Source: Oscillospiraceae bacterium (GTDB lineage: Bacteria; Bacillota; Clostridia; Oscillospirales; Acutalibacteraceae). From it: a stretch of 64,000 bases of DNA. Shown in pieces: positions 1 through 64,000 of this stretch (the stretch's first letter is position 1; every line of letters starts with the position of its first letter). The notes under the pieces were generated by a model. The model was not told the origin of the DNA. It saw only the letters and a program-made list of their open reading frames with translations, and did no database searches. The position numbers and the translations under genes were made by a program. The stretch covers positions 9,789-73,788 of the forward strand of contig JAQVFM010000001.1 in NCBI GenBank assembly GCA_028697255.1. The letters run 5' to 3'.

Positions 1-2
1 TG

Positions 3-188
3 CGTACATTAAAAGATGATCGAATTACAATATTCTCCACTCACATCATGGATCTTGCGCTTGATTTGTGTGATGTGATTGTATTGTTAAGCCACGGTGA
101 TCTGGAAATCGTAGCAAAGGAAAACATGGACAGCCAAGAGTTTAAGAAAAGGATCCTTGCGGCATTGCGGGAGGATGGTCATGAATAA
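3..188 (+). CDS. ABC transporter ATP-binding protein, C-terminal fragment (5' end outside window)
   Basis: Frame +3 is open from the window edge. The peptide ...ITIFSTHIMDLALDLCDVIVLLSHG... matches the H-loop/C-terminal region of ABC ATPases. The TAA stop at 186-188 overlaps the ATG at 181 of the next gene. Confidence 0.7.
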   Translation, partial: RTLKDDRITIFSTHIMDLALDLCDVIVLLSHGDLEIVAKENMDSQEFKKRILAALREDGHE

Positions 189-1752
189 AACGCTGCGCAT
201 GTCTTTTTCACTTAAGAATACTTATCGTGTCAACAGTATTCTTTATTCAATAAAACAGATTCCATTGATTAAAAAGCTGCTTCCCGCCACTCTATATAGT
301 GTGCATGGATTAAAGGTTTTTGCAAATATCATTTCAGTGTTTTGGGAAATCATTTCGGGATTGCTTGGCAAGCTACTGTATATTTTGCTGATGGTAGTAG
401 TAACCGGAGGACTGTATGAAGCTGCGCCGAAAGACAGATTGTTTGTTCATATGCTGCTGTTTTTGTCAATCATCGGTGCGATTAACAACACATACATGTT
501 CAACCCTACTCGAGATAAGTACTATGCTATGTTTCTAATGCGTATGGACGCAAAAGAATATACACTCATCAACTATGGATACGCTATGCTCAAGATGTTT
601 GTCGGATTTTTGATTTTCGGTGTGATATTTGGTATTGGCGCCGGAGTTCCTTTGTTAATTTGCATTCTATTTCCGTTTTTCGTGGCGGGACTGAAGATGA
701 CAGTCGCTGCTTATTCCTTGCAAAAATATAAAAAAAAGGGTATATCAATTAAAGAGAATACGCTTGGTAAGCCGGGATGGGTATTAATAATCTTGCTTCT
801 TGCTGCGGCTTACGGACTTCCCGCCGCTGGCTTTGTGCTCCCCCTCTCGGTAGCGGTGGTATTTATGCTTTTGACTGTTCTGGCCAGCGTGCCATCCTTT
901 TTGAAAATCCTCAGCTTCAAAAGTTATCGTGAAGTCTATCAGGATATACTGAACCAATTTTTAAATCAGATTGATGCTGCAAAAAAGGTTAAACGGAACA
1001 TGCATGATAAAAATATTTCCGCCGACACCAAAATATCCAGTGGGAAAAGCGGCTTTGAGTATCTGAATGAGCTTTTTATCAAACGGCATCAGAACATCTT
1101 ATGGAAATCCACCAAGAAGATTACTCTTGTGTGTCTTTGCTTGATATTGGGCGCTTTGCTGGCGTTTTATCTGTTACCGGAAATAAAAGATAAAACCAAC
1201 GAATTGTTGTTGACCTATTTGCCGTATATGGTGATTGTCATGTACGCTATCAACCGTGGAACCGGTTTTACTACAGCGCTGTTTATGAATTGTGACCACA
1301 GTCTATTGACCTATTCATTTTATAAGCAGCCTAAATTTATTTTAAAGCTGTTCCAAATACGTCTGCGAGAGATCATGAAGGTGAACCTCCTGCCGGCAAT
1401 GGTTATTGGCATAGGGCTGGCACTGTTGCTTTATTTTTCGGGCGGCACGGACAATGCTCTCAATTATTTAGTTCTGATTATGTCTGTTCCTGCATTAAGC
1501 GTCTTCTTTTCCGTGCATTATCTCACAATCTACTACCTGTTGCAGCCATATAACATGGGAACAGAGATGAAAAGTGCAACCTATCAGATAGTTCACACTA
1601 TTACATATGTAGTTTGTCTTAACATTATTAGGTTCAAGATGATGACAATTGTGTTCGGCCTGACGACGATTACATTTTGTGTATTGTATTGTATCGTAGC
1701 GAGCGTCCTTGTTTACAAGTTCGCACCTAAGACATTTAGGCTGAGGGTATAA
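181..1752 (+). CDS. Polytopic membrane protein, putative permease partner of the upstream ABC ATPase
   Basis: Long ORF with many hydrophobic helices. The ATG at 181 (MNKTLRMSF) overlaps the upstream stop, which suggests translational coupling. I recognised no family motif. Confidence 0.55.
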   Translation: MNKTLRMSFSLKNTYRVNSILYSIKQIPLIKKLLPATLYSVHGLKVFANIISVFWEIISGLLGKLLYILLMVVVTGGLYEAAPKDRLFVHMLLFLSIIGAINNTYMFNPTRDKYYAMFLMRMDAKEYTLINYGYAMLKMFVGFLIFGVIFGIGAGVPLLICILFPFFVAGLKMTVAAYSLQKYKKKGISIKENTLGKPGWVLIILLLAAAYGLPAAGFVLPLSVAVVFMLLTVLASVPSFLKILSFKSYREVYQDILNQFLNQIDAAKKVKRNMHDKNISADTKISSGKSGFEYLNELFIKRHQNILWKSTKKITLVCLCLILGALLAFYLLPEIKDKTNELLLTYLPYMVIVMYAINRGTGFTTALFMNCDHSLLTYSFYKQPKFILKLFQIRLREIMKVNLLPAMVIGIGLALLLYFSGGTDNALNYLVLIMSVPALSVFFSVHYLTIYYLLQPYNMGTEMKSATYQIVHTITYVVCLNIIRFKMMTIVFGLTTITFCVLYCIVASVLVYKFAPKTFRLRV

Positions 1753-1769
1753 TGCTATTTACAATGACT

Positions 1770-1821
1770 AAAACACGTGGACGTCAGACTTTTAAAACTC
1801 AGTCTGACGTCCACGTGTTTT
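1770..1821. terminator. Bidirectional intrinsic terminator between convergent genes
   Basis: Perfect 21-bp inverted repeat AAAACACGTGGACGTCAGACT / AGTCTGACGTCCACGTGTTTT with a 10-nt loop. A and T runs sit on both sides. It lies between the permease (+) and ptsH (-). Confidence 0.8.
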
Positions 1822-1848
1822 CATATGTTATAATAATAAACCGAATCG

Positions 1849-2112
1849 TTATTCCGCAAAGCCGGAATTTACCAGAGAGACTAGCCCTTCGACTGCTGCT
1901 TCCTCATCAGTGCCGTCGGCAATAATCCGAATATCGGTACCGCCAACAATGCCCAGTGATAGTACACCGAGCAGGCTTTTGGCATTTACGCGGCGCTCAT
2001 CTTTTTCTACCCAGATAGAGGACTTGTACTCATTTGCTTTTTGAATAAAAAAAGTAGCAGGACGGGCATGAAGTCCAATCTGGTTTTGCACCTTAACGTC
2101 TTTTACATACAT
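1849..2112 (-). CDS. ptsH: Phosphocarrier protein HPr
   Basis: 87 aa. It carries the His15 motif GLHARPA and the Ser46 motif NAKSLLGVLSLG typical of Firmicute HPr. Confidence 0.9.
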   Translation of the reverse strand: MYVKDVKVQNQIGLHARPATFFIQKANEYKSSIWVEKDERRVNAKSLLGVLSLGIVGGTDIRIIADGTDEEAAVEGLVSLVNSGFAE

Positions 2113-2192
2113 AAAAAACTCCCTCTCAATACAACAAGACCCGCAAGATTATGCTATATTGCTTTACCGCAAAATACTAAATCGCTAAAAAT

Positions 2193-2220
2193 AGTATACC
2201 ACAAATGAATTCTTCGTCAA
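2193..2220 (-). promoter_or_regulatory. Sigma-A type promoter for ptsH
   Basis: Minus strand reads TTGACG, 16 nt, TATACT, with TG immediately upstream of the -10 box (extended -10). It lies about 80 nt upstream of the ptsH ATG. Confidence 0.5.
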
Positions 2221-2338
2221 TGCATCTTTGGATAAATGGCGAATTTTTGGATTCATGCCCTATTTTCTTCAATTTGTTAAGCCAACGGTTGTAAAAAATG
2301 ACATATGCGGTTAACAAATTTTTAGTAATAATAAAGTA

Positions 2339-3088
2339 TTATTGCTGTTCGTCTGATTGTTCTTTTTTTAATTGTTCTATTAAAATTTTATCTTCTTCGG
2401 AAAGTTTTGCATTTTCAAGCAACTCGGGGCGAAGTCGAAATGTGCGTATAATTGATTGCTTACGACGCCATTCGGCAATTTTCGCGTGGTGGCCCGACAT
2501 TAGTATTTCGGGAACAGGACGGTCTTCCCATACGGCGGGACGGGTGTATTGCGGGTATTCAAGCAGGCCGGAAAAATGGCTTTCTTCTATAAAACACATC
2601 TCATCGGATAATACGCCGGGAACCAGTCGTGCAACGCAGTCCAAAAGGACAAGTGCTGGCAATTCTCCTCCTGTTAGTACGTAGTCTCCGATTGATATCT
2701 GCTCGTCGACAAAAGCGTCAAGAACCCGTTCGTCAACACCCTCGTAGTGGCCGCAAAGCACACAAAGGGCTGGCAGTTTTGAAAGCTCCAGCGCATGGGA
2801 CTGTGTCAAAACCTTGCCCTGAGGTGACATGTAAATAAAGTGCGGCCTAAATTTCATCTGGCTGCAAACTGCTCTAAAGCAGTCGGCTATGGGCTGCGCA
2901 TTCATTACCATACCCATTCCACCGCCATAGGGTGCATCGTCAACCTGCTTTTGCTTATTTTTAGTATAGTCTCTGATTTGGTGGGTGTGCACATCAATAA
3001 TGCCTTTGCTACGGGCGCGTCCGATAATGCTTTCGCTCAGTACGGCTTCGCACATTTCGGGAAAAAGAGTCAAAATATCAAATCTCAT
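2339..3088 (-). CDS. trmD: tRNA (guanine37-N1)-methyltransferase TrmD
   Basis: MRFDILTLFPEM..., PYGGGMGMVM and CGHYEGVDERV are TrmD signature regions. The ATG at 3088 overlaps the rimM stop. Confidence 0.92.
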   Translation of the reverse strand: MRFDILTLFPEMCEAVLSESIIGRARSKGIIDVHTHQIRDYTKNKQKQVDDAPYGGGMGMVMNAQPIADCFRAVCSQMKFRPHFIYMSPQGKVLTQSHALELSKLPALCVLCGHYEGVDERVLDAFVDEQISIGDYVLTGGELPALVLLDCVARLVPGVLSDEMCFIEESHFSGLLEYPQYTRPAVWEDRPVPEILMSGHHAKIAEWRRKQSIIRTFRLRPELLENAKLSEEDKILIEQLKKEQSDEQQ

Positions 3089-3596
3089 TATCAAACAATC
3101 CTTTAATCGGGCGAATTCGCAAAGCGCCCCCGTCGATGTCGGTTTCTATGATTATTGAGGATATTGCAGGCACCAGCACCTCTTTACCCTGAGGCGTTGC
3201 GACATGGTAAACGTCATTGGCACCGGTGAAGCTTATATCGGTTAGTGTACCAAAATTTTGGCCGCTGTCGGCATCCGTTACCTGCAAGCCGAGCAGATCC
3301 TGAATAAAATAAGTGCCATCTTCGAGCGTTATATCCCGGCGGTCAAGATACAGTATACGTCCGCGCAGTGCCGCCGCGTCCTGCACAGTATCAATACCCT
3401 CGATTTTAACAAGGGCGATGTTGTTTTTATGAGCGCGGCATTTGACGTTAACCGCCGAGCGCCCTTCATCAAAATATAAAACTGTGAGTTTTTCGAGGAT
3501 TTGGGGTGAATCACACCATGAATCAACGCGCACTTCACCGCGTATGCCGTGAGTGCCAACAATTTGCCCTGCCTCTAAATATTGTTTTTTCGGCAT
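3078..3596 (-). CDS. rimM: 16S rRNA processing protein RimM
   Basis: N-terminal GTHGIRGEVRV motif, 172 aa, immediately upstream of trmD as in the conserved rimM-trmD arrangement. Confidence 0.88.
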   Translation of the reverse strand: MPKKQYLEAGQIVGTHGIRGEVRVDSWCDSPQILEKLTVLYFDEGRSAVNVKCRAHKNNIALVKIEGIDTVQDAAALRGRILYLDRRDITLEDGTYFIQDLLGLQVTDADSGQNFGTLTDISFTGANDVYHVATPQGKEVLVPAISSIIIETDIDGGALRIRPIKGLFDNEI

Positions 3597-3626
3597 GTTT
3601 TCCTCCCCTTAGCATCCAAAAGCAGT

Positions 3627-3682
3627 CAATTGCGTTATATAATCTGCGGGCGAACTGTGGTCGCCCGAGAATTTCGCGATCG
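3627..3682 (+). repeat. Leader-plus-GC-hairpin repeat unit (REP-like family, copy 1)
   Basis: Reads AATTGCGTTATATAATCTGC-GGGCGA-ACTGTGG-TCGCCC. It aligns with the copies at 7458, 37291 and 61649. Confidence 0.7.
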
Positions 3683-3697
3683 GATATAATTCCGGTA

Positions 3698-5296
3698 TTA
3701 TAGCGTTTTAAACAGCTGTGTTCCTTTTATTTTAAGAAGCCGATAGAGTATGACATCTGCTGTAAATGCCGCAAGAGTAATAACCACTAATCCAATTGTT
3801 TGTAATGAAGACGGTATTTTTACAAGGCCAACAAGCAGCAATATTGACACCGCCATTCCGCCCAATACAGTGATGGTGACCGGTAGACTTTGTTTTATTA
3901 CGGTAGTCTCTGTCGTCCATGTGAAGTTGGGATGCAAAAGGTTCATTAAAAGACCAAATTCTGCTGTTAATACCGCAAACGCTATGGGTGTTAATATTAA
4001 GAATAAGACCTGCAGTGCATTGATGGGCAGCGCTAAAGCTAACAATACAGCGCTTATCACTGCAGCCGGAATTGTTATGGTGAGGTTGACAAGCAGTTTT
4101 GACTTGAATATGGTATCAGCGCTTATGGGCAACGATTTGATAATCCATAGGCTGGTTCCCTCAAGTGAAATCGAGCATGAAGTGGTACAGCTCATACATA
4201 CCATAACCGTGATAATCATGGGGGACATTGTCACTAAAAGGTCGGCAAACCCGGGCGCTTCAATCAACATTTCTAACTGTACCGGCTTGAAAAACAACAA
4301 GGCAATGCCGAGTATCAATGCAAGAACCATGCCTGTAGCGGTGTTGAGAACATAGAGCGGAGAAGAAAAATAGCGGCGAAGCTCGCGGCGATAAAGTGCC
4401 ATCAGTGCCGACGATACTTTGAGAGTGGTAATACGGTAATTTGATCGGGCACGGCTTGTTGTAAGTGCTGTGTTAATAATGTTGTAAAAGCGTGAAAGCA
4501 CCAATGCAAACACTAAAAACAAAGCAAGAGATGAAATAACAAACACAGCTAAAGAAACGATGCTGCTACTGCATAAAGCTTTTGTGTATAAGCGTGCCGG
4601 CGGATACATTTTGTATGCGACGTTCATTATTGCATCGCTTGATGTTTCGGGCTGAATTATCATAGTTTGTACGCTTGTCGAAAATGCAATGGCTGCAATT
4701 GTCACGGCAAGCATTACCACAATGCTGATTATATTGGCATGACGGAATTTTGACGAAACCGCGGTAACAAGCGATCCGATAGCTGTTCCGATAATCATTG
4801 GTATAAGAGGAATAAACAATATCAGTACAGGCAAAAACCAATAATATGTTGCCGGCGGTGAGGCAAAGAATAAATATACAATTGCCGACGGGATGTTGAT
4901 TAAAAGACAAAATCCCACATTCATCAAATATAACACAGCCAGCCTCGATGCTACGACAACACGCGTTCTTACAGGCAGAGCCATTGTCATGTCAAAATCC
5001 TTAAAACCGAATATAAGCCCGTTTGTTTTGTATACTGTGGTGATAAATGTGACAACCGATGAGGCCGCCATCATCAATGCCGGCAATAGCTCGGGCACAC
5101 CTGCCTTGCTGAACATGTCGGCAAACATAAAATCATAAATAATTAGTGAAAAAAGAAGTGATGCACCGACAAACACCATCAATATTGCAAAGCCGATAAG
5201 CTTTCTCTTTTCCTTTTTGTCACGGGATTTAATCATTTTGTTAATCCCAAACGCGCTCATAAGCTGTACGCGTACTAAAGCCCATAGTTTATTCAT
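3698..5296 (-). CDS. Large polytopic ABC-exporter-type permease
   Basis: 532 aa with at least 10 hydrophobic segments. Its start overlaps the stop of the upstream ABC ATPase (5293-5296). The architecture resembles 'putative ABC exporter' permeases. Confidence 0.6.
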   Translation of the reverse strand: MNKLWALVRVQLMSAFGINKMIKSRDKKEKRKLIGFAILMVFVGASLLFSLIIYDFMFADMFSKAGVPELLPALMMAASSVVTFITTVYKTNGLIFGFKDFDMTMALPVRTRVVVASRLAVLYLMNVGFCLLINIPSAIVYLFFASPPATYYWFLPVLILFIPLIPMIIGTAIGSLVTAVSSKFRHANIISIVVMLAVTIAAIAFSTSVQTMIIQPETSSDAIMNVAYKMYPPARLYTKALCSSSIVSLAVFVISSLALFLVFALVLSRFYNIINTALTTSRARSNYRITTLKVSSALMALYRRELRRYFSSPLYVLNTATGMVLALILGIALLFFKPVQLEMLIEAPGFADLLVTMSPMIITVMVCMSCTTSCSISLEGTSLWIIKSLPISADTIFKSKLLVNLTITIPAAVISAVLLALALPINALQVLFLILTPIAFAVLTAEFGLLMNLLHPNFTWTTETTVIKQSLPVTITVLGGMAVSILLLVGLVKIPSSLQTIGLVVITLAAFTADVILYRLLKIKGTQLFKTL

Positions 5297-6003
5297 TCTT
5301 CAATCAGCTCCATGAACACGTCTTCAAGGCTTTTGTCACCCGTTACGGTGGCAACATCTCCACACGCAATCAGTTTACCACTTTTAATAATTGCAACCTT
5401 GTTACACAGCTTTTCTGCAACATCCAAAACATGAGTAGAAAAAAATATTGAGCTTCCTTGCCTGCACATTTCACGCATGATTCCTTTTAATGTGTGTGCA
5501 GCTTTGGGGTCAAGCCCGACAAAAGGCTCGTCAAGTATCATAAGCTTTGGGCTGTGAATGAGTGCCGATATAACAGCAAGCTTTTGTCTCATTCCGTGGG
5601 AATATGAGGATATCAAGTCGCCAAGGCTTGGAGTCAGCCCGAGTGCGTCAGCAAAAGTCTTGATATTTTCCTCCCGCTGCAGCTTGCCGATTGAGTATAT
5701 ATCGGCAATAAAATTTAGATATTGAATGCCGGTAAGATATCCGTACAAATCGGGGCTGTCCGGAATATAGGCCAAGATTTTTTTGCAGCCGACGGGGTCT
5801 TTTTTAATCGACATATCGTTTATCAATATGTCGCCCTCATCAAAATCCATCACGCCTGCAATGGCGCGTATTGTTGTGGTTTTGCCGGCGCCGTTATGGC
5901 CGACAAATCCGAAAATATCTCCGCTGTCAACAGTTAGGCTGAGATTGTCGACTGCTTTAATGCCGCCTTTATAGGTTTTTGAAAAGTTTTTAATCTCAAG
6001 CAT
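5293..6003 (-). CDS. ABC transporter ATP-binding protein
   Basis: Walker A GHNGAGKTT, signature YSHGMRQKL (LSGGQ-like), Walker B LMILDEP, H-loop STH. Confidence 0.88.
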   Translation of the reverse strand: MLEIKNFSKTYKGGIKAVDNLSLTVDSGDIFGFVGHNGAGKTTTIRAIAGVMDFDEGDILINDMSIKKDPVGCKKILAYIPDSPDLYGYLTGIQYLNFIADIYSIGKLQREENIKTFADALGLTPSLGDLISSYSHGMRQKLAVISALIHSPKLMILDEPFVGLDPKAAHTLKGIMREMCRQGSSIFFSTHVLDVAEKLCNKVAIIKSGKLIACGDVATVTGDKSLEDVFMELIEE

Positions 6004-6032
6004 TTACTTGCCTCTCCTTATGATTATCAAAT

Positions 6033-6713
6033 TTACTCCTGATTTATACCGTACTGATTAAGATAATTCTCCATTTTTTCCTTGATACAATCATCAACAA
6101 CAATTTTGCCGTCAATCGGCCGGTTGTGAAGTGTTTCGATTATTTCACGCACATTGACAATAGGATATGTGTCGATGCCATATTCTGCCTTGATCTCCTG
6201 AATTGCCGACAACTCGCCTTGTCCGCGTTCCATGCGGTCGACCGAAACGACTAAACCTGCAATCTCTACATTGGCGGCGGCTTTGAGTACGGGCAGGCAT
6301 TCACGTATTGCTGTGCCTGCCGTGATAACATCTTCAACGATTACAACTCTGTCACCCGATTTAAGGCGATATCCCACCAAAGAGCCGCCCTCACCGTGGT
6401 CTTTTATTTCTTTGCGGTTAAAACAATAGTTTATATTGCGCCCATATTGTTCGGCCAACGAAATTGCACTGGCAACCGCAAGCGGTATGCCTTTATATGC
6501 AGGGCCAAACAACGCGTCGATGTGCTGGGGAAAATGCAGATTTATGCATGCGGCGTAATATTGGCCTAACTTGGCCGCCTGCGCACCTGTGCGGTAATTG
6601 CCCGTGTTGATAAAATATGGGGTTTTGCGTCCGCTTTTAGTGATGAAATCGCCAAAAGTCAACACACCGCTTTTTACCATGAATTCAACATATTCCTGCT
6701 TGTACGACATCAT
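6033..6713 (-). CDS. pyrE: Orotate phosphoribosyltransferase
   Basis: PRPP-binding loop VVIVEDVITAGTA. The N-terminal FGDFITKSGRKTPYFINTG is typical of the roughly 225-aa clostridial PyrE form. Confidence 0.85.
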   Translation of the reverse strand: MMSYKQEYVEFMVKSGVLTFGDFITKSGRKTPYFINTGNYRTGAQAAKLGQYYAACINLHFPQHIDALFGPAYKGIPLAVASAISLAEQYGRNINYCFNRKEIKDHGEGGSLVGYRLKSGDRVVIVEDVITAGTAIRECLPVLKAAANVEIAGLVVSVDRMERGQGELSAIQEIKAEYGIDTYPIVNVREIIETLHNRPIDGKIVVDDCIKEKMENYLNQYGINQE

Positions 6714-6884
6714 ATCAACTCCGACGCCGCCATTTATATATTAGCATTAGGCGGTTAATTTATCATTACTATGAATAATTATATGTGATGTTTTCCAATT
6801 TCGCAAGCATAACGTAATACCCGGTAGAATATCGGCAGGATTGGTGGTAGAATAAAAACATATGACAAAAAGGTGGTATTTTTC

Positions 6885-7448
6885 ATGGCCGAAGTAAATC
6901 TAAAAGAGATTGAACAGCAGACAAGAGCTGCTCTAACTGAACTTCTTCAGTCGGCTCGTCTTTCTCGGGGTGATATTTTGGTGGTTGGGTGCTCGTCAAG
7001 CGAGGTAGCCGGCAAGAAAATAGGCACTGCTTCAAGCCGGGAAATAGCACAGGCAATATTATCAGGCATTAGCCCTGAACTTAAAAAGCAAGGAATATAT
7101 CTTGCAGCGCAATGCTGTGAGCACCTTAATCGTGTGCTTATTGTCGATCAAAGCGTTGTAAAAGAATACGGGCTTGAGCAGGTCAATGTGATGCCCGTAC
7201 CCGGCGCAGGCGGCTCGTTTGCGTCGGCTGCATATGAGGAGCTTGAACGCCCTGTGGCGGTTGAATCGGTTGCCGCCCATGCGGGCATGGATATCGGCAA
7301 CACGCTTATAGGAATGCATCTGCGCCCGGTGGCTGTGCCGGTCAGGGTTGCGGTTGATAAAATTGGCATGGCACAGCTTGTCTGTGCCCGAACCCGCCCC
7401 AAATTTGTAGGAGGCGCCCGTGCTGTATATAATGATAGCTTGTTATAG
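6885..7448 (+). CDS. UPF0340 / TIGR01440-family protein (YwlG-like)
   Basis: LVVGCSSSEV..GKKIG motif region and a size of about 187 aa. The ATG at 6885 is 8 nt after a GGTGG RBS. Confidence 0.65.
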   Translation: MAEVNLKEIEQQTRAALTELLQSARLSRGDILVVGCSSSEVAGKKIGTASSREIAQAILSGISPELKKQGIYLAAQCCEHLNRVLIVDQSVVKEYGLEQVNVMPVPGAGGSFASAAYEELERPVAVESVAAHAGMDIGNTLIGMHLRPVAVPVRVAVDKIGMAQLVCARTRPKFVGGARAVYNDSLL

Positions 7449-7457
7449 AGTTCATAG

Positions 7458-7534
7458 TCGATTGCGTAATATGCAGATTTGCAGGCGAGCGCAGTTCGCC
7501 CCTGCAAATAGTTGCCCGTGCATTTCGCAATCGA
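7458..7534 (+). repeat. Leader-plus-GC-hairpin repeat unit (copy 2), nested palindrome
   Basis: Outer arms are TCGATTGCG...CGCAATCGA. The middle arms are ATTTGCAGG/CCTGCAAAT. The core is GGCGA-GCGCAGT-TCGCC. Confidence 0.75.
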
Positions 7535-7677
7535 TTAGTAGACTTTGAAAAAGAATGATTGACAGCACAGTCTTAGAAGTCAAAGTCCCATTAAATCATA
7601 CAAACTTTTATTAAGTTATGACTAAATATGTCCCCTCGTGCATATATTCAGTACCAGAAGGCATGGAGGTGCTGGCA

Positions 7678-8928
7678 ATGAAGATATTAAAATATATGCT
7701 GGTGGTACTGTTATGTGCCGCATTAATAATGGTGGGGGTTCCTGCTGTGTCAGCTCAGCAGGAGGGTACAATCATAATTGATATTGAATCGGGCGAAACA
7801 GCAGAAGAATTATTAAGCACCGATGTGCCCGCTTGGGCGTCATCGGACGTAGAAGTGCCCACAAATGCCAATGCAATTGAAATTGGGGGCAAGTCCGCAA
7901 TTTTGATGGAGCTGTCCAGCGGACAGGTGCTGTTTGAAAAAAATCCGCATGAAAGGCTGCCTATTGCATCTGTCACAAAGGTTATGACTTTGCTTTTGAT
8001 TATGGATGCATTGGACAGCGGGATTATCAAGCTTGAAGATACTGTTACATGCTCAGAGCACGCCGCATCGATGGGTGGTTCGCAAATTTGGCTTGAGCCC
8101 GGAGAAATTATGACGGTACATGATTTGATAAAAGCGATAGCAGTTGTTTCGGCTAATGATGCCTGTGCTATGATTGCCGAATATATCAGCGGTTCCGAGG
8201 AGGGATTTGTCCAGAGTATGAACGAGCGTGCCGCAGCGCTGGGCATGAACAATACTCATTTCACCGATTGCTGTGGACTTGATGACGAGGCATATTCGAC
8301 AGCGAATGATGTTGCGTTGATGTCTCGTGAGCTGATAAAGTATAAAAAGATTACAGAGTACACGACAATTTGGATGGATTCTTTGCGAAACGGCAAATCT
8401 CAGCTTGTCAATACAAATAGGTTGATACGTTTTTATCCCGGCGCTACGGGGTTAAAAACAGGAACAACAAGTAAAGCGGGGCATAATTTAGCGGCTACCG
8501 CAGAGCGCGACGGCATGGGGCTGGCTGCGGTTATTCTCGGATGCAAAACCTCGGACGAAAGGTTTGGCGGCACAAGGAAAATGCTTGACTACGGTTTTGC
8601 AAACTATACAATATATACTCCAAAAATTGATAAGAATGCATTGACTCCCGTAAAGGTTTTGCGGGGTGTTGAAGAAATGGTAATACCCAAAATGGATGAG
8701 CTTTTGCCGCTGCTGATAAAAAAAGGGCAGGACAAAAAAATAACACAGACATTAACGCTTGCCGAAGATTTGGAGGCGCCCGTATATGACAGACAGGTAA
8801 TCGGAGAGCTTGTGCTGATGATTGAGGGCAGTGTTGCAGCAAAGTATAAGGTTTATGCTTCGCAAGCCGTTGAACGATTGGGTATTTTCAAAGCGTTTAT
8901 AAGGATACTTAAGGCTCTGATTAGTTGA
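7678..8928 (+). CDS. D-alanyl-D-alanine carboxypeptidase (class C low-MW PBP)
   Basis: SxxK (SVTK), SxN (SAN) and KTG (KTGTT) motifs in the correct order, with a signal peptide starting MKILKYMLVV. The GGAGGTG RBS precedes the ATG at 7678. Confidence 0.85.
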   Translation: MKILKYMLVVLLCAALIMVGVPAVSAQQEGTIIIDIESGETAEELLSTDVPAWASSDVEVPTNANAIEIGGKSAILMELSSGQVLFEKNPHERLPIASVTKVMTLLLIMDALDSGIIKLEDTVTCSEHAASMGGSQIWLEPGEIMTVHDLIKAIAVVSANDACAMIAEYISGSEEGFVQSMNERAAALGMNNTHFTDCCGLDDEAYSTANDVALMSRELIKYKKITEYTTIWMDSLRNGKSQLVNTNRLIRFYPGATGLKTGTTSKAGHNLAATAERDGMGLAAVILGCKTSDERFGGTRKMLDYGFANYTIYTPKIDKNALTPVKVLRGVEEMVIPKMDELLPLLIKKGQDKKITQTLTLAEDLEAPVYDRQVIGELVLMIEGSVAAKYKVYASQAVERLGIFKAFIRILKALIS

Positions 8929-8949
8929 TACTGTTGTTCTAAAAAAGCG

Positions 8950-8974
8950 ACCCGGATAATTTCCGGGTTTTTTC
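8950..8974 (+). terminator. Intrinsic terminator after the DD-carboxypeptidase gene
   Basis: ACCCGGA-TAATT-TCCGGGT followed by TTTTTT. Confidence 0.7.
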
Positions 8975-9092
8975 TTGACATAAACAAGCCATATGATGTG
9001 ATGCCCTTTTAGCACAGAATTTGGATGTTTTTTACAGCATTGTATCTGCAAATTAAAATAGGTGAATTTTTCTTGAATTTTGTTTTGTGTTG

Positions 9093-9121
9093 TTGCATTG
9101 AGTCGATGGATATTGTACAAT
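9093..9121 (+). promoter_or_regulatory. Sigma-A type promoter for pgi
   Basis: TTGCAT, 17 nt, TACAAT, about 60 nt upstream of the pgi ATG. Confidence 0.45.
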
Positions 9122-9181
9122 AATATCAATACAAGAAAAAGTTTCGGTTTGGTAAATGCAACGCTTTGGGAGGAATTTTAT

Positions 9182-10522
9182 ATGCAGGTTGTTTTGGACA
9201 CGCACTATTTAGAGGGGTTCGTCAGACCTCATGAGCTAACTGCTATGCAGACCCAGGTGGATACGGCTCACAATCAGTTACACAATGGAACCGGACAGGG
9301 AAGTGACTTTTTAGGTTGGCTGACACTCCCGACCGATTATGATAAAGAAGAATTTAGACGTATTAAGGTAGCGGCTTCGCGTATTAAAGAGGATACCGAT
9401 GTATTCGTAGTTATCGGAATCGGTGGATCATATCTTGGTGCGCGGGCCGTTATTGAATATGTGAAATCACCGCTTTATAATTTAAAGAAAAAGAATACGC
9501 CCGACATTTATTTTGCCGGAAACAATATAAGCTCCACCGCATTGGCAGAGCTGCTTGAGATTTGCGAGGGGCGCCGCCTGTCAATCAATGTGATTTCAAA
9601 GTCGGGAACAACAACCGAACCTGCAATAGCTTTTCGAGTATTTCGAGAATATCTTGAACGCACAGTTGGGGCGCAAGAAGCAAAAAAACGAATTTATGTT
9701 ACCACCGATAAAGAAAAAGGTACGCTTAAAGGTTTGGCAGACAGAGAGGGCTATGAAACCTTTGTGGTGCCCGATAATATCGGTGGGCGTTTTTCTGTAT
9801 TGACCGCAGTTGGTTTACTGCCCATAGCAGTGGCAGGGTGTGACATAGACGCACTTATGGCAGGAGCCGCAGATGCTGAGAAAACGCTGTTAAACAGTGA
9901 TTTATCAAAAAACGATTGCTACCGTTATGCGGCAGCTCGCAATATTCTATTAAGAAAAGGGCGATCCATCGAATTGATGGTAAGCTACGAACCGGCTTAT
10001 GCAATGATGTCAGAATGGTGGAAGCAGCTATATGGCGAAAGCGAGGGCAAAGATGGTAAAGGTCTTTTCCCCGCATCAGTAATATATACTACCGACTTGC
10101 ATTCGCTGGGTCAATTTGTACAGGACGGTTCAAATATTCTTTTTGAAACGGTCGTACTGATTAATAAAACGCAAAGGCAAGTTACAGTTAAGCAAGACGC
10201 TGAAAATGCAGATGGTTTAAACTTTCTTGCCGGTCGCACATTGGAATACATCAATCTCAAAGCCTTTGAGGGTACGGCAATTGCGCACAGCGACGGCGGA
10301 ACACCCAGTCTTGTACTGCATGTACCGGATATGTCTGAAAGATCACTTGGTTATCTCATATACTTTTTTGAAAAAGCCTGCGCAATTTCAGGTTATCTGC
10401 TGGGCGTCAATCCCTTTGATCAGCCGGGAGTGGAAAGTTATAAGCGCAATATGTTCGCATTGCTTGGAAAGCCCGGCTATGAAAAAGAGAAAGCTGCTCT
10501 TGAACAGCGATTGGCTAAATAA
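9182..10522 (+). CDS. pgi: Glucose-6-phosphate isomerase
   Basis: [12 protein letters not shown] and [10 protein letters not shown] motifs. The ATG at 9182 follows a GGGAGG RBS. The size of about 446 aa matches the Firmicute Pgi type. Confidence 0.92.
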
Positions 10523-10579
10523 AGCCTATGTTTTAGTCTTAAACCGCAATTTTGCGGGTAAAATATACCATAGGAGGAA

Positions 10580-10999
10580 ATGAAAATGATTAGTTTAATC
10601 CTCGGGAACAAGGGTTCGGGCAAAACCAAACGCCTGATTGACAAATGCAATGAGGCAATGGCTAAGTCCAAAGGTAATGTGGTTTTTATTGAAAAAAACG
10701 GTTCACTTTCGTACAATTTCGGGTATCAGGTAAGATTGGTCGGAGCGGACGAATATGGTATTAAGGGCTTTGATGCGTTTTATGGCTTTATATCCGGTAT
10801 GTGTGCAGGCAATTACGATATAACTAATATATTTATTGATTCAACACTTAAAATCGGTGGGGGAGATATGCAACAGCTTTCCGACTTTATAAACAAGCTG
10901 GAAGCACTTTCAAATAAAGTGGACATTGACATAGTGCTTACGATATCGGCCGATAAGGACAGCATTCCCGAAAGCATTGCAAAGTTTGTCACAGATTAG
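10580..10999 (+). CDS. Small P-loop NTPase-like protein, function unknown
   Basis: 139 aa. Walker A GNKGSGKT sits at residues 9-16, and NIFIDS is a possible Walker B. The RBS is AGGAGGA. I recognised no family. Confidence 0.5.
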   Translation: MKMISLILGNKGSGKTKRLIDKCNEAMAKSKGNVVFIEKNGSLSYNFGYQVRLVGADEYGIKGFDAFYGFISGMCAGNYDITNIFIDSTLKIGGGDMQQLSDFINKLEALSNKVDIDIVLTISADKDSIPESIAKFVTD

Positions 11000-11025
11000 A
11001 TATAGGGTTTAACAAGATGTTACGA

Positions 11026-11151
11026 GCGGCGAAGGTTTTATACTAATATTGAATTTACGATGATTTTTGAAATCAATATTAGTTGCTTTCGCCGCCGTTT
11101 AGAAAGCCAATACTAATATCCGACTAAAAACTTAATCGGACATTAGTTATT
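11026..11151 (+). promoter_or_regulatory. Two consecutive long imperfect hairpins sharing the motif TACTAATAT
   Basis: Hairpin 1 spans 11026-11095 (GCGGCGAA...TACTAATATTGA / TCAATATTAGT...TTCGCCGC). Hairpin 2 spans 11109-11151 (TACTAATATCCGA / TCGGACATTAGTTA). They lie between the P-loop gene and the CofE-like gene. Confidence 0.35.
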
Positions 11152-11193
11152 AGTTTAAGGAACGCCGGATAGCGGTGATTGGAGAGACAAGCA

Positions 11194-12006
11194 GTGGCTG
11201 TATGGTATGAAGGTAATTTAAATATAAAAGAGAATATGCGCGAACATGAAGGTGTCACCTATTATATCCGTGGTGTGCGTGAGGTTGATGGTATCAGGTA
11301 TGAGCGCTATGCCGTAAAGACACATTTCATTGAGCGCGGTGAGGATTATATTGAGGTTGTGCGCAGATATGTTTCGCCGCTGTATAAGCCGGGCGATATT
11401 GTTTCGATTAGTGAAAAGGTTATTTCAATGTGCCAGGATAACACTGTCGAAAAAAAAGACGTGCGGCTTGGATTTTGGGCAAAGTTTTTGTCAAAGTTTG
11501 CAACCCGCAGCAACAACGGTATAGGAATGGACGAACCGTATAAGCTGCAGCTTGCGATTAATTTGAAAGGACTGCCTTTAGTTTTGTGGGCTGCCTTTTG
11601 CGGTGCGGTTTGCAGGCTGTTCGGGCGTCGCGGCGTGTTCTATGAAATTGTTGGGAAGGATATTGCAGGAATTGACGGCTTTTATAATAATTCTGCATTC
11701 GAGACATACCATACGCTTGCTATACTCAATCCTCGGGAGCCGGACAAGGTGTGCGCCGACATTGAGCGCGAGCTGGGAATTATTTGCACTATTGTAGATG
11801 CAAACGACATCGATATAGAAGTGCTGGGCCGCTCCCCGTCAATATTGGACAAGCCATTAGAAATGATTTGTGAGCTTATACGCGACAATCCGGCCGGACA
11901 GGACGATGAGCTAACACCTTTTGTAATTGTGCGCGATATAGGCGATGAGCCGGCTCAAGACTATGTGCCGGTTAAGCCGATTGACAAGTCTACCGACGAG
12001 CAATAG
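11194..12006 (+). CDS. F420-0:gamma-glutamyl ligase (CofE)-like domain protein
   Basis: GDIVSISEKVISMCQ and AGIDGFYNN...LNPREPD...IVDAND resemble CofE/PF01996 motif order. The start is uncertain: GTG at 11194 sits 7 nt after GGAGAG, TTG is at 11179, and ATG is at 11236. Confidence 0.5.
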   Translation: MAVWYEGNLNIKENMREHEGVTYYIRGVREVDGIRYERYAVKTHFIERGEDYIEVVRRYVSPLYKPGDIVSISEKVISMCQDNTVEKKDVRLGFWAKFLSKFATRSNNGIGMDEPYKLQLAINLKGLPLVLWAAFCGAVCRLFGRRGVFYEIVGKDIAGIDGFYNNSAFETYHTLAILNPREPDKVCADIERELGIICTIVDANDIDIEVLGRSPSILDKPLEMICELIRDNPAGQDDELTPFVIVRDIGDEPAQDYVPVKPIDKSTDEQ

Positions 12007-12029
12007 GTCCGCGACACAGTAAATTTTGC

Positions 12030-12058
12030 TTGACAAACCGGTGCGCTCTATTTATAAT
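12030..12058 (+). promoter_or_regulatory. Consensus sigma-A promoter for yceD-rpmF
   Basis: TTGACA, exactly 17 nt, TATAAT. Confidence 0.65.
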
Positions 12059-12084
12059 ATGGTGCGTGACACATGAGGTGTAGT

Positions 12085-12591
12085 ATGATTTTAGACCTTA
12101 AACAAGTTTTTATAGGCGAGAAAAAATCTATGCCTGTGGACTGCACGCTTGATATTTCTCAGCTTGAGTATCAAAATAACCACCCCTTTATTGACCCGGT
12201 CAGGGTGAAGGGTGAGGTTTCGGCAGAGTCAGGCATTGTTAGATTAAAAGCAACGGTTTATTTTGCCTACCAATGTGCATGTGACCGTTGCCTTGACGCT
12301 GTTAAACGACAAATGCAAATACCTATTGAGCATGTGCTTGTCACATCGCTTAGCGGCGATGATGACGGTGAGCTTAAGCAGGTAAAGCATTTCAAGCTTG
12401 TACTTGACGATTTGGTCAGCGAGGATTTAATTATAAGCGTGCCATCCAAAAATCTTTGCCGTGATGATTGCCGCGGGCTTTGCCCGAATTGCGGCATTAA
12501 TTTGAATACTCAGTCATGTGCTTGCCAATCCAACAAAATCGATAATAGATTTAAGATTTTAGAACAGCTTAAACAATCCGATTTGCAATAA
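12085..12591 (+). CDS. yceD: YceD/DUF177 family protein
   Basis: Acidic protein of about 168 aa with a C-terminal CxxC...CxxC cluster (CRGLCPNCG). It lies directly upstream of rpmF, which is the conserved arrangement. Confidence 0.75.
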   Translation: MILDLKQVFIGEKKSMPVDCTLDISQLEYQNNHPFIDPVRVKGEVSAESGIVRLKATVYFAYQCACDRCLDAVKRQMQIPIEHVLVTSLSGDDDGELKQVKHFKLVLDDLVSEDLIISVPSKNLCRDDCRGLCPNCGINLNTQSCACQSNKIDNRFKILEQLKQSDLQ

Positions 12592-12604
12592 GGAGGTGCT
12601 GACA

Positions 12605-12787
12605 ATGGCGGTACCCAAAAGAAGATCATCCAAAGCCCGGCGCGATAAAAGGCGCTCAAATGTATGGAAGCTTGATGCTCCTGCTCTGATGAAATGCACT
12701 CAGTGCGGCGAGTATAAACGCCCGCACCGTCTTTGCGGAAATTGCGGATATTACAACGGCAGGATGGTTGTTAAAAAAGATGCCTAA
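12605..12787 (+). CDS. rpmF: 50S ribosomal protein L32
   Basis: MAVPKRRSSKARRDKRR... with a CxxC...CxxC zinc ribbon. An AGGAGG RBS sits 8 nt upstream. Confidence 0.93.
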   Translation: MAVPKRRSSKARRDKRRSNVWKLDAPALMKCTQCGEYKRPHRLCGNCGYYNGRMVVKKDA

Positions 12788-12801
12788 TAGCATCTGTTAA
12801 G

Positions 12802-12831
12802 TAGAGAGGGAGCAATCCTTCTCTATTTTTT
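12802..12831 (+). terminator. Intrinsic terminator after rpmF
   Basis: TAGAGAGGG-loop-CCTTCTCTA followed by TTTTTT. Confidence 0.7.
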
Positions 12832-12856
12832 ATAACGGCTCAGGAGAGGGAAAGCT

Positions 12857-14152
12857 ATGGGTGTACCGATAGCAGGTATAAAGAGAAACAGCCCGGCACA
12901 CAGGGCCGGAATACGGCCTGGCGATACGCTGCTTAGCGTTAATGGCAATAAAATAACCGATGTGCTTGATTATCGGTTTTATATTACAGACTATCAGCTT
13001 TCTCTCGTTTTGTTGCGGGGAAACAGGATTTTTACGCGCCGCCTTGTAAATCGTTCAAACGAGGATTTGGGGTTAAAATTTTCAACCTACCTTATGGATA
13101 GGCAGAAAAGCTGCAAAAATAAGTGTATCTTTTGTTTTATTGATCAGCTTCCGCCCGGATTGCGCGAGTCACTTTATTTTAAGGATGATGACAGCCGTCT
13201 TTCTTTTTTATTTGGCAATTATATTACTCTGACAAATCTTTCCGAACATGAAATTAATCGAATAATCGCAATGCATATAAGTCCGGTTAATATTTCTGTG
13301 CACACCACCAACCCTGAATTACGCTGCTATATGATGAACAACCGCTTTGCAGGCGAACGGCTTTCGATCATGAGGCGTTTTGCAAATGCAGGTATACGCA
13401 TGAAATGTCAGCTTGTGCTTTGTCCGGGCATAAACGACGGACAAGAACTTGAACGCACAATGAACGATTTGGCAGATCTTGTGCCGCAGATTGAAAGCGT
13501 GGCGGGTGTTCCTGTTGGGCTGACAAAATACAGGGATTCGCTGCCGGCACTGCGCTCATTTACAAAAAGCGAGGCTGCCGATGTTGTTCGTCAGATGGAA
13601 AAAATGGGCGAGAAAATGCTTGGCAGCCACGGAATGCGGGTTTTTTATCCCGCTGATGAGTTTTATTTAAAGGCAGAAATACCGCTGCCTGCCTTAGATT
13701 ATTACGGGGATTTTGCTCAACTTGAAAACGGCGTTGGCCTTATTACCCTATTTTGCGATGAATTTTTAAAAGGGCTTGAAAAAAGCGATGGCAAGCCGCA
13801 CGGCAGCCGTATTATATTGGCAACCGGTTTAGCTGCAGCACCTTTTTTAAACCGGCTTGTTGACAAGGCACGTCAAAAATGGGATACATTAAATGTCAGT
13901 GTCAAGGCAATTGAAAACAATTTTTTTGGTAAGAAAATAAACGTAGCAGGGCTTGTAACCGGCAGTGATTTGATAAAGCAGCTTGAAAATCAAAAATGTG
14001 ATATAATATTGGTGCCGTCCGTAATGCTAAGGCGCGAAGGAGATTTGTTTCTTGATGACGTAACAATTGACGACCTGCAGCACGCCTTGAATGCCGAAGT
14101 CGTATCCGTGCCGGTAGACGGCAGCAAATTAATAGATGCTTTAATGCTGTGA
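12857..14152 (+). CDS. PDZ-domain radical SAM protein (DUF512 type)
   Basis: N-terminal PDZ-like region (GIRPGDTLLSVNG) followed by a CxxxCxxC cluster (CKNKCIFC). It lies immediately upstream of der. Confidence 0.7.
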   Translation: MGVPIAGIKRNSPAHRAGIRPGDTLLSVNGNKITDVLDYRFYITDYQLSLVLLRGNRIFTRRLVNRSNEDLGLKFSTYLMDRQKSCKNKCIFCFIDQLPPGLRESLYFKDDDSRLSFLFGNYITLTNLSEHEINRIIAMHISPVNISVHTTNPELRCYMMNNRFAGERLSIMRRFANAGIRMKCQLVLCPGINDGQELERTMNDLADLVPQIESVAGVPVGLTKYRDSLPALRSFTKSEAADVVRQMEKMGEKMLGSHGMRVFYPADEFYLKAEIPLPALDYYGDFAQLENGVGLITLFCDEFLKGLEKSDGKPHGSRIILATGLAAAPFLNRLVDKARQKWDTLNVSVKAIENNFFGKKINVAGLVTGSDLIKQLENQKCDIILVPSVMLRREGDLFLDDVTIDDLQHALNAEVVSVPVDGSKLIDALML

Positions 14153-14218
14153 CAAAATTATTTGTAAATCGCCGGCGTTACGGTTATACTGTTCAATGTA
14201 TAAAGGCGGTGGATTAAA

Positions 14219-15547
14219 ATGGATTATCCTGTTGTTGCTCTGGTTGGGCGTTCCAATGTGGGCAAGTCAACCTTATTTAATAAACTGATAGGCAAAAGGC
14301 TTGCAATTGTCGAAGATACGCCGGGTGTTACGCGTGACCGCATTTTTGCGCCTTGCGAATGGCGCACCTGTAAATTTATGCTTGCCGACACAGGCGGTAT
14401 CGAACCCTATTCCGACGACTTAATGTTGACGCATATGCGCCGTCAAGCACAGCTTGCAATTGAGCAGGCCGATGTAATCATATTTGTTACCGATATAAAA
14501 ACAGGCGTGACTGCAAACGATATGGATGTTGCCGCAATGCTGCAAAAAAGCGGTAAACCGATTGTATTGTGCGTCAACAAATGCGACAGTATAGGCGATG
14601 TGCCGGCAGAATTTTATGAGTTTTACAATCTCGGAATTGGTGAACCGGTTGCCGTTTCGTCGGTGCACGGCCACGGTACAGGCGACTTGCTTGATGTGGT
14701 GTGTGGTTTACTGCCCGAACAACAAGAACACAAAGAGGAAAGCGATACTATAAAAGTTGCCGTTATAGGTAAACCCAACACCGGCAAATCTTCACTGATT
14801 AATCGTATTGTCGGGGAGGAGCGCACGATTGTATCGGATATTGCCGGTACAACGCGTGATGCAATAGATACCGCGTTACACAACGAATACGGGGATTTTA
14901 TTTTTATAGACACGGCCGGGCTTCGACGTCAAAGCCGCGTAAACGACCCTATCGAAAAATACAGTGTGCTAAGGGCGCAAATGGCGGTTGAACGGGCTGA
15001 TGTCTGTATTATTATGATAGATGCAACCGAGGGCTTTACCGAACAGGACAGTAAGGTTGCCGGTATTGCACACGAACGGGGCAAGGCCTGTATTATTGCC
15101 GTTAATAAGTGGGACGCTGTAGAGAAAGACGACAAAACTATGGACAAAATGCGAAAATCGCTTGAAAATGATTTTTCGTTTATGTCCTATGCACCGATTA
15201 TTTTTATTTCGGCTAAGACAGGCCAGCGCATAGACCGATTGTTCGAGCTTTTAATTTATGTTGCACAGCAGTATTCTATGCGCATTTCCACGGGTATGCT
15301 AAATGATGTGCTGGCTGATGCCACTGCTCGTGTGCAACCTCCGACTGATAAGGGCAAACGGTTACGCATATATTATATTACGCAGCCTTCTACGCGTCCT
15401 CCCACCTTTGTTTGCTTTGTCAATAAAGCCGAACTTTTTCATTTTTCATATAAGCGGTACATCGAAAACCGGATTAGGGAAACATTTGGGCTTGAAGGCA
15501 CGCCTATTCGTATAGTCGTGAGGGAAAGAGGAGAAAAAGGGCGTTGA
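14219..15547 (+). CDS. der: Ribosome biogenesis GTPase Der (EngA)
   Basis: Two tandem GTPase domains (GRSNVGKST and GKPNTGKSS, each with DTAG/DTGG and NKxD) plus a C-terminal KH-like domain. Confidence 0.93.
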   Translation: MDYPVVALVGRSNVGKSTLFNKLIGKRLAIVEDTPGVTRDRIFAPCEWRTCKFMLADTGGIEPYSDDLMLTHMRRQAQLAIEQADVIIFVTDIKTGVTANDMDVAAMLQKSGKPIVLCVNKCDSIGDVPAEFYEFYNLGIGEPVAVSSVHGHGTGDLLDVVCGLLPEQQEHKEESDTIKVAVIGKPNTGKSSLINRIVGEERTIVSDIAGTTRDAIDTALHNEYGDFIFIDTAGLRRQSRVNDPIEKYSVLRAQMAVERADVCIIMIDATEGFTEQDSKVAGIAHERGKACIIAVNKWDAVEKDDKTMDKMRKSLENDFSFMSYAPIIFISAKTGQRIDRLFELLIYVAQQYSMRISTGMLNDVLADATARVQPPTDKGKRLRIYYITQPSTRPPTFVCFVNKAELFHFSYKRYIENRIRETFGLEGTPIRIVVRERGEKGR

Positions 15548-15579
15548 TATTTGTTATATGATTGAAGGGGAGACCTTAC

Positions 15580-16296
15580 ATGTTTTCAGAAATTCAAAAT
15601 TTCGTTTTAGTCGCTTGGCCTTCACTGATTATCACTGCTTTGTGCGCATATCTCTTAGGCAGTATAAACTCGGCGATTATAGTTACTCGTTTTATTTCAC
15701 GAACTGATATACGGGATACCGGAAGCGGCAATGCCGGGGCGACCAACGTGCTTCGGTCGCAGGGCAAATTGCCCGCTATACTGACAACGGTTGGTGATCT
15801 GGGCAAAAGTATTTTGTCGGTGCTTTTAGGGCGCTGGCTTATAGCTGTAATGAACAGTAGCTATGCGCAAAATAATATGGAATTTATGCGCACAGGTGCA
15901 TATTTGGCAGGGCTTTTTTGCATTATCGGCCATTTGTATCCCGTCTTTTTCGGGTTTCGCGGAGGAAAAGGAGTGCTGGCATCATTCGGTATGATGCTGA
16001 TACTTGACTGGCGTATCGCTCTTATTTGTCTTGCTATTTTTATTGTAGTTGTACTCATATTCAAAATGGTTTCATTAGGCTCAATATGCGCGGCGACCGC
16101 TTTGCCCATTTTTACCGGCATTTTCAGCGCTTTTATATATAAATATCCCGCTACAAACACGCTGTTCAACACGGTAATGACTGCGCTTATAGCTGTCATA
16201 CTGATTATAAAACATATCCCGAACATCAAGCGTATAATAAAGGGGACAGAAAGCCGCTTGGGTTCGGGTAAAGCAAAGTCTGGAAATAACGCATAG
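15580..16296 (+). CDS. plsY: Glycerol-3-phosphate acyltransferase PlsY
   Basis: GSGNAGATNV motif and polytopic membrane topology. The ATG at 15580 follows a purine-rich RBS. Confidence 0.9.
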   Translation: MFSEIQNFVLVAWPSLIITALCAYLLGSINSAIIVTRFISRTDIRDTGSGNAGATNVLRSQGKLPAILTTVGDLGKSILSVLLGRWLIAVMNSSYAQNNMEFMRTGAYLAGLFCIIGHLYPVFFGFRGGKGVLASFGMMLILDWRIALICLAIFIVVVLIFKMVSLGSICAATALPIFTGIFSAFIYKYPATNTLFNTVMTALIAVILIIKHIPNIKRIIKGTESRLGSGKAKSGNNA

Positions 16297-16309
16297 AGGA
16301 GAAGATCGC

Positions 16310-17323
16310 ATGGAATCTAAACCAGCAATTTCGGTATTAGGCAGCGGGGGATGGGGTACCGCACTTGCAATTATGGCTCATAAATACGGCTGCCGTGTTA
16401 CGTTGTGGTCGCCGTTTAAAGAAGAGATTGCCGATATTCGACGGTTCGATGAAAACAGAAAGCTTTTGCCCGGTGTGCCCGTTCCTCTTGATATAAACCT
16501 TACAACAAACCTTGCCGAAACGGCAAAAAGCGAATTGATTATTTTCGCCGTGCCCTCCTTTGCAATACGACAAACGGCAAAACAGTTAGCCCCTCTGATT
16601 CGCCCGGGCACATTAATTGCCAATGCAGGCAAAGGTCTTGAACCCAAAACACATCTGCGCTTTTCGCAGGTTTTAAGCGAGGAGCTTGCGACGGCTCGGA
16701 TAGTTGTGCTGTCTGGTCCGTCACACGCTGAGGAGGTTGCCCGTGATGTGCCGACTACAATAATCAGTGCTTCACAGGATATAGAGGCTGCCGAGCTTGT
16801 CCAATCTATGTTAATGAACCCAAACTTTAGAATTTATGTTAATTCGGATGTTACAGGCGTGGAGCTTGGTGGCGCACTTAAAAATATAATTGCTCTGGCT
16901 GCCGGCATATGTGATGGTCTAAATGTTGGTGACAATACGAAAGCAGCCCTCATGACGCGCGGGCTTGCCGAAATTGCAAGACTTGGCTCGGCTTTGGGCG
17001 CACGTGCCGAAACCTTTGCCGGGCTTTCGGGCATGGGTGACCTAATCGTCACATGTGGAAGTCTTCATTCAAGAAACCGGCGTGCGGGCATGCTAATAGG
17101 GCAGGGGCACTCTCCAAAGGAGGCTGTACGCCTTATCGGTACGGTCGAGGGTTATCATGCCTCTCTTGCTGCATGGGAGCTTGCACAGTCCGTCAATGTG
17201 GAGATGCCAATTACAGAGCAGTGTTGGCGAATATGCTATCAGGGACAGTCCGCACGCGATGCTGTTCGCATTTTGATGGAGAGGCCGCGCCGCCATGAAA
17301 CCGAATGTGAATGGTCATTATAA
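16310..17323 (+). CDS. gpsA: NAD(P)H-dependent glycerol-3-phosphate dehydrogenase
   Basis: N-terminal Rossmann motif GSGGWGTALA, plus GALKNIIALAAG. Confidence 0.92.
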   Translation: MESKPAISVLGSGGWGTALAIMAHKYGCRVTLWSPFKEEIADIRRFDENRKLLPGVPVPLDINLTTNLAETAKSELIIFAVPSFAIRQTAKQLAPLIRPGTLIANAGKGLEPKTHLRFSQVLSEELATARIVVLSGPSHAEEVARDVPTTIISASQDIEAAELVQSMLMNPNFRIYVNSDVTGVELGGALKNIIALAAGICDGLNVGDNTKAALMTRGLAEIARLGSALGARAETFAGLSGMGDLIVTCGSLHSRNRRAGMLIGQGHSPKEAVRLIGTVEGYHASLAAWELAQSVNVEMPITEQCWRICYQGQSARDAVRILMERPRRHETECEWSL

Positions 17324-17352
17324 ACCCATCCTGCCGCGGATATATTTTAAAA

Positions 17353-17391
17353 ATTTTGTGGCTGCCGCTCATACGAGCTGGCAGCCACAAA
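17353..17391 (+). terminator. Strong hairpin after gpsA
   Basis: TTTTGTGGCTGCC...GGCAGCCACAAAA with an inner GCTC-ATAC-GAGC extension. Confidence 0.65.
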
Positions 17392-17412
17392 ACTTTATCA
17401 ATTAAAGTTTAC

Positions 17413-17646
17413 AAATAATGCTCACTGAATAACACCGTTTGCTAACGATATTATCTTTAGATACTCACAAATCAGCTCGCATTGATTGCCGCCTGTTATA
17501 TGAAACGGTCGTGGGACGACCGTTTCATATAAGTGCAAGGTTTTATCGATCTCTTATAAAAACCTTGCACCTGAATAATTAAAAAATACTTATACCTTAT
17601 AGAAGCAGTATTCTTTAATTATTCAGCAGGCATTAAATAAATTCTT
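17413..17646 (+). mobile_element. AT-rich hairpin-ended miniature repeat element, copy A (long form)
   Basis: Shares its ends (AATAATGCTCACTGAATAA ... TTAATTATTCAGCAGGCATTAAA) and about 50 nt of internal sequence with 42651-42830. Its ends also match 47597-47657 on the opposite strand. Confidence 0.7.
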
Positions 17647-18357
17647 AAGCCAAGTTAGACAAAGCGGCATCCATTGTGCGGCAGACTGGTTGCACATGGC
17701 TTTAGAGCCGTTGGACGTTAGTTCATTTGCTAAAGCTAATCCATGGGGACCGTTAGGAAATATATGTAACTCGAACGGAATTTTACCTCGGCTCAGTGCA
17801 TCGGCCATTCGTAATGAGTTTTCGACAGGCACAGCAGAGTCGTTCGCTGTGTGAAACAAAAAGGCGGGCGGTGTTGATGAGTCCACTTTATCGTCACAGG
17901 ACGGGACAGGAAAAGCAAGAATACGGCTCATGCTGCTTAGTATGCATGGATAAGCAAGAATCATGGCATTTGGACGTTCTGTTCCCATAACACCGAGCGA
18001 TGCAGCAAGATGGCCGCCTGCCGAAAAACCGCATACGGCAATTTGTTTCGGATTAAGGTTCCATTGCTCGGCATTTGAACGGACACAATGCAGTGCTTTT
18101 TGGGCATCATTAAGTGCGTCAGAAAAACACATGCTTTTGCCAACCGAGTAACGCAGCACAAATGCATGATAGCCATGCGCTAAAAATGTAGCCGCAATCG
18201 GTTCGCCCTCGCGGTCGGACAGCATATGGTATCCACCGCCCGGAAAAACGATAACACATGGGCGGTTATTTGCATTAGAAAGCTCGGGCGATGAATCATG
18301 CAAATATGCTGTTAGTGTTGCGTTACTGTCCGGCATCTTTTCAACAAATACTTTCAT
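17623..18357 (-). CDS. Alpha/beta hydrolase (esterase/lipase type)
   Basis: PGGGY oxyanion-type motif and the nucleophile elbow GFSAGGHLA. The 3' end runs into repeat copy A. Confidence 0.75.
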   Translation of the reverse strand: MKVFVEKMPDSNATLTAYLHDSSPELSNANNRPCVIVFPGGGYHMLSDREGEPIAATFLAHGYHAFVLRYSVGKSMCFSDALNDAQKALHCVRSNAEQWNLNPKQIAVCGFSAGGHLAASLGVMGTERPNAMILAYPCILSSMSRILAFPVPSCDDKVDSSTPPAFLFHTANDSAVPVENSLRMADALSRGKIPFELHIFPNGPHGLALANELTSNGSKAMCNQSAAQWMPLCLTWLKNLFNAC

Positions 18358-18437
18358 TAATGTGCACTCCTAAATATAAAAATAAGGTTTAACTTTTTTC
18401 AGTATAAGCCATTACAAAAACATGTCACTTGATGATG

Positions 18438-18475
18438 AAAAAGAGAAACGATGAATGTGCATCATTTCTCTTTTT
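18438..18475 (-). terminator. Hairpin terminator after the transglutaminase-like gene
   Basis: AAAAAGAGAAA(C)GATG-loop-CATC(A)TTTCTCTTTTT directly abuts the stop codon at 18476-18478. Confidence 0.6.
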
Positions 18476-19708
18476 TTAGTCAGGCTGTTTATACAACGTC
18501 AAAGTGTAATAAATTTCATTTACGCTGTATTCCTCATAAGGCCACATTTCATAATCCGTATCGGATAATATCTCATTTACCATTTGAATAAGCAGCTCCC
18601 GGTTGTTGACAAAAAGCCTTGCCCCTGCAAACGAACTTTTTGTAAAACGCATATCCACTGAGGTTTCGCCGTTTTTTATTGCCTGAGCTATTACTTTTGC
18701 AATATCGTCGCGGTGTACCGTATTGATCTGCCTGCCTGTTTTGTGGTAATAATTTGCATCTGTTGCGGTGCAGGTGTCTACGCCAATATTATCGTCCGCT
18801 ATTGTATGCGAAAGCAGTATTTCAGCAGTTGACAGATTAAAGTAGGAATGATGTAAGCGGTCAGAGCTGTCATTCCAGGTGACATCGAGATGATAATTAT
18901 GCCCATTTACCGTGACAAGGTTCCACATATGGGCAGCACCGTTATGATCATAGCCGTTGACAAGGGTGCACTCCATGCCGTTTTCATGAAGCAAAAGCTG
19001 CATTGCGCGTGAGTAACCCTCGCAAACCGCGCGTCCTTCAACAAGTGCGCCATATGCAGTAAATGCTGTAGGATATAATACTGCGGGGTCGTCGGATTGA
19101 GCGGCGCCGGCTTCATAGCTACAGATCTCGGCAAGCTTATCATGCAAAAAAAGCTCGGTTTCAAACTGGTCGGACGGCTGAGCGTTAGCTAAGTCCTTTT
19201 TGATTTGCGATACAACATATTTAAGCCGCCCTGCTGCTACCATACGCTGCTGTGCACTCATTGTATAAACAAGACAAAACACATTATAATAATCGTTGTT
19301 GCCCGAACGGTATCCCTCATAGCTGTAAGTGTTGCCTATATGAAAAAAACGGGGATTATCCCACAAAAACGCCGTATAAAGCAGCTTCGCGTCTTCACGG
19401 GTTTCAAGAGGCTTTGAAAGCTCGATACGAATACCCGTATATTCACGCTGGGTGCCGAGGGTGCTGTCTGATATTGTAATAGTGCTGTCATTGTCAAAGC
19501 CCTCGACAACGGCAGCGTATATTTCACCATAACCGCTTTTGAGGGTTGCCGGCAAACGCTGATAGCACCATTTATCACTATATTCGGATAAATAGTCGTT
19601 AGACGGACCATCTTGGCTTTGTGAGGAATTCTCGACTTCGGGAAATATAAGTGAGCAGCCTGAAAGTATTGTTAAAAACACAAGTAATACAAGTATGGAT
19701 TTTTTCAA
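18476..19708 (-). CDS. Transglutaminase-like (Cys-His-Asp) lipoprotein
   Basis: Lipobox LTILSGC after a hydrophobic signal. The Cys-His-Asp core is CEGYSRAM ... HMWN ... DVTWND. A TTG start at 19708 sits 7-8 nt after an AAAGGAG RBS. Confidence 0.65.
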   Translation of the reverse strand: MKKSILVLLVFLTILSGCSLIFPEVENSSQSQDGPSNDYLSEYSDKWCYQRLPATLKSGYGEIYAAVVEGFDNDSTITISDSTLGTQREYTGIRIELSKPLETREDAKLLYTAFLWDNPRFFHIGNTYSYEGYRSGNNDYYNVFCLVYTMSAQQRMVAAGRLKYVVSQIKKDLANAQPSDQFETELFLHDKLAEICSYEAGAAQSDDPAVLYPTAFTAYGALVEGRAVCEGYSRAMQLLLHENGMECTLVNGYDHNGAAHMWNLVTVNGHNYHLDVTWNDSSDRLHHSYFNLSTAEILLSHTIADDNIGVDTCTATDANYYHKTGRQINTVHRDDIAKVIAQAIKNGETSVDMRFTKSSFAGARLFVNNRELLIQMVNEILSDTDYEMWPYEEYSVNEIYYTLTLYKQPD

Positions 19709-19739
19709 CGGCTTGCTCCTTTCGGGTGGACAGAATTTA

Positions 19740-20663
19740 TTAATAATAAGATGACTGGAGCATCTCTTTAATATTGTCGGGCGTATAATACCGTATAGAG
19801 TTCCCGCTTCCCTCATATTTGCCGGGCAGCGTTAAATCGGTACATATACTGCCGTCGTTGCGCTCGGCAAGAAAAGCCAGTCCTGCTTTGGCGTTTCTGT
19901 AATGGGAAACCAGAATATCGGTTTTTAGGGCAAGATTGACGATAGTCCCAAAATCGCTATCGGCCAGCGTTTTCCTGGTGGGTTTCATATATTGGTTTAT
20001 TAATGCTGCTGTAATTTGCGCCTGTATCGCTGAGCGCTGTATGCGCCCGCCGCGCCACGCCGGATACCGTAAGATATCAATCACTTGCGCGGCGCTGAGT
20101 GTGCGCCGACCTCCGCTTATGTGAATAGACAGGTTATTGTCACTGTATTCAAGATTTTCGTTCAGTGTCATAACTAAATCGGATTCAAGGTGCTCAATTA
20201 AGCTGCCGATTTTTTCATAAGTGATAACATAGTAATTATCGAATTCAATGTCGGTTAAAGAGCTAAAAGCGTCCTTTGCGGACTGCACTCCATGTTTGTC
20301 GTACAGCTCAAAAAGGCGGATTTCGCTAAGCTTATAATCAACAACTGTGTCGCGAGGAATCGCCAACGCACTTATTTTGGATTTGGCCGGATCAAAACGC
20401 AAAGAAACAAACCCCTGTGCAGTACCGTTGTCAACCATCACAATCATAAGGTTGTTAGCGTCGGTGTCATCAAATTGCACCGTTTCGGATAAATCTGACG
20501 AAGTTGGCGATTCTGCTGAGCGCCGTTCCTGATTAATTTTTATCACAGCCCAAAGACATATACCACCGAATACAACAAGAAACACAACAAACGCAAGCAA
20601 AAAAACAATAACATTATTCGTACGCTCTCTGGCATGGATGCTTTTATTTTTTTTGCTAAGCAT
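19740..20663 (-). CDS. LCP (LytR-CpsA-Psr) family protein, divergent
   Basis: N-terminal TM anchor followed by ...ALAIPRDTVVDY... and the downstream pattern of the LCP fold. Confidence 0.55.
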   Translation of the reverse strand: MLSKKNKSIHARERTNNVIVFLLAFVVFLVVFGGICLWAVIKINQERRSAESPTSSDLSETVQFDDTDANNLMIVMVDNGTAQGFVSLRFDPAKSKISALAIPRDTVVDYKLSEIRLFELYDKHGVQSAKDAFSSLTDIEFDNYYVITYEKIGSLIEHLESDLVMTLNENLEYSDNNLSIHISGGRRTLSAAQVIDILRYPAWRGGRIQRSAIQAQITAALINQYMKPTRKTLADSDFGTIVNLALKTDILVSHYRNAKAGLAFLAERNDGSICTDLTLPGKYEGSGNSIRYYTPDNIKEMLQSSYY

Positions 20664-20757
20664 TTTTGCGTTATCCTTTCTATAAAAATAAGTTAATAAT
20701 TAATTTAAAAAATATTATCATATTCAGTATAACAAATAACTTAACATAATATCAATA

Positions 20758-20788
20758 ACATTTCTGTAATTTTTTAATACAGAAATGT
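20758..20788. promoter_or_regulatory. Perfect 11-bp inverted repeat in a divergent promoter region
   Basis: ACATTTCTGTA-ATTTTTTAA-TACAGAAATGT, between the LCP gene (-) and the MinD-like gene (+). Confidence 0.3.
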
Positions 20789-20955
20789 AACTTTTATATA
20801 ATAACTTTGATTGATACACAAATAATAGCTCTTGCCCTGTATTGAAAAAGTATGTATACTGTATTTTGGTTAGGTAAAATGAAGTTTTGTCGAATTTTAT
20901 CAAGGTTTATTATAACAAATCTTTATCAATATTATTATGAAAAACTTCCATTGCC

Positions 20956-20984
20956 TTGACCTGAAAAATATGGTATGATACAAT
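20956..20984 (+). promoter_or_regulatory. Sigma-A type promoter for the MinD-like gene
   Basis: TTGACC, 17 nt, TACAAT. An overlapping alternative reads TTGCCT, 17 nt, TATGAT. Confidence 0.5.
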
Positions 20985-21000
20985 GAAAGTAGGTTGAACC

Positions 21001-21744
21001 ATGGGCATCGTTACTGTTATTACTTCGGGCAAAGGTGGAGCAGGCAAGTCCACAGTGGCGGCCGGTCTTGGGTTTGCGCTTGCGAAAATGGGGCGTAAAG
21101 TCGTCTTGATGGATGGAGATGCCGGGTTGCGCAGCCTTGATTTGATGCTGGGTATCACCGAACGCATGGTATATGACATGTCGGATATATTTGAGGGCAA
21201 TTGCGAGCCTATACGCGCTGTGTATGCCTCATCAGTTTGTGAAAATGTATCCGTTGTTCCGGCACCGGCAAGTCTTGATAAAATGTGCTGCCCCGATGAT
21301 ATGCGCAGGCTATGCGGAGGGTTTGCACGCTATTATGACCATGTACTTGTCGATTGTCCCGCTGGAATAGGCAGCGGGTTTGCGTGCGCGATCGCTGGTG
21401 CAAATCGCGCTTTAGTTGTCTGTACACCCGATATGATTTGCGCCCGGGATGCGCAGATTGTCGGCACACTGCTTGAAAACAACAATATACCCGCAAGACT
21501 GGTTATCAACCGATTGCGACCCGCAGCAGTGATGTCGGGAAGAATGCCTGATATTGATGAAATAATTGATATTTCCGGCATTCAGCTTATCGGTGTTTTG
21601 CCCGAGGATGAGCAGGTTACCATTGCAAACGCCAACGGGCGTCCTCTTCCCGAAAGCTCCGATGCCGCCGTGTGCTTTTCCAATATTGCGTGCCGATATC
21701 TTGGAAAGCATGTACCTCTTGCACGGTTGGATAAAATGATTTAG
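21001..21744 (+). CDS. minD: MinD-like ParA-family ATPase
   Basis: Deviant Walker A SGKGGAGKST. The stretch MDGDAGLRSLDLMLGITERMVYD matches the MinD switch region. No minC or minE is adjacent. Confidence 0.7.
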   Translation: MGIVTVITSGKGGAGKSTVAAGLGFALAKMGRKVVLMDGDAGLRSLDLMLGITERMVYDMSDIFEGNCEPIRAVYASSVCENVSVVPAPASLDKMCCPDDMRRLCGGFARYYDHVLVDCPAGIGSGFACAIAGANRALVVCTPDMICARDAQIVGTLLENNNIPARLVINRLRPAAVMSGRMPDIDEIIDISGIQLIGVLPEDEQVTIANANGRPLPESSDAAVCFSNIACRYLGKHVPLARLDKMI

Positions 21745-21796
21745 AAACTACATAAACGCCTGTATTTTTATGGGTAGTTATTAAGGAGTGTAATAT

Positions 21797-22204
21797 ATGA
21801 ATATTGCTTTAATTGCTCATGATGCCAAAAAAGAACTTATGGTTCAGTTTTGTATTGCTTATTGTGGGGTCCTAAGCCGACATAACCTTTGTGCCACCGG
21901 CACAACCGGGAAAATGGTTGCCGAGGCTACAGGCCTTAATATCACGCGGTACTTGAGCGGTTCACAAGGCGGAGATCAACAAATAGCGTCACGCATTTCA
22001 TATAACGAGATTGATTTGCTGCTGTTTTTCCGTGATCCTATGACTGTGAAACCAAACGAACCCAACGATGCCGATATGTTCCGGCTCTGTGATATGCACA
22101 ATATTCCGGTCGCCACAAACATTGCGACGGCCGAGGTTCTTATTCATGGCCTTGAGCGGGGCGATTTGGACTGGCGCGATATTGTCAATCCAACGTTTAA
22201 GTAA
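21797..22204 (+). CDS. mgsA: Methylglyoxal synthase
   Basis: [10 protein letters not shown]...ATGTTG motifs, 135 aa. Confidence 0.9.
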
Positions 22205-22217
22205 AAGCCTAAACTCT

Positions 22218-22244
22218 AAGGCGCGCAAAGGCGCGCCTTTTTTA
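22218..22244 (+). terminator. Intrinsic terminator after mgsA
   Basis: AAGGCGCGC-AAAG-GCGCGCCTT followed by TTTTT. Confidence 0.8.
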
Positions 22245-22379
22245 TGATAATAATACTATTGATTGATACAATAAAGTAATACTTTCCTCAGTTTGAAAAT
22301 GAGACAAGATGTCTTCGGTTTAATCTGAGAATAGTATAAAGCCGGATTTTCTGTTATTTTGAAAGGCCTGGTGCGATAA

Positions 22380-23699
22380 ATGGCATTGATAACAAAAGCA
22401 ATAAGGGGAACACAGGATGTGCTTCCCCAGGAGAGTTATAAATGGCAGCACATAGAACAAACGGCGCTTGCCATAGCACGCGATTTCGGGTTTCGTGAAA
22501 TGCGCACTCCTGTGTTTGAGCACACCAATCTGTTTAGCCGTTCTGTAGGCGAAACAACCGATGTGGTACAAAAAGAAATGTACACTTTTGACGATAAAGG
22601 CGGCCGTTCGATAACGCTGCGCCCCGAGGGTACGGCCGGTATGGCACGTGCACTGTTGGAGCACGGTCTGCACAATGATGCTCTGCCTATCAAGGTTTCG
22701 TATATAACCTCCTGCTACCGATATGAAAAGCCGCAAGCCGGCCGGTTGCGGGAATTTCATCAGTTTGGTGTGGAATGCTTTGGAGCAGCATCTCCGCAAT
22801 CCGATGCCGAGGTTATTTCACTTGCACGTCTTGTTTTGCTTGAGCTTGGCGTGACAGGCGTTGAACTGCATATCAATTCGATTGGCTGCCCCGACTGCCG
22901 CGCACAATACCACAAGGCTTTGCACACCTATTTTAGTGCAAAGCACGATGAGCTTTGCCAAACATGCAAAGACCGGCTCGAGCGTAATCCGATGCGCATT
23001 CTTGACTGCAAGTCACCGGTATGCTCTGCAGTTGCAAACGGAGCTCCTGTTGTACTAAATTATATATGTGACGACTGCCGGACACATTTTGACGGTGTAA
23101 AGGCTTGTCTTGACTTAGCCGGCATTGAATATAAGATCAACGCACATATAGTGCGCGGGCTTGATTATTATACACGCACCGTGTTTGAGTTTGTGTCGGA
23201 TGCACTTGGAGCTCAGGCGGTAGTTTGCGGCGGCGGGCGCTATGACGGATTGATTAGCGAGCTTGGCGGCCCGTTTTTGCCGTCTCTTGGCTTTGGCATG
23301 GGGCTTGAGCGTCTTTTAATGATAATGGAAGCTAAGGGTGCAAAATTTCCGCAACCGCCGCAATGTGAGGTTTATTTTGCGGCAATAGGTGAGCGAGCGG
23401 TTCGGCATTGTTTTGCAATGGCTGCCCGCTTGCGTGAGGGCGGCATTTCGGTTGAGTATGATCTGACAGGCCGCAGTCTTAAAGCGCAGATGAAGTATGC
23501 CGATAAAATTGGAGCGCATTATGCGATAGTAGTTGGCGACAATGAGCTTGAAACAGGCGTTGCAAAGCTTAAGGACATGCAGTCGGGTGAGCAAACAGAC
23601 ATTAATTTAGACGATAGTCTTTATACTACGCTGTATAATAAATCGCTTGACCGGCAGCTTGCCGGCATGGCAGATTTATTACAGGCAAGCCAAGAATAA
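22380..23699 (+). CDS. hisS: Histidine--tRNA ligase
   Basis: RGTQDVLP N-terminus and class II motifs (FRYEKPQAGRLREFHQ, GGGRYD). Confidence 0.93.
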   Translation: MALITKAIRGTQDVLPQESYKWQHIEQTALAIARDFGFREMRTPVFEHTNLFSRSVGETTDVVQKEMYTFDDKGGRSITLRPEGTAGMARALLEHGLHNDALPIKVSYITSCYRYEKPQAGRLREFHQFGVECFGAASPQSDAEVISLARLVLLELGVTGVELHINSIGCPDCRAQYHKALHTYFSAKHDELCQTCKDRLERNPMRILDCKSPVCSAVANGAPVVLNYICDDCRTHFDGVKACLDLAGIEYKINAHIVRGLDYYTRTVFEFVSDALGAQAVVCGGGRYDGLISELGGPFLPSLGFGMGLERLLMIMEAKGAKFPQPPQCEVYFAAIGERAVRHCFAMAARLREGGISVEYDLTGRSLKAQMKYADKIGAHYAIVVGDNELETGVAKLKDMQSGEQTDINLDDSLYTTLYNKSLDRQLAGMADLLQASQE

Positions 23700-23712
23700 A
23701 GGGGATATATGA

Positions 23713-25488
23713 ATGTCAGAAAGTCTTAAGGGATTTAAACGAAGCGACTATTGCGGTACGCTTGATAGCTGTGATGTCGGGCGGCAAGTCTCTGTATGCG
23801 GCTGGGTGCAGCGTCAGCGCGATTTGGGCCAATTAATATTTGTGGATTTAAGAGATCGTACGGGCATAGTCCAGCTTGCTTTTGATGATACCACCGATAG
23901 TGAAATTTTTGATCGTGCGGCTTCGGTGCGCAGCGAATATGTATTGGCGGCCAAAGGTGTGGTTCGTACACGCTCATCAATAAATCGTGAATTGCCTACG
24001 GGTGAGGTTGAAATTGCGGTGACCGAGCTGCGTATTTTAAATAAAGCCCAAACACCTCCGTTTGAAATAAATGCAAATATCACAACATCCGAGGCGATTA
24101 GACTTAAATACCGCTATCTCGATTTGCGCCGCCCGGATTTACAGCACAATATGTTAATGCGCCACCGTATTGCAAAGGCTACACGCGACTATTTCGACGC
24201 ACAGGGGTTTATAGAATTAGAAACACCTATGCTTATTAAATCGACGCCTGAGGGTGCGCGCGACTTTCTTGTTCCGTCACGAATACATCGGGGCAGGTTT
24301 TATGCGCTGCCCCAGTCTCCCCAGCTTTATAAGCAGTTGTCAATGGTGGCAGGGTTTGACCGTTATATGCAGATTGCTCGTTGTTTTAGAGATGAAGATT
24401 TGCGGGCCGACAGACAACCGGAATTTACACAAATAGATTTAGAAATGTCATTTGTCGATGTTGAAGATGTGCTTGAGATTGGCGAAGGGTTTCTTTCAAC
24501 AGTGTTCCGTGAGGTGCTTGGTGTTGAACTCTCACTTCCGTTGCCAAGACTAACCTACAACGACGCTATGGAAAGATATGGCTCGGACAAGCCCGATACA
24601 CGATTTGGTATGGAGCTTATTGATTTGACCGACATTGTAAAAGACTGTGGGTTTGGAGTGTTTGCCGATGCAGCCGCCAAGGGCGGAACTGTGCGCTGCA
24701 TTACTGTTAAAAATGCCGTCTCCGTCATAACCCGAAAAGAAATTGACAGACTCACCGAAATGGTACGAGGCATAGGCGCCAAGGGACTTGCGTGGGTTAG
24801 AATTAATCCGAACGGTATTGCTTCATCGTTTGCTAAATTCTTGAATGAAAATGAAATGAATTCATTGCTTGAGCGGGCGAAAGCAAGCAAAGGCGATGTT
24901 GTGCTTATAATTGCGGACAGCCGGAAAAAGCGTGTTTTAACGACTCTGGGCGCACTTCGTCTTGAGATCGCAGACAAGCTAAAGCTTAAGCGTGAGGGCT
25001 ATAATCCCGTGTGGATAATAGATTTTCCTTATTTTGAATGGGATGAAGAGCAACAGCAGTATGTTTCGATGCACCATCCATTTACGGCGCCGCTTGACGA
25101 AAGTGTGCAATACCTTGAAAGCTCGCCCGAAAAGGTGTTTGCAAAAGCATATGATTTGGTGCTTAACGGCATTGAATTAGCCAGTGGTTCAATACGAATT
25201 ACCGATTCTGAATTGCAGCAAAGCGTGTTTAAAGCACTCGGTCTTTCTGAGTCAGAGATAGACGAAAAGTTTGGATTTTTGATTGATGCATTTAAATACG
25301 GTGCTCCGCCCCACGGTGGAATGGCACTCGGGCTTGACCGTTTGGTTATGCAAATGCTTGGTGCTTCCACACTTCGCGATGTTGTAGCGTTTCCAAAGGT
25401 TCAAAATATGTCCGAGTTAATGACCGAATGTCCGGCCGAGGTTGACAGTGAACAGCTGAATGACATTGGCATATCAGTAATAGAATAA
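23713..25488 (+). CDS. aspS: Aspartate--tRNA ligase
   Basis: OB-fold N-terminus, FRDEDLRADRQPEFTQID motif 2, GGMALGLDR motif 3, about 590 aa bacterial type. Confidence 0.93.
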   Translation: MSESLKGFKRSDYCGTLDSCDVGRQVSVCGWVQRQRDLGQLIFVDLRDRTGIVQLAFDDTTDSEIFDRAASVRSEYVLAAKGVVRTRSSINRELPTGEVEIAVTELRILNKAQTPPFEINANITTSEAIRLKYRYLDLRRPDLQHNMLMRHRIAKATRDYFDAQGFIELETPMLIKSTPEGARDFLVPSRIHRGRFYALPQSPQLYKQLSMVAGFDRYMQIARCFRDEDLRADRQPEFTQIDLEMSFVDVEDVLEIGEGFLSTVFREVLGVELSLPLPRLTYNDAMERYGSDKPDTRFGMELIDLTDIVKDCGFGVFADAAAKGGTVRCITVKNAVSVITRKEIDRLTEMVRGIGAKGLAWVRINPNGIASSFAKFLNENEMNSLLERAKASKGDVVLIIADSRKKRVLTTLGALRLEIADKLKLKREGYNPVWIIDFPYFEWDEEQQQYVSMHHPFTAPLDESVQYLESSPEKVFAKAYDLVLNGIELASGSIRITDSELQQSVFKALGLSESEIDEKFGFLIDAFKYGAPPHGGMALGLDRLVMQMLGASTLRDVVAFPKVQNMSELMTECPAEVDSEQLNDIGISVIE

Positions 25489-25496
25489 ATTAATAA

Positions 25497-25539
25497 TTAG
25501 GGGTCGGCACGTTAAAAAACGTGCCGACCCCTAATTTTT
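25497..25539. terminator. Bidirectional terminator between aspS and ddl
   Basis: TTAGGGGTCGGCACG-loop-CGTGCCGACCCCTAA followed by TTTTT. Confidence 0.8.
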
Positions 25540-25542
25540 GAT

Positions 25543-26736
25543 TTATCCCTTTGCTTTTCCTTTTAAGCCACCCAATGCAGCACTCGATAATATATTTGTG
25601 TCATAGGTATATGTGATTGCCTGACGCTCCCGATGGCGTTTGAACGCAAGCTCGATCATTTTATCCAGCAAGGAAGAAAAGCTCATGCCTCCCGCTTCCC
25701 AGAGATAAAAAGATAGAGAGCCGGGTATAGTGTTTATTTCGTTGACGTACAAATCGCCTGTTTCTTTGTCATTTAAAAAGTCAATGCGTGCAACGCCGGA
25801 ACAGCCAAGGGCATTAAATGTTTTGACAGCAAGCTTGCGCACGCGCGATTCAAGCTCGGACGGAATTTCGGCGGGAAGCCGCCGTTTAAGGCTGCCCATA
25901 CCGCTTTTTTCAAGACCTGCATCGCCCGAGCTGCTGAGGTATTTGTCGCTGTAATCCAAAATATTGTTTGTTGTGACCGGCTCCTCGCATACCGATGATA
26001 TTGCATTGTCAGCATCGCCAAGAACGGCGCAGTTAATCTCGCGCAGGTTTTGAACGGCAGGCTCGACAAGTGCACGCGATGAAAAGCTCAGTGCCGCATC
26101 TATTGCCGTTTTTAGCTCCAATCTGTCACGGACAAGAGATATTCCGATTGATGAGCCGAGGTTCACCGGCTTTATTATTACTGGATAATCAAATTCTTTT
26201 TCAATTTTTTCAAGCGTGTCCTCCTCGTTTGCCGCATATTGATGGGAGGTAAAAGTCAATGCGTCAAGCACAGGCAGACCGTGTTGTTTCAGCACCGCTT
26301 TCATTGCGTATTTGTCCATACCAAGTGCCGAAGACAGTACATCACAGCCTGTGTACGGTACACCTAACATTTCTAAAAATCCCATTAGTGTCCCGTCCTC
26401 GGCGTTTGTGCCGTGAACGACAGGCATCGCAACATCAAATTCAGCTATAATATTGTTACCCAGCTTTTTTGCAGGATATCGCATCAGCGCAACTCTGCCA
26501 CTGTGCGGTACAAGAAGGACGCGCACAGCTTTTTTAAGATTTGAGTCCATGTCCTTATAGCTTTCGATGTCGCCCATGTGCTCGCCGGTGTAAAAGATAT
26601 TGTCTTTTGAAATATATATCGGTAATGGTTGATATTTTGAGCTATCAAGTGCCGAGCATGCCTGTATCCCTGAAATAATAGACACTTCATGCTCGACACT
26701 CTGCCCGCCGAAAAACACTGCTACGGTTATTTTCAT
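25543..26736 (-). CDS. ddl: D-alanine--D-alanine ligase family protein (long form)
   Basis: FFGGQSVEHEVSIISG N-terminus, ATP-grasp core, NEINTIPG. The ATG at 26736 is 9 nt after a GGAGG RBS. It has an internal insertion and a C-terminal extension relative to classical Ddl. Confidence 0.85.
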   Translation of the reverse strand: MKITVAVFFGGQSVEHEVSIISGIQACSALDSSKYQPLPIYISKDNIFYTGEHMGDIESYKDMDSNLKKAVRVLLVPHSGRVALMRYPAKKLGNNIIAEFDVAMPVVHGTNAEDGTLMGFLEMLGVPYTGCDVLSSALGMDKYAMKAVLKQHGLPVLDALTFTSHQYAANEEDTLEKIEKEFDYPVIIKPVNLGSSIGISLVRDRLELKTAIDAALSFSSRALVEPAVQNLREINCAVLGDADNAISSVCEEPVTTNNILDYSDKYLSSSGDAGLEKSGMGSLKRRLPAEIPSELESRVRKLAVKTFNALGCSGVARIDFLNDKETGDLYVNEINTIPGSLSFYLWEAGGMSFSSLLDKMIELAFKRHRERQAITYTYDTNILSSAALGGLKGKAKG

Positions 26737-26749
26737 ATGCATCATCCTC

Positions 26750-28312
26750 CTAAAAATTGTCGGGGAGATCGTTTTCTAAAAGCACGATTCGTTTACCCTC
26801 ATTCGGCAAATCATTTACCGCTTTAAGCGCATCTTCAAGAGTGGCAGAAACAATTAGCCGTTCGGGTTGAAACCCGGCAGCAAGCAAACCTTCACGCAAT
26901 GGCGGTGCCTGCTTTTTCCCAACAAGTATTGCATAATCGCAGCATGAAGCTGCGTAAAAGCCGAGTTCACGATTAAGCTCGTGTTGCCTCTGTCCCAGTT
27001 CAACCATACCCGGTGTTACCAAAACCCGTTGCCCCTCAAAGCTACGCAAAACATCAAGTGCACAGCGAAAGCCCTGTGGGTTGGAATTATACGAGTCGTC
27101 AATAATCCCATTGGGCAGCAATTGAAGCCTGTGCTCAACCGGCTTTAAGCGCTTTATCGGCACAACAAGTTCTTCAAGAGGTATGCCGAGAGTGTGTGCC
27201 ACAGCAATGCAGCCTAATATGTTTTGAATATTGTGAGCACCCAGCAGACGCGTATTAAAATGTCGCATTTCCCCGCTTGGCGTTTTGACAGTGAAAGAGC
27301 TGCCATCATTGCTTACCGTTATTCCAAACGCGGTATAATTTGTATTCGTATTATTTATGCCATATGTCATAACAGGCTTGGTTACAGTGTGATTATTGAT
27401 ATAGCTGTTGTCGGCATTTAAAAACAGCATGCCGTCGTCGGGTATTGCGTCGGCCAGCTCAAACTTTGTACCAATTATATTTTCAATTGTTTTAAAGGTT
27501 TCAAGATGCTGTTCGCCTATTGAGGTTATAATGCCATAATGCGGATGAGTTAATTCACAAATTTCACTTATGTCGCCGCTGGATTTGGCGCCCATTTCAA
27601 CAATAAAAATATCGTGGGTGGGGCGGAGTTGTTCGCGTATTGTTCGTACAACGCCCATTGTGGTGTTGTAGCTCTCGGGAGTCATAAGCACGTTGTACTT
27701 GACCGATAACAGTGAATAAAGAAAATTCTTTGTGCTTGTTTTGCCGTAACTGCCCGTAATACCGATTACGGTAAGCCGTGACATGCTTGCAAGTATGCGA
27801 CGCGCATCATTTATATATCTTTTAGCAATAAACTTTTCTATCGGGCGGTTAATAAAGTTGGTAAGTAACGTCACAAGCGGCGTCAATGCCGCCCATAAAA
27901 ACAAAAATCCAAGTCCCAGCCGCACCATGCCGGTAAAATAAACCGCCGCATAAACGGTGATTAAAAGCAGCGCATGGGTGAGGAGCAGCCGCATAACGCG
28001 GTGTGTGAACACCAATGGCTTTTTAGCCCTTTTTGGTTTATTTAAATATCCGTGTATTAACAAAAGCAGTGCACATGCAATTCTTTCTTTCCAGCCGCTT
28101 TTTTGCAGTAAAAAGCAGGCAACCGCTATCATAGACAACAGCAGCCAACCCATCTTATCGGCAATTGCGCCTCTGTTTTCCTTAATCCAGCGCATATACC
28201 GCCGATTTCGGTAGGAGTTAAGCTGCAGCATATGAATATAGTGTAGTGATAACAGCGTACAGTCGGCAGCAAATGCAATAAACAGTATAAGAGTGGTGAC
28301 TGTGTCTAACAT
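26750..28312 (-). CDS. MurF-like Mur ligase with N-terminal multi-TM domain
   Basis: Central and C-terminal Mur ligase domains are present (GITGSYGKTSTK, EMGA, DDSYNSNP). They are preceded by about 170 aa of hydrophobic helices instead of the usual MurF N-domain. Confidence 0.7.
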   Translation of the reverse strand: MLDTVTTLILFIAFAADCTLLSLHYIHMLQLNSYRNRRYMRWIKENRGAIADKMGWLLLSMIAVACFLLQKSGWKERIACALLLLIHGYLNKPKRAKKPLVFTHRVMRLLLTHALLLITVYAAVYFTGMVRLGLGFLFLWAALTPLVTLLTNFINRPIEKFIAKRYINDARRILASMSRLTVIGITGSYGKTSTKNFLYSLLSVKYNVLMTPESYNTTMGVVRTIREQLRPTHDIFIVEMGAKSSGDISEICELTHPHYGIITSIGEQHLETFKTIENIIGTKFELADAIPDDGMLFLNADNSYINNHTVTKPVMTYGINNTNTNYTAFGITVSNDGSSFTVKTPSGEMRHFNTRLLGAHNIQNILGCIAVAHTLGIPLEELVVPIKRLKPVEHRLQLLPNGIIDDSYNSNPQGFRCALDVLRSFEGQRVLVTPGMVELGQRQHELNRELGFYAASCCDYAILVGKKQAPPLREGLLAAGFQPERLIVSATLEDALKAVNDLPNEGKRIVLLENDLPDNF

Positions 28313-28368
28313 TGATTTGTCTCCTTGATTTAAAAAGAAATCGGTAAAAACGAATTACGTACCAAAAT

Positions 28369-29109
28369 TTAGTTTATAAAAGCATCCAGCACACGGCTGC
28401 ATTGTCCCCATCTTTCGGCAAAGGCAAAATGGCCCGAATTTTTTAATACGACCAGCCCTGAGTCCGGAATCAGTTTTTCCATTTTTTGTCCGTCACAAAG
28501 TGGAGTTGAAGTGTCGTTGTCTCCCCAAATCAGCAGTGTAGGCACCGCAATGCTCGGCAGCAGATGCGTTAAATCCTCGTTTACCGAACGAACCAGTGTC
28601 TGCCGCATTATCGGACTGGCGCTACGATAGTCAGACGATCCGACCTTGGACCTCATGGCTTCGGCATAAGCCGGCAATATTCGTTTGGCCGCCTTGTAAG
28701 AATATACCTTTATATAGTATTTTAATCCGCGTCGGGGTTTTATGCCTGCCGCATTCATCAAAACAATTTTAGGGACAGAAAATTTTAAATTTTGGCGGTT
28801 TAACAGTTTTATGATTATGCGTGCGCCGTAAGAATGCCCTATCAGGACCGGTGAGTGTAAACCTACGGCGGATATAAATTTAATGATAAAATCGACATAG
28901 TTATCCACCGACCAGGGTGCCGCCGGTTCTTCGCTGTCCCCAAAACCGGGCAGGTCAGGCGCGACTACACGGCAGCGCTGTGACAAATGGTCGGTAATCA
29001 GGCGATAGGTTTTTGCGGGCGCCGCCCAGCCGTGCAGCAACAGCACCTCGGTACCCTGACCCTCGTCGATATACCGGACGCGCTTTTTGTCTATCATGAT
29101 TTCCATCAT
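28369..29109 (-). CDS. Alpha/beta hydrolase
   Basis: LLLHGW...GHSYGA nucleophile elbow and a C-terminal GHF motif. Confidence 0.7.
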   Translation of the reverse strand: MMEIMIDKKRVRYIDEGQGTEVLLLHGWAAPAKTYRLITDHLSQRCRVVAPDLPGFGDSEEPAAPWSVDNYVDFIIKFISAVGLHSPVLIGHSYGARIIIKLLNRQNLKFSVPKIVLMNAAGIKPRRGLKYYIKVYSYKAAKRILPAYAEAMRSKVGSSDYRSASPIMRQTLVRSVNEDLTHLLPSIAVPTLLIWGDNDTSTPLCDGQKMEKLIPDSGLVVLKNSGHFAFAERWGQCSRVLDAFIN

Positions 29110-29285
29110 AGAACCGCCCTTTTGTTTAATTTAAACGAATTATAGCACTTTGATTATGCAAAAGCAATTGTACGCTTTTTTTGATGGTTTTAAGCATTAT
29201 ACTAATATACCATTTTAATGCACTTATAAATATATGACAATGCTTGTAATACTATTCTTTGTTTGCCGTCTATTGAAAATTTAAG

Positions 29286-29402
29286 CGGCGCGATGAGGGC
29301 ATCGCGCCCAACTATTCTGTGTGTCTGCAAGTGAGTGAGGGCGCCGCGCCCTACGGCAAATGCGCGGTAAACCTAAGCAATCGGAACGCCAAGGACGGCG
29401 TT
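29286..29402. repeat. Cluster of three GC-hairpin repeat units
   Basis: Unit 1 is GGCGCGATGAGGGCATCGCGCC (29286-29307). Unit 2 is GAGGGCGCCGCGCCCTAC (29336-29353). Unit 3 is GGAACGCCAAGGACGGCGTTC (29382-29402). Confidence 0.7.
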
Positions 29403-29426
29403 CATTACAAATTCCTGATAAGAGCA

Positions 29427-29485
29427 TTAAAAGCTGCCCCTTATACCGCGAACACAGCTTGTGTTCGCGATAAGTTATGGGGCAG
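29427..29485 (-). terminator. Composite hairpin terminator after the PASTA pseudokinase gene
   Basis: Outer stem GCTGCCCC/GGGGCAGC encloses a 10-bp CGCGAACACA/TGTGTTCGCG stem. On the minus strand it is followed by TTTT. Confidence 0.6.
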
Positions 29486-29506
29486 CATTATTGCAATGTC
29501 AGTCTT

Positions 29507-31204
29507 TTACCACCAGCCGTCTTGTTCGGTTGTAGTGGTTGTCAGTTTAGTCTCACTTACACGAAGGTTCACGGTGCTGCCTTCCTCAAGCTGTTGGCCC
29601 GCTTCCTGAACGCTTTCTACGATATCAATATCAAAAGTGTCGGACACTATCCTCATTATTTCAACTCTAAAGCCCAGAGCTTCAAGATACAATTTTGCAT
29701 GCTCATAGTGCCAGCCAGATACATTTGGTACGGTGATGGATTCAGACCCAGCACTTATAATAACCTTGATTGTTGACCCCTCTTCGGCTGGTGTTTCCGG
29801 TTTTGGTGTCTGGTCCAGAATTTCACCTTTAGGTCGGGAACTATACTTTTTATACTCGACCTCGACTTTCATTTTGCCGCCAAGTTTATTGTTGCGAATA
29901 TCGTAATAGCTTTTGCCAATCAAATCGGGTGTTGCAAACTTTTCGGTTTGCGGTACATATTCGGTTGTAGCCCTGCTTGTTGTTGTTTGAATAGCCGATG
30001 AGCTTGTGGTGCTTGAAGTTTCACCACCGCCGCCTATTAAATCAGGGAAAATAAGCAGCAAAACCGTGCCCGCAAGCAATAAAAGGAATATAAACACCGA
30101 CAATACAATCAAAACTGCGTATTTATAACGGCTTTCCTTTTTTTGGGGGGATTGGTCATCTGTTGGTTCCGGTTCAGGTTCAGGCATATCAGGCTTTTCA
30201 TCCTCACGCAGCCGTGATACGGCGGGTGCAGTCGAAAGCTGATCGCGGAAGTGCTCGATAGAACGCGGTCTGTTTTCGGGATTAACCTGCAATGCGTTGA
30301 AAAGCGCAGCGGCTATATAATCGGGCAATTCTTTTGCGACGTCGGTTGGGACAAATAAATCGTTGGAATCCTGTGCACGGCGAGATCCCTCAGGTGGCGG
30401 ATTTCCCGTCAATGTGCGGAAGATTGTTGCAGCAAGTCCGTATATGTCACTCAGTGCCCCTGTTTCTTGCCCAAAAGCATATTGTTCGGGAGCTGAATAA
30501 CCTGAAATAAGGCGTGGTCTCAAGTCAGTGTTGACACGACGTGCGTCGGCTATACTAAAGCCCCGAAGATACAGCTTGCCGTCATTACCAAGAATAAGGT
30601 TTTTTGGACTGATGCCCAAATGGAATATACCCGCCGAATGCAGTGAATTAAGCGAGGTTAGCAGGGGCATAAACAACGGCCTTGCTTCTTCCCATCTCAT
30701 ACGCCCGCCAATCTGTTTAAGCCGTGTTTCAAGCGTGTTTCCACCGTAGTATTCTGAAACGGTATAGGTCGTAAGGTTTTGTTCGAATATATCGTATATC
30801 GAAACAATTGACGAAAGCCCACGCATACGCGCAAGAGCGCGGGCATGTGTCTTAAATTTTTCGTGATAATCGCGGAAAGTATTTTCGCATCCGCTTATAA
30901 TCCGCAGTTTGCTGCTTTGGGAACGTTCAACGAGCGTGTCAGGCAGAAACTCCCGTATAGTTATCGGTGATTTGAGCACCCTGTCAAACCCAATATAAAC
31001 AGCGGCGTCACCCGTATGCTCAATAAGCTTTCCGACAATATACCGATCAGATAATAGTGTTCCGACAGTGAGATACAACGATTCATTGTCGCCGTTTGCA
31101 GGATAGCCGCATATGCCGCATTCTTTTCTTCCTTCGGGTAGCGGATTCATGCAGCCCATACAGAGTCTTTCCTGCCCTTTATATTCAGGCATCAGCGTCA
31201 CCAA
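29507..31204 (-). CDS. Membrane protein with zinc ribbon, degenerate Ser/Thr-kinase-like domain, one TM helix and two PASTA domains (predicted pseudokinase)
   Basis: The Hanks-fold landmarks SAPEQ, DIYGLA and NPENRP are retained. VAIK is replaced by ITIR, HRDxKPxN by HLGISPKN, and DFG by GFS. The TM helix is AVLIVLSVFIFLLLLAGTVLLLIF. Two PASTA-like repeats sit at the C-terminus. The start is GTG 31204 or ATG 31192. Confidence 0.75.
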   Translation of the reverse strand: MVTLMPEYKGQERLCMGCMNPLPEGRKECGICGYPANGDNESLYLTVGTLLSDRYIVGKLIEHTGDAAVYIGFDRVLKSPITIREFLPDTLVERSQSSKLRIISGCENTFRDYHEKFKTHARALARMRGLSSIVSIYDIFEQNLTTYTVSEYYGGNTLETRLKQIGGRMRWEEARPLFMPLLTSLNSLHSAGIFHLGISPKNLILGNDGKLYLRGFSIADARRVNTDLRPRLISGYSAPEQYAFGQETGALSDIYGLAATIFRTLTGNPPPEGSRRAQDSNDLFVPTDVAKELPDYIAAALFNALQVNPENRPRSIEHFRDQLSTAPAVSRLREDEKPDMPEPEPEPTDDQSPQKKESRYKYAVLIVLSVFIFLLLLAGTVLLLIFPDLIGGGGETSSTTSSSAIQTTTSRATTEYVPQTEKFATPDLIGKSYYDIRNNKLGGKMKVEVEYKKYSSRPKGEILDQTPKPETPAEEGSTIKVIISAGSESITVPNVSGWHYEHAKLYLEALGFRVEIMRIVSDTFDIDIVESVQEAGQQLEEGSTVNLRVSETKLTTTTTEQDGWW

Positions 31205-31242
31205 CCTTCCTTTGGCAATATTTTGGCAAATATATAAGAAGA

Positions 31243-31271
31243 ATTGTACAAAAAAATATATGTTTAGTCAA
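31243..31271 (-). promoter_or_regulatory. Sigma-A type promoter for the pseudokinase gene
   Basis: Minus strand reads TTGACT, 17 nt, TACAAT. Confidence 0.5.
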
Positions 31272-31314
31272 GAATAAAAGCGTGTATGTAACTGCATATT
31301 ACAGTTTTGAAATC

Positions 31315-32310
31315 TTATGTAGTATTTATGCCTTGTTTTATTTTATCCCTTAGCTTGATTTGTCGGATATCACGTCCGACAAATGTAAGCGGTACAAATG
31401 TACCGATAATGCGTGAGGTTATCTGTTCTCCGTAACGCTCGAGCTCGTTTTGGTTGAGATTTGTGCTTATAATCGTGGGCCGGCCATCAAGCATACGGCT
31501 GTTTATAAGATTATATAAGCATGAGGTATAAAACGGGCTTGAAAACTCCGCCCCCAAATCATCAAGAATCAACAAATCGCATTCGATCATCATATCCTGG
31601 CTGTTACCGTTTGTGCGACCAAAATGCTCCTTTTCGATCTGGTGCAAAAGCTTTTGAACCGGACCGTAGATTACGCCAAACCCGGCGTTAATCACGCAGC
31701 GTGCAATAGCCAATGAAACATGGGTTTTGCCCGTACCGGTCGCTCCGCGAAATAAAAGACTCGGAGAAGTCAAATCAAAGTCATCAGCGTAATTTTTACA
31801 ATATGCAAAAACTTCATTCATGCAATCGCGGGGTGACATTTTGCTTCGCGGGGTATCCGGATAATAATCAAGGCGAAGACTGTCAAAGCTGGCATCCTTC
31901 ATAGTACCCATATAACTCAGGCGTTTAAAGGCCTCCTCACGCAGAAGGGCCTTAAAACAGTCACACATTTTACTCCTGCAGTAGCCGGTATCTTCACAGC
32001 TTGGACAGGAATAACGCGGTTCGAAATTCGGCCTGTGTATACCTTCCTTTGCAAGAATCTCGGCAAGCTCAGCCTGCAGCGCAAGATTTTTATTTTTTAT
32101 GCGCTCCACCGCGGCGATAACATCCCCTTTGTCAAGCACGGCACGAGATACGCGTATCGCGGCATTAGCCATTTCGCGTTCAATTTCTTTGATGCGCGGG
32201 TGTTTTTTTACCATGCGTTCGTGCAGCGCTGTCGCCTTGGTCTGTGCACTGGTACGCCGGCGCTGAAGTTCGGCAAAGGCCGCGTCATAAACCTCCCTAC
32301 TATATCCCAT
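31315..32310 (-). CDS. DnaC/DnaI-like AAA+ helicase-loader protein
   Basis: Walker A GATGTGKTH, Walker B LLILDDLG, and an N-terminal Cys cluster (CPSCEDTGYC). It follows a DnaD-domain gene. Confidence 0.75.
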   Translation of the reverse strand: MGYSREVYDAAFAELQRRRTSAQTKATALHERMVKKHPRIKEIEREMANAAIRVSRAVLDKGDVIAAVERIKNKNLALQAELAEILAKEGIHRPNFEPRYSCPSCEDTGYCRSKMCDCFKALLREEAFKRLSYMGTMKDASFDSLRLDYYPDTPRSKMSPRDCMNEVFAYCKNYADDFDLTSPSLLFRGATGTGKTHVSLAIARCVINAGFGVIYGPVQKLLHQIEKEHFGRTNGNSQDMMIECDLLILDDLGAEFSSPFYTSCLYNLINSRMLDGRPTIISTNLNQNELERYGEQITSRIIGTFVPLTFVGRDIRQIKLRDKIKQGINTT

Positions 32311-32326
32311 TTAAATCTTCCTATCA

Positions 32327-33301
32327 TCACTTATTTTTAATATATACAGGCGTAAAGTTTCGCACCATATTTTCGTATTCTTCCAAATCATATGAGGTTT
32401 CTTTTTTCGGTTTTTTACTCTTGCCTGATTTTGTATCTTCTACTTTTTCAACCGAATCAATGCCCTGGCTGCGCCAGTTTTCGATAATCTTCATCATATA
32501 GCTGCTGTTAAACCTTCCGGTGGCTTTGATGCACTTTTCGTAAGCCAGCCGCAAAAGACCGCCGTCAATCTGCCAATCGCAAATCCAGCGTTCTGCCGCA
32601 TCTGATTGTGCAACAGTGGGAGATTGGTTAATGTTTAGCAGCTCACTTAATTTCTGCCACGCCTGACGTCGCCGTTCGAGTTTGCATAGGTATTGTTCTG
32701 CTGCCGAAATTGTATTGATCTCCCGATCCGACCAATCAAGTGCTACTTTTTCTATGTACCGCATATGAGATTTGCCGCAGGCGATTGCGTATTCAATCAC
32801 CATCAGTATAACCTCGACAGGCAGCCCCGCGGTATCATAAAGATACAAAAGCGTTTCCATATCGCCATTTGATATCGGCCGACCAAGCCTTGCCGAAGCA
32901 GTATCAAGCAAATATGTGAATTCTTCACTCTCTTTTTGGCGGTTTATTACCTCTTTCATAGTCGGCTTGACCGGACGGGGTCGCGATGCGGCCAATACAT
33001 GCTTGACGGCTTTTTTATTGTCTTCGGGATCTTTTTTCGTAGTTTTTTTCTCCTCTTGTGCCTCAGTAGTTATGAGTAAGTCTGTCTCAACCCAATATTG
33101 CAAAGCATCACGGCAATCGGCGGGAGTAAGTCCGATTGACTTTGAGCATTTTTCGGCATTAAAATTGCCTGATCCGTTTCTCAACAGCCAAATTAACACC
33201 TTTAACTGTGCAGAACCGGCCAGCCTGATATGCTCATCTGCCACAACGGCAGGAACCGCAAATATTTCATTTAGCATGTCCGGATTTAAACGATAGTCCA
33301 T
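32327..33301 (-). CDS. DnaD/DnaB_2-domain replication initiation protein
   Basis: Two DnaB_2-type repeats are visible (...VILMVIEYAIACGKSHMRYIEKVALDWSDREI... and ...CIKATGRFNSSYMMKIIENWRSQGI...). Confidence 0.7.
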   Translation of the reverse strand: MDYRLNPDMLNEIFAVPAVVADEHIRLAGSAQLKVLIWLLRNGSGNFNAEKCSKSIGLTPADCRDALQYWVETDLLITTEAQEEKKTTKKDPEDNKKAVKHVLAASRPRPVKPTMKEVINRQKESEEFTYLLDTASARLGRPISNGDMETLLYLYDTAGLPVEVILMVIEYAIACGKSHMRYIEKVALDWSDREINTISAAEQYLCKLERRRQAWQKLSELLNINQSPTVAQSDAAERWICDWQIDGGLLRLAYEKCIKATGRFNSSYMMKIIENWRSQGIDSVEKVEDTKSGKSKKPKKETSYDLEEYENMVRNFTPVYIKNK

Positions 33302-33414
33302 TTAAAAAGTCGTACCTTTCAAAATTATTTCAATATACATTATACACATATTTTAGGGCGCCGGGCAAGTAGCCACACCCGAAAATTTATTACGCGGATA
33401 AAATACAGCGAAGC

Positions 33415-33444
33415 GTATAGTATTCACAATGGGTGAGTATACTA
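33415..33444 (+). promoter_or_regulatory. Forespore (sigma-F/G)-like promoter for gpr
   Basis: GTATA, 18 nt, TATACTA resembles the sigma-G pattern GHATR-N17/18-CATXHTA. In Bacillus subtilis gpr is sigma-F/G dependent. Confidence 0.35.
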
Positions 33445-33494
33445 AATTATCATTATTTTATTGCCTGTAAAAAATGAAAAAAAGGAGCAGAGAA

Positions 33495-34367
33495 ATGCAG
33501 TTTCGCACAGATTTAGCAATTGAAGCAGTTAAGGCAGCGCCAGAGACAAAGCTGCCTGGTATAAGGCAGGAAAGTCAGCAAATTGAGGATATTAAACTTA
33601 CAAAAATTTATATCGAGAACGAACAGGGAGAAAAGGAGCTTGGGCGGCCGAAAGGCACCTATATAACTGCAGAATTGCCACCTTTGTCAGACGATGAGGA
33701 GAATATGGAGCAAAAAGCAACAGTGCTTGGGGCAGAGCTTCGTTCATTGTTGCCTGAACAAGGTACTGTTTTGGTAGTGGGATTGGGCAATCAGTCGGTA
33801 ACTCCCGATGCTCTGGGACCACGGTCAGCGGGCATGGTGCTGGCGACGCGGCATATTGAGGGTGAATTTGCACGCAGCACAGGATTGGACAAGCTTCGGT
33901 CGGCAGCTGTGTTTGTCCCGGGAGTGCTGGGGCAAACAGGTGTTGAAAGCAGTGAAATGGTGCGCGGCATATGCGGTATTGTTAAACCTGCCGCGGTTAT
34001 TGTAATCGACGCACTTGCTGCCCGCAGTGTAGAACGGCTTGGCTGCACTGTGCAGATTTGTGATACCGGTATTGCTCCGGGTTCGGGTGTAGGTAATAAC
34101 CGTATTGCGCTAAATCGTGAAACGCTTGGTGTGCCGGTTATCGGGCTGGGTGTTCCAACTGTTGTGGACGCACGCACCGTTGCAATGGACTTGACCGGGC
34201 GTGAAGAGTCAGGAGAGCAGGTGACACCCCGCGGCTCCGAAATGATGGTGACGCCCCGAGAAATTGATTTGATTATTCGGCGGGCTTCTAATCTTATTGC
34301 AATGATGGTAAACGCAGCGCTTCAGCCCGAATATTCTCCGCTGTCATTGATTTCAGCTGCAGGATAG
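33495..34367 (+). CDS. gpr: Germination protease (GPR endopeptidase)
   Basis: FRTDLAIEA N-terminus and GLGNQSVTPDALGP motif. The ATG at 33495 is 7 nt after GGAG. An alternative ATG is at 33474. Confidence 0.88.
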   Translation: MQFRTDLAIEAVKAAPETKLPGIRQESQQIEDIKLTKIYIENEQGEKELGRPKGTYITAELPPLSDDEENMEQKATVLGAELRSLLPEQGTVLVVGLGNQSVTPDALGPRSAGMVLATRHIEGEFARSTGLDKLRSAAVFVPGVLGQTGVESSEMVRGICGIVKPAAVIVIDALAARSVERLGCTVQICDTGIAPGSGVGNNRIALNRETLGVPVIGLGVPTVVDARTVAMDLTGREESGEQVTPRGSEMMVTPREIDLIIRRASNLIAMMVNAALQPEYSPLSLISAAG

Positions 34368-34474
34368 CAAGCCTGTCTGTCAGTACTCTGTTATCAGTAT
34401 AAAACAGGTCTTCATGAAGATTATGTAATTGACTTATGGAATAAAATTTTATTTTTTCGCATAGTCTGTTAGCG

Positions 34475-35629
34475 GTGATGAAAATGCGAAAAAGGCCGCA
34501 AAACAAGCATAATAAACCGCGGCTGGAAACAGCTCGTGCTGCAATAGCGGCTACATCGCTTGTTGTTTGTCTTATGCTAACTGTGAGTGGTTTATCGGGT
34601 GGACGGCTGCTCAGTATGGGGAGGGGGCTTGCGATGCTGTCGGCAGGCATCATGCAGCCCGAGGGCGGTGCACAGATGCTCTGTGAACGGCTGAGCCGCA
34701 TACCGGCCGCACAGCAAGGTGACAACCGGAGTGAACCGGTATTTTTGACGACATATACACCGGGTGGGGGTATGCAGACATCGGGCGAGCTTTCACCGCT
34801 ACCGAAAGACATATCCGGCGTTGTACCGTCCGAGGCAGGTGACGGGGGTAAAATTGTTGAGATTCAAATGACGACCGGTAGCAATTTCATACAGGGCGTT
34901 GCAATAAAAAACGGTAGCAGCCGTACGGTGGATATATCGTCTCAGTTAAAAATAAAACCGGATATTAAGATTACAGATTCGGTCAATCCCCAGGTTCTTA
35001 TAATGCATACGCATACAACCGAATGCTATATGTCTTATTATGCCGGTTATTACAACAAATCTGATGAATCAAGGTCAAAGGACCATACACGAAACGTTGT
35101 TGCAGTGGGTGAAGCTATTTGTGCACAGCTTCGCGCTGCCAACATTGCAGCGATCCACGATGTAACCGTACACGATTCGCCTAAATATTCCGGGGCATAC
35201 GAGCGTTCAGTTCAGACTGTAAAAAAAATTCTTGAACAGTACCCGTCTATTAGCGTTGTTATCGACATTCATCGTGACGCAATATACAAATCTAAAACAG
35301 AAAGATATAAACCAACCATAACAATAAACGGGCGAAAGGCCGCACAAATGATGATAATTGCAAGTGTGGGCAATTCGGCTGCAGTACCCCATCCAAACTG
35401 GCAGCAAAACCTCAGGTTTGCACTGAGATTGCAAAGTGCACTTCATACGCAATATACAGGCATTATGCGGCCATTATACATTGTGGACAGCCGCTATAAT
35501 CAGCATCTTACAAATGGCTCGTTGCTAATTGAGGTTGGTGCCGATTCTAATACCGTAAGCGAGGCAGTATATTCGGGCGAAATTTTGGGAAAAACATTGG
35601 CACAGGTACTTAATACACTAAAACAATAG
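34475..35629 (+). CDS. spoIIP: Stage II sporulation protein P
   Basis: VLIMHTHTTECY and IDIHRD motifs of the SpoIIP amidase family. It follows gpr as in Bacillus. The exact start is uncertain (GTG 34475, ATG 34478 or ATG 34484). Confidence 0.85.
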   Translation: MMKMRKRPQNKHNKPRLETARAAIAATSLVVCLMLTVSGLSGGRLLSMGRGLAMLSAGIMQPEGGAQMLCERLSRIPAAQQGDNRSEPVFLTTYTPGGGMQTSGELSPLPKDISGVVPSEAGDGGKIVEIQMTTGSNFIQGVAIKNGSSRTVDISSQLKIKPDIKITDSVNPQVLIMHTHTTECYMSYYAGYYNKSDESRSKDHTRNVVAVGEAICAQLRAANIAAIHDVTVHDSPKYSGAYERSVQTVKKILEQYPSISVVIDIHRDAIYKSKTERYKPTITINGRKAAQMMIIASVGNSAAVPHPNWQQNLRFALRLQSALHTQYTGIMRPLYIVDSRYNQHLTNGSLLIEVGADSNTVSEAVYSGEILGKTLAQVLNTLKQ

Positions 35630-35638
35630 GGGCGGCGG

Positions 35639-35980
35639 ATGTTGCATAACAGAAAACCAAAGCAAAGGAACACAAACTTTCGCGTGTTTTGGCGCACTGC
35701 GTTAACCTGCTTTTTTTTGCTTATACTGATCACAGGATTTGTTATAGCGGATTACAACACTCGGCAAGTGGGATTTGGCAGCGGCAGTATGAGGATTGAA
35801 ATATTCCCCAAGGAGGACAGCGTCTATGTAAACATGCTCGGACGCGAGCAAACATACGAGGTGTCTGAAAATTTTAGCAAGTGGACAGGCCGTTTGTGGA
35901 ATGTTCTGCCACCAGTAATACGTGCAATGTTTTGGATGTTTGAGGGCGAGTGTATTGCAGCAACCGAGGTTTTAAAATAA
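35639..35980 (+). CDS. Small single-TM protein, YqxA-like by position
   Basis: 113 aa with one hydrophobic helix. It lies directly after spoIIP, the position of yqxA in Bacillus subtilis. The call rests on position only. Confidence 0.4.
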   Translation: MLHNRKPKQRNTNFRVFWRTALTCFFLLILITGFVIADYNTRQVGFGSGSMRIEIFPKEDSVYVNMLGREQTYEVSENFSKWTGRLWNVLPPVIRAMFWMFEGECIAATEVLK

Positions 35981-36003
35981 ATGTGTATATATTTGATGCA
36001 AAC

Positions 36004-36097
36004 GGCGCGATGAGGGCATCGCGCCCTACAATTTGTATATATAACCCGATTGCAAAAAAACCTATGCATCTGTAGGGAACGCCGTCCCCGGCGTTCC
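36004..36097. repeat. Two GC-hairpin repeat units between convergent genes
   Basis: GGCGCGATGAGGGCATCGCGCC-CTACAATTTGTATAT (identical hairpin to 29286-29307) and GTAGGGAACGCC-GTCCCC-GGCGTTCC. Confidence 0.75.
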
Positions 36098-36125
36098 GTT
36101 TAAATGCTCCCATTTGCCGCCACTA

Positions 36126-37262
36126 TCAATCATACAACAATTTGCAAATAAGCGTATTTGACAATAAAAACCCCAAACGCGTAAGGCGAATTCCGTCGTT
36201 GTCAACCGAAATCAGGTGGGAGGGTAATTCTTTTGCCCGATCAATGACCGACTGCGGTATATCACGACCGAATTTTGCTTTAAATTCATTGTATTTAATG
36301 CCTTCGTCCAACCGCAAACGCAGCATTATGTATTCGTTCTCGTGTTCGTGAATATTATGATTGCCTTTTTGCGGTTTATCTTGTTCATGGACAGGCATTA
36401 CGCCTTTTAAAAATAAATTTATATCCTGCTCATAATAAAAACGTGTATTATTTATATAGGAATGTGCTGCAGGACCTATGCCAAGATACGGATCCAAATT
36501 CCAGTACTTAATGTTATGGCGGCATTCATAACCGGGCATGGCAAAATTGGATATCTCATATTGACGGTATCCTAACATATCCGCCGTTTGACATGCGGCA
36601 AGATATAGTTCGGCACATTCGTCACTGTCGGGTAGAAATAGAGTGTCGCGGTTTTGATAAAATAAGGTGCCCTCCTCAATTTTCAATATATAAGCCGATA
36701 CATGGCTTGCACCTATTTCAAAAGCGCGGCTAATATCAAATACGACTGATTTTACGGATTGCCCGCGAAGGCCGAGCATTATGTCAAGCGATATGTTATT
36801 TATGCCACAGGCATGTGCGGCCGCAACAGCATTTTCAACATCTTGCGGACGATGACGCCGTCTTAAAAATCTTAGTTGTGCGTCATCACAGGTTTGCATG
36901 CCGATTGAAACTCGATTACCGCCTGCCGATGCAAAAGCGGAGAAAACTTCATCTAATAAATCACCGGGGTTTGCCTCCATGGTTATTTCTGCATTTTTAA
37001 GCTTAAAGAGCTTGGTTGCCTTATCTAATATTCTCTTTAATCTTTTGCCGCCCAGCAGTGTCGGAGTGCCCCCGCCGATATAAAGCGTATCGGCGGATAC
37101 TCCCCCTAACTTTTGATACCAGAGCGCAAGTGCGTCGATAACGGCGTTGGTATAAGCGTCCATCACCTCGGGACTTTGCCCCTGCAAAGAATAAAAGTCG
37201 CAATACGGGCATTTTGAAACACAAAAAGGCACATGTATATATAATCCAATAGGATCGGACAT
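36126..37262 (-). CDS. hemW: Radical SAM heme chaperone HemW (HemN-like)
   Basis: GLYIHVPFCVSKCPYCDFYS CxxxCxxC motif. The ATG at 37262 follows an AAGGAGA RBS. The longer track ORF runs into a repeat. Confidence 0.88.
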   Translation of the reverse strand: MSDPIGLYIHVPFCVSKCPYCDFYSLQGQSPEVMDAYTNAVIDALALWYQKLGGVSADTLYIGGGTPTLLGGKRLKRILDKATKLFKLKNAEITMEANPGDLLDEVFSAFASAGGNRVSIGMQTCDDAQLRFLRRRHRPQDVENAVAAAHACGINNISLDIMLGLRGQSVKSVVFDISRAFEIGASHVSAYILKIEEGTLFYQNRDTLFLPDSDECAELYLAACQTADMLGYRQYEISNFAMPGYECRHNIKYWNLDPYLGIGPAAHSYINNTRFYYEQDINLFLKGVMPVHEQDKPQKGNHNIHEHENEYIMLRLRLDEGIKYNEFKAKFGRDIPQSVIDRAKELPSHLISVDNDGIRLTRLGFLLSNTLICKLLYD

Positions 37263-37290
37263 CAATAGTCTCCTTCTTTTTAACGTGGTT

Positions 37291-37331
37291 GATTGCGTAA
37301 TATACAAATTTGCGGGCGGACACAGTTCGTC
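37291..37331 (+). repeat. Leader-plus-GC-hairpin repeat unit (copy 3)
   Basis: GATTGCGTAATATACAAATTTGC-GGGCGGAC-ACA-GTTCGTC. Confidence 0.7.
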
Positions 37332-37368
37332 TCTATAATATTAGTATGAGTGTGGTTTGCATAAGGAT

Positions 37369-38517
37369 TTATTCAGACGGACGTATTGTGGGTTTTTTAA
37401 AACGGTGGCGGTAAGAAACAAAGTCTCTAAACAGCATTTGCACAATTGCAATTGCCGGGACACCGAGAAATATCCCCCAAAACCCGAAAAGACCGCCACC
37501 CAGTGTTATGGCAAACAGAACATATATCGGACGAACTCCCAACGTATGTCCGACTATACGCGGTTGAATAAGATTAGCGTCGATTTGCTGCATTACAATG
37601 ATATAAATAGCAACAAAAACAGCGCCGTATACATTGCCGGATAGCAACGTTATCATTACAGCTACTAAGCCGCCTATAATCGCACCAAAATATGGTATCA
37701 TATTAAGAAGACCGATTAAAAGTCCAAGTAATGGTGCGTTTGGAGTGCGGAAAATGACAAGACCAATTGTCATTAGAACGCCGACAATAATAGCATCCAA
37801 CGCTTGACTGTAAAAATAGCTGTATAATATTTCACATGATCGGTGTGTATACCGTGAAACATATGTCATACGATGCTCGTTAATAAACAGTCTTAGTATC
37901 AGCCTGCCCGTATTAAGAAGCGAATCACGGCTAAGCAGCATATAAATTGAGATAATAAATGACATAAATACATTTAACAGTGATGACGTGAAATTCATAA
38001 TGCCCTTAAAATAGCTTAATACCGTATCAGGTGTTAGCCTCGGTTCAATATAAGAGGTGTATATGTCTTGAATGGTTTTTGTGACATCAAATCCCTCAAA
38101 TATACCGTATTGTTCGGATAACGATGTTAAAAACTCTATCAATTGATTGTAATAGCCGGGTAAGGAAGCTACAAGACTAATAATGCTGCGAATTATTGCG
38201 GGCAGCGCAAAAGTCAATAACAGCGCTAACAAAAGAATAAGCGCCAGATATACAGTTAAAACTGATAGTACGCGTGCATGGCGTGCAAATGGCCGCGGCA
38301 GCTTTTGCTTTATTATTAGTTCCAATCGGTTAGATGGAGCATAGAGCAAAAAGGCCAGTCCCAATCCAATTACAAACGGGCTGAGAATACTTATTATCCG
38401 ACCTATAAAAGACATTATTACGCTCATATTGTCAAAGGTTTTATATACCGCAATCAATGCAACACCCAAAACAAATAAGGATATAGTTCGCGTAAAACCT
38501 TTAAGGTAATCCTTCAC
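37369..38517 (-). CDS. AI-2E family (PerM/YtvI-like) transporter
   Basis: Polytopic protein of about 380 aa with the characteristic C-terminal GLLGLLIGLL..IPYFGAIIG region. A GTG start at 38517 sits 7 nt after GGAGG. Confidence 0.8.
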   Translation of the reverse strand: MKDYLKGFTRTISLFVLGVALIAVYKTFDNMSVIMSFIGRIISILSPFVIGLGLAFLLYAPSNRLELIIKQKLPRPFARHARVLSVLTVYLALILLLALLLTFALPAIIRSIISLVASLPGYYNQLIEFLTSLSEQYGIFEGFDVTKTIQDIYTSYIEPRLTPDTVLSYFKGIMNFTSSLLNVFMSFIISIYMLLSRDSLLNTGRLILRLFINEHRMTYVSRYTHRSCEILYSYFYSQALDAIIVGVLMTIGLVIFRTPNAPLLGLLIGLLNMIPYFGAIIGGLVAVMITLLSGNVYGAVFVAIYIIVMQQIDANLIQPRIVGHTLGVRPIYVLFAITLGGGLFGFWGIFLGVPAIAIVQMLFRDFVSYRHRFKKPTIRPSE

Positions 38518-38535
38518 AGGCAAGCCTCCTTCGAT

Positions 38536-39192
38536 TTATAACCACTGTGCAAAAGCTAAATAGGCCTGATGCAAATTTTTTACATATATTATTGCCGGTC
38601 TGCCGTTTATTACACAGGTTCCGTCAGGTTTAACGCAAAATGAGGACAAGGGTGTCGACAGCCCCGTTCCGCTAAGCTTTAGCGCGCTTTCCTTGCAAGC
38701 CCAAAAACGGGTAAAAGCATCAGCAAGCCGTGTTTTTTCTATTGTTGCCAACCGCGCGTATTCATCGGGATGAAATCGCTTTGCAATACGCAGCATACGA
38801 ATTGGCGGCATTTTGGGAATCACTTGCAAGTCGATTCCTATCGGCGCATGCGATATGGCGGCGCAAACCAGCCCCCGGCTGTGTGACAGACCTACGTGAA
38901 GCACGGTGTCGCCAATATTTACACCCGAGGGAAACGGCTTTCCGTGTTCACCTGTCTGCCAGCCGATTTTTGCGGCGATATCTAAGATTTTATCGGATTT
39001 TGAAGTTAGCTTGTTAACATCTGCCCACACAAGCCCGCCGTCAGTCCGGCGGCATAAAATCAGGCAATAAAGCAGGTATGCCGCAACAACCGATTCTGTC
39101 CGGCGTTTTTTGGCATAATCGGGCAGAGCGACAGCCATAGTTTTTTCCTGTTCGTCTGATATACGCGAAATATCAGTTATAAGTGCTGTCAT
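38536..39192 (-). CDS. 4'-phosphopantetheinyl transferase (Sfp type)
   Basis: IGIDLQ and WACKESALKLSG motifs, 218 aa. Confidence 0.7.
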   Translation of the reverse strand: MTALITDISRISDEQEKTMAVALPDYAKKRRTESVVAAYLLYCLILCRRTDGGLVWADVNKLTSKSDKILDIAAKIGWQTGEHGKPFPSGVNIGDTVLHVGLSHSRGLVCAAISHAPIGIDLQVIPKMPPIRMLRIAKRFHPDEYARLATIEKTRLADAFTRFWACKESALKLSGTGLSTPLSSFCVKPDGTCVINGRPAIIYVKNLHQAYLAFAQWL

Positions 39193-39195
39193 GGT

Positions 39196-40875
39196 TTAAA
39201 ACAAGCCGGTTATGCGACCCTGCATATCCACATCAATATTTTCGGCAGACGGCACTTTGGGCAATCCCGGCATTGTCATAATGTCGCCGGTTAGCACTAC
39301 CACAAAACCTGCACCCGCCGAAAGACGCACGCTTTTGACAGTAATATTAAATCCGGTGGGACGACCGTTAAGTGACGGATTGTCTGATAATGAATATTGC
39401 GTTTTTGCAATGCAGACAGGCAGGTTCCCAACCCCCAATTCTGTTAACCGGTCAAGCTCGCGCTTTGCGGGCGGCAGATAGTCAACGCCATCTGCTCCAT
39501 AAATTTCGCGGGCAATTGTGTTGATTTTGTCGAAAAGCGGCATATCGTCCGTATACAGCATTTTAAAATTGCTCGGCATATCCAAAAGCCGCAACACCTC
39601 ATTGGCAAGCGCAGTGCCGCCCTTGCCGCCCTTTTCCCATACTTCGGACAGTGCGACATTGACTCCCAGCTCACTGCAATGGCGGCGCAACATATCCAGT
39701 TCGGCCTGTGTGTCGTCAGGAAAACGGTTTATGGCAACCACAGCCGGAATACCGAATTTTTTAGTAATGTTTTCAATGTGTTTTAAAAGATTGGGTATGC
39801 CTTTTTTTAGAGCCTCAAGGTTTTCGGTCTGCAGCCGGTCTTTAGAAACACCCCCGTGCGATTTAAGTGCGCGAACTGTTGCCACAATGACAGCGGCACC
39901 GGGTTTAAGTCCTGCTTTTCGGCATTTAATGTCAATAAATTTTTCAGCGCCCAGGTCTGCCCCAAATCCCGCCTCGGTTATTACATAATCGGCTATTTTG
40001 AGTGCAAGCCTGGTTGCGGCTATGCTGTTGCACCCGTGGGCAATGTTTGCAAACGGCCCACCATGAACAAGTGCCGGAGTATGCTCAAGAGTTTGCACAA
40101 GGTTAGGCTTTAATGCATCACGCAGCAGGGCGGTCATAGCGCCCTGTGCCTTTAATTGACCGCACGTAACAGGCTTTCCGTCATAAGTGTATCCGACAAC
40201 AATACGAGCGAGATTTTCCTTTAAATCGCATAGATCTTTAGAAAGACAGAGAACTGCCATTATCTCCGACGCTACCGTAATGTCGTAACCGTCCTCTCTG
40301 GGAACACCACACACGCGTCCGCCCAGCCCGTTTATTATATGACGAAGCTGTCTGTCGTTCATATCTACGCAACGTTTTAGAGTAATACGGCGCACATCAA
40401 TGCCGAGTTGATTACCGTGGTGAATGTGGTTGTCAAGCATTGCAGCCAGCAGGTTGTTGGCCGCACCGATTGCGTGCATATCGCCGGTGAAATGCAGATT
40501 TATATCCTCCATCGGAATAACCTGCGCCCAGCCGCCGCCTGCCGCGCCGCCCTTGATTCCAAAAACGGGGCCCAGAGACGGCTCACGCAGCGCAAGCATT
40601 ACCTTTTTACCCAGTTGACTTAATGCATCACCAAGTCCGATTGTGTTTGTGGTTTTGCCCTCGCCCGCAGGAGTCGGCGTTATCGCGGTAACAAGCACAA
40701 GCTTGCCGTCGGGCTTATCTTTAAGTCTGTCATAGACCGAAAGGTGTATTTTTGCTTTGTCGTTGCCGTACAAATCAATATCTTGCCTTGTCAAGCCAAG
40801 TGTTTTTGCTATTTGTTCAATATTAAGCGGTTGCACGCTTTGTGCAATTTCAATATCCGTTAACATTCCTGCCAT
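39196..40875 (-). CDS. fhs: Formate--tetrahydrofolate ligase
   Basis: [10 protein letters not shown]-loop, 559 aa, collinear with Fhs throughout. Confidence 0.93.
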
Positions 40876-40926
40876 TTTCTTAGACCATCTTTCATGTTAT
40901 AAAATAGTTATTATTCCGTATGAAAT

Positions 40927-40955
40927 ATATTATTATTAAAGTTAAAAAGTGTCAA
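40927..40955 (-). promoter_or_regulatory. Sigma-A type promoter for fhs
   Basis: Minus strand reads TTGACA, 17 nt, TAATAT. Confidence 0.4.
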
Positions 40956-40974
40956 GATAAGAAAAAATTTGCCT

Positions 40975-41005
40975 AAAAACAAATAGGGCTGTAAGGCAGC
41001 CCCAT
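40975..41005 (-). terminator. Hairpin after the CNNM-family gene
   Basis: Minus strand reads GGGGCTG-CCTTA-CAGCCC followed by TATTTGTTTTT. Confidence 0.5.
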
Positions 41006-41025
41006 TTTATAGTCATAGGTTTTTA

Positions 41026-42402
41026 TCAATTGTCATCGTCAGACTCATTTTCTAAGGCGTGCGGATTCACAAGTATGTGAACACGCTCAATACGCCGTTC
41101 ATCCATTTCCATTACCGTAAAGGTAACATTTTCAAGTGTTACTTTGGGGTGTTCGTCTTCGCCCGGAATACGACCAAGTATATCCATGATATACCCGGCA
41201 ATAGTATCGTAATCACCATCGGGGAATTTGATTTTAAGAAGATCACCCAGCTTTTCTATATCAACAGAGCCTTCTACCTCAAAGGTGTTGTCACCTGTTT
41301 TTGTAACCTCTTCCTCTTCATTATCGTATTCATCTTGAATGTTGCCGACAATGGATTCAATTAAGTCCTCCATCGTAACAATTCCGGCAAATCCTCCATA
41401 TTCATCTACGACAATGGCAAGCTGTATATGTTTCTCGGTCATTTCTGCAAACAGGTTGCCGCACCGTTTTGTACCCGGCACAAAAAAGGTTTCACGCATT
41501 ATATGGCGTATTGAAACTTCTTTAGGGATCTCCTGACCAACATAGGGAAGCAAATCCTTTACATAAACCAGACCTATTATGTTGTCAATATCTCCTTCAT
41601 AAACCGGCAGGCGCGAATAACCGCCGTCCACACCGATACGCAACGCTTCGGTAATGTCATCTTCAACTTCGACTACCTCGACATCGGTGCGGGGAGTCAT
41701 AATGTCCTCTGCGGTAATATCGTCGAATTCAAAGACATTGTTTATCATTTCTTTTTGAACGTCCTCAATGACGCCTTTTTCACCGCCGACATCCACCATC
41801 ATGCGAATTTCTTCTTCGGTGACATTTTTTTGTGTAGCGTTGGGGTCAAGCCCTAACATGCGCACCACAAGATTTGTGGAAACCGAGAGCAGCCGTACAA
41901 ACGGTCGTGTTATTGCTGAAACGCCGCGCAAAACATTGACAACGGCAAAGGAAATAGCCTCGGATTTTTGCATCGCAATGCGTTTTGGAACAAGCTCTCC
42001 AAGCACCAATGAGAAATAGGACATCATCAGCGTAATTAAGACTACACTTATAAAGTTGATTGCACTGGAATACTGGTTTAATGCAGGAGAAAGCCCCGTG
42101 ATCCAATCCGAAAGCGGACCCGCAAGCGACTGAGCTGCCGTAGCCGATGCAAGAAAACCGGCAAGTGTTACGCCAATTTGAATAGTAGCAAGAAAATTCG
42201 AGGAATTGGCCGTTAGCTTTAAAATCTGCCGCGCCTTTTTATGTCCTTCATTGGCCATTTTTTGAACCTTATTGTCGTTTAATGTGATGACCGCAATTTC
42301 GGACGCTGCAAAAAAAGCGTTGATAAAAATAAGAACTGCCAACAAAATTAGTTTAATAAAAATATTTATTCCTGTAGGATCGGGTTCAGGGTCTGAATCC
42401 AT
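41026..42402 (-). CDS. CNNM/HlyC-CorC family transporter (DUF21-CBS pair-CorC_HlyC)
   Basis: N-terminal four-helix DUF21 region, tandem CBS region, and C-terminal CorC_HlyC-like domain. Confidence 0.85.
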   Translation of the reverse strand: MDSDPEPDPTGINIFIKLILLAVLIFINAFFAASEIAVITLNDNKVQKMANEGHKKARQILKLTANSSNFLATIQIGVTLAGFLASATAAQSLAGPLSDWITGLSPALNQYSSAINFISVVLITLMMSYFSLVLGELVPKRIAMQKSEAISFAVVNVLRGVSAITRPFVRLLSVSTNLVVRMLGLDPNATQKNVTEEEIRMMVDVGGEKGVIEDVQKEMINNVFEFDDITAEDIMTPRTDVEVVEVEDDITEALRIGVDGGYSRLPVYEGDIDNIIGLVYVKDLLPYVGQEIPKEVSIRHIMRETFFVPGTKRCGNLFAEMTEKHIQLAIVVDEYGGFAGIVTMEDLIESIVGNIQDEYDNEEEEVTKTGDNTFEVEGSVDIEKLGDLLKIKFPDGDYDTIAGYIMDILGRIPGEDEHPKVTLENVTFTVMEMDERRIERVHILVNPHALENESDDDN

Positions 42403-42492
42403 ATGTTTTTATTACCCCTTTCATTACTAAAGTTGATTAAAACCGCACAGCTGAGGTTGCGGTTGTCATCATCAATTTATCAATTTAACATT

Positions 42493-42521
42493 ATAATATC
42501 CCGTTTTATCCGGCGTGTCAA
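42493..42521 (-). promoter_or_regulatory. Sigma-A type promoter for the CNNM-family gene
   Basis: Minus strand reads TTGACA, 17 nt, TATTAT. The 5' UTR of about 85 nt contains the hairpin AACCGCA...TGCGGTT (42441-42464). Confidence 0.5.
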
Positions 42522-42650
42522 CTAAAGCAGCAATGCGGGCGGTGCGGTGTGCCATAGAAACCGCGAGTTACTTTACGATTTCGTGAAGCCAAGGCTGTCA
42601 AACCCATTTTAAGAACAAATATGACCAAATTTGAAGATAATAGTGATTTT

Positions 42651-42830
42651 AAATAATGCTCACTGAATAATACCGTTTGCGAACAAAGACACAAAAATCA
42701 TGATTTTTGTTGTCAGCTCGCATTGATTGCCGCCTGTTATATGAAACGGTCGGGAGACGACCGCTGAATAATTAAAAAATACTTATACCTTATAGTAGCG
42801 CATTTTTTAATTATTCAGCAGGCTTTAATT
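42651..42830 (+). mobile_element. AT-rich hairpin-ended miniature repeat element, copy B
   Basis: Same termini as copy A and the same 50-nt internal block CAGCTCGCATTGATTGCCGCCTGTTATATGAAACGGTCG..ACGACCG. It lacks 48 nt that are present in A. Confidence 0.7.
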
Positions 42831-42892
42831 AATATAAAATACTTCCAGTAAAAATATTGCTGAATTATGGGGGATTACTATAAATTTAGTGG

Positions 42893-42921
42893 TTTACAGT
42901 TTCGACTTAAAATGTTACTAT
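42893..42921 (+). promoter_or_regulatory. Sigma-A type promoter for nifJ
   Basis: TTTACA, 17 nt, TACTAT with TG upstream of the -10 box. The AAGGAGG RBS lies at 42954-42960. Confidence 0.5.
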
Positions 42922-42969
42922 GTAAGTATAGAAATTATAAGTAGCACTCTTTCAAGGAGGAAATTGTAA

Positions 42970-45900
42970 ATGTCGAGAAAATTTAAAACAATGGATGGAA
43001 ACAGTGCAGCCGCGCATGTTTCATATGCGTTTACCGATGTTGCTGCTATCTATCCGATAACGCCGTCATCGGTTATGGCAGAGGAAACCGATAAGTGGTC
43101 GGCAAACGGAGTTAAAAATCTGTTTGGGCAGCCGGTGAAGGTGGCTGAAATGCAGTCTGAAGCGGGTGCTGCCGGTGCGGTTCATGGTGCTTTGGCCGCC
43201 GGTGCGCTTACGACTACATATACCGCATCCCAAGGGCTTTTGCTGATGATTCCCAATATGTACAAGATTGCGGGAGAGCTTTTGCCTAACGTTATTCACG
43301 TATCGGCCCGTGCAGTTGCATCACACGCACTGTCTATTTTCGGAGATCATTCCGATATATATGCATGTCGCCAAACAGGTTATGCAATGTTGTGTTCGTC
43401 AAGTGTTCAGGAAGTCATGGATTTAGCGGCAGTTGCTCATCTGTCCACAATTAAAGGCCGTGTACCTTTCCTGCACTTTTTTGACGGTTTCCGCACATCG
43501 CACGAGGTTCAGAAGATTCAGGTTTGGGATTACAAGGATTTGGGTGAATTACTTGACTGGGAGGCGGTTGATCGCTTCCGTGCAAACGCCCTCAATCCCG
43601 AGCATCCGGTACAGCGCGGAACAGCTCAAAATCCGGATATTTTCTTCCAGGCTCGCGAGGCCTGCAATCCCTATTATGATATGATTCCTGAAATTGTCGA
43701 GTCATATATGGATAAAATAAATCAAAAAATCGGCACGGATTACAAGCTGTTTAATTATTACGGCCCGCGCGATGCAAAACACGTGATTATCGCGATGGGC
43801 TCTGTTTGTGAGACTATTGAAGAAACAGTTGACTATATGAACGCAGCGGGAGCCAAGGTTGGACTTATTAAGGTTCGGCTGTACCGTCCGTTCTCGGCAA
43901 AGCACTTATTTGCAGCAATGCCTGAGGGTGTTAAATCCATTTCCGTGCTTGACCGCACCAAGGAGCCCGGCTCTATCGGCGAGCCTTTGTACCTTGATGT
44001 ATGCGCTGCGCTTAAGGGTACAAAATTTGAGTCAGTACCGATATACACCGGACGCTACGGTTTGGGCTCCAAGGACACATCGCCGGCACAGATTGTGTCT
44101 GTTTATGACAATATGAATGCCGCAAGCCCAAAGAAGAGATTTACCATAGGTATAGATGACGATGTTACCCATATGTCTCTTGAAGTCAAAGATATTCCGG
44201 ACACCACGCCCAGTGGCACCCGTTCATGTAAATTCTGGGGTTTAGGCTCGGATGGCACAGTTGGCGCCAATAAAAACTCGATAAAAATTATTGGCGACCA
44301 TACTGATATGTATGCTCAAGGCTACTTTGCATATGACTCGAAAAAATCGGGCGGGCTTACTATCTCGCACCTGCGTTTCGGTAAAAAGCCGATTAAATCC
44401 ACATATTTTATCAACAAGGCGGATTTCGTTGCATGCCATAACCCGTCTTATATTGGCAAGTTTGACATGGTCAGTGATGTAAAGCCGGGCGGCACGTTCC
44501 TGCTCAACTGTGCATGGGACGCAGACGAGCTTGACAAGAATTTGCCTGCAGATATGAAAAGAACCATCGCAAATAATAAAATCAATTTCTATACAATAGA
44601 TGCAACCCATCTTGCAAAGGAAATCGGGCTTGGGAACCGGACAAACACAATTCTTCAGGCCGCATTTTTCAAGCTTACCAATGTTATTCCGGTTGATAAT
44701 GCCGTAAAATTGATGAAAGATGCCGCAACCAAATCGTATTCGAAAAAAGGCGACGCAATCGTAAGGATGAACCATGACGCGATTGACACCGGCATACGCG
44801 AGGTTAAAAAGATAAATGTGCCGGAAAGCTGGGCGCAGGCTAATGATGACGCTGCCGACAAAAAACCGGCAATGGGAGGACGCCCGGAAATACGGGATTA
44901 TATTGACAACATTCTAACCCCTGTAAATTCACAGCAGGGTGATAAACTGCCTGTCTCAACATTCTTAAAAGATGCAGACGGCACCGTACCGCTCGGTTCT
45001 TCGGCATACGAAAAACGCGGAATTGCCGTAGACGTGCCGGAATGGGTGCCCGACAATTGCATTCAGTGCAACTTCTGCTCATATGTGTGTCCGCATGCGG
45101 CAATCCGGCCTGTTGTTATGACTGCTGACGAGGCTGAGGCAGCACCCGAGGGAATGCAGACAAAACCGACAACGGGACTTCCGGGTTATCAGTTTGCGAT
45201 AACTGTGTCAACTCTTGACTGTACGGGATGCGGTTCGTGTGCTGCGGTCTGTCCGGGCAAGAAGGGCAACAAGGCGCTTGATATGCAACCGTTTGATACT
45301 CAACTTGACAAACAGAAGTATTTTATGTATGGCAATGATTTGCCGGCTAAACCCGAGGTCATCGAGAAGTTTAAGCTAACTACGGTCAAGGGCAGCCAGT
45401 TTGTACAGCCGTTGCTTGAGTTTTCGGGCGCTTGTGCCGGATGTGGAGAAACGCCGTATGCCAAATTGATCACTCAGTTGTTTGGCGACCGTATGTATAT
45501 TGCAAACGCTACTGGATGCAGCTCCATATGGGGTGGCTCGTCCCCATCAACGCCGTATACCGTAAATAAGCAAGGGCATGGTCCCGCATGGGCGAATTCT
45601 TTGTTTGAGGATAATGCCGAATACGGTTATGGAATGTTCTTAGGAGTTACCGCACGCCGCAACCGTCTTGCTGATATAATGAAAAAATTTATTGAATCCG
45701 ATATCCCTGCTGAGTGGGGTCTTAAAGAGGCTGCACAGGCATGGCTTGACGGTAAGGATGATGCTCAGGCATCAAAAGCCGCTGCCGGTAAAGTTATTGC
45801 CGCGCTGGAAACGGCTATTCTTGAGGGAGATAAGTCGGGCAGCGAATTGAACAGCCTATTCCGTGAAGCCATGAAATCATCGGATTTGCTTGTTAAAAAA

Positions 45901-46539
45901 TCCTTTTGGATGTTTGGCGGCGACGGATGGGCATATGATATCGGGTTTGGCGGGGTTGACCATGTGCTTGCTTCGGGTGAGGATGTAAATGTGTTTGTGT
46001 TTGATACCGAGGTTTATTCAAATACCGGCGGCCAGGCATCAAAATCCACACCTACAGGTTCGGTTGCCCAGTTTGCAGCAGCAGGCAAGTCGGTCAAGAA
46101 AAAGGATTTGGGCGCAATCGCCATGAGCTATGGTTATGTATATGTAGCTCAAATCGCTATGGGAGCCGATATGAACCAAACGATTAAAGCAATACGTGAA
46201 GCTGAAGCGTATCCCGGACCTTCATTGATTATTGCCTATGCACCGTGTATAAACCACGGAATAAAAGGCGGCTTGGTTAATGCCCAGGCAGAACAAAAGA
46301 AGGCTGTTATGTCGGGTTACTGGCACTTGTATCGCTTTGATCCGAGCAAGGAAAAGCCCTTTATGCTTGACAGCAAAGAGCCTTCAATACCATATCGCGA
46401 GTTTTTAATGGGAGAAGTACGGTACAATTCTTTGACACGTACATTCCCGGAAAGGGCACAAGAGCTGTTTGACAAAGCTGAAAAGGATTCGGCTGCCCGC
46501 TATGATTATCTCAAACGCTTGGGCGAACTTTACGGATAA
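42970..46539 (+). CDS. nifJ: Pyruvate:ferredoxin (flavodoxin) oxidoreductase
   Basis: 1189-aa single-chain PFOR with two 4Fe-4S ferredoxin motifs (CIQCNFCSYVCPH, CTGCGSCAAVCP) and the TPP-binding GDGW...region. Confidence 0.93.
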   Translation: MSRKFKTMDGNSAAAHVSYAFTDVAAIYPITPSSVMAEETDKWSANGVKNLFGQPVKVAEMQSEAGAAGAVHGALAAGALTTTYTASQGLLLMIPNMYKIAGELLPNVIHVSARAVASHALSIFGDHSDIYACRQTGYAMLCSSSVQEVMDLAAVAHLSTIKGRVPFLHFFDGFRTSHEVQKIQVWDYKDLGELLDWEAVDRFRANALNPEHPVQRGTAQNPDIFFQAREACNPYYDMIPEIVESYMDKINQKIGTDYKLFNYYGPRDAKHVIIAMGSVCETIEETVDYMNAAGAKVGLIKVRLYRPFSAKHLFAAMPEGVKSISVLDRTKEPGSIGEPLYLDVCAALKGTKFESVPIYTGRYGLGSKDTSPAQIVSVYDNMNAASPKKRFTIGIDDDVTHMSLEVKDIPDTTPSGTRSCKFWGLGSDGTVGANKNSIKIIGDHTDMYAQGYFAYDSKKSGGLTISHLRFGKKPIKSTYFINKADFVACHNPSYIGKFDMVSDVKPGGTFLLNCAWDADELDKNLPADMKRTIANNKINFYTIDATHLAKEIGLGNRTNTILQAAFFKLTNVIPVDNAVKLMKDAATKSYSKKGDAIVRMNHDAIDTGIREVKKINVPESWAQANDDAADKKPAMGGRPEIRDYIDNILTPVNSQQGDKLPVSTFLKDADGTVPLGSSAYEKRGIAVDVPEWVPDNCIQCNFCSYVCPHAAIRPVVMTADEAEAAPEGMQTKPTTGLPGYQFAITVSTLDCTGCGSCAAVCPGKKGNKALDMQPFDTQLDKQKYFMYGNDLPAKPEVIEKFKLTTVKGSQFVQPLLEFSGACAGCGETPYAKLITQLFGDRMYIANATGCSSIWGGSSPSTPYTVNKQGHGPAWANSLFEDNAEYGYGMFLGVTARRNRLADIMKKFIESDIPAEWGLKEAAQAWLDGKDDAQASKAAAGKVIAALETAILEGDKSGSELNSLFREAMKSSDLLVKKSFWMFGGDGWAYDIGFGGVDHVLASGEDVNVFVFDTEVYSNTGGQASKSTPTGSVAQFAAAGKSVKKKDLGAIAMSYGYVYVAQIAMGADMNQTIKAIREAEAYPGPSLIIAYAPCINHGIKGGLVNAQAEQKKAVMSGYWHLYRFDPSKEKPFMLDSKEPSIPYREFLMGEVRYNSLTRTFPERAQELFDKAEKDSAARYDYLKRLGELYG

Positions 46540-46601
46540 AGTTTAAGTGATTGCATATGTGCATATTTAATAAAGTGCAATAAGATTTTTAATAATCTAT
46601 A

Positions 46602-46630
46602 TAGACAATCACAGTATGTGGTGCTATAAT
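46602..46630 (+). promoter_or_regulatory. Strong promoter-like element in the nifJ 3' region
   Basis: TAGACA, 17 nt, TATAAT preceded by TGC (extended -10). Confidence 0.4.
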
Positions 46631-46636
46631 CGTACA

Positions 46637-46718
46637 ATAGCAAATATAGCAAATTTATTTGCTTGCCTCTTTCAAGACTTTCTGAAAAAATTGTCACCCT
46701 AACGGGTGGCAATTTTTT
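46637..46718 (+). ncRNA. Candidate small RNA (promoter-to-terminator unit, about 80 nt)
   Basis: Bounded by the promoter at 46602-46630 and the terminator at 46685-46718. It contains no ORF. Confidence 0.3.
46685..46718 (+). terminator. Intrinsic terminator
   Basis: AAAAAATTGTCACCC-TAAC-GGGTGGCAATTTTTT. Confidence 0.75.
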
Positions 46719-46985
46719 CGATTTGGCGGGTGTTTTTCCTGAACTAAATACCCTTCCGGTCTTTTTTGCACCGGACTTGGCATTTCCCCCTTGTCGGGCG
46801 CTGGTAGGCGAGGTGCCCCCATCCCGCCGCTATAACAAATACACATAGTATTCGTTGCATTGTCAATTCAGCACATCGGCTCACCCCCGTTTTTATTTTT
46901 ATATTTATATCTGAATATAAGTCCCGGACTTTTGTATAATAATAAATCCAGCGGAAAAAATAGTGAATACATGAGCGGGAGAGGG

Positions 46986-47360
46986 ATGGTTAAAGTGGAT
47001 TGGATGATGATTATAAAAGCTTTTTTAGTAGGCGGCATTATTTGCGTAATAGGTCAGCTTCTGATTGATTATACCGCTATGACCCCTGCAAGAATACTTG
47101 TACTATTTGTAACGCTCGGAGTAGCATTGACGGCTGTTGGTTTATATGATCCGTTGGTCAAGTTTGCCGGAGGCGGTGCCACCGTACCGCTTTTAGGCTT
47201 TGGGTATTCTCTTGCTAAAGGAACAGAAGAGGCAGTTAAGCAGAATGGATTGCTTGGTGCGCTTACCGGTGGAGTTACTGCTGCAGCAGGAGGTATAGCA
47301 ATATCAATTTTCCTCGGATTTTTATGTGCACTGGTTGCCAAATCCCATGATAAATCATAA
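46986..47360 (+). CDS. spoVAE: Stage V sporulation protein AE (SpoVAEB-type)
   Basis: IKAFLVGGIICVIGQLLID... and the GFGYSLAKG region match the SpoVAC/SpoVAE membrane family. The start is ATG 46986 or 47004. The upstream part of the track ORF is non-coding. Confidence 0.75.
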   Translation: MVKVDWMMIIKAFLVGGIICVIGQLLIDYTAMTPARILVLFVTLGVALTAVGLYDPLVKFAGGGATVPLLGFGYSLAKGTEEAVKQNGLLGALTGGVTAAAGGIAISIFLGFLCALVAKSHDKS

Positions 47361-47386
47361 TTATCTAATTTCGTATACCGGCAAAG

Positions 47387-47580
47387 AGGGCGCGATGCCC
47401 TGCCCTCATCGCCTTAACCACAACTTGCACGGGCGGCTACAAACCGCCCGTGCATTTCATAATTTGTATATTTATTTCATTTAGTTTTGGTATAACAAAT
47501 CGTAGGGGCCGAACTGTATTCGCCCGAAAATGTGCCTTGCCAAAACAACCGTAGGGAACGCTGAGGACAGCGTTCCCTAC
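47387..47580. repeat. Array of four GC-hairpin repeat units
   Basis: The four units lie at 47387-47413, 47427-47453, 47502-47525 and 47551-47580. Each is a GC-rich stem-loop, and two begin with CGTAGGG. Confidence 0.75.
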
Positions 47581-47596
47581 GGTTTCGAGAATCTAT

Positions 47597-47657
47597 TTTA
47601 ATGCCTGCTAAATAATTAAAAAATGCCGCTTTTTTAAATTATTCAGTGAGCATTATA
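47597..47657 (-). mobile_element. AT-rich hairpin-ended miniature repeat element, copy C (minimal form)
   Basis: The reverse complement reads ATAATGCTCACTGAATAATTTAAAAAAGCGGCATTTTTTAATTATTTAGCAGGCATTAAA. These are the two ends of copies A and B with no internal cargo. Confidence 0.7.
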
Positions 47658-47686
47658 TTATATTTCATAAAGATTGGAGAATAAAC

Positions 47687-48241
47687 ATGACTGAAAAAGA
47701 AAAAGCAGCAAAAGGCATGTTGTACAACGCAAATTATGATAAAACATTAATTGAAGAACGCGATTATTGTAAGGGATTGTGTCATGAATACAATCAACTG
47801 CACCCATCAAAAGTTTATGAGCGAAAGAATTTAATGCGTAAAATACTCGGTAAGACGTCAACTGATTTTTTAATTGAACAGCCGTTCATGTGTGATTATG
47901 GTTATAACATCGAGATCGGGAATAACTTCTATGCTAATCACAACTGCATAATTCTTGACTGTGCAAAAGTGACCTTCGGGGACAATGTGTTTATTGCTCC
48001 AAACTGTGCATTCTACACGGCCGGGCATCCTCTTGATGCACAACGCAGAAATCAAGGGCTTGAATTCGCATATCCGATAAAGGTTGGCAACAATGTTTGG
48101 ATTGGCGGAAATGTCGTGGTGCTACCGGGAGTGAATATTGGAGATAATGCGATAATAGGTGCCGGAAGTGTTGTGACAAAGGATATTCCTCCATGCGTTG
48201 TAGCCGTCGGCAATCCATGTAAAGTTATTCGTGAAATTTAA
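47687..48241 (+). CDS. maa: Maltose/galactoside O-acetyltransferase (hexapeptide-repeat)
   Basis: N-terminal Mac domain (MLYNANYD..L) and left-handed beta-helix hexapeptide repeats (IGNNVWIGGNVVVLPGVNIGDNAIIGAGSVV). Confidence 0.8.
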   Translation: MTEKEKAAKGMLYNANYDKTLIEERDYCKGLCHEYNQLHPSKVYERKNLMRKILGKTSTDFLIEQPFMCDYGYNIEIGNNFYANHNCIILDCAKVTFGDNVFIAPNCAFYTAGHPLDAQRRNQGLEFAYPIKVGNNVWIGGNVVVLPGVNIGDNAIIGAGSVVTKDIPPCVVAVGNPCKVIREI

Positions 48242-48256
48242 CGACGGGACAAGACA

Positions 48257-49252
48257 TCAAACAACATATATGATTGGCACATGGCTCAGTTTTTTTGAAA
48301 GCTGCTCTCTCAAAAATTGTTCACCCTCCGCTCGGACATCTTCACGATAACAATATTTACCCCGCCCCCGTCCGGTCATCAGCGATTTATCAAATAACTC
48401 TACTGCTTTTGGAAACGCATCTTTATTTATTGCGCGGTGCACATAGCTGTAAGTCATGAAAATTATTTCAATAAATAAATTTTTTTTAGCCTTTTCTGAA
48501 AGCTGATCTGACAACTGCTCGATTAACCGTTTGTACAACGCCTTCCAATTGTCTACTAAAACAACAGGAGCAATCAATAGACCCACTTTATATCCTGCAT
48601 CGCACATTTTATTAAGTGCATTAATTCTTGATGTTAAATCCGATGTTCCAAACTCAACCTTGCGGATGATCTCTTGTGGATTTACGCTCATGCGCATAAT
48701 AATCCGTTTTCTATGACGCAGTTCAAGAAGAGGCTCAACCATATCAAACTTTGTCGGGAATGTAAGAAAACCCTTTTCGGACTCGGAAAACTTTTCTATT
48801 GTCCATTCTAAATTTTGCGTTATTGTGTTTTCGAGTACAAGATCGCTATTGCTGCCGATTTCAAAGACAAGGTCTTTTTCCGAACGACCGGCTGTTTTTA
48901 TTAGCTTATCCATCATCTGCTCACGATTGACAAACAGTCTGAGATAGGAGCATTTGTTATAGTTGCAGACGAGATAGCAGTAAAGGCACATTGCACTGCA
49001 GCCGGACGAGGTGTACGGCACCAGAAAATCGGACACCTTGTGGTTTGGCACGTATTTTAATGACTTTCTTACACCAATAATCAGGTGCTTTTTCATTTTT
49101 GCGAACTCTTTATTTTCATTTTTACGAAGCTGTTCAATATTATTATGGCTTTCAATTGGTATCCATGGAACATGATTAAATTTTTCTCGAAATTGCTTGC
49201 CAAGCTCATATTCAAGCACAGCGGGTTCGTAAAATACCTTATCCGGATACAA
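48257..49252 (-). CDS. splB: Spore photoproduct lyase
   Basis: Radical SAM cluster CSAMCLYC (CxxxCxxC), a size of about 331 aa, and overall SplB collinearity. Confidence 0.82.
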   Translation of the reverse strand: MYPDKVFYEPAVLEYELGKQFREKFNHVPWIPIESHNNIEQLRKNENKEFAKMKKHLIIGVRKSLKYVPNHKVSDFLVPYTSSGCSAMCLYCYLVCNYNKCSYLRLFVNREQMMDKLIKTAGRSEKDLVFEIGSNSDLVLENTITQNLEWTIEKFSESEKGFLTFPTKFDMVEPLLELRHRKRIIMRMSVNPQEIIRKVEFGTSDLTSRINALNKMCDAGYKVGLLIAPVVLVDNWKALYKRLIEQLSDQLSEKAKKNLFIEIIFMTYSYVHRAINKDAFPKAVELFDKSLMTGRGRGKYCYREDVRAEGEQFLREQLSKKLSHVPIIYVV

Positions 49253-49416
49253 GTAGTCATCACCTTTATATAAAACTTATGCATTAGTATTACCAAAGCA
49301 GATGGCGGCATACAAGCATCATAACATCAATTTAAATCTGCGATAAAAAAATGCAAAAATCCAAGATTGCTTGAGCAATGCGGTGGTGTAATTTTCAAAA
49401 AAATGGCGCCCACCAT

Positions 49417-49446
49417 TTGACAGCTTTCCTCTTTATCGCGTACAAT
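49417..49446 (+). promoter_or_regulatory. Sigma-A type promoter for the PocR/AraC regulator gene
   Basis: TTGACA, 18 nt, TACAAT. Confidence 0.5.
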
Positions 49447-49493
49447 TAAACCGGGTCGTTTTTCTTATCAAAAACAAAAGAGGAGGATACCGT

Positions 49494-50339
49494 GTGGGCA
49501 GTTTAGAATTAGACACAGAGCAGCTGCAGTCCTTGATGCGAGATTTTTACATCCTGACCGGAGTTAAAATTGCTGTTTTTGACAACGAATGTAACGAAAT
49601 TGCAGCCTACCCAAATGGACACTGCGCCTTTTGTTCACTGCTGCGTTCCAGTCCGGTAGCGGAACAGCTTTGCAAGCAGAGTGATAACAAGAGTTTTGAC
49701 ATATGCAGGCAAGCCAAAAAATTGGTCATTTATCACTGTCACGCCGGCTTAGTGGAGGCTACGGCTCCTCTAATTTTTGACGGTCTGGTGATCGGGTATA
49801 TCATGTTCGGTCAAATTACTGATCAGCCGGATAAAGAAGCTGTCAAAGACAGGCTATCCTCATTACTACAGCAGTATAATCTTCCACCTAAGAATGATCT
49901 CGGTATTAGGTACAAGAGTACGGAACAGATACATGCCACTGCAAAAATTCTTGAAGCATGTATACTTTATGTACTTCAGAAAGAAATGATCTCACTGGAA
50001 AAAGAACAGTTCATTTTTAAACTCAATCAATATATAAAAAAGCATATATCTGGTCCGATTACAGTGGAAATGCTGTGCGACGCTTTTTCCTACAGCCGAA
50101 GCAGGCTGTACGACCTGACTAATCGCTATTTGGGGATGGGAGTAGCAAAATATATTGTTAACAAAAGAATAGAAATGGCAAAGCATCTTTTAAAAAACAC
50201 CGATCTGCCGGTTTTTTCTGTTGCGGAACAAACCGGGTTTTCTGACTATAACCATTTTTGCCATGTATTTAAATCAAGAACCGGAGCATCTGCCACAAAG
50301 TACCGAAAGGATTGGCAGCAAAAATATACAGAAAAATAA
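49494..50339 (+). CDS. AraC-family transcriptional regulator with N-terminal PocR-type sensor domain
   Basis: N-terminal Cys/His-containing PocR-like region (HCAFC...HCHAGL) and a C-terminal double-HTH AraC domain. A GTG start follows an AGAGGAGG RBS. Confidence 0.8.
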   Translation: MGSLELDTEQLQSLMRDFYILTGVKIAVFDNECNEIAAYPNGHCAFCSLLRSSPVAEQLCKQSDNKSFDICRQAKKLVIYHCHAGLVEATAPLIFDGLVIGYIMFGQITDQPDKEAVKDRLSSLLQQYNLPPKNDLGIRYKSTEQIHATAKILEACILYVLQKEMISLEKEQFIFKLNQYIKKHISGPITVEMLCDAFSYSRSRLYDLTNRYLGMGVAKYIVNKRIEMAKHLLKNTDLPVFSVAEQTGFSDYNHFCHVFKSRTGASATKYRKDWQQKYTEK

Positions 50340-50475
50340 AGAGATGATAGACAAGTCAACGGCACACAAAAATCCTCAAATTTTTTGTTCGACTAAATTC
50401 TAAGCTTTTTGACGCTCTCAAAATTTTCTTAAAACACCAACATTAAATTGGCACTAAACATTATATTTTCGCGCC

Positions 50476-50504
50476 TTGTATTTATTGCATATTTCCAGTA
50501 TAAT
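50476..50504 (+). promoter_or_regulatory. Sigma-A type promoter for the M50 protease gene
   Basis: TTGTAT, 17 nt, TATAAT. Confidence 0.45.
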
Positions 50505-50594
50505 ACTACTACCAATATCAGACATAAATCTTAATTTCTTTTCCGGTCTTTTTTGCGCCGGGCTTTTGAAATCCTTTAAGGGAGATATGCTTTT

Positions 50595-51257
50595 ATGCTT
50601 AATACTATGATTAACAATTGGGGAAATCTTGGGTTTTTGGACCTTGTTTTTTTGTTTATGTCATATGCACTTGTTATTTTGGTGGCTCTGCCCGTGCATG
50701 AGTATGCGCACGCATATACGGCATACCGAATGGGCGACAATACCGCGCGTTGGAACGGCCGCCTTACAATGAACCCTTTTGCCCATCTTGACATAATTGG
50801 CACGATATTAATCTTTGTGTTCGGCTTTGGTTATGCCAAGCCCGTGCCTATTAACCCGCGCAATTTCAGGAATTATAAGACGGGCATGCTGTTGACTTCG
50901 CTTGCAGGCCCTATGTCCAATCTCATAATGGGTTTTTTGACACTTAGCGTTATTCGCGTTTTGTTTGTTGTTGCTCCGCAGACGCAAGCGTTCGCTCTTA
51001 TTATTATTCTACTCAGAACCTTTGCTCAAATTAATGTTATGCTGGCCGTATTTAACCTGCTGCCCATACCTCCTCTTGACGGGTATCGCATTGCATCAAA
51101 TTTTCTTCCCGCAAAGTGGGTGTATTATATCGAACGATATCAATGGTATATCACAATGGGGCTGTTTTTACTGATTGCAACAGGAATGTTAGGAAATGTA
51201 ATAGGTGCAATTTATAGCCCTGTTTATTCTTTGTTTTTAAGGATTTTAGGATTTTAA
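50595..51257 (+). CDS. Site-2 protease family (M50) membrane metalloprotease
   Basis: HEYAHAY (HExxH) in a TM segment and the NLLPIPPLDG second motif. Confidence 0.8.
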   Translation: MLNTMINNWGNLGFLDLVFLFMSYALVILVALPVHEYAHAYTAYRMGDNTARWNGRLTMNPFAHLDIIGTILIFVFGFGYAKPVPINPRNFRNYKTGMLLTSLAGPMSNLIMGFLTLSVIRVLFVVAPQTQAFALIIILLRTFAQINVMLAVFNLLPIPPLDGYRIASNFLPAKWVYYIERYQWYITMGLFLLIATGMLGNVIGAIYSPVYSLFLRILGF

Positions 51258-51284
51258 GTAGTGTAGGCAATAACAGGAGAATAT

Positions 51285-52037
51285 ATGGAAACAATATCCT
51301 ATAAAGTTCCGGGCTTTGAGGGGCCTCTTGATTTGCTTTTGCATTTGGTACAAAAGCATAAATTGAATATTACCGACATTCCTATCGCCGATTTGTTAGA
51401 CCAGTATTTGCGTACAATTGAGCAATGGAAAAGCGTTGACATGGAAGTTGCAGCCGAGTTTTTGGAAATGGCGGCTCGTTTGGTGCAAATTAAAACGGCA
51501 ATGTTGCTACCACAGCATGATGAAGCAGAGCAAATGCGTCGCGAATTAAGCGGAGAGCTTATGGAATACAGCCTATGCCAGCAAGCTGCGCGCCGCCTTT
51601 CAGCACAAAATGTCGGGGCGAGCATATTTGTGCGCATTCCTTTGGAAATTGAACCCGACAGGACTTATCGGCGGGTTCACCCGCCTGAAACTTTGCTTGA
51701 TGCGTATCTTGCTGCTGTGGGACGCGGCAAACGCCGGCTTCCCCCGCCTGTGCAGGCATTCAGCGGAATTGTGTCGCGCAAGATTGTGTCTGTTTCATCC
51801 AAAATTATATATGTGCTACGAAATTTATACAGACATAAGAAAATACAGTATTCGGCATTATTTGAGCATGTGAACAGCCGGTCGGAGATGGTTGCGACAT
51901 TTCTTGCTTTGTTGGAGCTTATCAAGGCAAGCCGCATCCGTGTCGATGACGAGGGCAACCAGCAATTTGTCAGCATGCAATCGACACAAAACAAGGTTAA
52001 ACTCAAGGCAGCCGGCAGTGCTGCCAACACTGAATAA
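51285..52037 (+). CDS. scpA: Segregation and condensation protein A
   Basis: FEGPLDLLLHLVQKHKLNITDIPIA N-terminus typical of ScpA. It is followed by scpB. Confidence 0.88.
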   Translation: METISYKVPGFEGPLDLLLHLVQKHKLNITDIPIADLLDQYLRTIEQWKSVDMEVAAEFLEMAARLVQIKTAMLLPQHDEAEQMRRELSGELMEYSLCQQAARRLSAQNVGASIFVRIPLEIEPDRTYRRVHPPETLLDAYLAAVGRGKRRLPPPVQAFSGIVSRKIVSVSSKIIYVLRNLYRHKKIQYSALFEHVNSRSEMVATFLALLELIKASRIRVDDEGNQQFVSMQSTQNKVKLKAAGSAANTE

Positions 52038-52072
52038 TAGCTGTATATTATGCTTGAAAAGGCGTGTGATTA

Positions 52073-52669
52073 ATGAAAGTCGAAAATTATCAGGCTATAA
52101 TAGAAGCCATTTTGTTTGCAAGCGGTGAGCCTGTCCAACAATCACGCATTGCACAGGTTTTAGATATAGAAGAAGATACGGTAATACAGCTTGCCGATGA
52201 TTTGATGCATGAGGTGAACACCCGCGCCGGTGGGCTTAGGATTGTAAGGTTAGACGATTCTTACCAAATGTGTACAAAATCGGAGTACGCAGAATATATC
52301 AGAAAGGCGCTTGACATTCGCCGAAACACACCGCTTTCGCAGGCGGCAATGGAAGTGCTTGCTATTATTGCGTATAACCAGCCTGTTACGCGTGCATTTA
52401 TCGAGCAGGTGCGCGGTGTTGATTGCGGTGCCGTTATTCAGGGGCTGGTATCCAAAAGTTTGATTGAGGAGAAAGGACGGCTTGAATTGCCCGGGCGTCC
52501 GTTGCTGTATGGCACAACTGCAGACTTTTTAAGGTGCTTTGGTATTTCTTCTCTTGAACAGCTTCCTCCGATGCCCCAAAAGGATGAGGACAACGATATG
52601 CATGAAACCACCTTGGACGAGGTTATTGAGGATATGGAGCATTCACGGGCCGGGATAAATGCGGAATGA
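52073..52669 (+). CDS. scpB: Segregation and condensation protein B
   Basis: IEAILFASGEPV and LEVLAIIAYNQPVTR..IE..RGV winged-helix motifs. Confidence 0.88.
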   Translation: MKVENYQAIIEAILFASGEPVQQSRIAQVLDIEEDTVIQLADDLMHEVNTRAGGLRIVRLDDSYQMCTKSEYAEYIRKALDIRRNTPLSQAAMEVLAIIAYNQPVTRAFIEQVRGVDCGAVIQGLVSKSLIEEKGRLELPGRPLLYGTTADFLRCFGISSLEQLPPMPQKDEDNDMHETTLDEVIEDMEHSRAGINAE

Positions 52670-52678
52670 GGGAATATT

Positions 52679-53287
52679 TTGACTGCGATATGGATTGTTT
52701 GCGGTGTTTTTGCATTATTATTGCTAATTTTGATTCTTCCGCTGCACTTGCACGCATCATTTGACGGGCAGCTTAGTTTAAGGCTGCGTTATTTGTTTTT
52801 TACCTACCCCCTTTATCCACGTCCCGAAAAAAAGAAAAAGAAATTAAAACAAAAAAAGGTAAAGAAGAAAAAAGAAATAGAGCTTTCGCGTACGGAAGAA
52901 ATGCTACGAAGTGAGGGTGTAGCAGCCGTAATATCGTATTATATTAAATTAGGTCAGCTTATAAAAACAGCGGCGATAGGCTTGCTTGGAACAATTACAG
53001 TGGACAAGCTAAAGCTTAACATTAGTGTTGCATCAGACGATGCGGCACAAACAGCAATTAATTACGGCCGGGTATGCGCAGCAATATATCCGATGCACGC
53101 TCTTATTGAAAGCTCGGTTAATGTCCGCAGCCGTTCAATTAATATTACACCTGATTTTTTAAATAGCGAGGATCAGGTAAGCGGCGAAATCCGGCTACAT
53201 GTTTTACCGATAAGGGTGTTATGGATATTACTTTTGTTTTTTATTGGCTATATTAGTAATACAAGCGGCACAAAAGCGACAGAATAA
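52679..53287 (+). CDS. DUF2953/YtfI-like sporulation membrane protein
   Basis: N-terminal TM helix, a Lys-rich linker, and a position upstream of a YtfJ/GerW homologue. The start is TTG. Confidence 0.5.
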   Translation: MTAIWIVCGVFALLLLILILPLHLHASFDGQLSLRLRYLFFTYPLYPRPEKKKKKLKQKKVKKKKEIELSRTEEMLRSEGVAAVISYYIKLGQLIKTAAIGLLGTITVDKLKLNISVASDDAAQTAINYGRVCAAIYPMHALIESSVNVRSRSINITPDFLNSEDQVSGEIRLHVLPIRVLWILLLFFIGYISNTSGTKATE

Positions 53288-53324
53288 TATAGATGTCAAA
53301 TTTAAGAAAAGAGGTTGTATCAAT

Positions 53325-53768
53325 ATGGCGGAAAATAATTTGCAGGGCGTACTTGGAGTTTCAATGGACAAAATTCGTGAAATGGTAGATGTCAATACAG
53401 TAATCGGTGAGGCGATACAAACACCCGATGGTACCACTTTAATACCGGTATCAAAGGTTTCTTACGGATTCGCCTCGGGCGGCTCCAATATACCGTCAAA
53501 GTCACAGGCCGAACTGTTTGGCGGCGGAAGCGGAGCCGGCATAAATATTACACCGGTTGCATTTGTTGTTATTTCAGGCGGCTCTGTTCAGGTTATCCCT
53601 GTTGTTTCAAAACCTGATTCGAGTGACAAAATGATTAACCTTGTGCCAGAAATGTTTGATAAAATAACGTCACTGTTCAACAAGAAAAAGGATAAAACAG
53701 AAAAAGTTGAGATTGAGGGCGGGGCAAAACCGTCAGTGACAGTCACTGAAACAACCTCAAAATCATAA
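53325..53768 (+). CDS. ytfJ: GerW/YtfJ family sporulation protein
   Basis: LIPVSKVSYGFASGG...GGGSGAGINITPVAFVVI pattern of the Spore_YtfJ family. The ATG at 53325 follows a purine-rich RBS. Confidence 0.8.
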   Translation: MAENNLQGVLGVSMDKIREMVDVNTVIGEAIQTPDGTTLIPVSKVSYGFASGGSNIPSKSQAELFGGGSGAGINITPVAFVVISGGSVQVIPVVSKPDSSDKMINLVPEMFDKITSLFNKKKDKTEKVEIEGGAKPSVTVTETTSKS

Positions 53769-53825
53769 TTAATATGTATTTCCACCGTGTTGCCTGCATA
53801 CTTTTTTAAGGGCAGGTGGTAATAC

Positions 53826-54971
53826 TTGAAAAAATTTTTGACCTTAATAACGACAGTTTTTTTGTGTTCTATACAATGCTTTATGATAATAGTGCGTGCC
53901 GACGGTCCCGGCTCGATTTCTTCCCATTCGGCGATATTATATGAGCCGCAGTCGGGGCGCGCCCTTTTTGAAAAGGACGCTCATACAAAGCGACCTATGG
54001 CAAGCACAACAAAAATTATGACGGCATTGCTGGCGGTTGAAAAATGTCCCCCTGACATGGTGGTAACTGTGACGGATGAGGCAGTGCGCGTTGAGGGCTC
54101 GGCACTTGGATTGCGCGGCGGCGATAAAATAACGATGATTGACTTGGTTACCGGATTGCTGCTGGAATCCGGTAACGATGCGGCCAATGTCATTGCATAC
54201 ACTGTGTCGGGCAGCATTAAGGCGTTTGCCGACCTGATGAACAAGCGCGCAGCGGAAATCGGCATGAAAAATACAGTGTTTGTCACGCCCTCAGGTCTTG
54301 ATCAGGGTGAACATTCGTCTACAGCGTGGGATATGGCGCTGCTTGCCGCTGAGTGCCTAAATAACGAAATAATTGCATCAATTTGTGAAAAAAAGTCGGC
54401 AGTTATTAAATTTGGCAACCCACCGCGTAATATAAGGGTTTCAAACCATAACAGGCTGCTGCAGCTTTATCCGCATGCAATAGGTATGAAAACAGGCTTT
54501 ACAAAAAAATCCGGACGCTGTCTTGTTTCGGCTGCACAAAAGGATGGTGTGCGGCTTATAGGTGTGACACTCAAGGCCGGCGACGACTGGAACGACCACA
54601 TCGCAATGTATGAATACGGATTTTCGATTACAAAATTGGTTTCTTTACCTGTCCCCAAGCTGCCGCCGGTCCAAGTGACAGGCGGATTAAATTCACATAT
54701 ATCGCCAACTGTTAAAATACCGCCTCAGAGAGTAATGCTTAAAAGCGAGGAGAAAAACCTGCGTGTCGATGTGGCGCTGCCTCACTTTGTGTTCGCGCCT
54801 GTATGTGCGGGAGATGTGATTGGAAATGTAAGGTATTCAGTGGGCGATAGCGAGATATTAAGGCTTGATATAACTGCCTCGCAAAATGTTAAAGCATTGC
54901 CGCCGCCCGGCTTCATTAAAAGGTTTGGACGGAAGTTTACTATGCTTTTTACCGAATGGCTAAAACTTTGA
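53826..54971 (+). CDS. dacB: D-alanyl-D-alanine carboxypeptidase (sporulation-type by synteny)
   Basis: STTK, SGND and KTGFT motifs with a signal peptide. It lies downstream of scpA-scpB as dacB does in Bacillus subtilis. The start is TTG. Confidence 0.75.
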   Translation: MKKFLTLITTVFLCSIQCFMIIVRADGPGSISSHSAILYEPQSGRALFEKDAHTKRPMASTTKIMTALLAVEKCPPDMVVTVTDEAVRVEGSALGLRGGDKITMIDLVTGLLLESGNDAANVIAYTVSGSIKAFADLMNKRAAEIGMKNTVFVTPSGLDQGEHSSTAWDMALLAAECLNNEIIASICEKKSAVIKFGNPPRNIRVSNHNRLLQLYPHAIGMKTGFTKKSGRCLVSAAQKDGVRLIGVTLKAGDDWNDHIAMYEYGFSITKLVSLPVPKLPPVQVTGGLNSHISPTVKIPPQRVMLKSEEKNLRVDVALPHFVFAPVCAGDVIGNVRYSVGDSEILRLDITASQNVKALPPPGFIKRFGRKFTMLFTEWLKL

Positions 54972-54983
54972 AAGGAATTTAAT

Positions 54984-55775
54984 ATGAATCGGGTGCGACT
55001 TCAAAAGCTGATTTCCGAGTGTGGGGTGACATCACGCCGTAAAGCCGAGGAAATGATTGCAAAAGGCAGGGTAAAAGTGAACGGGCACCCGGCCCGGCTC
55101 GGTGACAAGGCTGACCTTAGGACCGATATTATAACAGTGGACGGCAAAAGGATATCAAAACCACAAAATACAAAGTATATTATACTTAACAAACCCCGTG
55201 GGTATGTCACTACGCTAAATGATGAGTTTGGACGCAAATGCATAGTTGAGCTTACAGCGGATGTAGGTGGCCGTGTTTTTCCTGTAGGACGGCTTGACAG
55301 GGACTCCGAGGGCTTGCTGCTGCTTACTAATGACGGTGAATTTGCGAATATGATTATTCACCCCTCAAGCCATATCCCAAAGGTTTATCGAGCAACACTA
55401 AAGCCGGGACCAACTGATGAACAGCTTGTCAGGTTTAGGAAAGGCATGATGCTTAAAGGAGAAAGCCGAAAGACTGCACCTGCCGATATTAACATCATAT
55501 CGGGACAAACGGACAACGGCTTACCGTCCGCCCGCGCCGTTGCCGAGATTGTATTGTATGAGGGACGAAACAGGCAGATACGCAGAATGTTTGAACAAAT
55601 GAACATTAAAGTGGCAAGGCTGCGCCGCATTGCAATCGGAAATGTATCTCTTGGAGGACTTGCACCCGGTAAATGGCGCGAGCTTGATATGTCTGAGGTT
55701 GAGGCACTTAAAAATTTGGCAAACCGTAGCGGCACCGGAACAGCGGACAAGCGTCGCGAACGGCATTACCTGTGA
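54984..55775 (+). CDS. rluB: rRNA pseudouridine synthase (RluB/RsuA family)
   Basis: N-terminal S4 domain and catalytic motif GRLDRDSEGLLLLTNDG. Confidence 0.85.
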   Translation: MNRVRLQKLISECGVTSRRKAEEMIAKGRVKVNGHPARLGDKADLRTDIITVDGKRISKPQNTKYIILNKPRGYVTTLNDEFGRKCIVELTADVGGRVFPVGRLDRDSEGLLLLTNDGEFANMIIHPSSHIPKVYRATLKPGPTDEQLVRFRKGMMLKGESRKTAPADINIISGQTDNGLPSARAVAEIVLYEGRNRQIRRMFEQMNIKVARLRRIAIGNVSLGGLAPGKWRELDMSEVEALKNLANRSGTGTADKRRERHYL

Positions 55776-55964
55776 TTGGTGTAAACCGAAATGCCATACA
55801 TCTCGCCTTGATTGTTAAAAAATTAACAAGAAAAAATTCTCATTTATCCTTGTTAATTTTTTCATTCTGAGTTATAATAATTCTAATTTGCGTTTTCATT
55901 CGGATAGCCGAAATCGGAGGCATTTCGCCACGGCTATTGACCCGTTTGACAGGAGGATACCGGT

Positions 55965-57275
55965 ATGAATATGGATAATCAGCTTAAAAAGCTGAATAAT
56001 GCTGTTTCGGCATTGCAGGGCTCACAGGCCCGATCAAGGCTGTTGCGGCTGTTTGATGAGGGCAGCTTTGTTGAGATTGACAGGTTTGCACGTGATGCAG
56101 ACATGCCATCCCAGGTGGTTGTAGGGTATGGCACTGTAGAAGGCTGCCCGGTTTATGCGTTTTCGCAGGACAAGCAAGTATACCGCGGTGCTATCGGCAA
56201 AGCGCAGGCTGCAAAAATATGTAAAGTATATCAGCTTGCGTCTCAAAATGGGGCGCCGCTCGTTGGTGTGTTTGACAGTGATGGTGCTAAACTTAACGAA
56301 GGCATAGACGCTATGGATGCGATTGCCGAAATCTTGTATGCATCAAATAATTTATCGGGTGTGGTTCCACAGATTGCAGTTGTTGCCGGTGCATGTGTAG
56401 GCTCGTCAGCAATCATTGCAGCAAACTCGGACTTTGTCGTTATGTCAAAGGATGCAGATTATTATCTTAATCCGGGTGACCAAAACGCTGCAGCATCAAT
56501 AGTGGCTGATGACACAGATGAGGCAATTGATATGGCACGCAGGCTAATTTCACTTTTGCCATCCAACAACCTTGATGTGCCTGCAGCCTTTGATGTTGCC
56601 GATGTGCAAGTTAAAGCCTGCAGCAGTATCGACGATGTAATAAATGCTGTTGCCGATGACGGCATGATAATAAATATTGGACAGGGAAAAAATGAGACTG
56701 TGCTTGCAAGCGTTGGCGGAAATGTATGTGGTTTGCTGACTTTAGCAGAGGACAAAATCTCTGCCGACGAGGCATCAAGACTTGCACGGTTTATTCGCCT
56801 TTGTGATGCGTTCTCGCTGCCTGTGATTAGTTTTGTGGATACGTCCGGCTTTGCAAGTCTGCAGGGTGCGGCAAAACTGTCCCACGCCTATGCCGAATCA
56901 ACAACGGTAAAGATTACGACTATTGTTGGCAAAGCATACGGTGCTGCATATATCGCAGCAGCAGGTAAATCAGCTGGTGCAGATGTTGTGCTTGCGTGGC
57001 CCACGGCAGTTATTTTGCCTCTTGCGCCAGAGACTGCAATCCATATATTTGAAAATGATAAATTAGCCGATATGAAAGACCCGGTTGAAGACCGTAAAAA
57101 GCTTGCTGATGAATATGCTCAAGCTAACGGTGACGTTTTTGCTGCCGCATCTAACGGAGTCACTGATATTGTTTCGCCTAACGAGACAAAATCGAAGCTG
57201 ATAGCATTTCTTAAAATGTTAGAAAGCAAGCGGGTTTCGCGAAATCCCAAAAAGCATTCCAACATTGTTCTGTGA
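55965..57275 (+). CDS. Acyl-CoA carboxyltransferase-domain protein (12S/MmdA-like, short)
   Basis: Carboxyl_trans fold signatures are present (...GAIGKAQAAKICKVYQLASQNGAPLVGVFDSDGAKLNEG...). At 436 aa it is shorter than typical 12S/MmdA proteins. Confidence 0.7.
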   Translation: MNMDNQLKKLNNAVSALQGSQARSRLLRLFDEGSFVEIDRFARDADMPSQVVVGYGTVEGCPVYAFSQDKQVYRGAIGKAQAAKICKVYQLASQNGAPLVGVFDSDGAKLNEGIDAMDAIAEILYASNNLSGVVPQIAVVAGACVGSSAIIAANSDFVVMSKDADYYLNPGDQNAAASIVADDTDEAIDMARRLISLLPSNNLDVPAAFDVADVQVKACSSIDDVINAVADDGMIINIGQGKNETVLASVGGNVCGLLTLAEDKISADEASRLARFIRLCDAFSLPVISFVDTSGFASLQGAAKLSHAYAESTTVKITTIVGKAYGAAYIAAAGKSAGADVVLAWPTAVILPLAPETAIHIFENDKLADMKDPVEDRKKLADEYAQANGDVFAAASNGVTDIVSPNETKSKLIAFLKMLESKRVSRNPKKHSNIVL

Positions 57276-57315
57276 GCTAATTGTATTATACCTAATCGAA
57301 AGGATTTGAACCAAG

Positions 57316-57729
57316 ATGAAAAGATTTAATATTACCGTAAACGGACACACATATGACGTTTTGGTTGAAGAAACCGGCAGCACTGAAGGTGTTGCTGCTG
57401 GGCAGGCAGCTCCTGCGGCAGTTCCGGCACCCCCGACAGTTGCGGCGGTCCCGGCAGCTCCGGCACAGGAAGAGGCTCCTGCTGAGTCATTGGCGGTCGA
57501 TGTTGCCGGACAGGACACCGAGCCCTTAAATGCCCCAATGCCCGGCACAATAATCAATGTAATGGTCAAGGCAGGGGATAGGGTTGAAAAGGGACAGGTT
57601 CTGCTTGTGCTTGAGGCAATGAAAATGGAAAACGAAATCATGTCGCCGCGTGATGCAGTGATAGCCGGCGTTCATGTCAACAAAGGAGAAAGCGTTGATT
57701 CGGGAAGGCTGCTAATATCACTTAGATAA
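57316..57729 (+). CDS. Biotin carboxyl carrier protein (1.3S-like) with Ala/Pro linker
   Basis: EAMKMENEI biotinyl-lysine motif at the C-terminus and an Ala/Pro-rich linker. Confidence 0.85.
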   Translation: MKRFNITVNGHTYDVLVEETGSTEGVAAGQAAPAAVPAPPTVAAVPAAPAQEEAPAESLAVDVAGQDTEPLNAPMPGTIINVMVKAGDRVEKGQVLLVLEAMKMENEIMSPRDAVIAGVHVNKGESVDSGRLLISLR

Positions 57730-57758
57730 CAGCTTTTTACTGAAAGGAATGATAGAAT

Positions 57759-59159
57759 TTGGCTAAAGTAGGCATCACCGATACAATCTTGCGGGATTCT
57801 CACCAATCGCTTATTGCAACCCGCATGACAACTGAAGATATGCTTCCGGCTCTTGAATTGTTGGATAATATAGGATATCATTCGCTCGAGTGCTGGGGAG
57901 GTGCAACCTTTGATTCATGCCTGCGCTTTTTAGACGAGGATCCGTGGGAGCGGCTGCGCACTTTGAGGAAATATATGCCCAAAACAAAACTTCAAATGCT
58001 GTTCCGCGGCCAGAATATGCTTGGATATCGCCATTATGCTGACGATATTGTCGAGTATTTTGTCCAAAAATCTGTTGCAAACGGCATTGATATAATACGC
58101 ATTTTTGATGCGCTTAACGATATTCGCAACCTTGAAGCATCAATCAAAGCAGCACGAAAGGAAGCCGGAGCTCATGTACAGGTTGCAATGTCATACACCA
58201 CAAGCCCGGTGCATGATATCGAATATTTTGTAAAGTACTCAAAAGCTCTTGAGCAAACCGGAGCAGATTCAATATGCGTTAAGGATATGGCAGGTCTGCT
58301 GGTTCCGTATAAGACATACGAGCTGGTAAAAGCTCTTAAAGAAAATATAAAAATACCGATTCAAATACATTCGCATTATACCGCCGGTATTGCCGATATG
58401 GTTTTATTAAAGGGTATTGAAGCGGGGGCGGATTATATAGACACAGCTTTATCACCGCTTTCAATGGGCACATCGCATCCCGCAACCGAATCCATGGTGG
58501 CCGCACTTAACGGTACCGAATATGAAACAGGGCTTGATTTAAAGAAACTGAAGGAAGTTTCGCGCCACTTCTCTGCACTTCGTAAAAAATACATGGAAAG
58601 CGGACTTCTTAATCCAAAAATGCTTGAGGTTGATACCAACGCTTTGATTTATCAGGTGCCGGGTGGCATGCTGTCAAATCTTGTAAGCCAGCTAAAGCAG
58701 GCGGGCAAGGAAGACAAGCTTGAAGAAGTGCTTGCTGAGGTACCGGCAGTGAGAAAGGACGCAGGATATCCCCCATTGGTAACGCCGACATCACAGATTG
58801 TCGGCACACAGGCTGTGTTTAACGTAATCAGCGGCGAGCGCTACAAGATGGTTACAAACGAATTCAAGGCCTTAGTTAGAGGTGAATACGGCCGTACTCC
58901 GGTTGAGATTGACCCGGAATTTGCAAAAAGCATAATCGGAGACCAACAGATGATAACCTGCCGCCCCGCCGATTTACTCGAGCCCGAGCTTGATAAAATG
59001 CGTGCAGAAGTAAGCGAATGGTATGAGCAGGAGGAAGATATCCTGACATATGCGCAATTCGGACAGGTTGCCGTTAAATTTTTTGAAAAAAGGCGAAATA
59101 AAAAGTATGGTATTGACAGCAAACATTATGACGATGTTCAAAAGGTGCACCCGATTTAA
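57759..59159 (+). CDS. Pyruvate/oxaloacetate carboxyltransferase (5S / OadA-like, no biotinyl domain)
   Basis: N-terminal TIM-barrel motif (ITDTILRDSHQSL...) and an HSHYTAG metal site. It ends without a biotinyl domain. The start is TTG. Confidence 0.82.
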   Translation: MAKVGITDTILRDSHQSLIATRMTTEDMLPALELLDNIGYHSLECWGGATFDSCLRFLDEDPWERLRTLRKYMPKTKLQMLFRGQNMLGYRHYADDIVEYFVQKSVANGIDIIRIFDALNDIRNLEASIKAARKEAGAHVQVAMSYTTSPVHDIEYFVKYSKALEQTGADSICVKDMAGLLVPYKTYELVKALKENIKIPIQIHSHYTAGIADMVLLKGIEAGADYIDTALSPLSMGTSHPATESMVAALNGTEYETGLDLKKLKEVSRHFSALRKKYMESGLLNPKMLEVDTNALIYQVPGGMLSNLVSQLKQAGKEDKLEEVLAEVPAVRKDAGYPPLVTPTSQIVGTQAVFNVISGERYKMVTNEFKALVRGEYGRTPVEIDPEFAKSIIGDQQMITCRPADLLEPELDKMRAEVSEWYEQEEDILTYAQFGQVAVKFFEKRRNKKYGIDSKHYDDVQKVHPI

Positions 59160-59276
59160 ACATTGTGTCAAAACCATTAAGAGCTTGTAAACGCAAATCA
59201 AAGTAGTAGCAAAATCAAAGGGGAATTGCCCTTAAAGCGTGGCATGAAATGGATGTATGCCTTTTCAAAAAGCTTT

Positions 59277-59486
59277 TAGGGCGATTCCCTACCGTATTTG
59301 TATGGCGGTATGCCATACCGACGGTAATACACGGTGCGATAAGGGCATCGCGCCCTACTTTGATTATCCGCACGTGTTTGTATGGCGGGAAGTCCTCATC
59401 CCGCCATAGGCAAAAAAGCGCAATGAGGCATTGCACCCTGCGATTGCTTGGTGGCATTGAACGCCAACCAGTCGTTTTTGCGACTG
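59277..59486. repeat. Array of GC-hairpin repeat modules
   Basis: The modules are TAGGGCGATTCCCTA; TTTGTATGGCGGTATGCCATAC; GGTGCGATAAGGGCATCGCGCCCTAC; TTTGTATGGCGGGAAGTCCTCATCCCGCCATA; GCGCAATGAGGCATTGCACCCTGCGATTGC; and CAGTCGTTTTTGCGACTG. Confidence 0.7.
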
Positions 59487-59588
59487 TTGAGAACGACTGC
59501 TCCCGGTGTTTTGATGATAAAAATTGCATGGACGGCAATTTGGAAAAATATTATTATAGTAAACCACCCGTTCATTAAAGCAACAAGG

Positions 59589-59618
59589 TTGACAGAAGCA
59601 AGTAAAAGCTGGTAAAAT
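59589..59618 (+). promoter_or_regulatory. Sigma-A type promoter for yicC-remA-gmk-rpoZ
   Basis: TTGACA, 18 nt, TAAAAT with TGG upstream. Confidence 0.5.
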
Positions 59619-59639
59619 ACACGCAAAGGGATGATTTGC

Positions 59640-60518
59640 ATGGTCAGAAGCATGACCGGCTACGGCAGGTTTCAGCAAACTGTTGATGGTATGGATATTA
59701 CGGTCGAATTGAAATCGGTCAATCACCGTTATTATGAATATTCATCGCGCATACCAAGAGCCTATGGTTTTTTAGATGAAAAGCTAAAAACTTACATTCA
59801 AAAGTTTATTTCACGCGGCAAGATTGATGTTTTTGTATGGATCAATACTGTAGATGCACCCGGCAGCGAAGTTACAGTAAACTTTTCGCTTGTCCAAAGC
59901 TATTTAAAAGCGCTTGGCGAAATTTGTGATAGATTTAATCTTAAGGACGATATTTCGGTCATGTCGTTGGCGCGCTTTCCCGATGTGCTGACGGTTCACC
60001 AAACCGCAGGGGACGAGGACGTAATCTGGAATGCGGTGCGCCAGGTTGCCGATGTTTCGATTTCCCGTTTTATCGAAATGCGGGAGCGAGAAGGTGTCGC
60101 TATGCGTGAGGATATATTGCGGCATGCCGATAATATATTAAAAGCTGTTGATGAGGTTGAACTACGCTCGCCTATTACAGTGCGTGAGCATATGGAAAAG
60201 ATTGAAGCGCGCATGCGTGAGCTGCTTGACGGTGCCGATGTCGACGAACAGCGTTTGCTGACCGAGGCGGCAATTTTTGCTGAAAAAGTTTCAGTTTCGG
60301 AAGAAACAGTTCGCCTGCGAAGCCATATTGAACAGTTACAAACGTTTTTAGAATCAGATGAGCCGGTTGGACGCAGGCTTGACTTTCTTGTACAGGAAAT
60401 AAACCGCGAGGCAAATACAATCGGTTCAAAATCACAGGATATTTCTTTGGCGCGTACTGTTGTGGAAATAAAGTCCGAGACGGAAAAAATTCGTGAGCAA
60501 ATTCAGAATATTGAATAA
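59640..60518 (+). CDS. yicC: YicC/YloC family endoribonuclease
   Basis: MVRSMTGYG N-terminus and C-terminal DUF1732 motif (EINREANTIGSK). Confidence 0.85.
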   Translation: MVRSMTGYGRFQQTVDGMDITVELKSVNHRYYEYSSRIPRAYGFLDEKLKTYIQKFISRGKIDVFVWINTVDAPGSEVTVNFSLVQSYLKALGEICDRFNLKDDISVMSLARFPDVLTVHQTAGDEDVIWNAVRQVADVSISRFIEMREREGVAMREDILRHADNILKAVDEVELRSPITVREHMEKIEARMRELLDGADVDEQRLLTEAAIFAEKVSVSEETVRLRSHIEQLQTFLESDEPVGRRLDFLVQEINREANTIGSKSQDISLARTVVEIKSETEKIREQIQNIE

Positions 60519-60559
60519 TACATCTTCCGGCGAGTAGAATTTAGAAAGGCTGGGGAAAA

Positions 60560-60832
60560 ATGAAGCTTATTAACATCGGTTTTGGCAATATGGTTTCGGC
60601 GCATCGGCTTGTGGCGATTGTCAGCCCGGATTCGGCACCGATAAAGCGTATTATACAGGATGCCAAGGACAGAGGCACTCTGATTGACGCAACATATGGC
60701 CGCCGAACAAGGGCGGTATTAATAACCGACAGTGACCATGTTATTCTGTCCGCAATTCAACCCGAAACAGTGGCCAACCGTTTAGGTGGACGCGGTGAGG
60801 TCGAAGAGGGGGAAACAGACGGGGATGAATAA
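60560..60832 (+). CDS. remA: RemA/DUF370 family regulator
   Basis: [30 protein letters not shown]... is close to canonical RemA/YlzA. Confidence 0.88.
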
Positions 60833-61436
60833 ACGCGGGATGTTGATTATTCTGTCCGGCCCTTCCGGCTCAGGTAAGGGCACCATTGTCCGACGTCTTT
60901 TGCAGCAGCGAAAAGATACAGTGCTTTCGGTTTCTGTGACAACACGCCAACCTCGACCGGGTGAACAGGAAGGCGTTCATTATTACTTTAAAAGCCATGC
61001 CGAATTTAAAGAGCTGATTTCAAAGCACCAGCTTCTTGAATATGCCGAATACAACGGAGATTACTACGGTACTCCGGAGCAGCCTATACGCGAATTGCTT
61101 AATCAAGGCAAAAATGTTATTTTGGAAATCGAGGTTCAGGGCGCTGAAAAAGTTATGGATTTTCGATCAGATCTGGTATCGATTTTCATAACGGTGCCTT
61201 CCCTTAAAGAGCTTGAAAGGCGGCTGCGCGAGCGCAACACCGAATCAGAGCAATCGGTTAACAACCGTTTAGAGATAGCTCAAAGGGAGCTTAGCCGTGC
61301 ATTCAGATATGATTATGTTGTGCTTAACGATGATGTTTCCCTTGCCGCCCAACGTATTAGTACAATTATTGAAGCGGAATCAATGAAATATCCTTATATG
61401 GAAAACTACATTCTGGAGGTAATGAAACGTGCTTAA
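60825..61436 (+). CDS. gmk: Guanylate kinase
   Basis: [10 protein letters not shown]-loop and YYGT motif. The ATG overlaps the remA stop. Confidence 0.92.
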
Positions 61437-61626
61437 ACCGACCGATATAGATAATATCAAGGGCAATCACAGTAAATATGCTGTTGTGATAGCGGTCGCC
61501 AAGCGTGCCCGCCAAATAGCCATAGAAGCTGATGAAAAAAACGAAGCAATGACAGAAAAGCCGGTAAGTCTGGCAATTGACGATTTTATCAGCGGTCGTT
61601 ACAAAATATTGCCGCCCGAAAAATAA
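61429..61626 (+). CDS. rpoZ: DNA-directed RNA polymerase subunit omega
   Basis: SKYAVVIAVAKRARQI motif, 65 aa. The GTG start overlaps the gmk stop. Confidence 0.82.
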   Translation: MLKPTDIDNIKGNHSKYAVVIAVAKRARQIAIEADEKNEAMTEKPVSLAIDDFISGRYKILPPEK

Positions 61627-61648
61627 AAAGCCGTGGCTTATTTATTTT

Positions 61649-61753
61649 CGATTGCGCAATATAAGCATTTGCGGGCGAACACAGTTCCTACAATATGTTG
61701 AGCCGTTTTTGATAAAACCACAACTTGTAGGGGCAACCTGTGGTCGCCCGTGC
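61649..61753. repeat. Inverted pair of GC-hairpin repeat units (leader-bearing copy 4 plus partner)
   Basis: TCGATTGCGCAATATAAGCATTTGCGGGCGAACACAGTTCCTACAA (61649-61693) is paired with TTGTAGGGGCAACCTGTGGTCGCCCGTGC (61725-61753). The two are near reverse complements of each other. Confidence 0.7.
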
Positions 61754-61774
61754 TAAATCAAAGGAGAGATGAAA

Positions 61775-64000
61775 ATGGTGCTGCCAAAGGTGGCAAAAAT
61801 CGCTGTTGAGCAGGCAGCATTTCATTTCGACAGACTTTACGATTACTATGTTCCTGATTCTATCGGCAAAGTGCAGCGTGGTTGTCGCGTTATTGTGCCT
61901 TTTGGGGGCGGCAACCGGAAACGTCAGGGTATTGTCGTTGAGTATGACACCGCACCTGATGTTGAAAAGCTAAAGCCTGTTTATTCTGTGATTGACAAAA
62001 ATCCGCTTGTTAGCGACGAGTTAATGGACTTGGCTATATGGTTAAAACAACGCACATTTTGCAGTCTGTTCGACGCTGTGCGGGCAATGCTGCCGACAGG
62101 GCTTAATATGCGCGTTAAGCCTGTATATAAAGCGGTAAGCGAATCAGAGATTACAGGCTCGATGACGGTGGAACAAAGGGCAGTTTATTCATGTGTTGCG
62201 GCACATAAAAACGGTATTGACCGCGAACGACTTTTGTCAAAAATGGGTCTTGATACTGACACTGATTTGCCGGAGCGGCTGGTGCGCATGGGTGCATTGG
62301 TTCGCTCCGATGATGCATTTCGGCGCATTGGAGACGCTACGGTACGCATGGTGCGTCCGGCCGTTGACCCCGACACGCTGGCCCAGGCAGTTGAAGGCAA
62401 ACTGTGTACTGCTAAGCAAAAAAGCGTGTTAAAGCTGCTTTTGGATGTCGGTTGTGCATCGGTACGTGAAATAGGGTATTTTTGTTCAGTAACCGACGCT
62501 GTTGTAAGGGCGCTTGAAAAAAAGGGACTGGTAGAATGCTTTGATAGCGAGGTGCTGCGCACGCCTTTTGCCAATAATGTGACAAATCCCAAAATAGTGT
62601 CGGTAGAGCTAAGTGATGAGCAGCAGTGTGCATTCAATAAGCTTTTGGCACTGTATAAAAGCGGATCGCCGACGGCATCGCTGCTTTATGGTGTTACGGG
62701 AAGCGGCAAAACACAGGTGTATATGAATTTGATTGACTGCGTTATTGCCGACGGCCGGCAGGTAATTGTACTTGTGCCTGAAATTTCGTTGACACCGCAG
62801 ATGCTTGAACTTTTTATCAAAAAATATGGTAACAGAGTTGCCGTGCTGCATAGTGGACTTGCAATAGGTGAACGAACAGACGAATGGAAGCGTATCCGGA
62901 GGGGTGATGCACAGATAATTGTCGGAACCCGTTCGGCAGTATTTGCTCCTGCACAAAATATCGGGCTTATAATAATGGACGAGGAGCAGGAGCACACCTA
63001 TAAATCCGAATCGTCACCGAGATACCATGCTCGAGATGTGGCGCGTTTTCGTTGTGCAAGACACAATGCACTTTTGCTGCTTGCGTCAGCCACTCCTTCA
63101 GTTGAGACTTACCATGCCGCTATTACGGGAAGGTATCATTTTCAGATACTGTCCGAGCGCTTTGGCAAAGCACAGCTCCCCAAAGTCGAGGTTGTGGATA
63201 TGCGCGGACAAACCGAAGCAGTGGCAGGCGGCATTGTCAGTGTCCGGCTAAAAGATGAAATTGACATGACATTAAGTCAGGGACAACAGGTGATTTTGCT
63301 ACTCAACCGCCGCGGGTATCACACATTTGTATCTTGTCGTTCGTGCGGTAATGTTATCACATGCCCTTCGTGCAGCATCAGCCTTAACTACCATCGCGCA
63401 AACGGGAGGCTTATGTGCCATTATTGCGGGCATTCACAGCAACCAATAAGCCAGTGCCCTGAATGCGAATCGACAAAAATCCGATATTCCGGGCTCGGTA
63501 CACAGCGCGCACAGTATGAGCTTGAGCAGATTTTTCCCAACGCTTCGATATTGAGAATGGATACCGATGTAACAATGTCGCGGCTTGCATATGAAGAAAA
63601 TTTTAGCAAATTTGCAAACGGTGAATATGACATAATGATAGGCACGCAAATGGTTGCCAAAGGACTTGATTTTCCAAACGTTGGTCTTGTCGGCGTGCTT
63701 TTGGCCGACCAGTCTTTATACGCAGACGATTTCAGAAGCTTTGAAAGCACGTTTGCGCTGCTTACACAGGTTGTGGGACGAGCCGGCCGGCGCGACACCG
63801 CAGGCAAAGCATTAATTCAAACCTTTACTCCCGAGAACCATGTAATCGAGCTTGCAGCGCTTCAAGACTACCATGCCTTTTTTGAAATTGAAATTGCAGC
63901 GCGCAAAATGATGAAATATCCACCGTATTCTGATTTATGCATGTTCGGATTTACGGGTATTGATGAGCAGGAGGTAAAAAGGGCAGCATTCAGGTTTTTG
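61775..64000 (+). CDS. priA: Primosomal protein N' (PriA helicase), 3' end outside window
   Basis: Frame is open from ATG 61775 to the window end. Walker A GVTGSGKTQVY, DEEH box MDEEQEH and a Cys-rich zinc-binding insert (CRSCG...CPSC...CHYCG...CPEC) are present. This ORF is absent from the track because no stop lies in the window. Confidence 0.9.
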   Translation, partial: MVLPKVAKIAVEQAAFHFDRLYDYYVPDSIGKVQRGCRVIVPFGGGNRKRQGIVVEYDTAPDVEKLKPVYSVIDKNPLVSDELMDLAIWLKQRTFCSLFDAVRAMLPTGLNMRVKPVYKAVSESEITGSMTVEQRAVYSCVAAHKNGIDRERLLSKMGLDTDTDLPERLVRMGALVRSDDAFRRIGDATVRMVRPAVDPDTLAQAVEGKLCTAKQKSVLKLLLDVGCASVREIGYFCSVTDAVVRALEKKGLVECFDSEVLRTPFANNVTNPKIVSVELSDEQQCAFNKLLALYKSGSPTASLLYGVTGSGKTQVYMNLIDCVIADGRQVIVLVPEISLTPQMLELFIKKYGNRVAVLHSGLAIGERTDEWKRIRRGDAQIIVGTRSAVFAPAQNIGLIIMDEEQEHTYKSESSPRYHARDVARFRCARHNALLLLASATPSVETYHAAITGRYHFQILSERFGKAQLPKVEVVDMRGQTEAVAGGIVSVRLKDEIDMTLSQGQQVILLLNRRGYHTFVSCRSCGNVITCPSCSISLNYHRANGRLMCHYCGHSQQPISQCPECESTKIRYSGLGTQRAQYELEQIFPNASILRMDTDVTMSRLAYEENFSKFANGEYDIMIGTQMVAKGLDFPNVGLVGVLLADQSLYADDFRSFESTFALLTQVVGRAGRRDTAGKALIQTFTPENHVIELAALQDYHAFFEIEIAARKMMKYPPYSDLCMFGFTGIDEQEVKRAAFRFL

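Follow-up and report, generated by a model that had tools for sequence, protein, structure and literature searches.

PASTA kinases are the main sensors of cell-wall status in Gram-positive bacteria. The window analysed here, a stretch of 64,000 nucleotides from an Oscillospiraceae bacterium, encodes a membrane protein with the layout of such a kinase in which the residues for phosphotransfer appear to be replaced, and this raises the question of what the protein does and how it could signal. Judged from its sequence, the protein is most likely (a probability of roughly three in four) a conserved, catalytically inactive receptor pseudokinase that would serve as a non-catalytic cell-wall sensor or scaffold.

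Gene and domain architecture

The ORF list contains the gene on the minus strand, as the earlier note had described. The start at 31204 given there is an upstream in-frame TTG that would add four residues; the ATG at 31192 is the likelier start and gives a product of 561 amino acids, with the stop codon at 29507-29509 (Table 1). This product begins with a Cys4 zinc-ribbon-like module, which is followed by a domain with a Hanks kinase fold, an acidic linker, a single transmembrane (TM) helix and, towards the C-terminus, two PASTA domains. Pfam matched the kinase part with Pkinase (PF00069; 60.9 bits against a cutoff of 31.7, the match covering only profile positions 44-252) and the C-terminal part with two stretches of PASTA (72.4 bits against a cutoff of 23.2, E = 3e-20). 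The AF2 model was confident (mean pLDDT 86.8), and a Foldseek search with it matched PpkA, Stk1, PknA and PknB at a TM-to-target of ~0.8 (0.79-0.81 for PpkA and Stk1). The protein thus has a Hanks-type kinase fold by both the Pkinase match above cutoff and the fold match. The likeness to PrkC/PknB-type kinases proposed earlier stands for the fold, but the domain is not simply PrkC-like, because it has a β3-αC insertion (residues 83-102) in common with PpkA. The activation segment (residues 211-237) is full-length and ordered in the AF2 model (pLDDT ~94-96).

The CxxC-x10-CxxC pattern reported to precede the kinase domain is real: its four cysteines are near-invariant among 76 sequences (C11 74/76, C14 75/76, C25 76/76 and C28 76/76), as is N36 (76/76), and the ribbon is kept in 131-144 of 150 aligned representatives, including catalytically intact sisters. 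No Pfam ribbon family matched this N-terminal module at E <= 1, and the PDB sequence matches of the ribbon, to the C4 ribbon protein L40e, were all sub-threshold. The Cys4 module is assumed to bind zinc. Pfam, AF2 and hydropathy agree with the linker, single TM helix and two PASTA modules that had been placed after the kinase domain. The linker is predicted to be disordered (AF2 pLDDT <50 for residues 333-353) and has, across the family, a median length of 33 residues with 25% D/E and a net charge of about -5. Basic residues flank the TM helix on its N-terminal side. The PASTA part matched the Stk1 PASTA ectodomain in the PDB (3py9/3m9g, E about 1e-14), and ligand binding by these domains is assumed from what is known of the family.

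The earlier note also gave the gene its own promoter and terminator. The TTGACT-17-TACAAT motif is present at 31271-31243, but as promoter-like sites in this region are no more frequent than in shuffled sequence, it is a consensus match only. Nor is a separate promoter a general feature, as it is lineage-specific and distant relatives are fused into the upstream operon. The terminator was upheld by direct folding, which found a hairpin and UUUU past the stop codon (-40 kcal/mol, z = -7.37), and 0/200 shuffles folded equally well. A simple terminator scan had overlooked this 3' hairpin and flagged a weak hairpin within the dnaI-like gene instead; direct folding settled the matter. In the window, the 110-nt gap between the dnaI-like gene and the pseudokinase gene holds no terminator.

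Table 1. Features of the pseudokinase gene and its upstream neighbours, in window coordinates.
Feature	Residues	Position	Strand	Basis or remark
DnaD-domain / DnaB_2 gene, two DnaB_2 stretches		32327..33301	(-)	first gene of conserved trio
DnaC/DnaI-type AAA+ helicase-loader-like gene		31315..32310	(-)	directly upstream, same strand; conserved operon partner
Sigma-70-like promoter motif TTGACT-17-TACAAT		31243..31271	(-)	10/12 matches; in the 110-nt gap 5' of the gene
CDS, ribbon-pseudokinase-TM-PASTA protein		29507..31192	(-)	ORF list, Pfam, orthologue alignment; complete
Cys4 zinc-ribbon-like module (CMGC-x10-CGICG...N36)	11-36	31085..31162	(-)	conserved Cys; AF2 pLDDT >90
Hanks-kinase-fold pseudokinase domain	47-325	30218..31054	(-)	Pfam, phmmer, AF2, Foldseek
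Acidic Ser/Thr-poor juxtamembrane linker, basic stop-transfer KKESRYKY at end	326-353	30134..30217	(-)	
Single transmembrane helix	354-381	30050..30133	(-)	hydropathy maximum 3.05 over 19 aa; AF2 helix 355-381
Ser/Thr-rich disordered spacer	382-416	29945-30049	(-)	precedes PASTA domains
Two extracellular PASTA domains	417-481, 482-547	29552..29944	(-)	Pfam; AF2 pLDDT ~90-96
Intrinsic-terminator-like nested hairpin (GCUGCCCC...GGGGCAGC), then UUUU		29429..29486	(-)	21 nt past stop codon

Catalytic positions and their conservation

The catalytic columns were read from phmmer alignments to PpkA and Stk1, and the substitutions that had been seen by eye recurred there. The Gly loop is acidic and degenerate (EHTGDA opposite GEGGFG; E58...G61-D62), R80 takes the place of the β3 Lys (ITIR opposite IAIK) and H116 that of the αC Glu (FKTHARAL opposite FIQEARLL), while glycines replace both the HRD Asp (G193; HLGISPKN opposite HRDIKPQN) and the DFG Asp (G211; GFS opposite DFG). 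The claim that all positions required for phosphotransfer are changed is mostly right, though slightly overstated, as this protein still has the Asn of the catalytic loop (N198) and the His of HRD. Neither profile nor structure alignments placed a Lys and two Asp in the catalytic columns, so the protein has no β3 Lys-αC Glu pair, no HRD or DFG Asp and no GxGxxG. A MAFFT alignment to PknB set VAVK opposite residues 95-98, a misplacement caused by the β3-αC insertion, and was dropped for the phmmer/PpkA alignment; neither of the two alignments yields a conserved Lys. Ungapped extension from the LSDRY/D30 anchors puts PknB K40 opposite R80. The protein also fails the NCBIfam equivalog for PASTA kinases (NF033483; 172.4 bits against a cutoff of 450), and NCBI names its homologues only 'PASTA domain-containing protein'.

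These substitutions are shared by the relatives of the protein. In the closest set (120 homologues and the query, n=121), the β3 position is R in 108 and K in 0, the HRD-Asp position is G in 111 and A in 10, and H191 is found in 121/121. Wider sampling took in the 150 nearest 50%-identity representatives, all of which (150/150) score E < 1e-70, and separated 131 pseudokinases from 19 catalytically intact sisters with the same ribbon. The sisters have a GxGxFG loop (tip F 19/19), whereas 118/131 pseudokinases have an acidic tip. The VAIK Ala of 18/19 sisters is R, T, Y, F, I or L in the pseudokinases, and the β3 Lys (17/19) is R in 94 and K in 19 of these. Where the sisters invariably have the αC Glu (19/19), a gatekeeper M (19/19) and the HRD Asp (19/19), the pseudokinases have L (70), Y (16) or H (11), then S/T/Y, then G (107) or A (17). 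The DFG Asp (18/19 sisters) is G in 87 pseudokinases and still D in 15. The resulting clade motifs are H-L/R-G at HRD and G-F-S/C/A at DFG, and the structural residues Y66, E81, D134, H191, F212, E236, D249 and R308 are common to both groups. Of the Asp-retaining sequences, 20/21 form one exclusive clade, which fits a single, ancient loss of catalysis in a clade that split from intact ribbon-bearing sisters.

The pseudokinase is found in up to 361 species genomes with its catalytic substitutions conserved. Against a 96%-identical orthologue (L004), the whole gene has a dN/dS of 0.052 and its ribbon and kinase region one of 0.029, which shows that the gene is under strong purifying selection. 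As dN/dS is this low and the substitutions are kept across species, including the 121 closest sequences, the gene is not decaying, in line with the earlier view of a conserved pseudokinase rather than strain-specific decay. Among the ~240 homologues listed, none comes from a cultured carrier: all names are those of metagenome-assembled genomes (MAGs), and the named ones are uncultured Oscillospirales from the gut or from digesters.

Genomic neighbourhood and possible outputs

Because the kinase, most likely inactive, is nevertheless preserved in hundreds of uncultured gut Clostridia species, it probably signals by binding partners, without phosphorylating them. We infer that it does so by scaffolding or allostery, which is consistent with the retained dimer residues, the ordered activation segment of the model and the precedents of MviN and CD2148. 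In such a mechanism, the PASTA domains would bind peptidoglycan precursors or fragments, or place the protein at sites of wall synthesis. Their engagement would then lead to back-to-back dimerisation of the N-lobes through the retained R50/L73/D134 surface, and the rigid pseudo-active domain would, together with the ribbon, form a docking or allosteric platform that works without phosphate transfer. From the sequence, a salt bridge between the acidic residue at the tip of the Gly loop (D/E62) and the basic one in β3 (R/K80) is probable; it would stand in for the lost Lys-Glu bridge and shut the ATP site. As to the output partner, the precedents of MviN and CD2148 point to a canonical Hanks kinase, and the operon points to helicase-loader proteins.

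The pseudokinase might tune the signalling of a canonical Hanks kinase by heterodimerising with it, acting as its decoy or being phosphorylated by it, which we regard as a tentative possibility. The PknB residues of the back-to-back N-lobe dimer are retained (R50, with R 49 / H 23; L73 56/76; D134 76/76), but this surface equally favours homodimerisation. The activation loop has a pseudokinase-specific Ser/Thr at position 222 (87/131; R/K in the intact sisters); the juxtamembrane linker, on the other hand, is poor in Ser/Thr. Phospho-dependent docking of FhaA to MviN and modulation of PrkC by CD2148 provide precedents (PMC12599244, PMC9674922, PMC8262956). The surroundings of the gene argue against such a partner: the Pfam-annotated region of the window (15.5-51 kb) holds neither a canonical kinase nor a PP2C or FHA gene, no PP2C lies within +/-10 kb in loci L001-L003, and a tblastn search of the whole 64-kb window and of 83 loci revealed no further kinase-like gene. 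The intact, PASTA-rich sisters were considered as the PrkC of this lineage and rejected, as their genes lie in VWA-PP2C-kinase clusters, apart from dnaD/dnaI and without the prpC-prkC-rsgA surroundings.

What does lie next to the gene are replication genes, and its position directly downstream of DnaD-like and DnaC-like genes, as first described, is supported by Pfam, NCBIfam and a PDB match. The loader-like gene matches Pfam IstB_IS21 and NCBIfam NF005304 (274.6 bits against a cutoff of 215), with E. coli DnaC as its best PDB match. The DnaD-like gene matches Pfam DnaB_2 ('replication initiation and membrane attachment'; 113 bits) and TIGR01446 DnaD_dom. The loader-like gene adjoins the pseudokinase in 59/69 loci, at identities as low as 37%, and the DnaD-like gene is present along with it in 57/69. 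In distant members, 2-30 nt that include a Shine-Dalgarno sequence separate the stop of the dnaI-like gene from the start of the pseudokinase, and in the window 110 nt do so; the gene lies on the same strand, immediately downstream, at a spacing compatible with co-transcription. By contrast with this conserved trio, both its outer flanks are rearranged from locus to locus, with 33 and 31 different gene families. The adjacency to dnaD/dnaI-like genes is thus a conserved, selected feature, which goes beyond the earlier note, and in the Oscillospirales subclade the pseudokinase gene comes third in an operon with the dnaD-like and dnaI-like genes. Of the remotest pseudokinase representatives (31-35% identity), 3/3 lack dnaD/dnaI as neighbours, so this link is a feature of the subclade. 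A cell-wall operon, suggested by the downstream hydrolase-murF-ddl block, was rejected, as no relatives but the closest keep that block.

This operon raises the idea that the pseudokinase tethers the DnaD/DnaB-like and DnaI-like proteins to the membrane, or regulates them, and couples the initiation or restart of replication to the state of the peptidoglycan. We consider this reading doubtful, and more so than a kinase partner. It draws on the tight linkage of the loader gene (adjacency down to 37% identity, spacing of 2-30 nt) amid flanks that are each rearranged into >30 families, and on the membrane attachment in the name of the DnaB_2 family. B. subtilis DnaB associates with the membrane, though it has no TM segment. 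The acidic juxtamembrane linker could, speculatively, mimic nucleic acid. The localisation of DnaB at oriC has been covered before (PMC2874997). However, a shared operon may mean co-expression only, and the linkage is missing in the 3 most distant pseudokinases and in ~10/69 loci. Literature searches found no paper linking PASTA proteins to DnaD or DnaI, and nothing relevant on a pseudokinase with a helicase loader or on a zinc ribbon with a PASTA kinase. More specifically, the Oscillospirales peptidoglycan-sensing pseudokinase could be the dedicated third part of a DnaD/DnaB-like and DnaI-like helicase-loading module and would hold the loader at the membrane, or gate it there, in response to the state of wall synthesis or when spores leave dormancy; this form of the idea is unlikely.

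That the protein is a cryptic enzyme is very improbable. It would have kept nucleotide binding and perform non-canonical chemistry (atypical phosphotransfer, or AMPylation as in SelO) through D62, R80, E81 and H191, plus H116 in a subfamily. Some of these replacement residues are near-invariant (D62 75/76, E81 76/76, H191 76/76), and the published K-to-R families DYD and ActPs2 have been suggested to retain ligand binding. The window protein may still bind nucleotide, given that the residue at its VAIK-Ala position is a small Thr, that N198 is retained and that R can sometimes stand in for K. However, there is no candidate catalytic base, the HRD position being G/A in 124/131, and the DFG Asp is missing from most members. 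The acidic Gly-loop residues would repel phosphates, members carry bulkier residues at the VAIK Ala, and H116 is not conserved clade-wide, L being the commonest residue there. A pseudogene in progress, or a strain-specific decayed PrkC copy, has only the missing catalytic residues in its favour and can be dismissed, given an ORF intact in hundreds of species, a dN/dS of 0.05, conserved substitutions, and conserved Shine-Dalgarno sequences and operon structure.

Relation to known kinases and pseudokinases

Bacterial pseudokinases have been catalogued only recently, in seven families, none of which matches the receptor pseudokinase described here. It adds a large and strongly constrained PASTA-linked clade that is absent from this catalogue and from a review, likely because its named members come from uncultured Oscillospirales MAGs. 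Intact sisters with the same ribbon beside dead descendants also make a natural experiment on the role of a kinase fold after the loss of catalysis. The coupling of wall sensing and replication in Firmicutes is poorly understood, and the operon linkage to helicase-loader genes raises the hypothesis that wall sensing feeds replication control. If this is true, the dead kinase would be a coupling device that ties the initiation of replication directly, at the molecular level, to the growth of the wall.

Among the known pseudokinases, MviN (MurJ) of M. tuberculosis is a docking platform with the back-to-back dimer residues L750 and D793 (PMC12599244), analogous to L73 and D134 retained here. Like our protein, MviN/ActPs3 is a membrane-associated, cell-wall-linked pseudokinase with a Hanks fold that has lost all three catalytic motifs. 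However, ActPs3 is actinobacterial and has a ~40-residue activation-loop deletion, whereas the protein described here is from Clostridia and has a full-length segment, and MviN is fused to a MurJ flippase and is without PASTA or ribbon. CD2148 of C. difficile, an atypical STK and possible pseudokinase, shows no autophosphorylation and modulates PrkC-dependent output (PMC9674922, PMC8262956). Compared by description, it likewise comes from Clostridia, has a C-terminal TM anchor and is missing the D and N of the catalytic loop, but it has no PASTA, no reported ribbon, and Ser (S134/S139) where the family of our protein has G/A. The DYD family of the bacterial STK atlas is also membrane-associated and partly from Firmicutes, with the β3 Lys changed to Arg and the αC Glu absent. 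Unlike our protein and its family, which have lost the HRD Asp and have GF[S/C/A], it keeps the HRD Asp and carries DYD instead of DFG, and modelling suggests that it binds ATP; neither PASTA domains nor a ribbon have been described for it. The GLW pseudokinases are proteobacterial, with GLW at HRD and LLLL/W at β3, where the Clostridia protein has H-L-G and I-x-I-R.

The ribbon has a counterpart in PknG, in which a Cys-rich, metal-binding, rubredoxin-like module lies directly N-terminal to the Hanks kinase core (PMC8546545). PknG differs in being an active actinobacterial kinase that is cytosolic or secreted; no similarity in sequence emerged, and the ribbon here is a short CxxC-x10-CxxCG. 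The closest solved structure is that of the T6SS kinase PpkA, which was both the best PDB sequence match (E = 1e-21) and the best fold match. PpkA has in common with our protein the β3-αC insertion and an I-x-I-[KR]-E-[FY]-x-P motif, but is an active proteobacterial kinase with a periplasmic VWA-type domain and neither PASTA nor ribbon. In topology, the receptor pseudokinase is most readily set beside the PASTA Hanks kinases (PrkC/PknB/StkP/Stk1; 'KAPD' of the bacterial STK atlas), in which, too, a kinase fold in the cytoplasm is joined through one TM helix to PASTA repeats outside the cell. It matches the fold of Stk1/PknB (TM ~0.8) and keeps the N-lobe dimer residues. Unlike these kinases, it has its catalytic and ATP-contact residues replaced, except for the loop Asn and the HRD His, and fails NF033483; its PASTA domains number only two, an additional Cys4 ribbon lies at its N-terminus, and its β3-αC insertion resembles that of PpkA. 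It is encoded after dnaD/dnaI-like genes, with no adjacent PP2C found, rather than in a prpC-prkC operon.

Architecture and catalytic positions of the pseudokinase

The minus-strand pseudokinase ORF reported in the earlier note is present in the ORF list. Translation probably begins with the ATG at 31192, which gives a protein of 561 aa (N-terminus MPEYKGQERLCMGC) to which all residue numbers refer. Pfam detected a kinase domain (60.9 bits, cutoff 31.7, with only profile positions 44–252 matched) and two PASTA stretches (72.4 bits). With 172 bits on the NCBI equivalog model for this class (cutoff 450), the protein is not an orthodox PASTA kinase. The AlphaFold2 model (56 homologues as input; mean pLDDT 86.8, above 90 for residues 11–330) begins with a small beta module at the N-terminus, followed by a bilobal kinase fold, a disordered linker (333–353), a TM helix (355–381), a disordered Ser/Thr-rich spacer and two PASTA units. 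Hydropathy also indicates the one TM segment first seen by eye. As basic KKESRYKY precedes this segment, the topology is consistent with a kinase fold inside the cell and PASTA domains outside. Foldseek matched the model to PpkA (a T6SS kinase and the closest solved structure), S. aureus Stk1/PknB and M. tuberculosis PknA/PknB in the PDB (TM-to-target 0.7–0.8). Zinc binding by the N-terminal Cys ribbon is putative, assumed from knowledge of the motif.

Throughout the family, the juxtamembrane linker is acidic and contains little Ser/Thr (33 aa in the median, 25% D/E, net about −5); it terminates in the basic motif KKxxRxKYA, whereas the juxtamembrane regions of canonical PASTA kinases are Thr-phosphorylated. 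Between beta3 and alphaC, the model has an additional beta hairpin, made up of an insertion of about 17–20 residues. The same insertion is found in PpkA but not in PknB or Stk1, which speaks against deriving the ribbon-kinase lineage simply from the PrkC/PknB family.

We read the catalytic columns from phmmer alignments to solved kinases, and those with PpkA and Stk1 reproduced the earlier by-eye alignment. A MAFFT alignment with PknB was set aside, as the insertion displaced the beta3 strand; when the alignment was extended without gaps from the anchors LSDRY and D30/D70, which are conserved, PknB K40 came to lie opposite R80. No conserved Lys occupies beta3 in either the MAFFT alignment or that based on PpkA or the ungapped anchors. 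Most phosphotransfer positions differ as claimed, but the protein keeps N198, the Asn of the catalytic loop, and H191, the His of HRD, and "every position" is slightly too strong.

Catalytic positions in phmmer alignments, and among the 150 best matches divided by a family HMM
Position	Solved kinase	Pseudokinase	Intact sisters (19)	Pseudokinases (131)
Gly loop	GEGGFGIVY (PpkA)	EHTGDAAVY	G-x-G-x-F-G	acidic tip 118/131
VAIK Ala			A 18/19	R/T/Y/F/I/L
beta3 Lys	IAIKEYMP (PpkA)	ITIREFLP	K 17/19	R 94, K 19
alphaC Glu	FIQEARLLA (PpkA)	FKTHARALA	E 19/19	L/Y/H
Gatekeeper			M 19/19	S/T/Y
HRD Asp	HRDIKPQN (Stk1)	HLGISPKN	D 19/19	G 107, A 17
Catalytic-loop Asn			N 19/19	T 72, N 46
DFG Asp	DFGIA (Stk1)	GFSIA	D 18/19	G 87

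Conservation and catalytically intact sisters

A homology search returned 505 relatives, the best 120 of which share 43–100% identity, similar length and the same Pfam domains. Together with the query (121 sequences), these have R (108), Q (7), H (5) or W (1) at the beta3 position and never K, H at the alphaC position in 111, and G (101), D (10) or N (9) at the position of the DFG Asp. The HRD Asp position holds G (111) or A (10), while its His is invariant (121/121). Other replacement or flanking residues are near-invariant: D62 in 120/121, and Y66, E81 and R118 in 121/121 each. The column picture was the same in a species-level set of 76 sequences; the substitutions are therefore conserved among orthologues. 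Against a 96%-identical orthologue (locus L004), the Nei-Gojobori dN/dS was 0.052 for the whole protein (114 synonymous and 24 non-synonymous differences) and 0.029 for the ribbon and kinase region, its most tightly constrained part. A pseudogene in progress is ruled out by the conserved substitutions and the dN/dS of 0.052. The pseudokinase is a conserved family and not a product of decay: the predicted kinase fold is intact, the catalytic machinery is gone and constraint is strong.

When one genome was scanned for each species, 361 genomes encoded a relative, and the best 80 were without exception MAGs of uncultured Oscillospiraceae, Ruminococcaceae, Acutalibacteraceae or 'Ca. Avimonas'. Phmmer was also run exhaustively against 1.84 billion representatives and yielded 150 best matches (all E < 1e-70, 29–56% identity), nearly all covering the ribbon, kinase and PASTA regions. 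Alignment to a family HMM divided them cleanly into pseudokinases and catalytically intact sisters. Both groups share the structural residues Y66, E81, D134, H191, F212, the APE Glu, D249 and R308, and the four-Cys ribbon is present in the intact sisters too. In a neighbour-joining tree rooted at the midpoint, an exclusive clade unites 20 of the 21 sequences with a retained HRD Asp. This distance-based topology fits one ancient loss of catalysis, in a lineage of kinases already equipped with the ribbon.

Two kinds of intact sister occur: multi-kinase proteins, which belong to kinase/PP2C arrays, and ribbon-kinase proteins with 8–13 PASTA repeats in VWA-PP2C-kinase clusters. The intact ribbon kinases P0159 and P0224 lie in VWA - PP2C - kinase(SBP_bac_8) - kinase clusters of Oscillospiraceae/Clostridiales MAGs. 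In the array at locus L084, protein P0133 carries four Pkinase stretches within 1,291 aa and is next to a 1,515-aa protein with Sel1 repeats; LRR/CW_binding proteins adjoin the array. Another protein, P0122, contains 30 PASTA repeats in 2,161 aa and no kinase domain.

The dnaD/dnaI operon and neighbouring genes

The pseudokinase gene is a member of a dnaD/dnaI operon. Its reported position directly downstream of DnaD-like and DnaC-like genes is backed by profile and PDB matches. The first gene of the trio encodes a DnaD-domain/DnaB_2 protein with two DnaB_2 stretches, and the middle gene a DnaC/DnaI-type AAA+ protein (NCBIfam NF005304, 274.6 bits, cutoff 215) whose best PDB match is E. coli DnaC. 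The N-terminal half of the latter contains a Cys cluster, CPSCEDTGYCRSKMCDC, which is reminiscent of the Zn-binding helicase-interaction module described for B. subtilis DnaI in PMC1636449 and PMC2673437.

Three diverged homologues on long contigs have the same trio order in wholly different surroundings. Among 69 loci with enough upstream DNA, a dnaI-like gene lies directly upstream on the same strand in 59, with a dnaD-like gene present as well in 57; the pair is about 8 kb off on the other strand in four, and was not found within the locus in six. Genes immediately outside the trio belong to 33 families upstream (55 loci) and 31 downstream (50 loci). The junction has therefore outlived many rearrangements, which argues for selection and not inertia. 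In distant members, the pseudokinase starts 2–30 nt past the dnaI-like stop codon, with its Shine-Dalgarno in or just past the 3' end of that gene, leaving no space for a terminator or promoter. In the window, 110 nt separate the dnaI-like gene from the pseudokinase gene; this gap holds the promoter-like TTGACT-17-TACAAT, and a strong terminator hairpin follows the pseudokinase gene. As dnaD/dnaI adjacency is absent in the three most distant pseudokinase representatives (31–35% identity), the linkage is a trait of the Oscillospirales subclade.

The downstream hydrolase/MurF-like/Ddl block is kept in the closest relatives only. The MurF-like ligase, flanked by the other two, matches the murF model at positions 71–398 only (237.6 bits, below the cutoff of 288.6), and its usual N-terminal domain is swapped for about 175 aa with 4–5 hydrophobic segments. 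Sporulation and germination genes surround the locus and mark the host as a spore-forming member of the Clostridia, which bears on a possible germination-linked role of the PASTA sensor.

Coordinates of the features
Feature	Sequence	Position	Strand	Detail
Pseudokinase ORF	window	29507-31204	-	
Juxtamembrane linker	window	30134-30217	-	aa 326-353
beta3-alphaC insertion	window	30887-30946	-	aa 83-102
dnaI/dnaC-like gene	window	31315-32310	-	
Cys cluster of DnaI/DnaC-like protein	window	31957-32007	-	aa 102-118
dnaD-like gene	window	32327-33301	-	
Ddl	window	25543-26745		400 aa
MurF-like Mur ligase	window	26750-28312	-	520 aa
alpha/beta hydrolase	window	28369-29109		
Sporulation/germination genes (gpr, spoIIP, spoVAC/AEB, spore photoproduct lyase)	window	33474-35629	+	
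	window	46860-47360	+	
	window	48257-49252	-	
Intact ribbon kinase P0159	L085	4331-8143		
Intact ribbon kinase P0224	L086	7647-10451		
PP2C gene, then five Hanks-kinase genes in a row	L084	1147-16340		

Possible working and relation to known pseudokinases

In PrkC, PknB and StkP, the PASTA domains sense precursors or fragments of peptidoglycan or localise to them, and those of the pseudokinase may do likewise, with the ligand assumed from family knowledge. The protein would dimerise via its N-lobe. PknB R10, L33 and D76 align with R50 (R 49, H 23), L73 (56/76) and D134 (76/76) of the family, the PDB includes the PknB interface mutants L33D and D76A, and the MviN pseudokinase of M. tuberculosis dimerises through the same surface (PMC12599244). 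The activation segment, modelled with confidence, suggests a fixed pseudo-active conformation that could serve docking. The nucleotide pocket may be self-closed, to judge from the acidic Gly-loop tip, the beta3 Arg and the larger side chains in place of the VAIK Ala. The operon makes the helicase-loader proteins a candidate output partner. A canonical Hanks kinase is another candidate, to which the precedents of MviN and C. difficile CD2148 point (PMC12599244, PMC9674922, PMC8262956), as does position 222 of the activation loop, where Ser/Thr is specific to the pseudokinase clade.

Seven pseudokinase families (ActPs1, ActPs2, ActPs3, GLW, CP1, DYD and DLHK) are distinguished in the atlas of bacterial STKs and the review that accompanies it. 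None, as described there, has PASTA domains or a zinc ribbon, and PASTA is named only for the active KAPD family. Unlike the family described here, GLW has the motifs GLW and LLLL/W, DYD keeps the HRD Asp and ActPs3 is missing the activation loop. Literature searches for PASTA with DnaD/DnaI, a pseudokinase with a helicase loader, or a zinc ribbon with a PASTA kinase gave nothing relevant. NCBI names the family proteins only 'PASTA domain-containing protein', and all named members come from MAGs, which may explain their absence from catalogues built on RefSeq/UniProt. We class the family as a variant, not a categorically new kind, of Hanks-fold bacterial pseudokinase, one with the architecture of a PASTA receptor.
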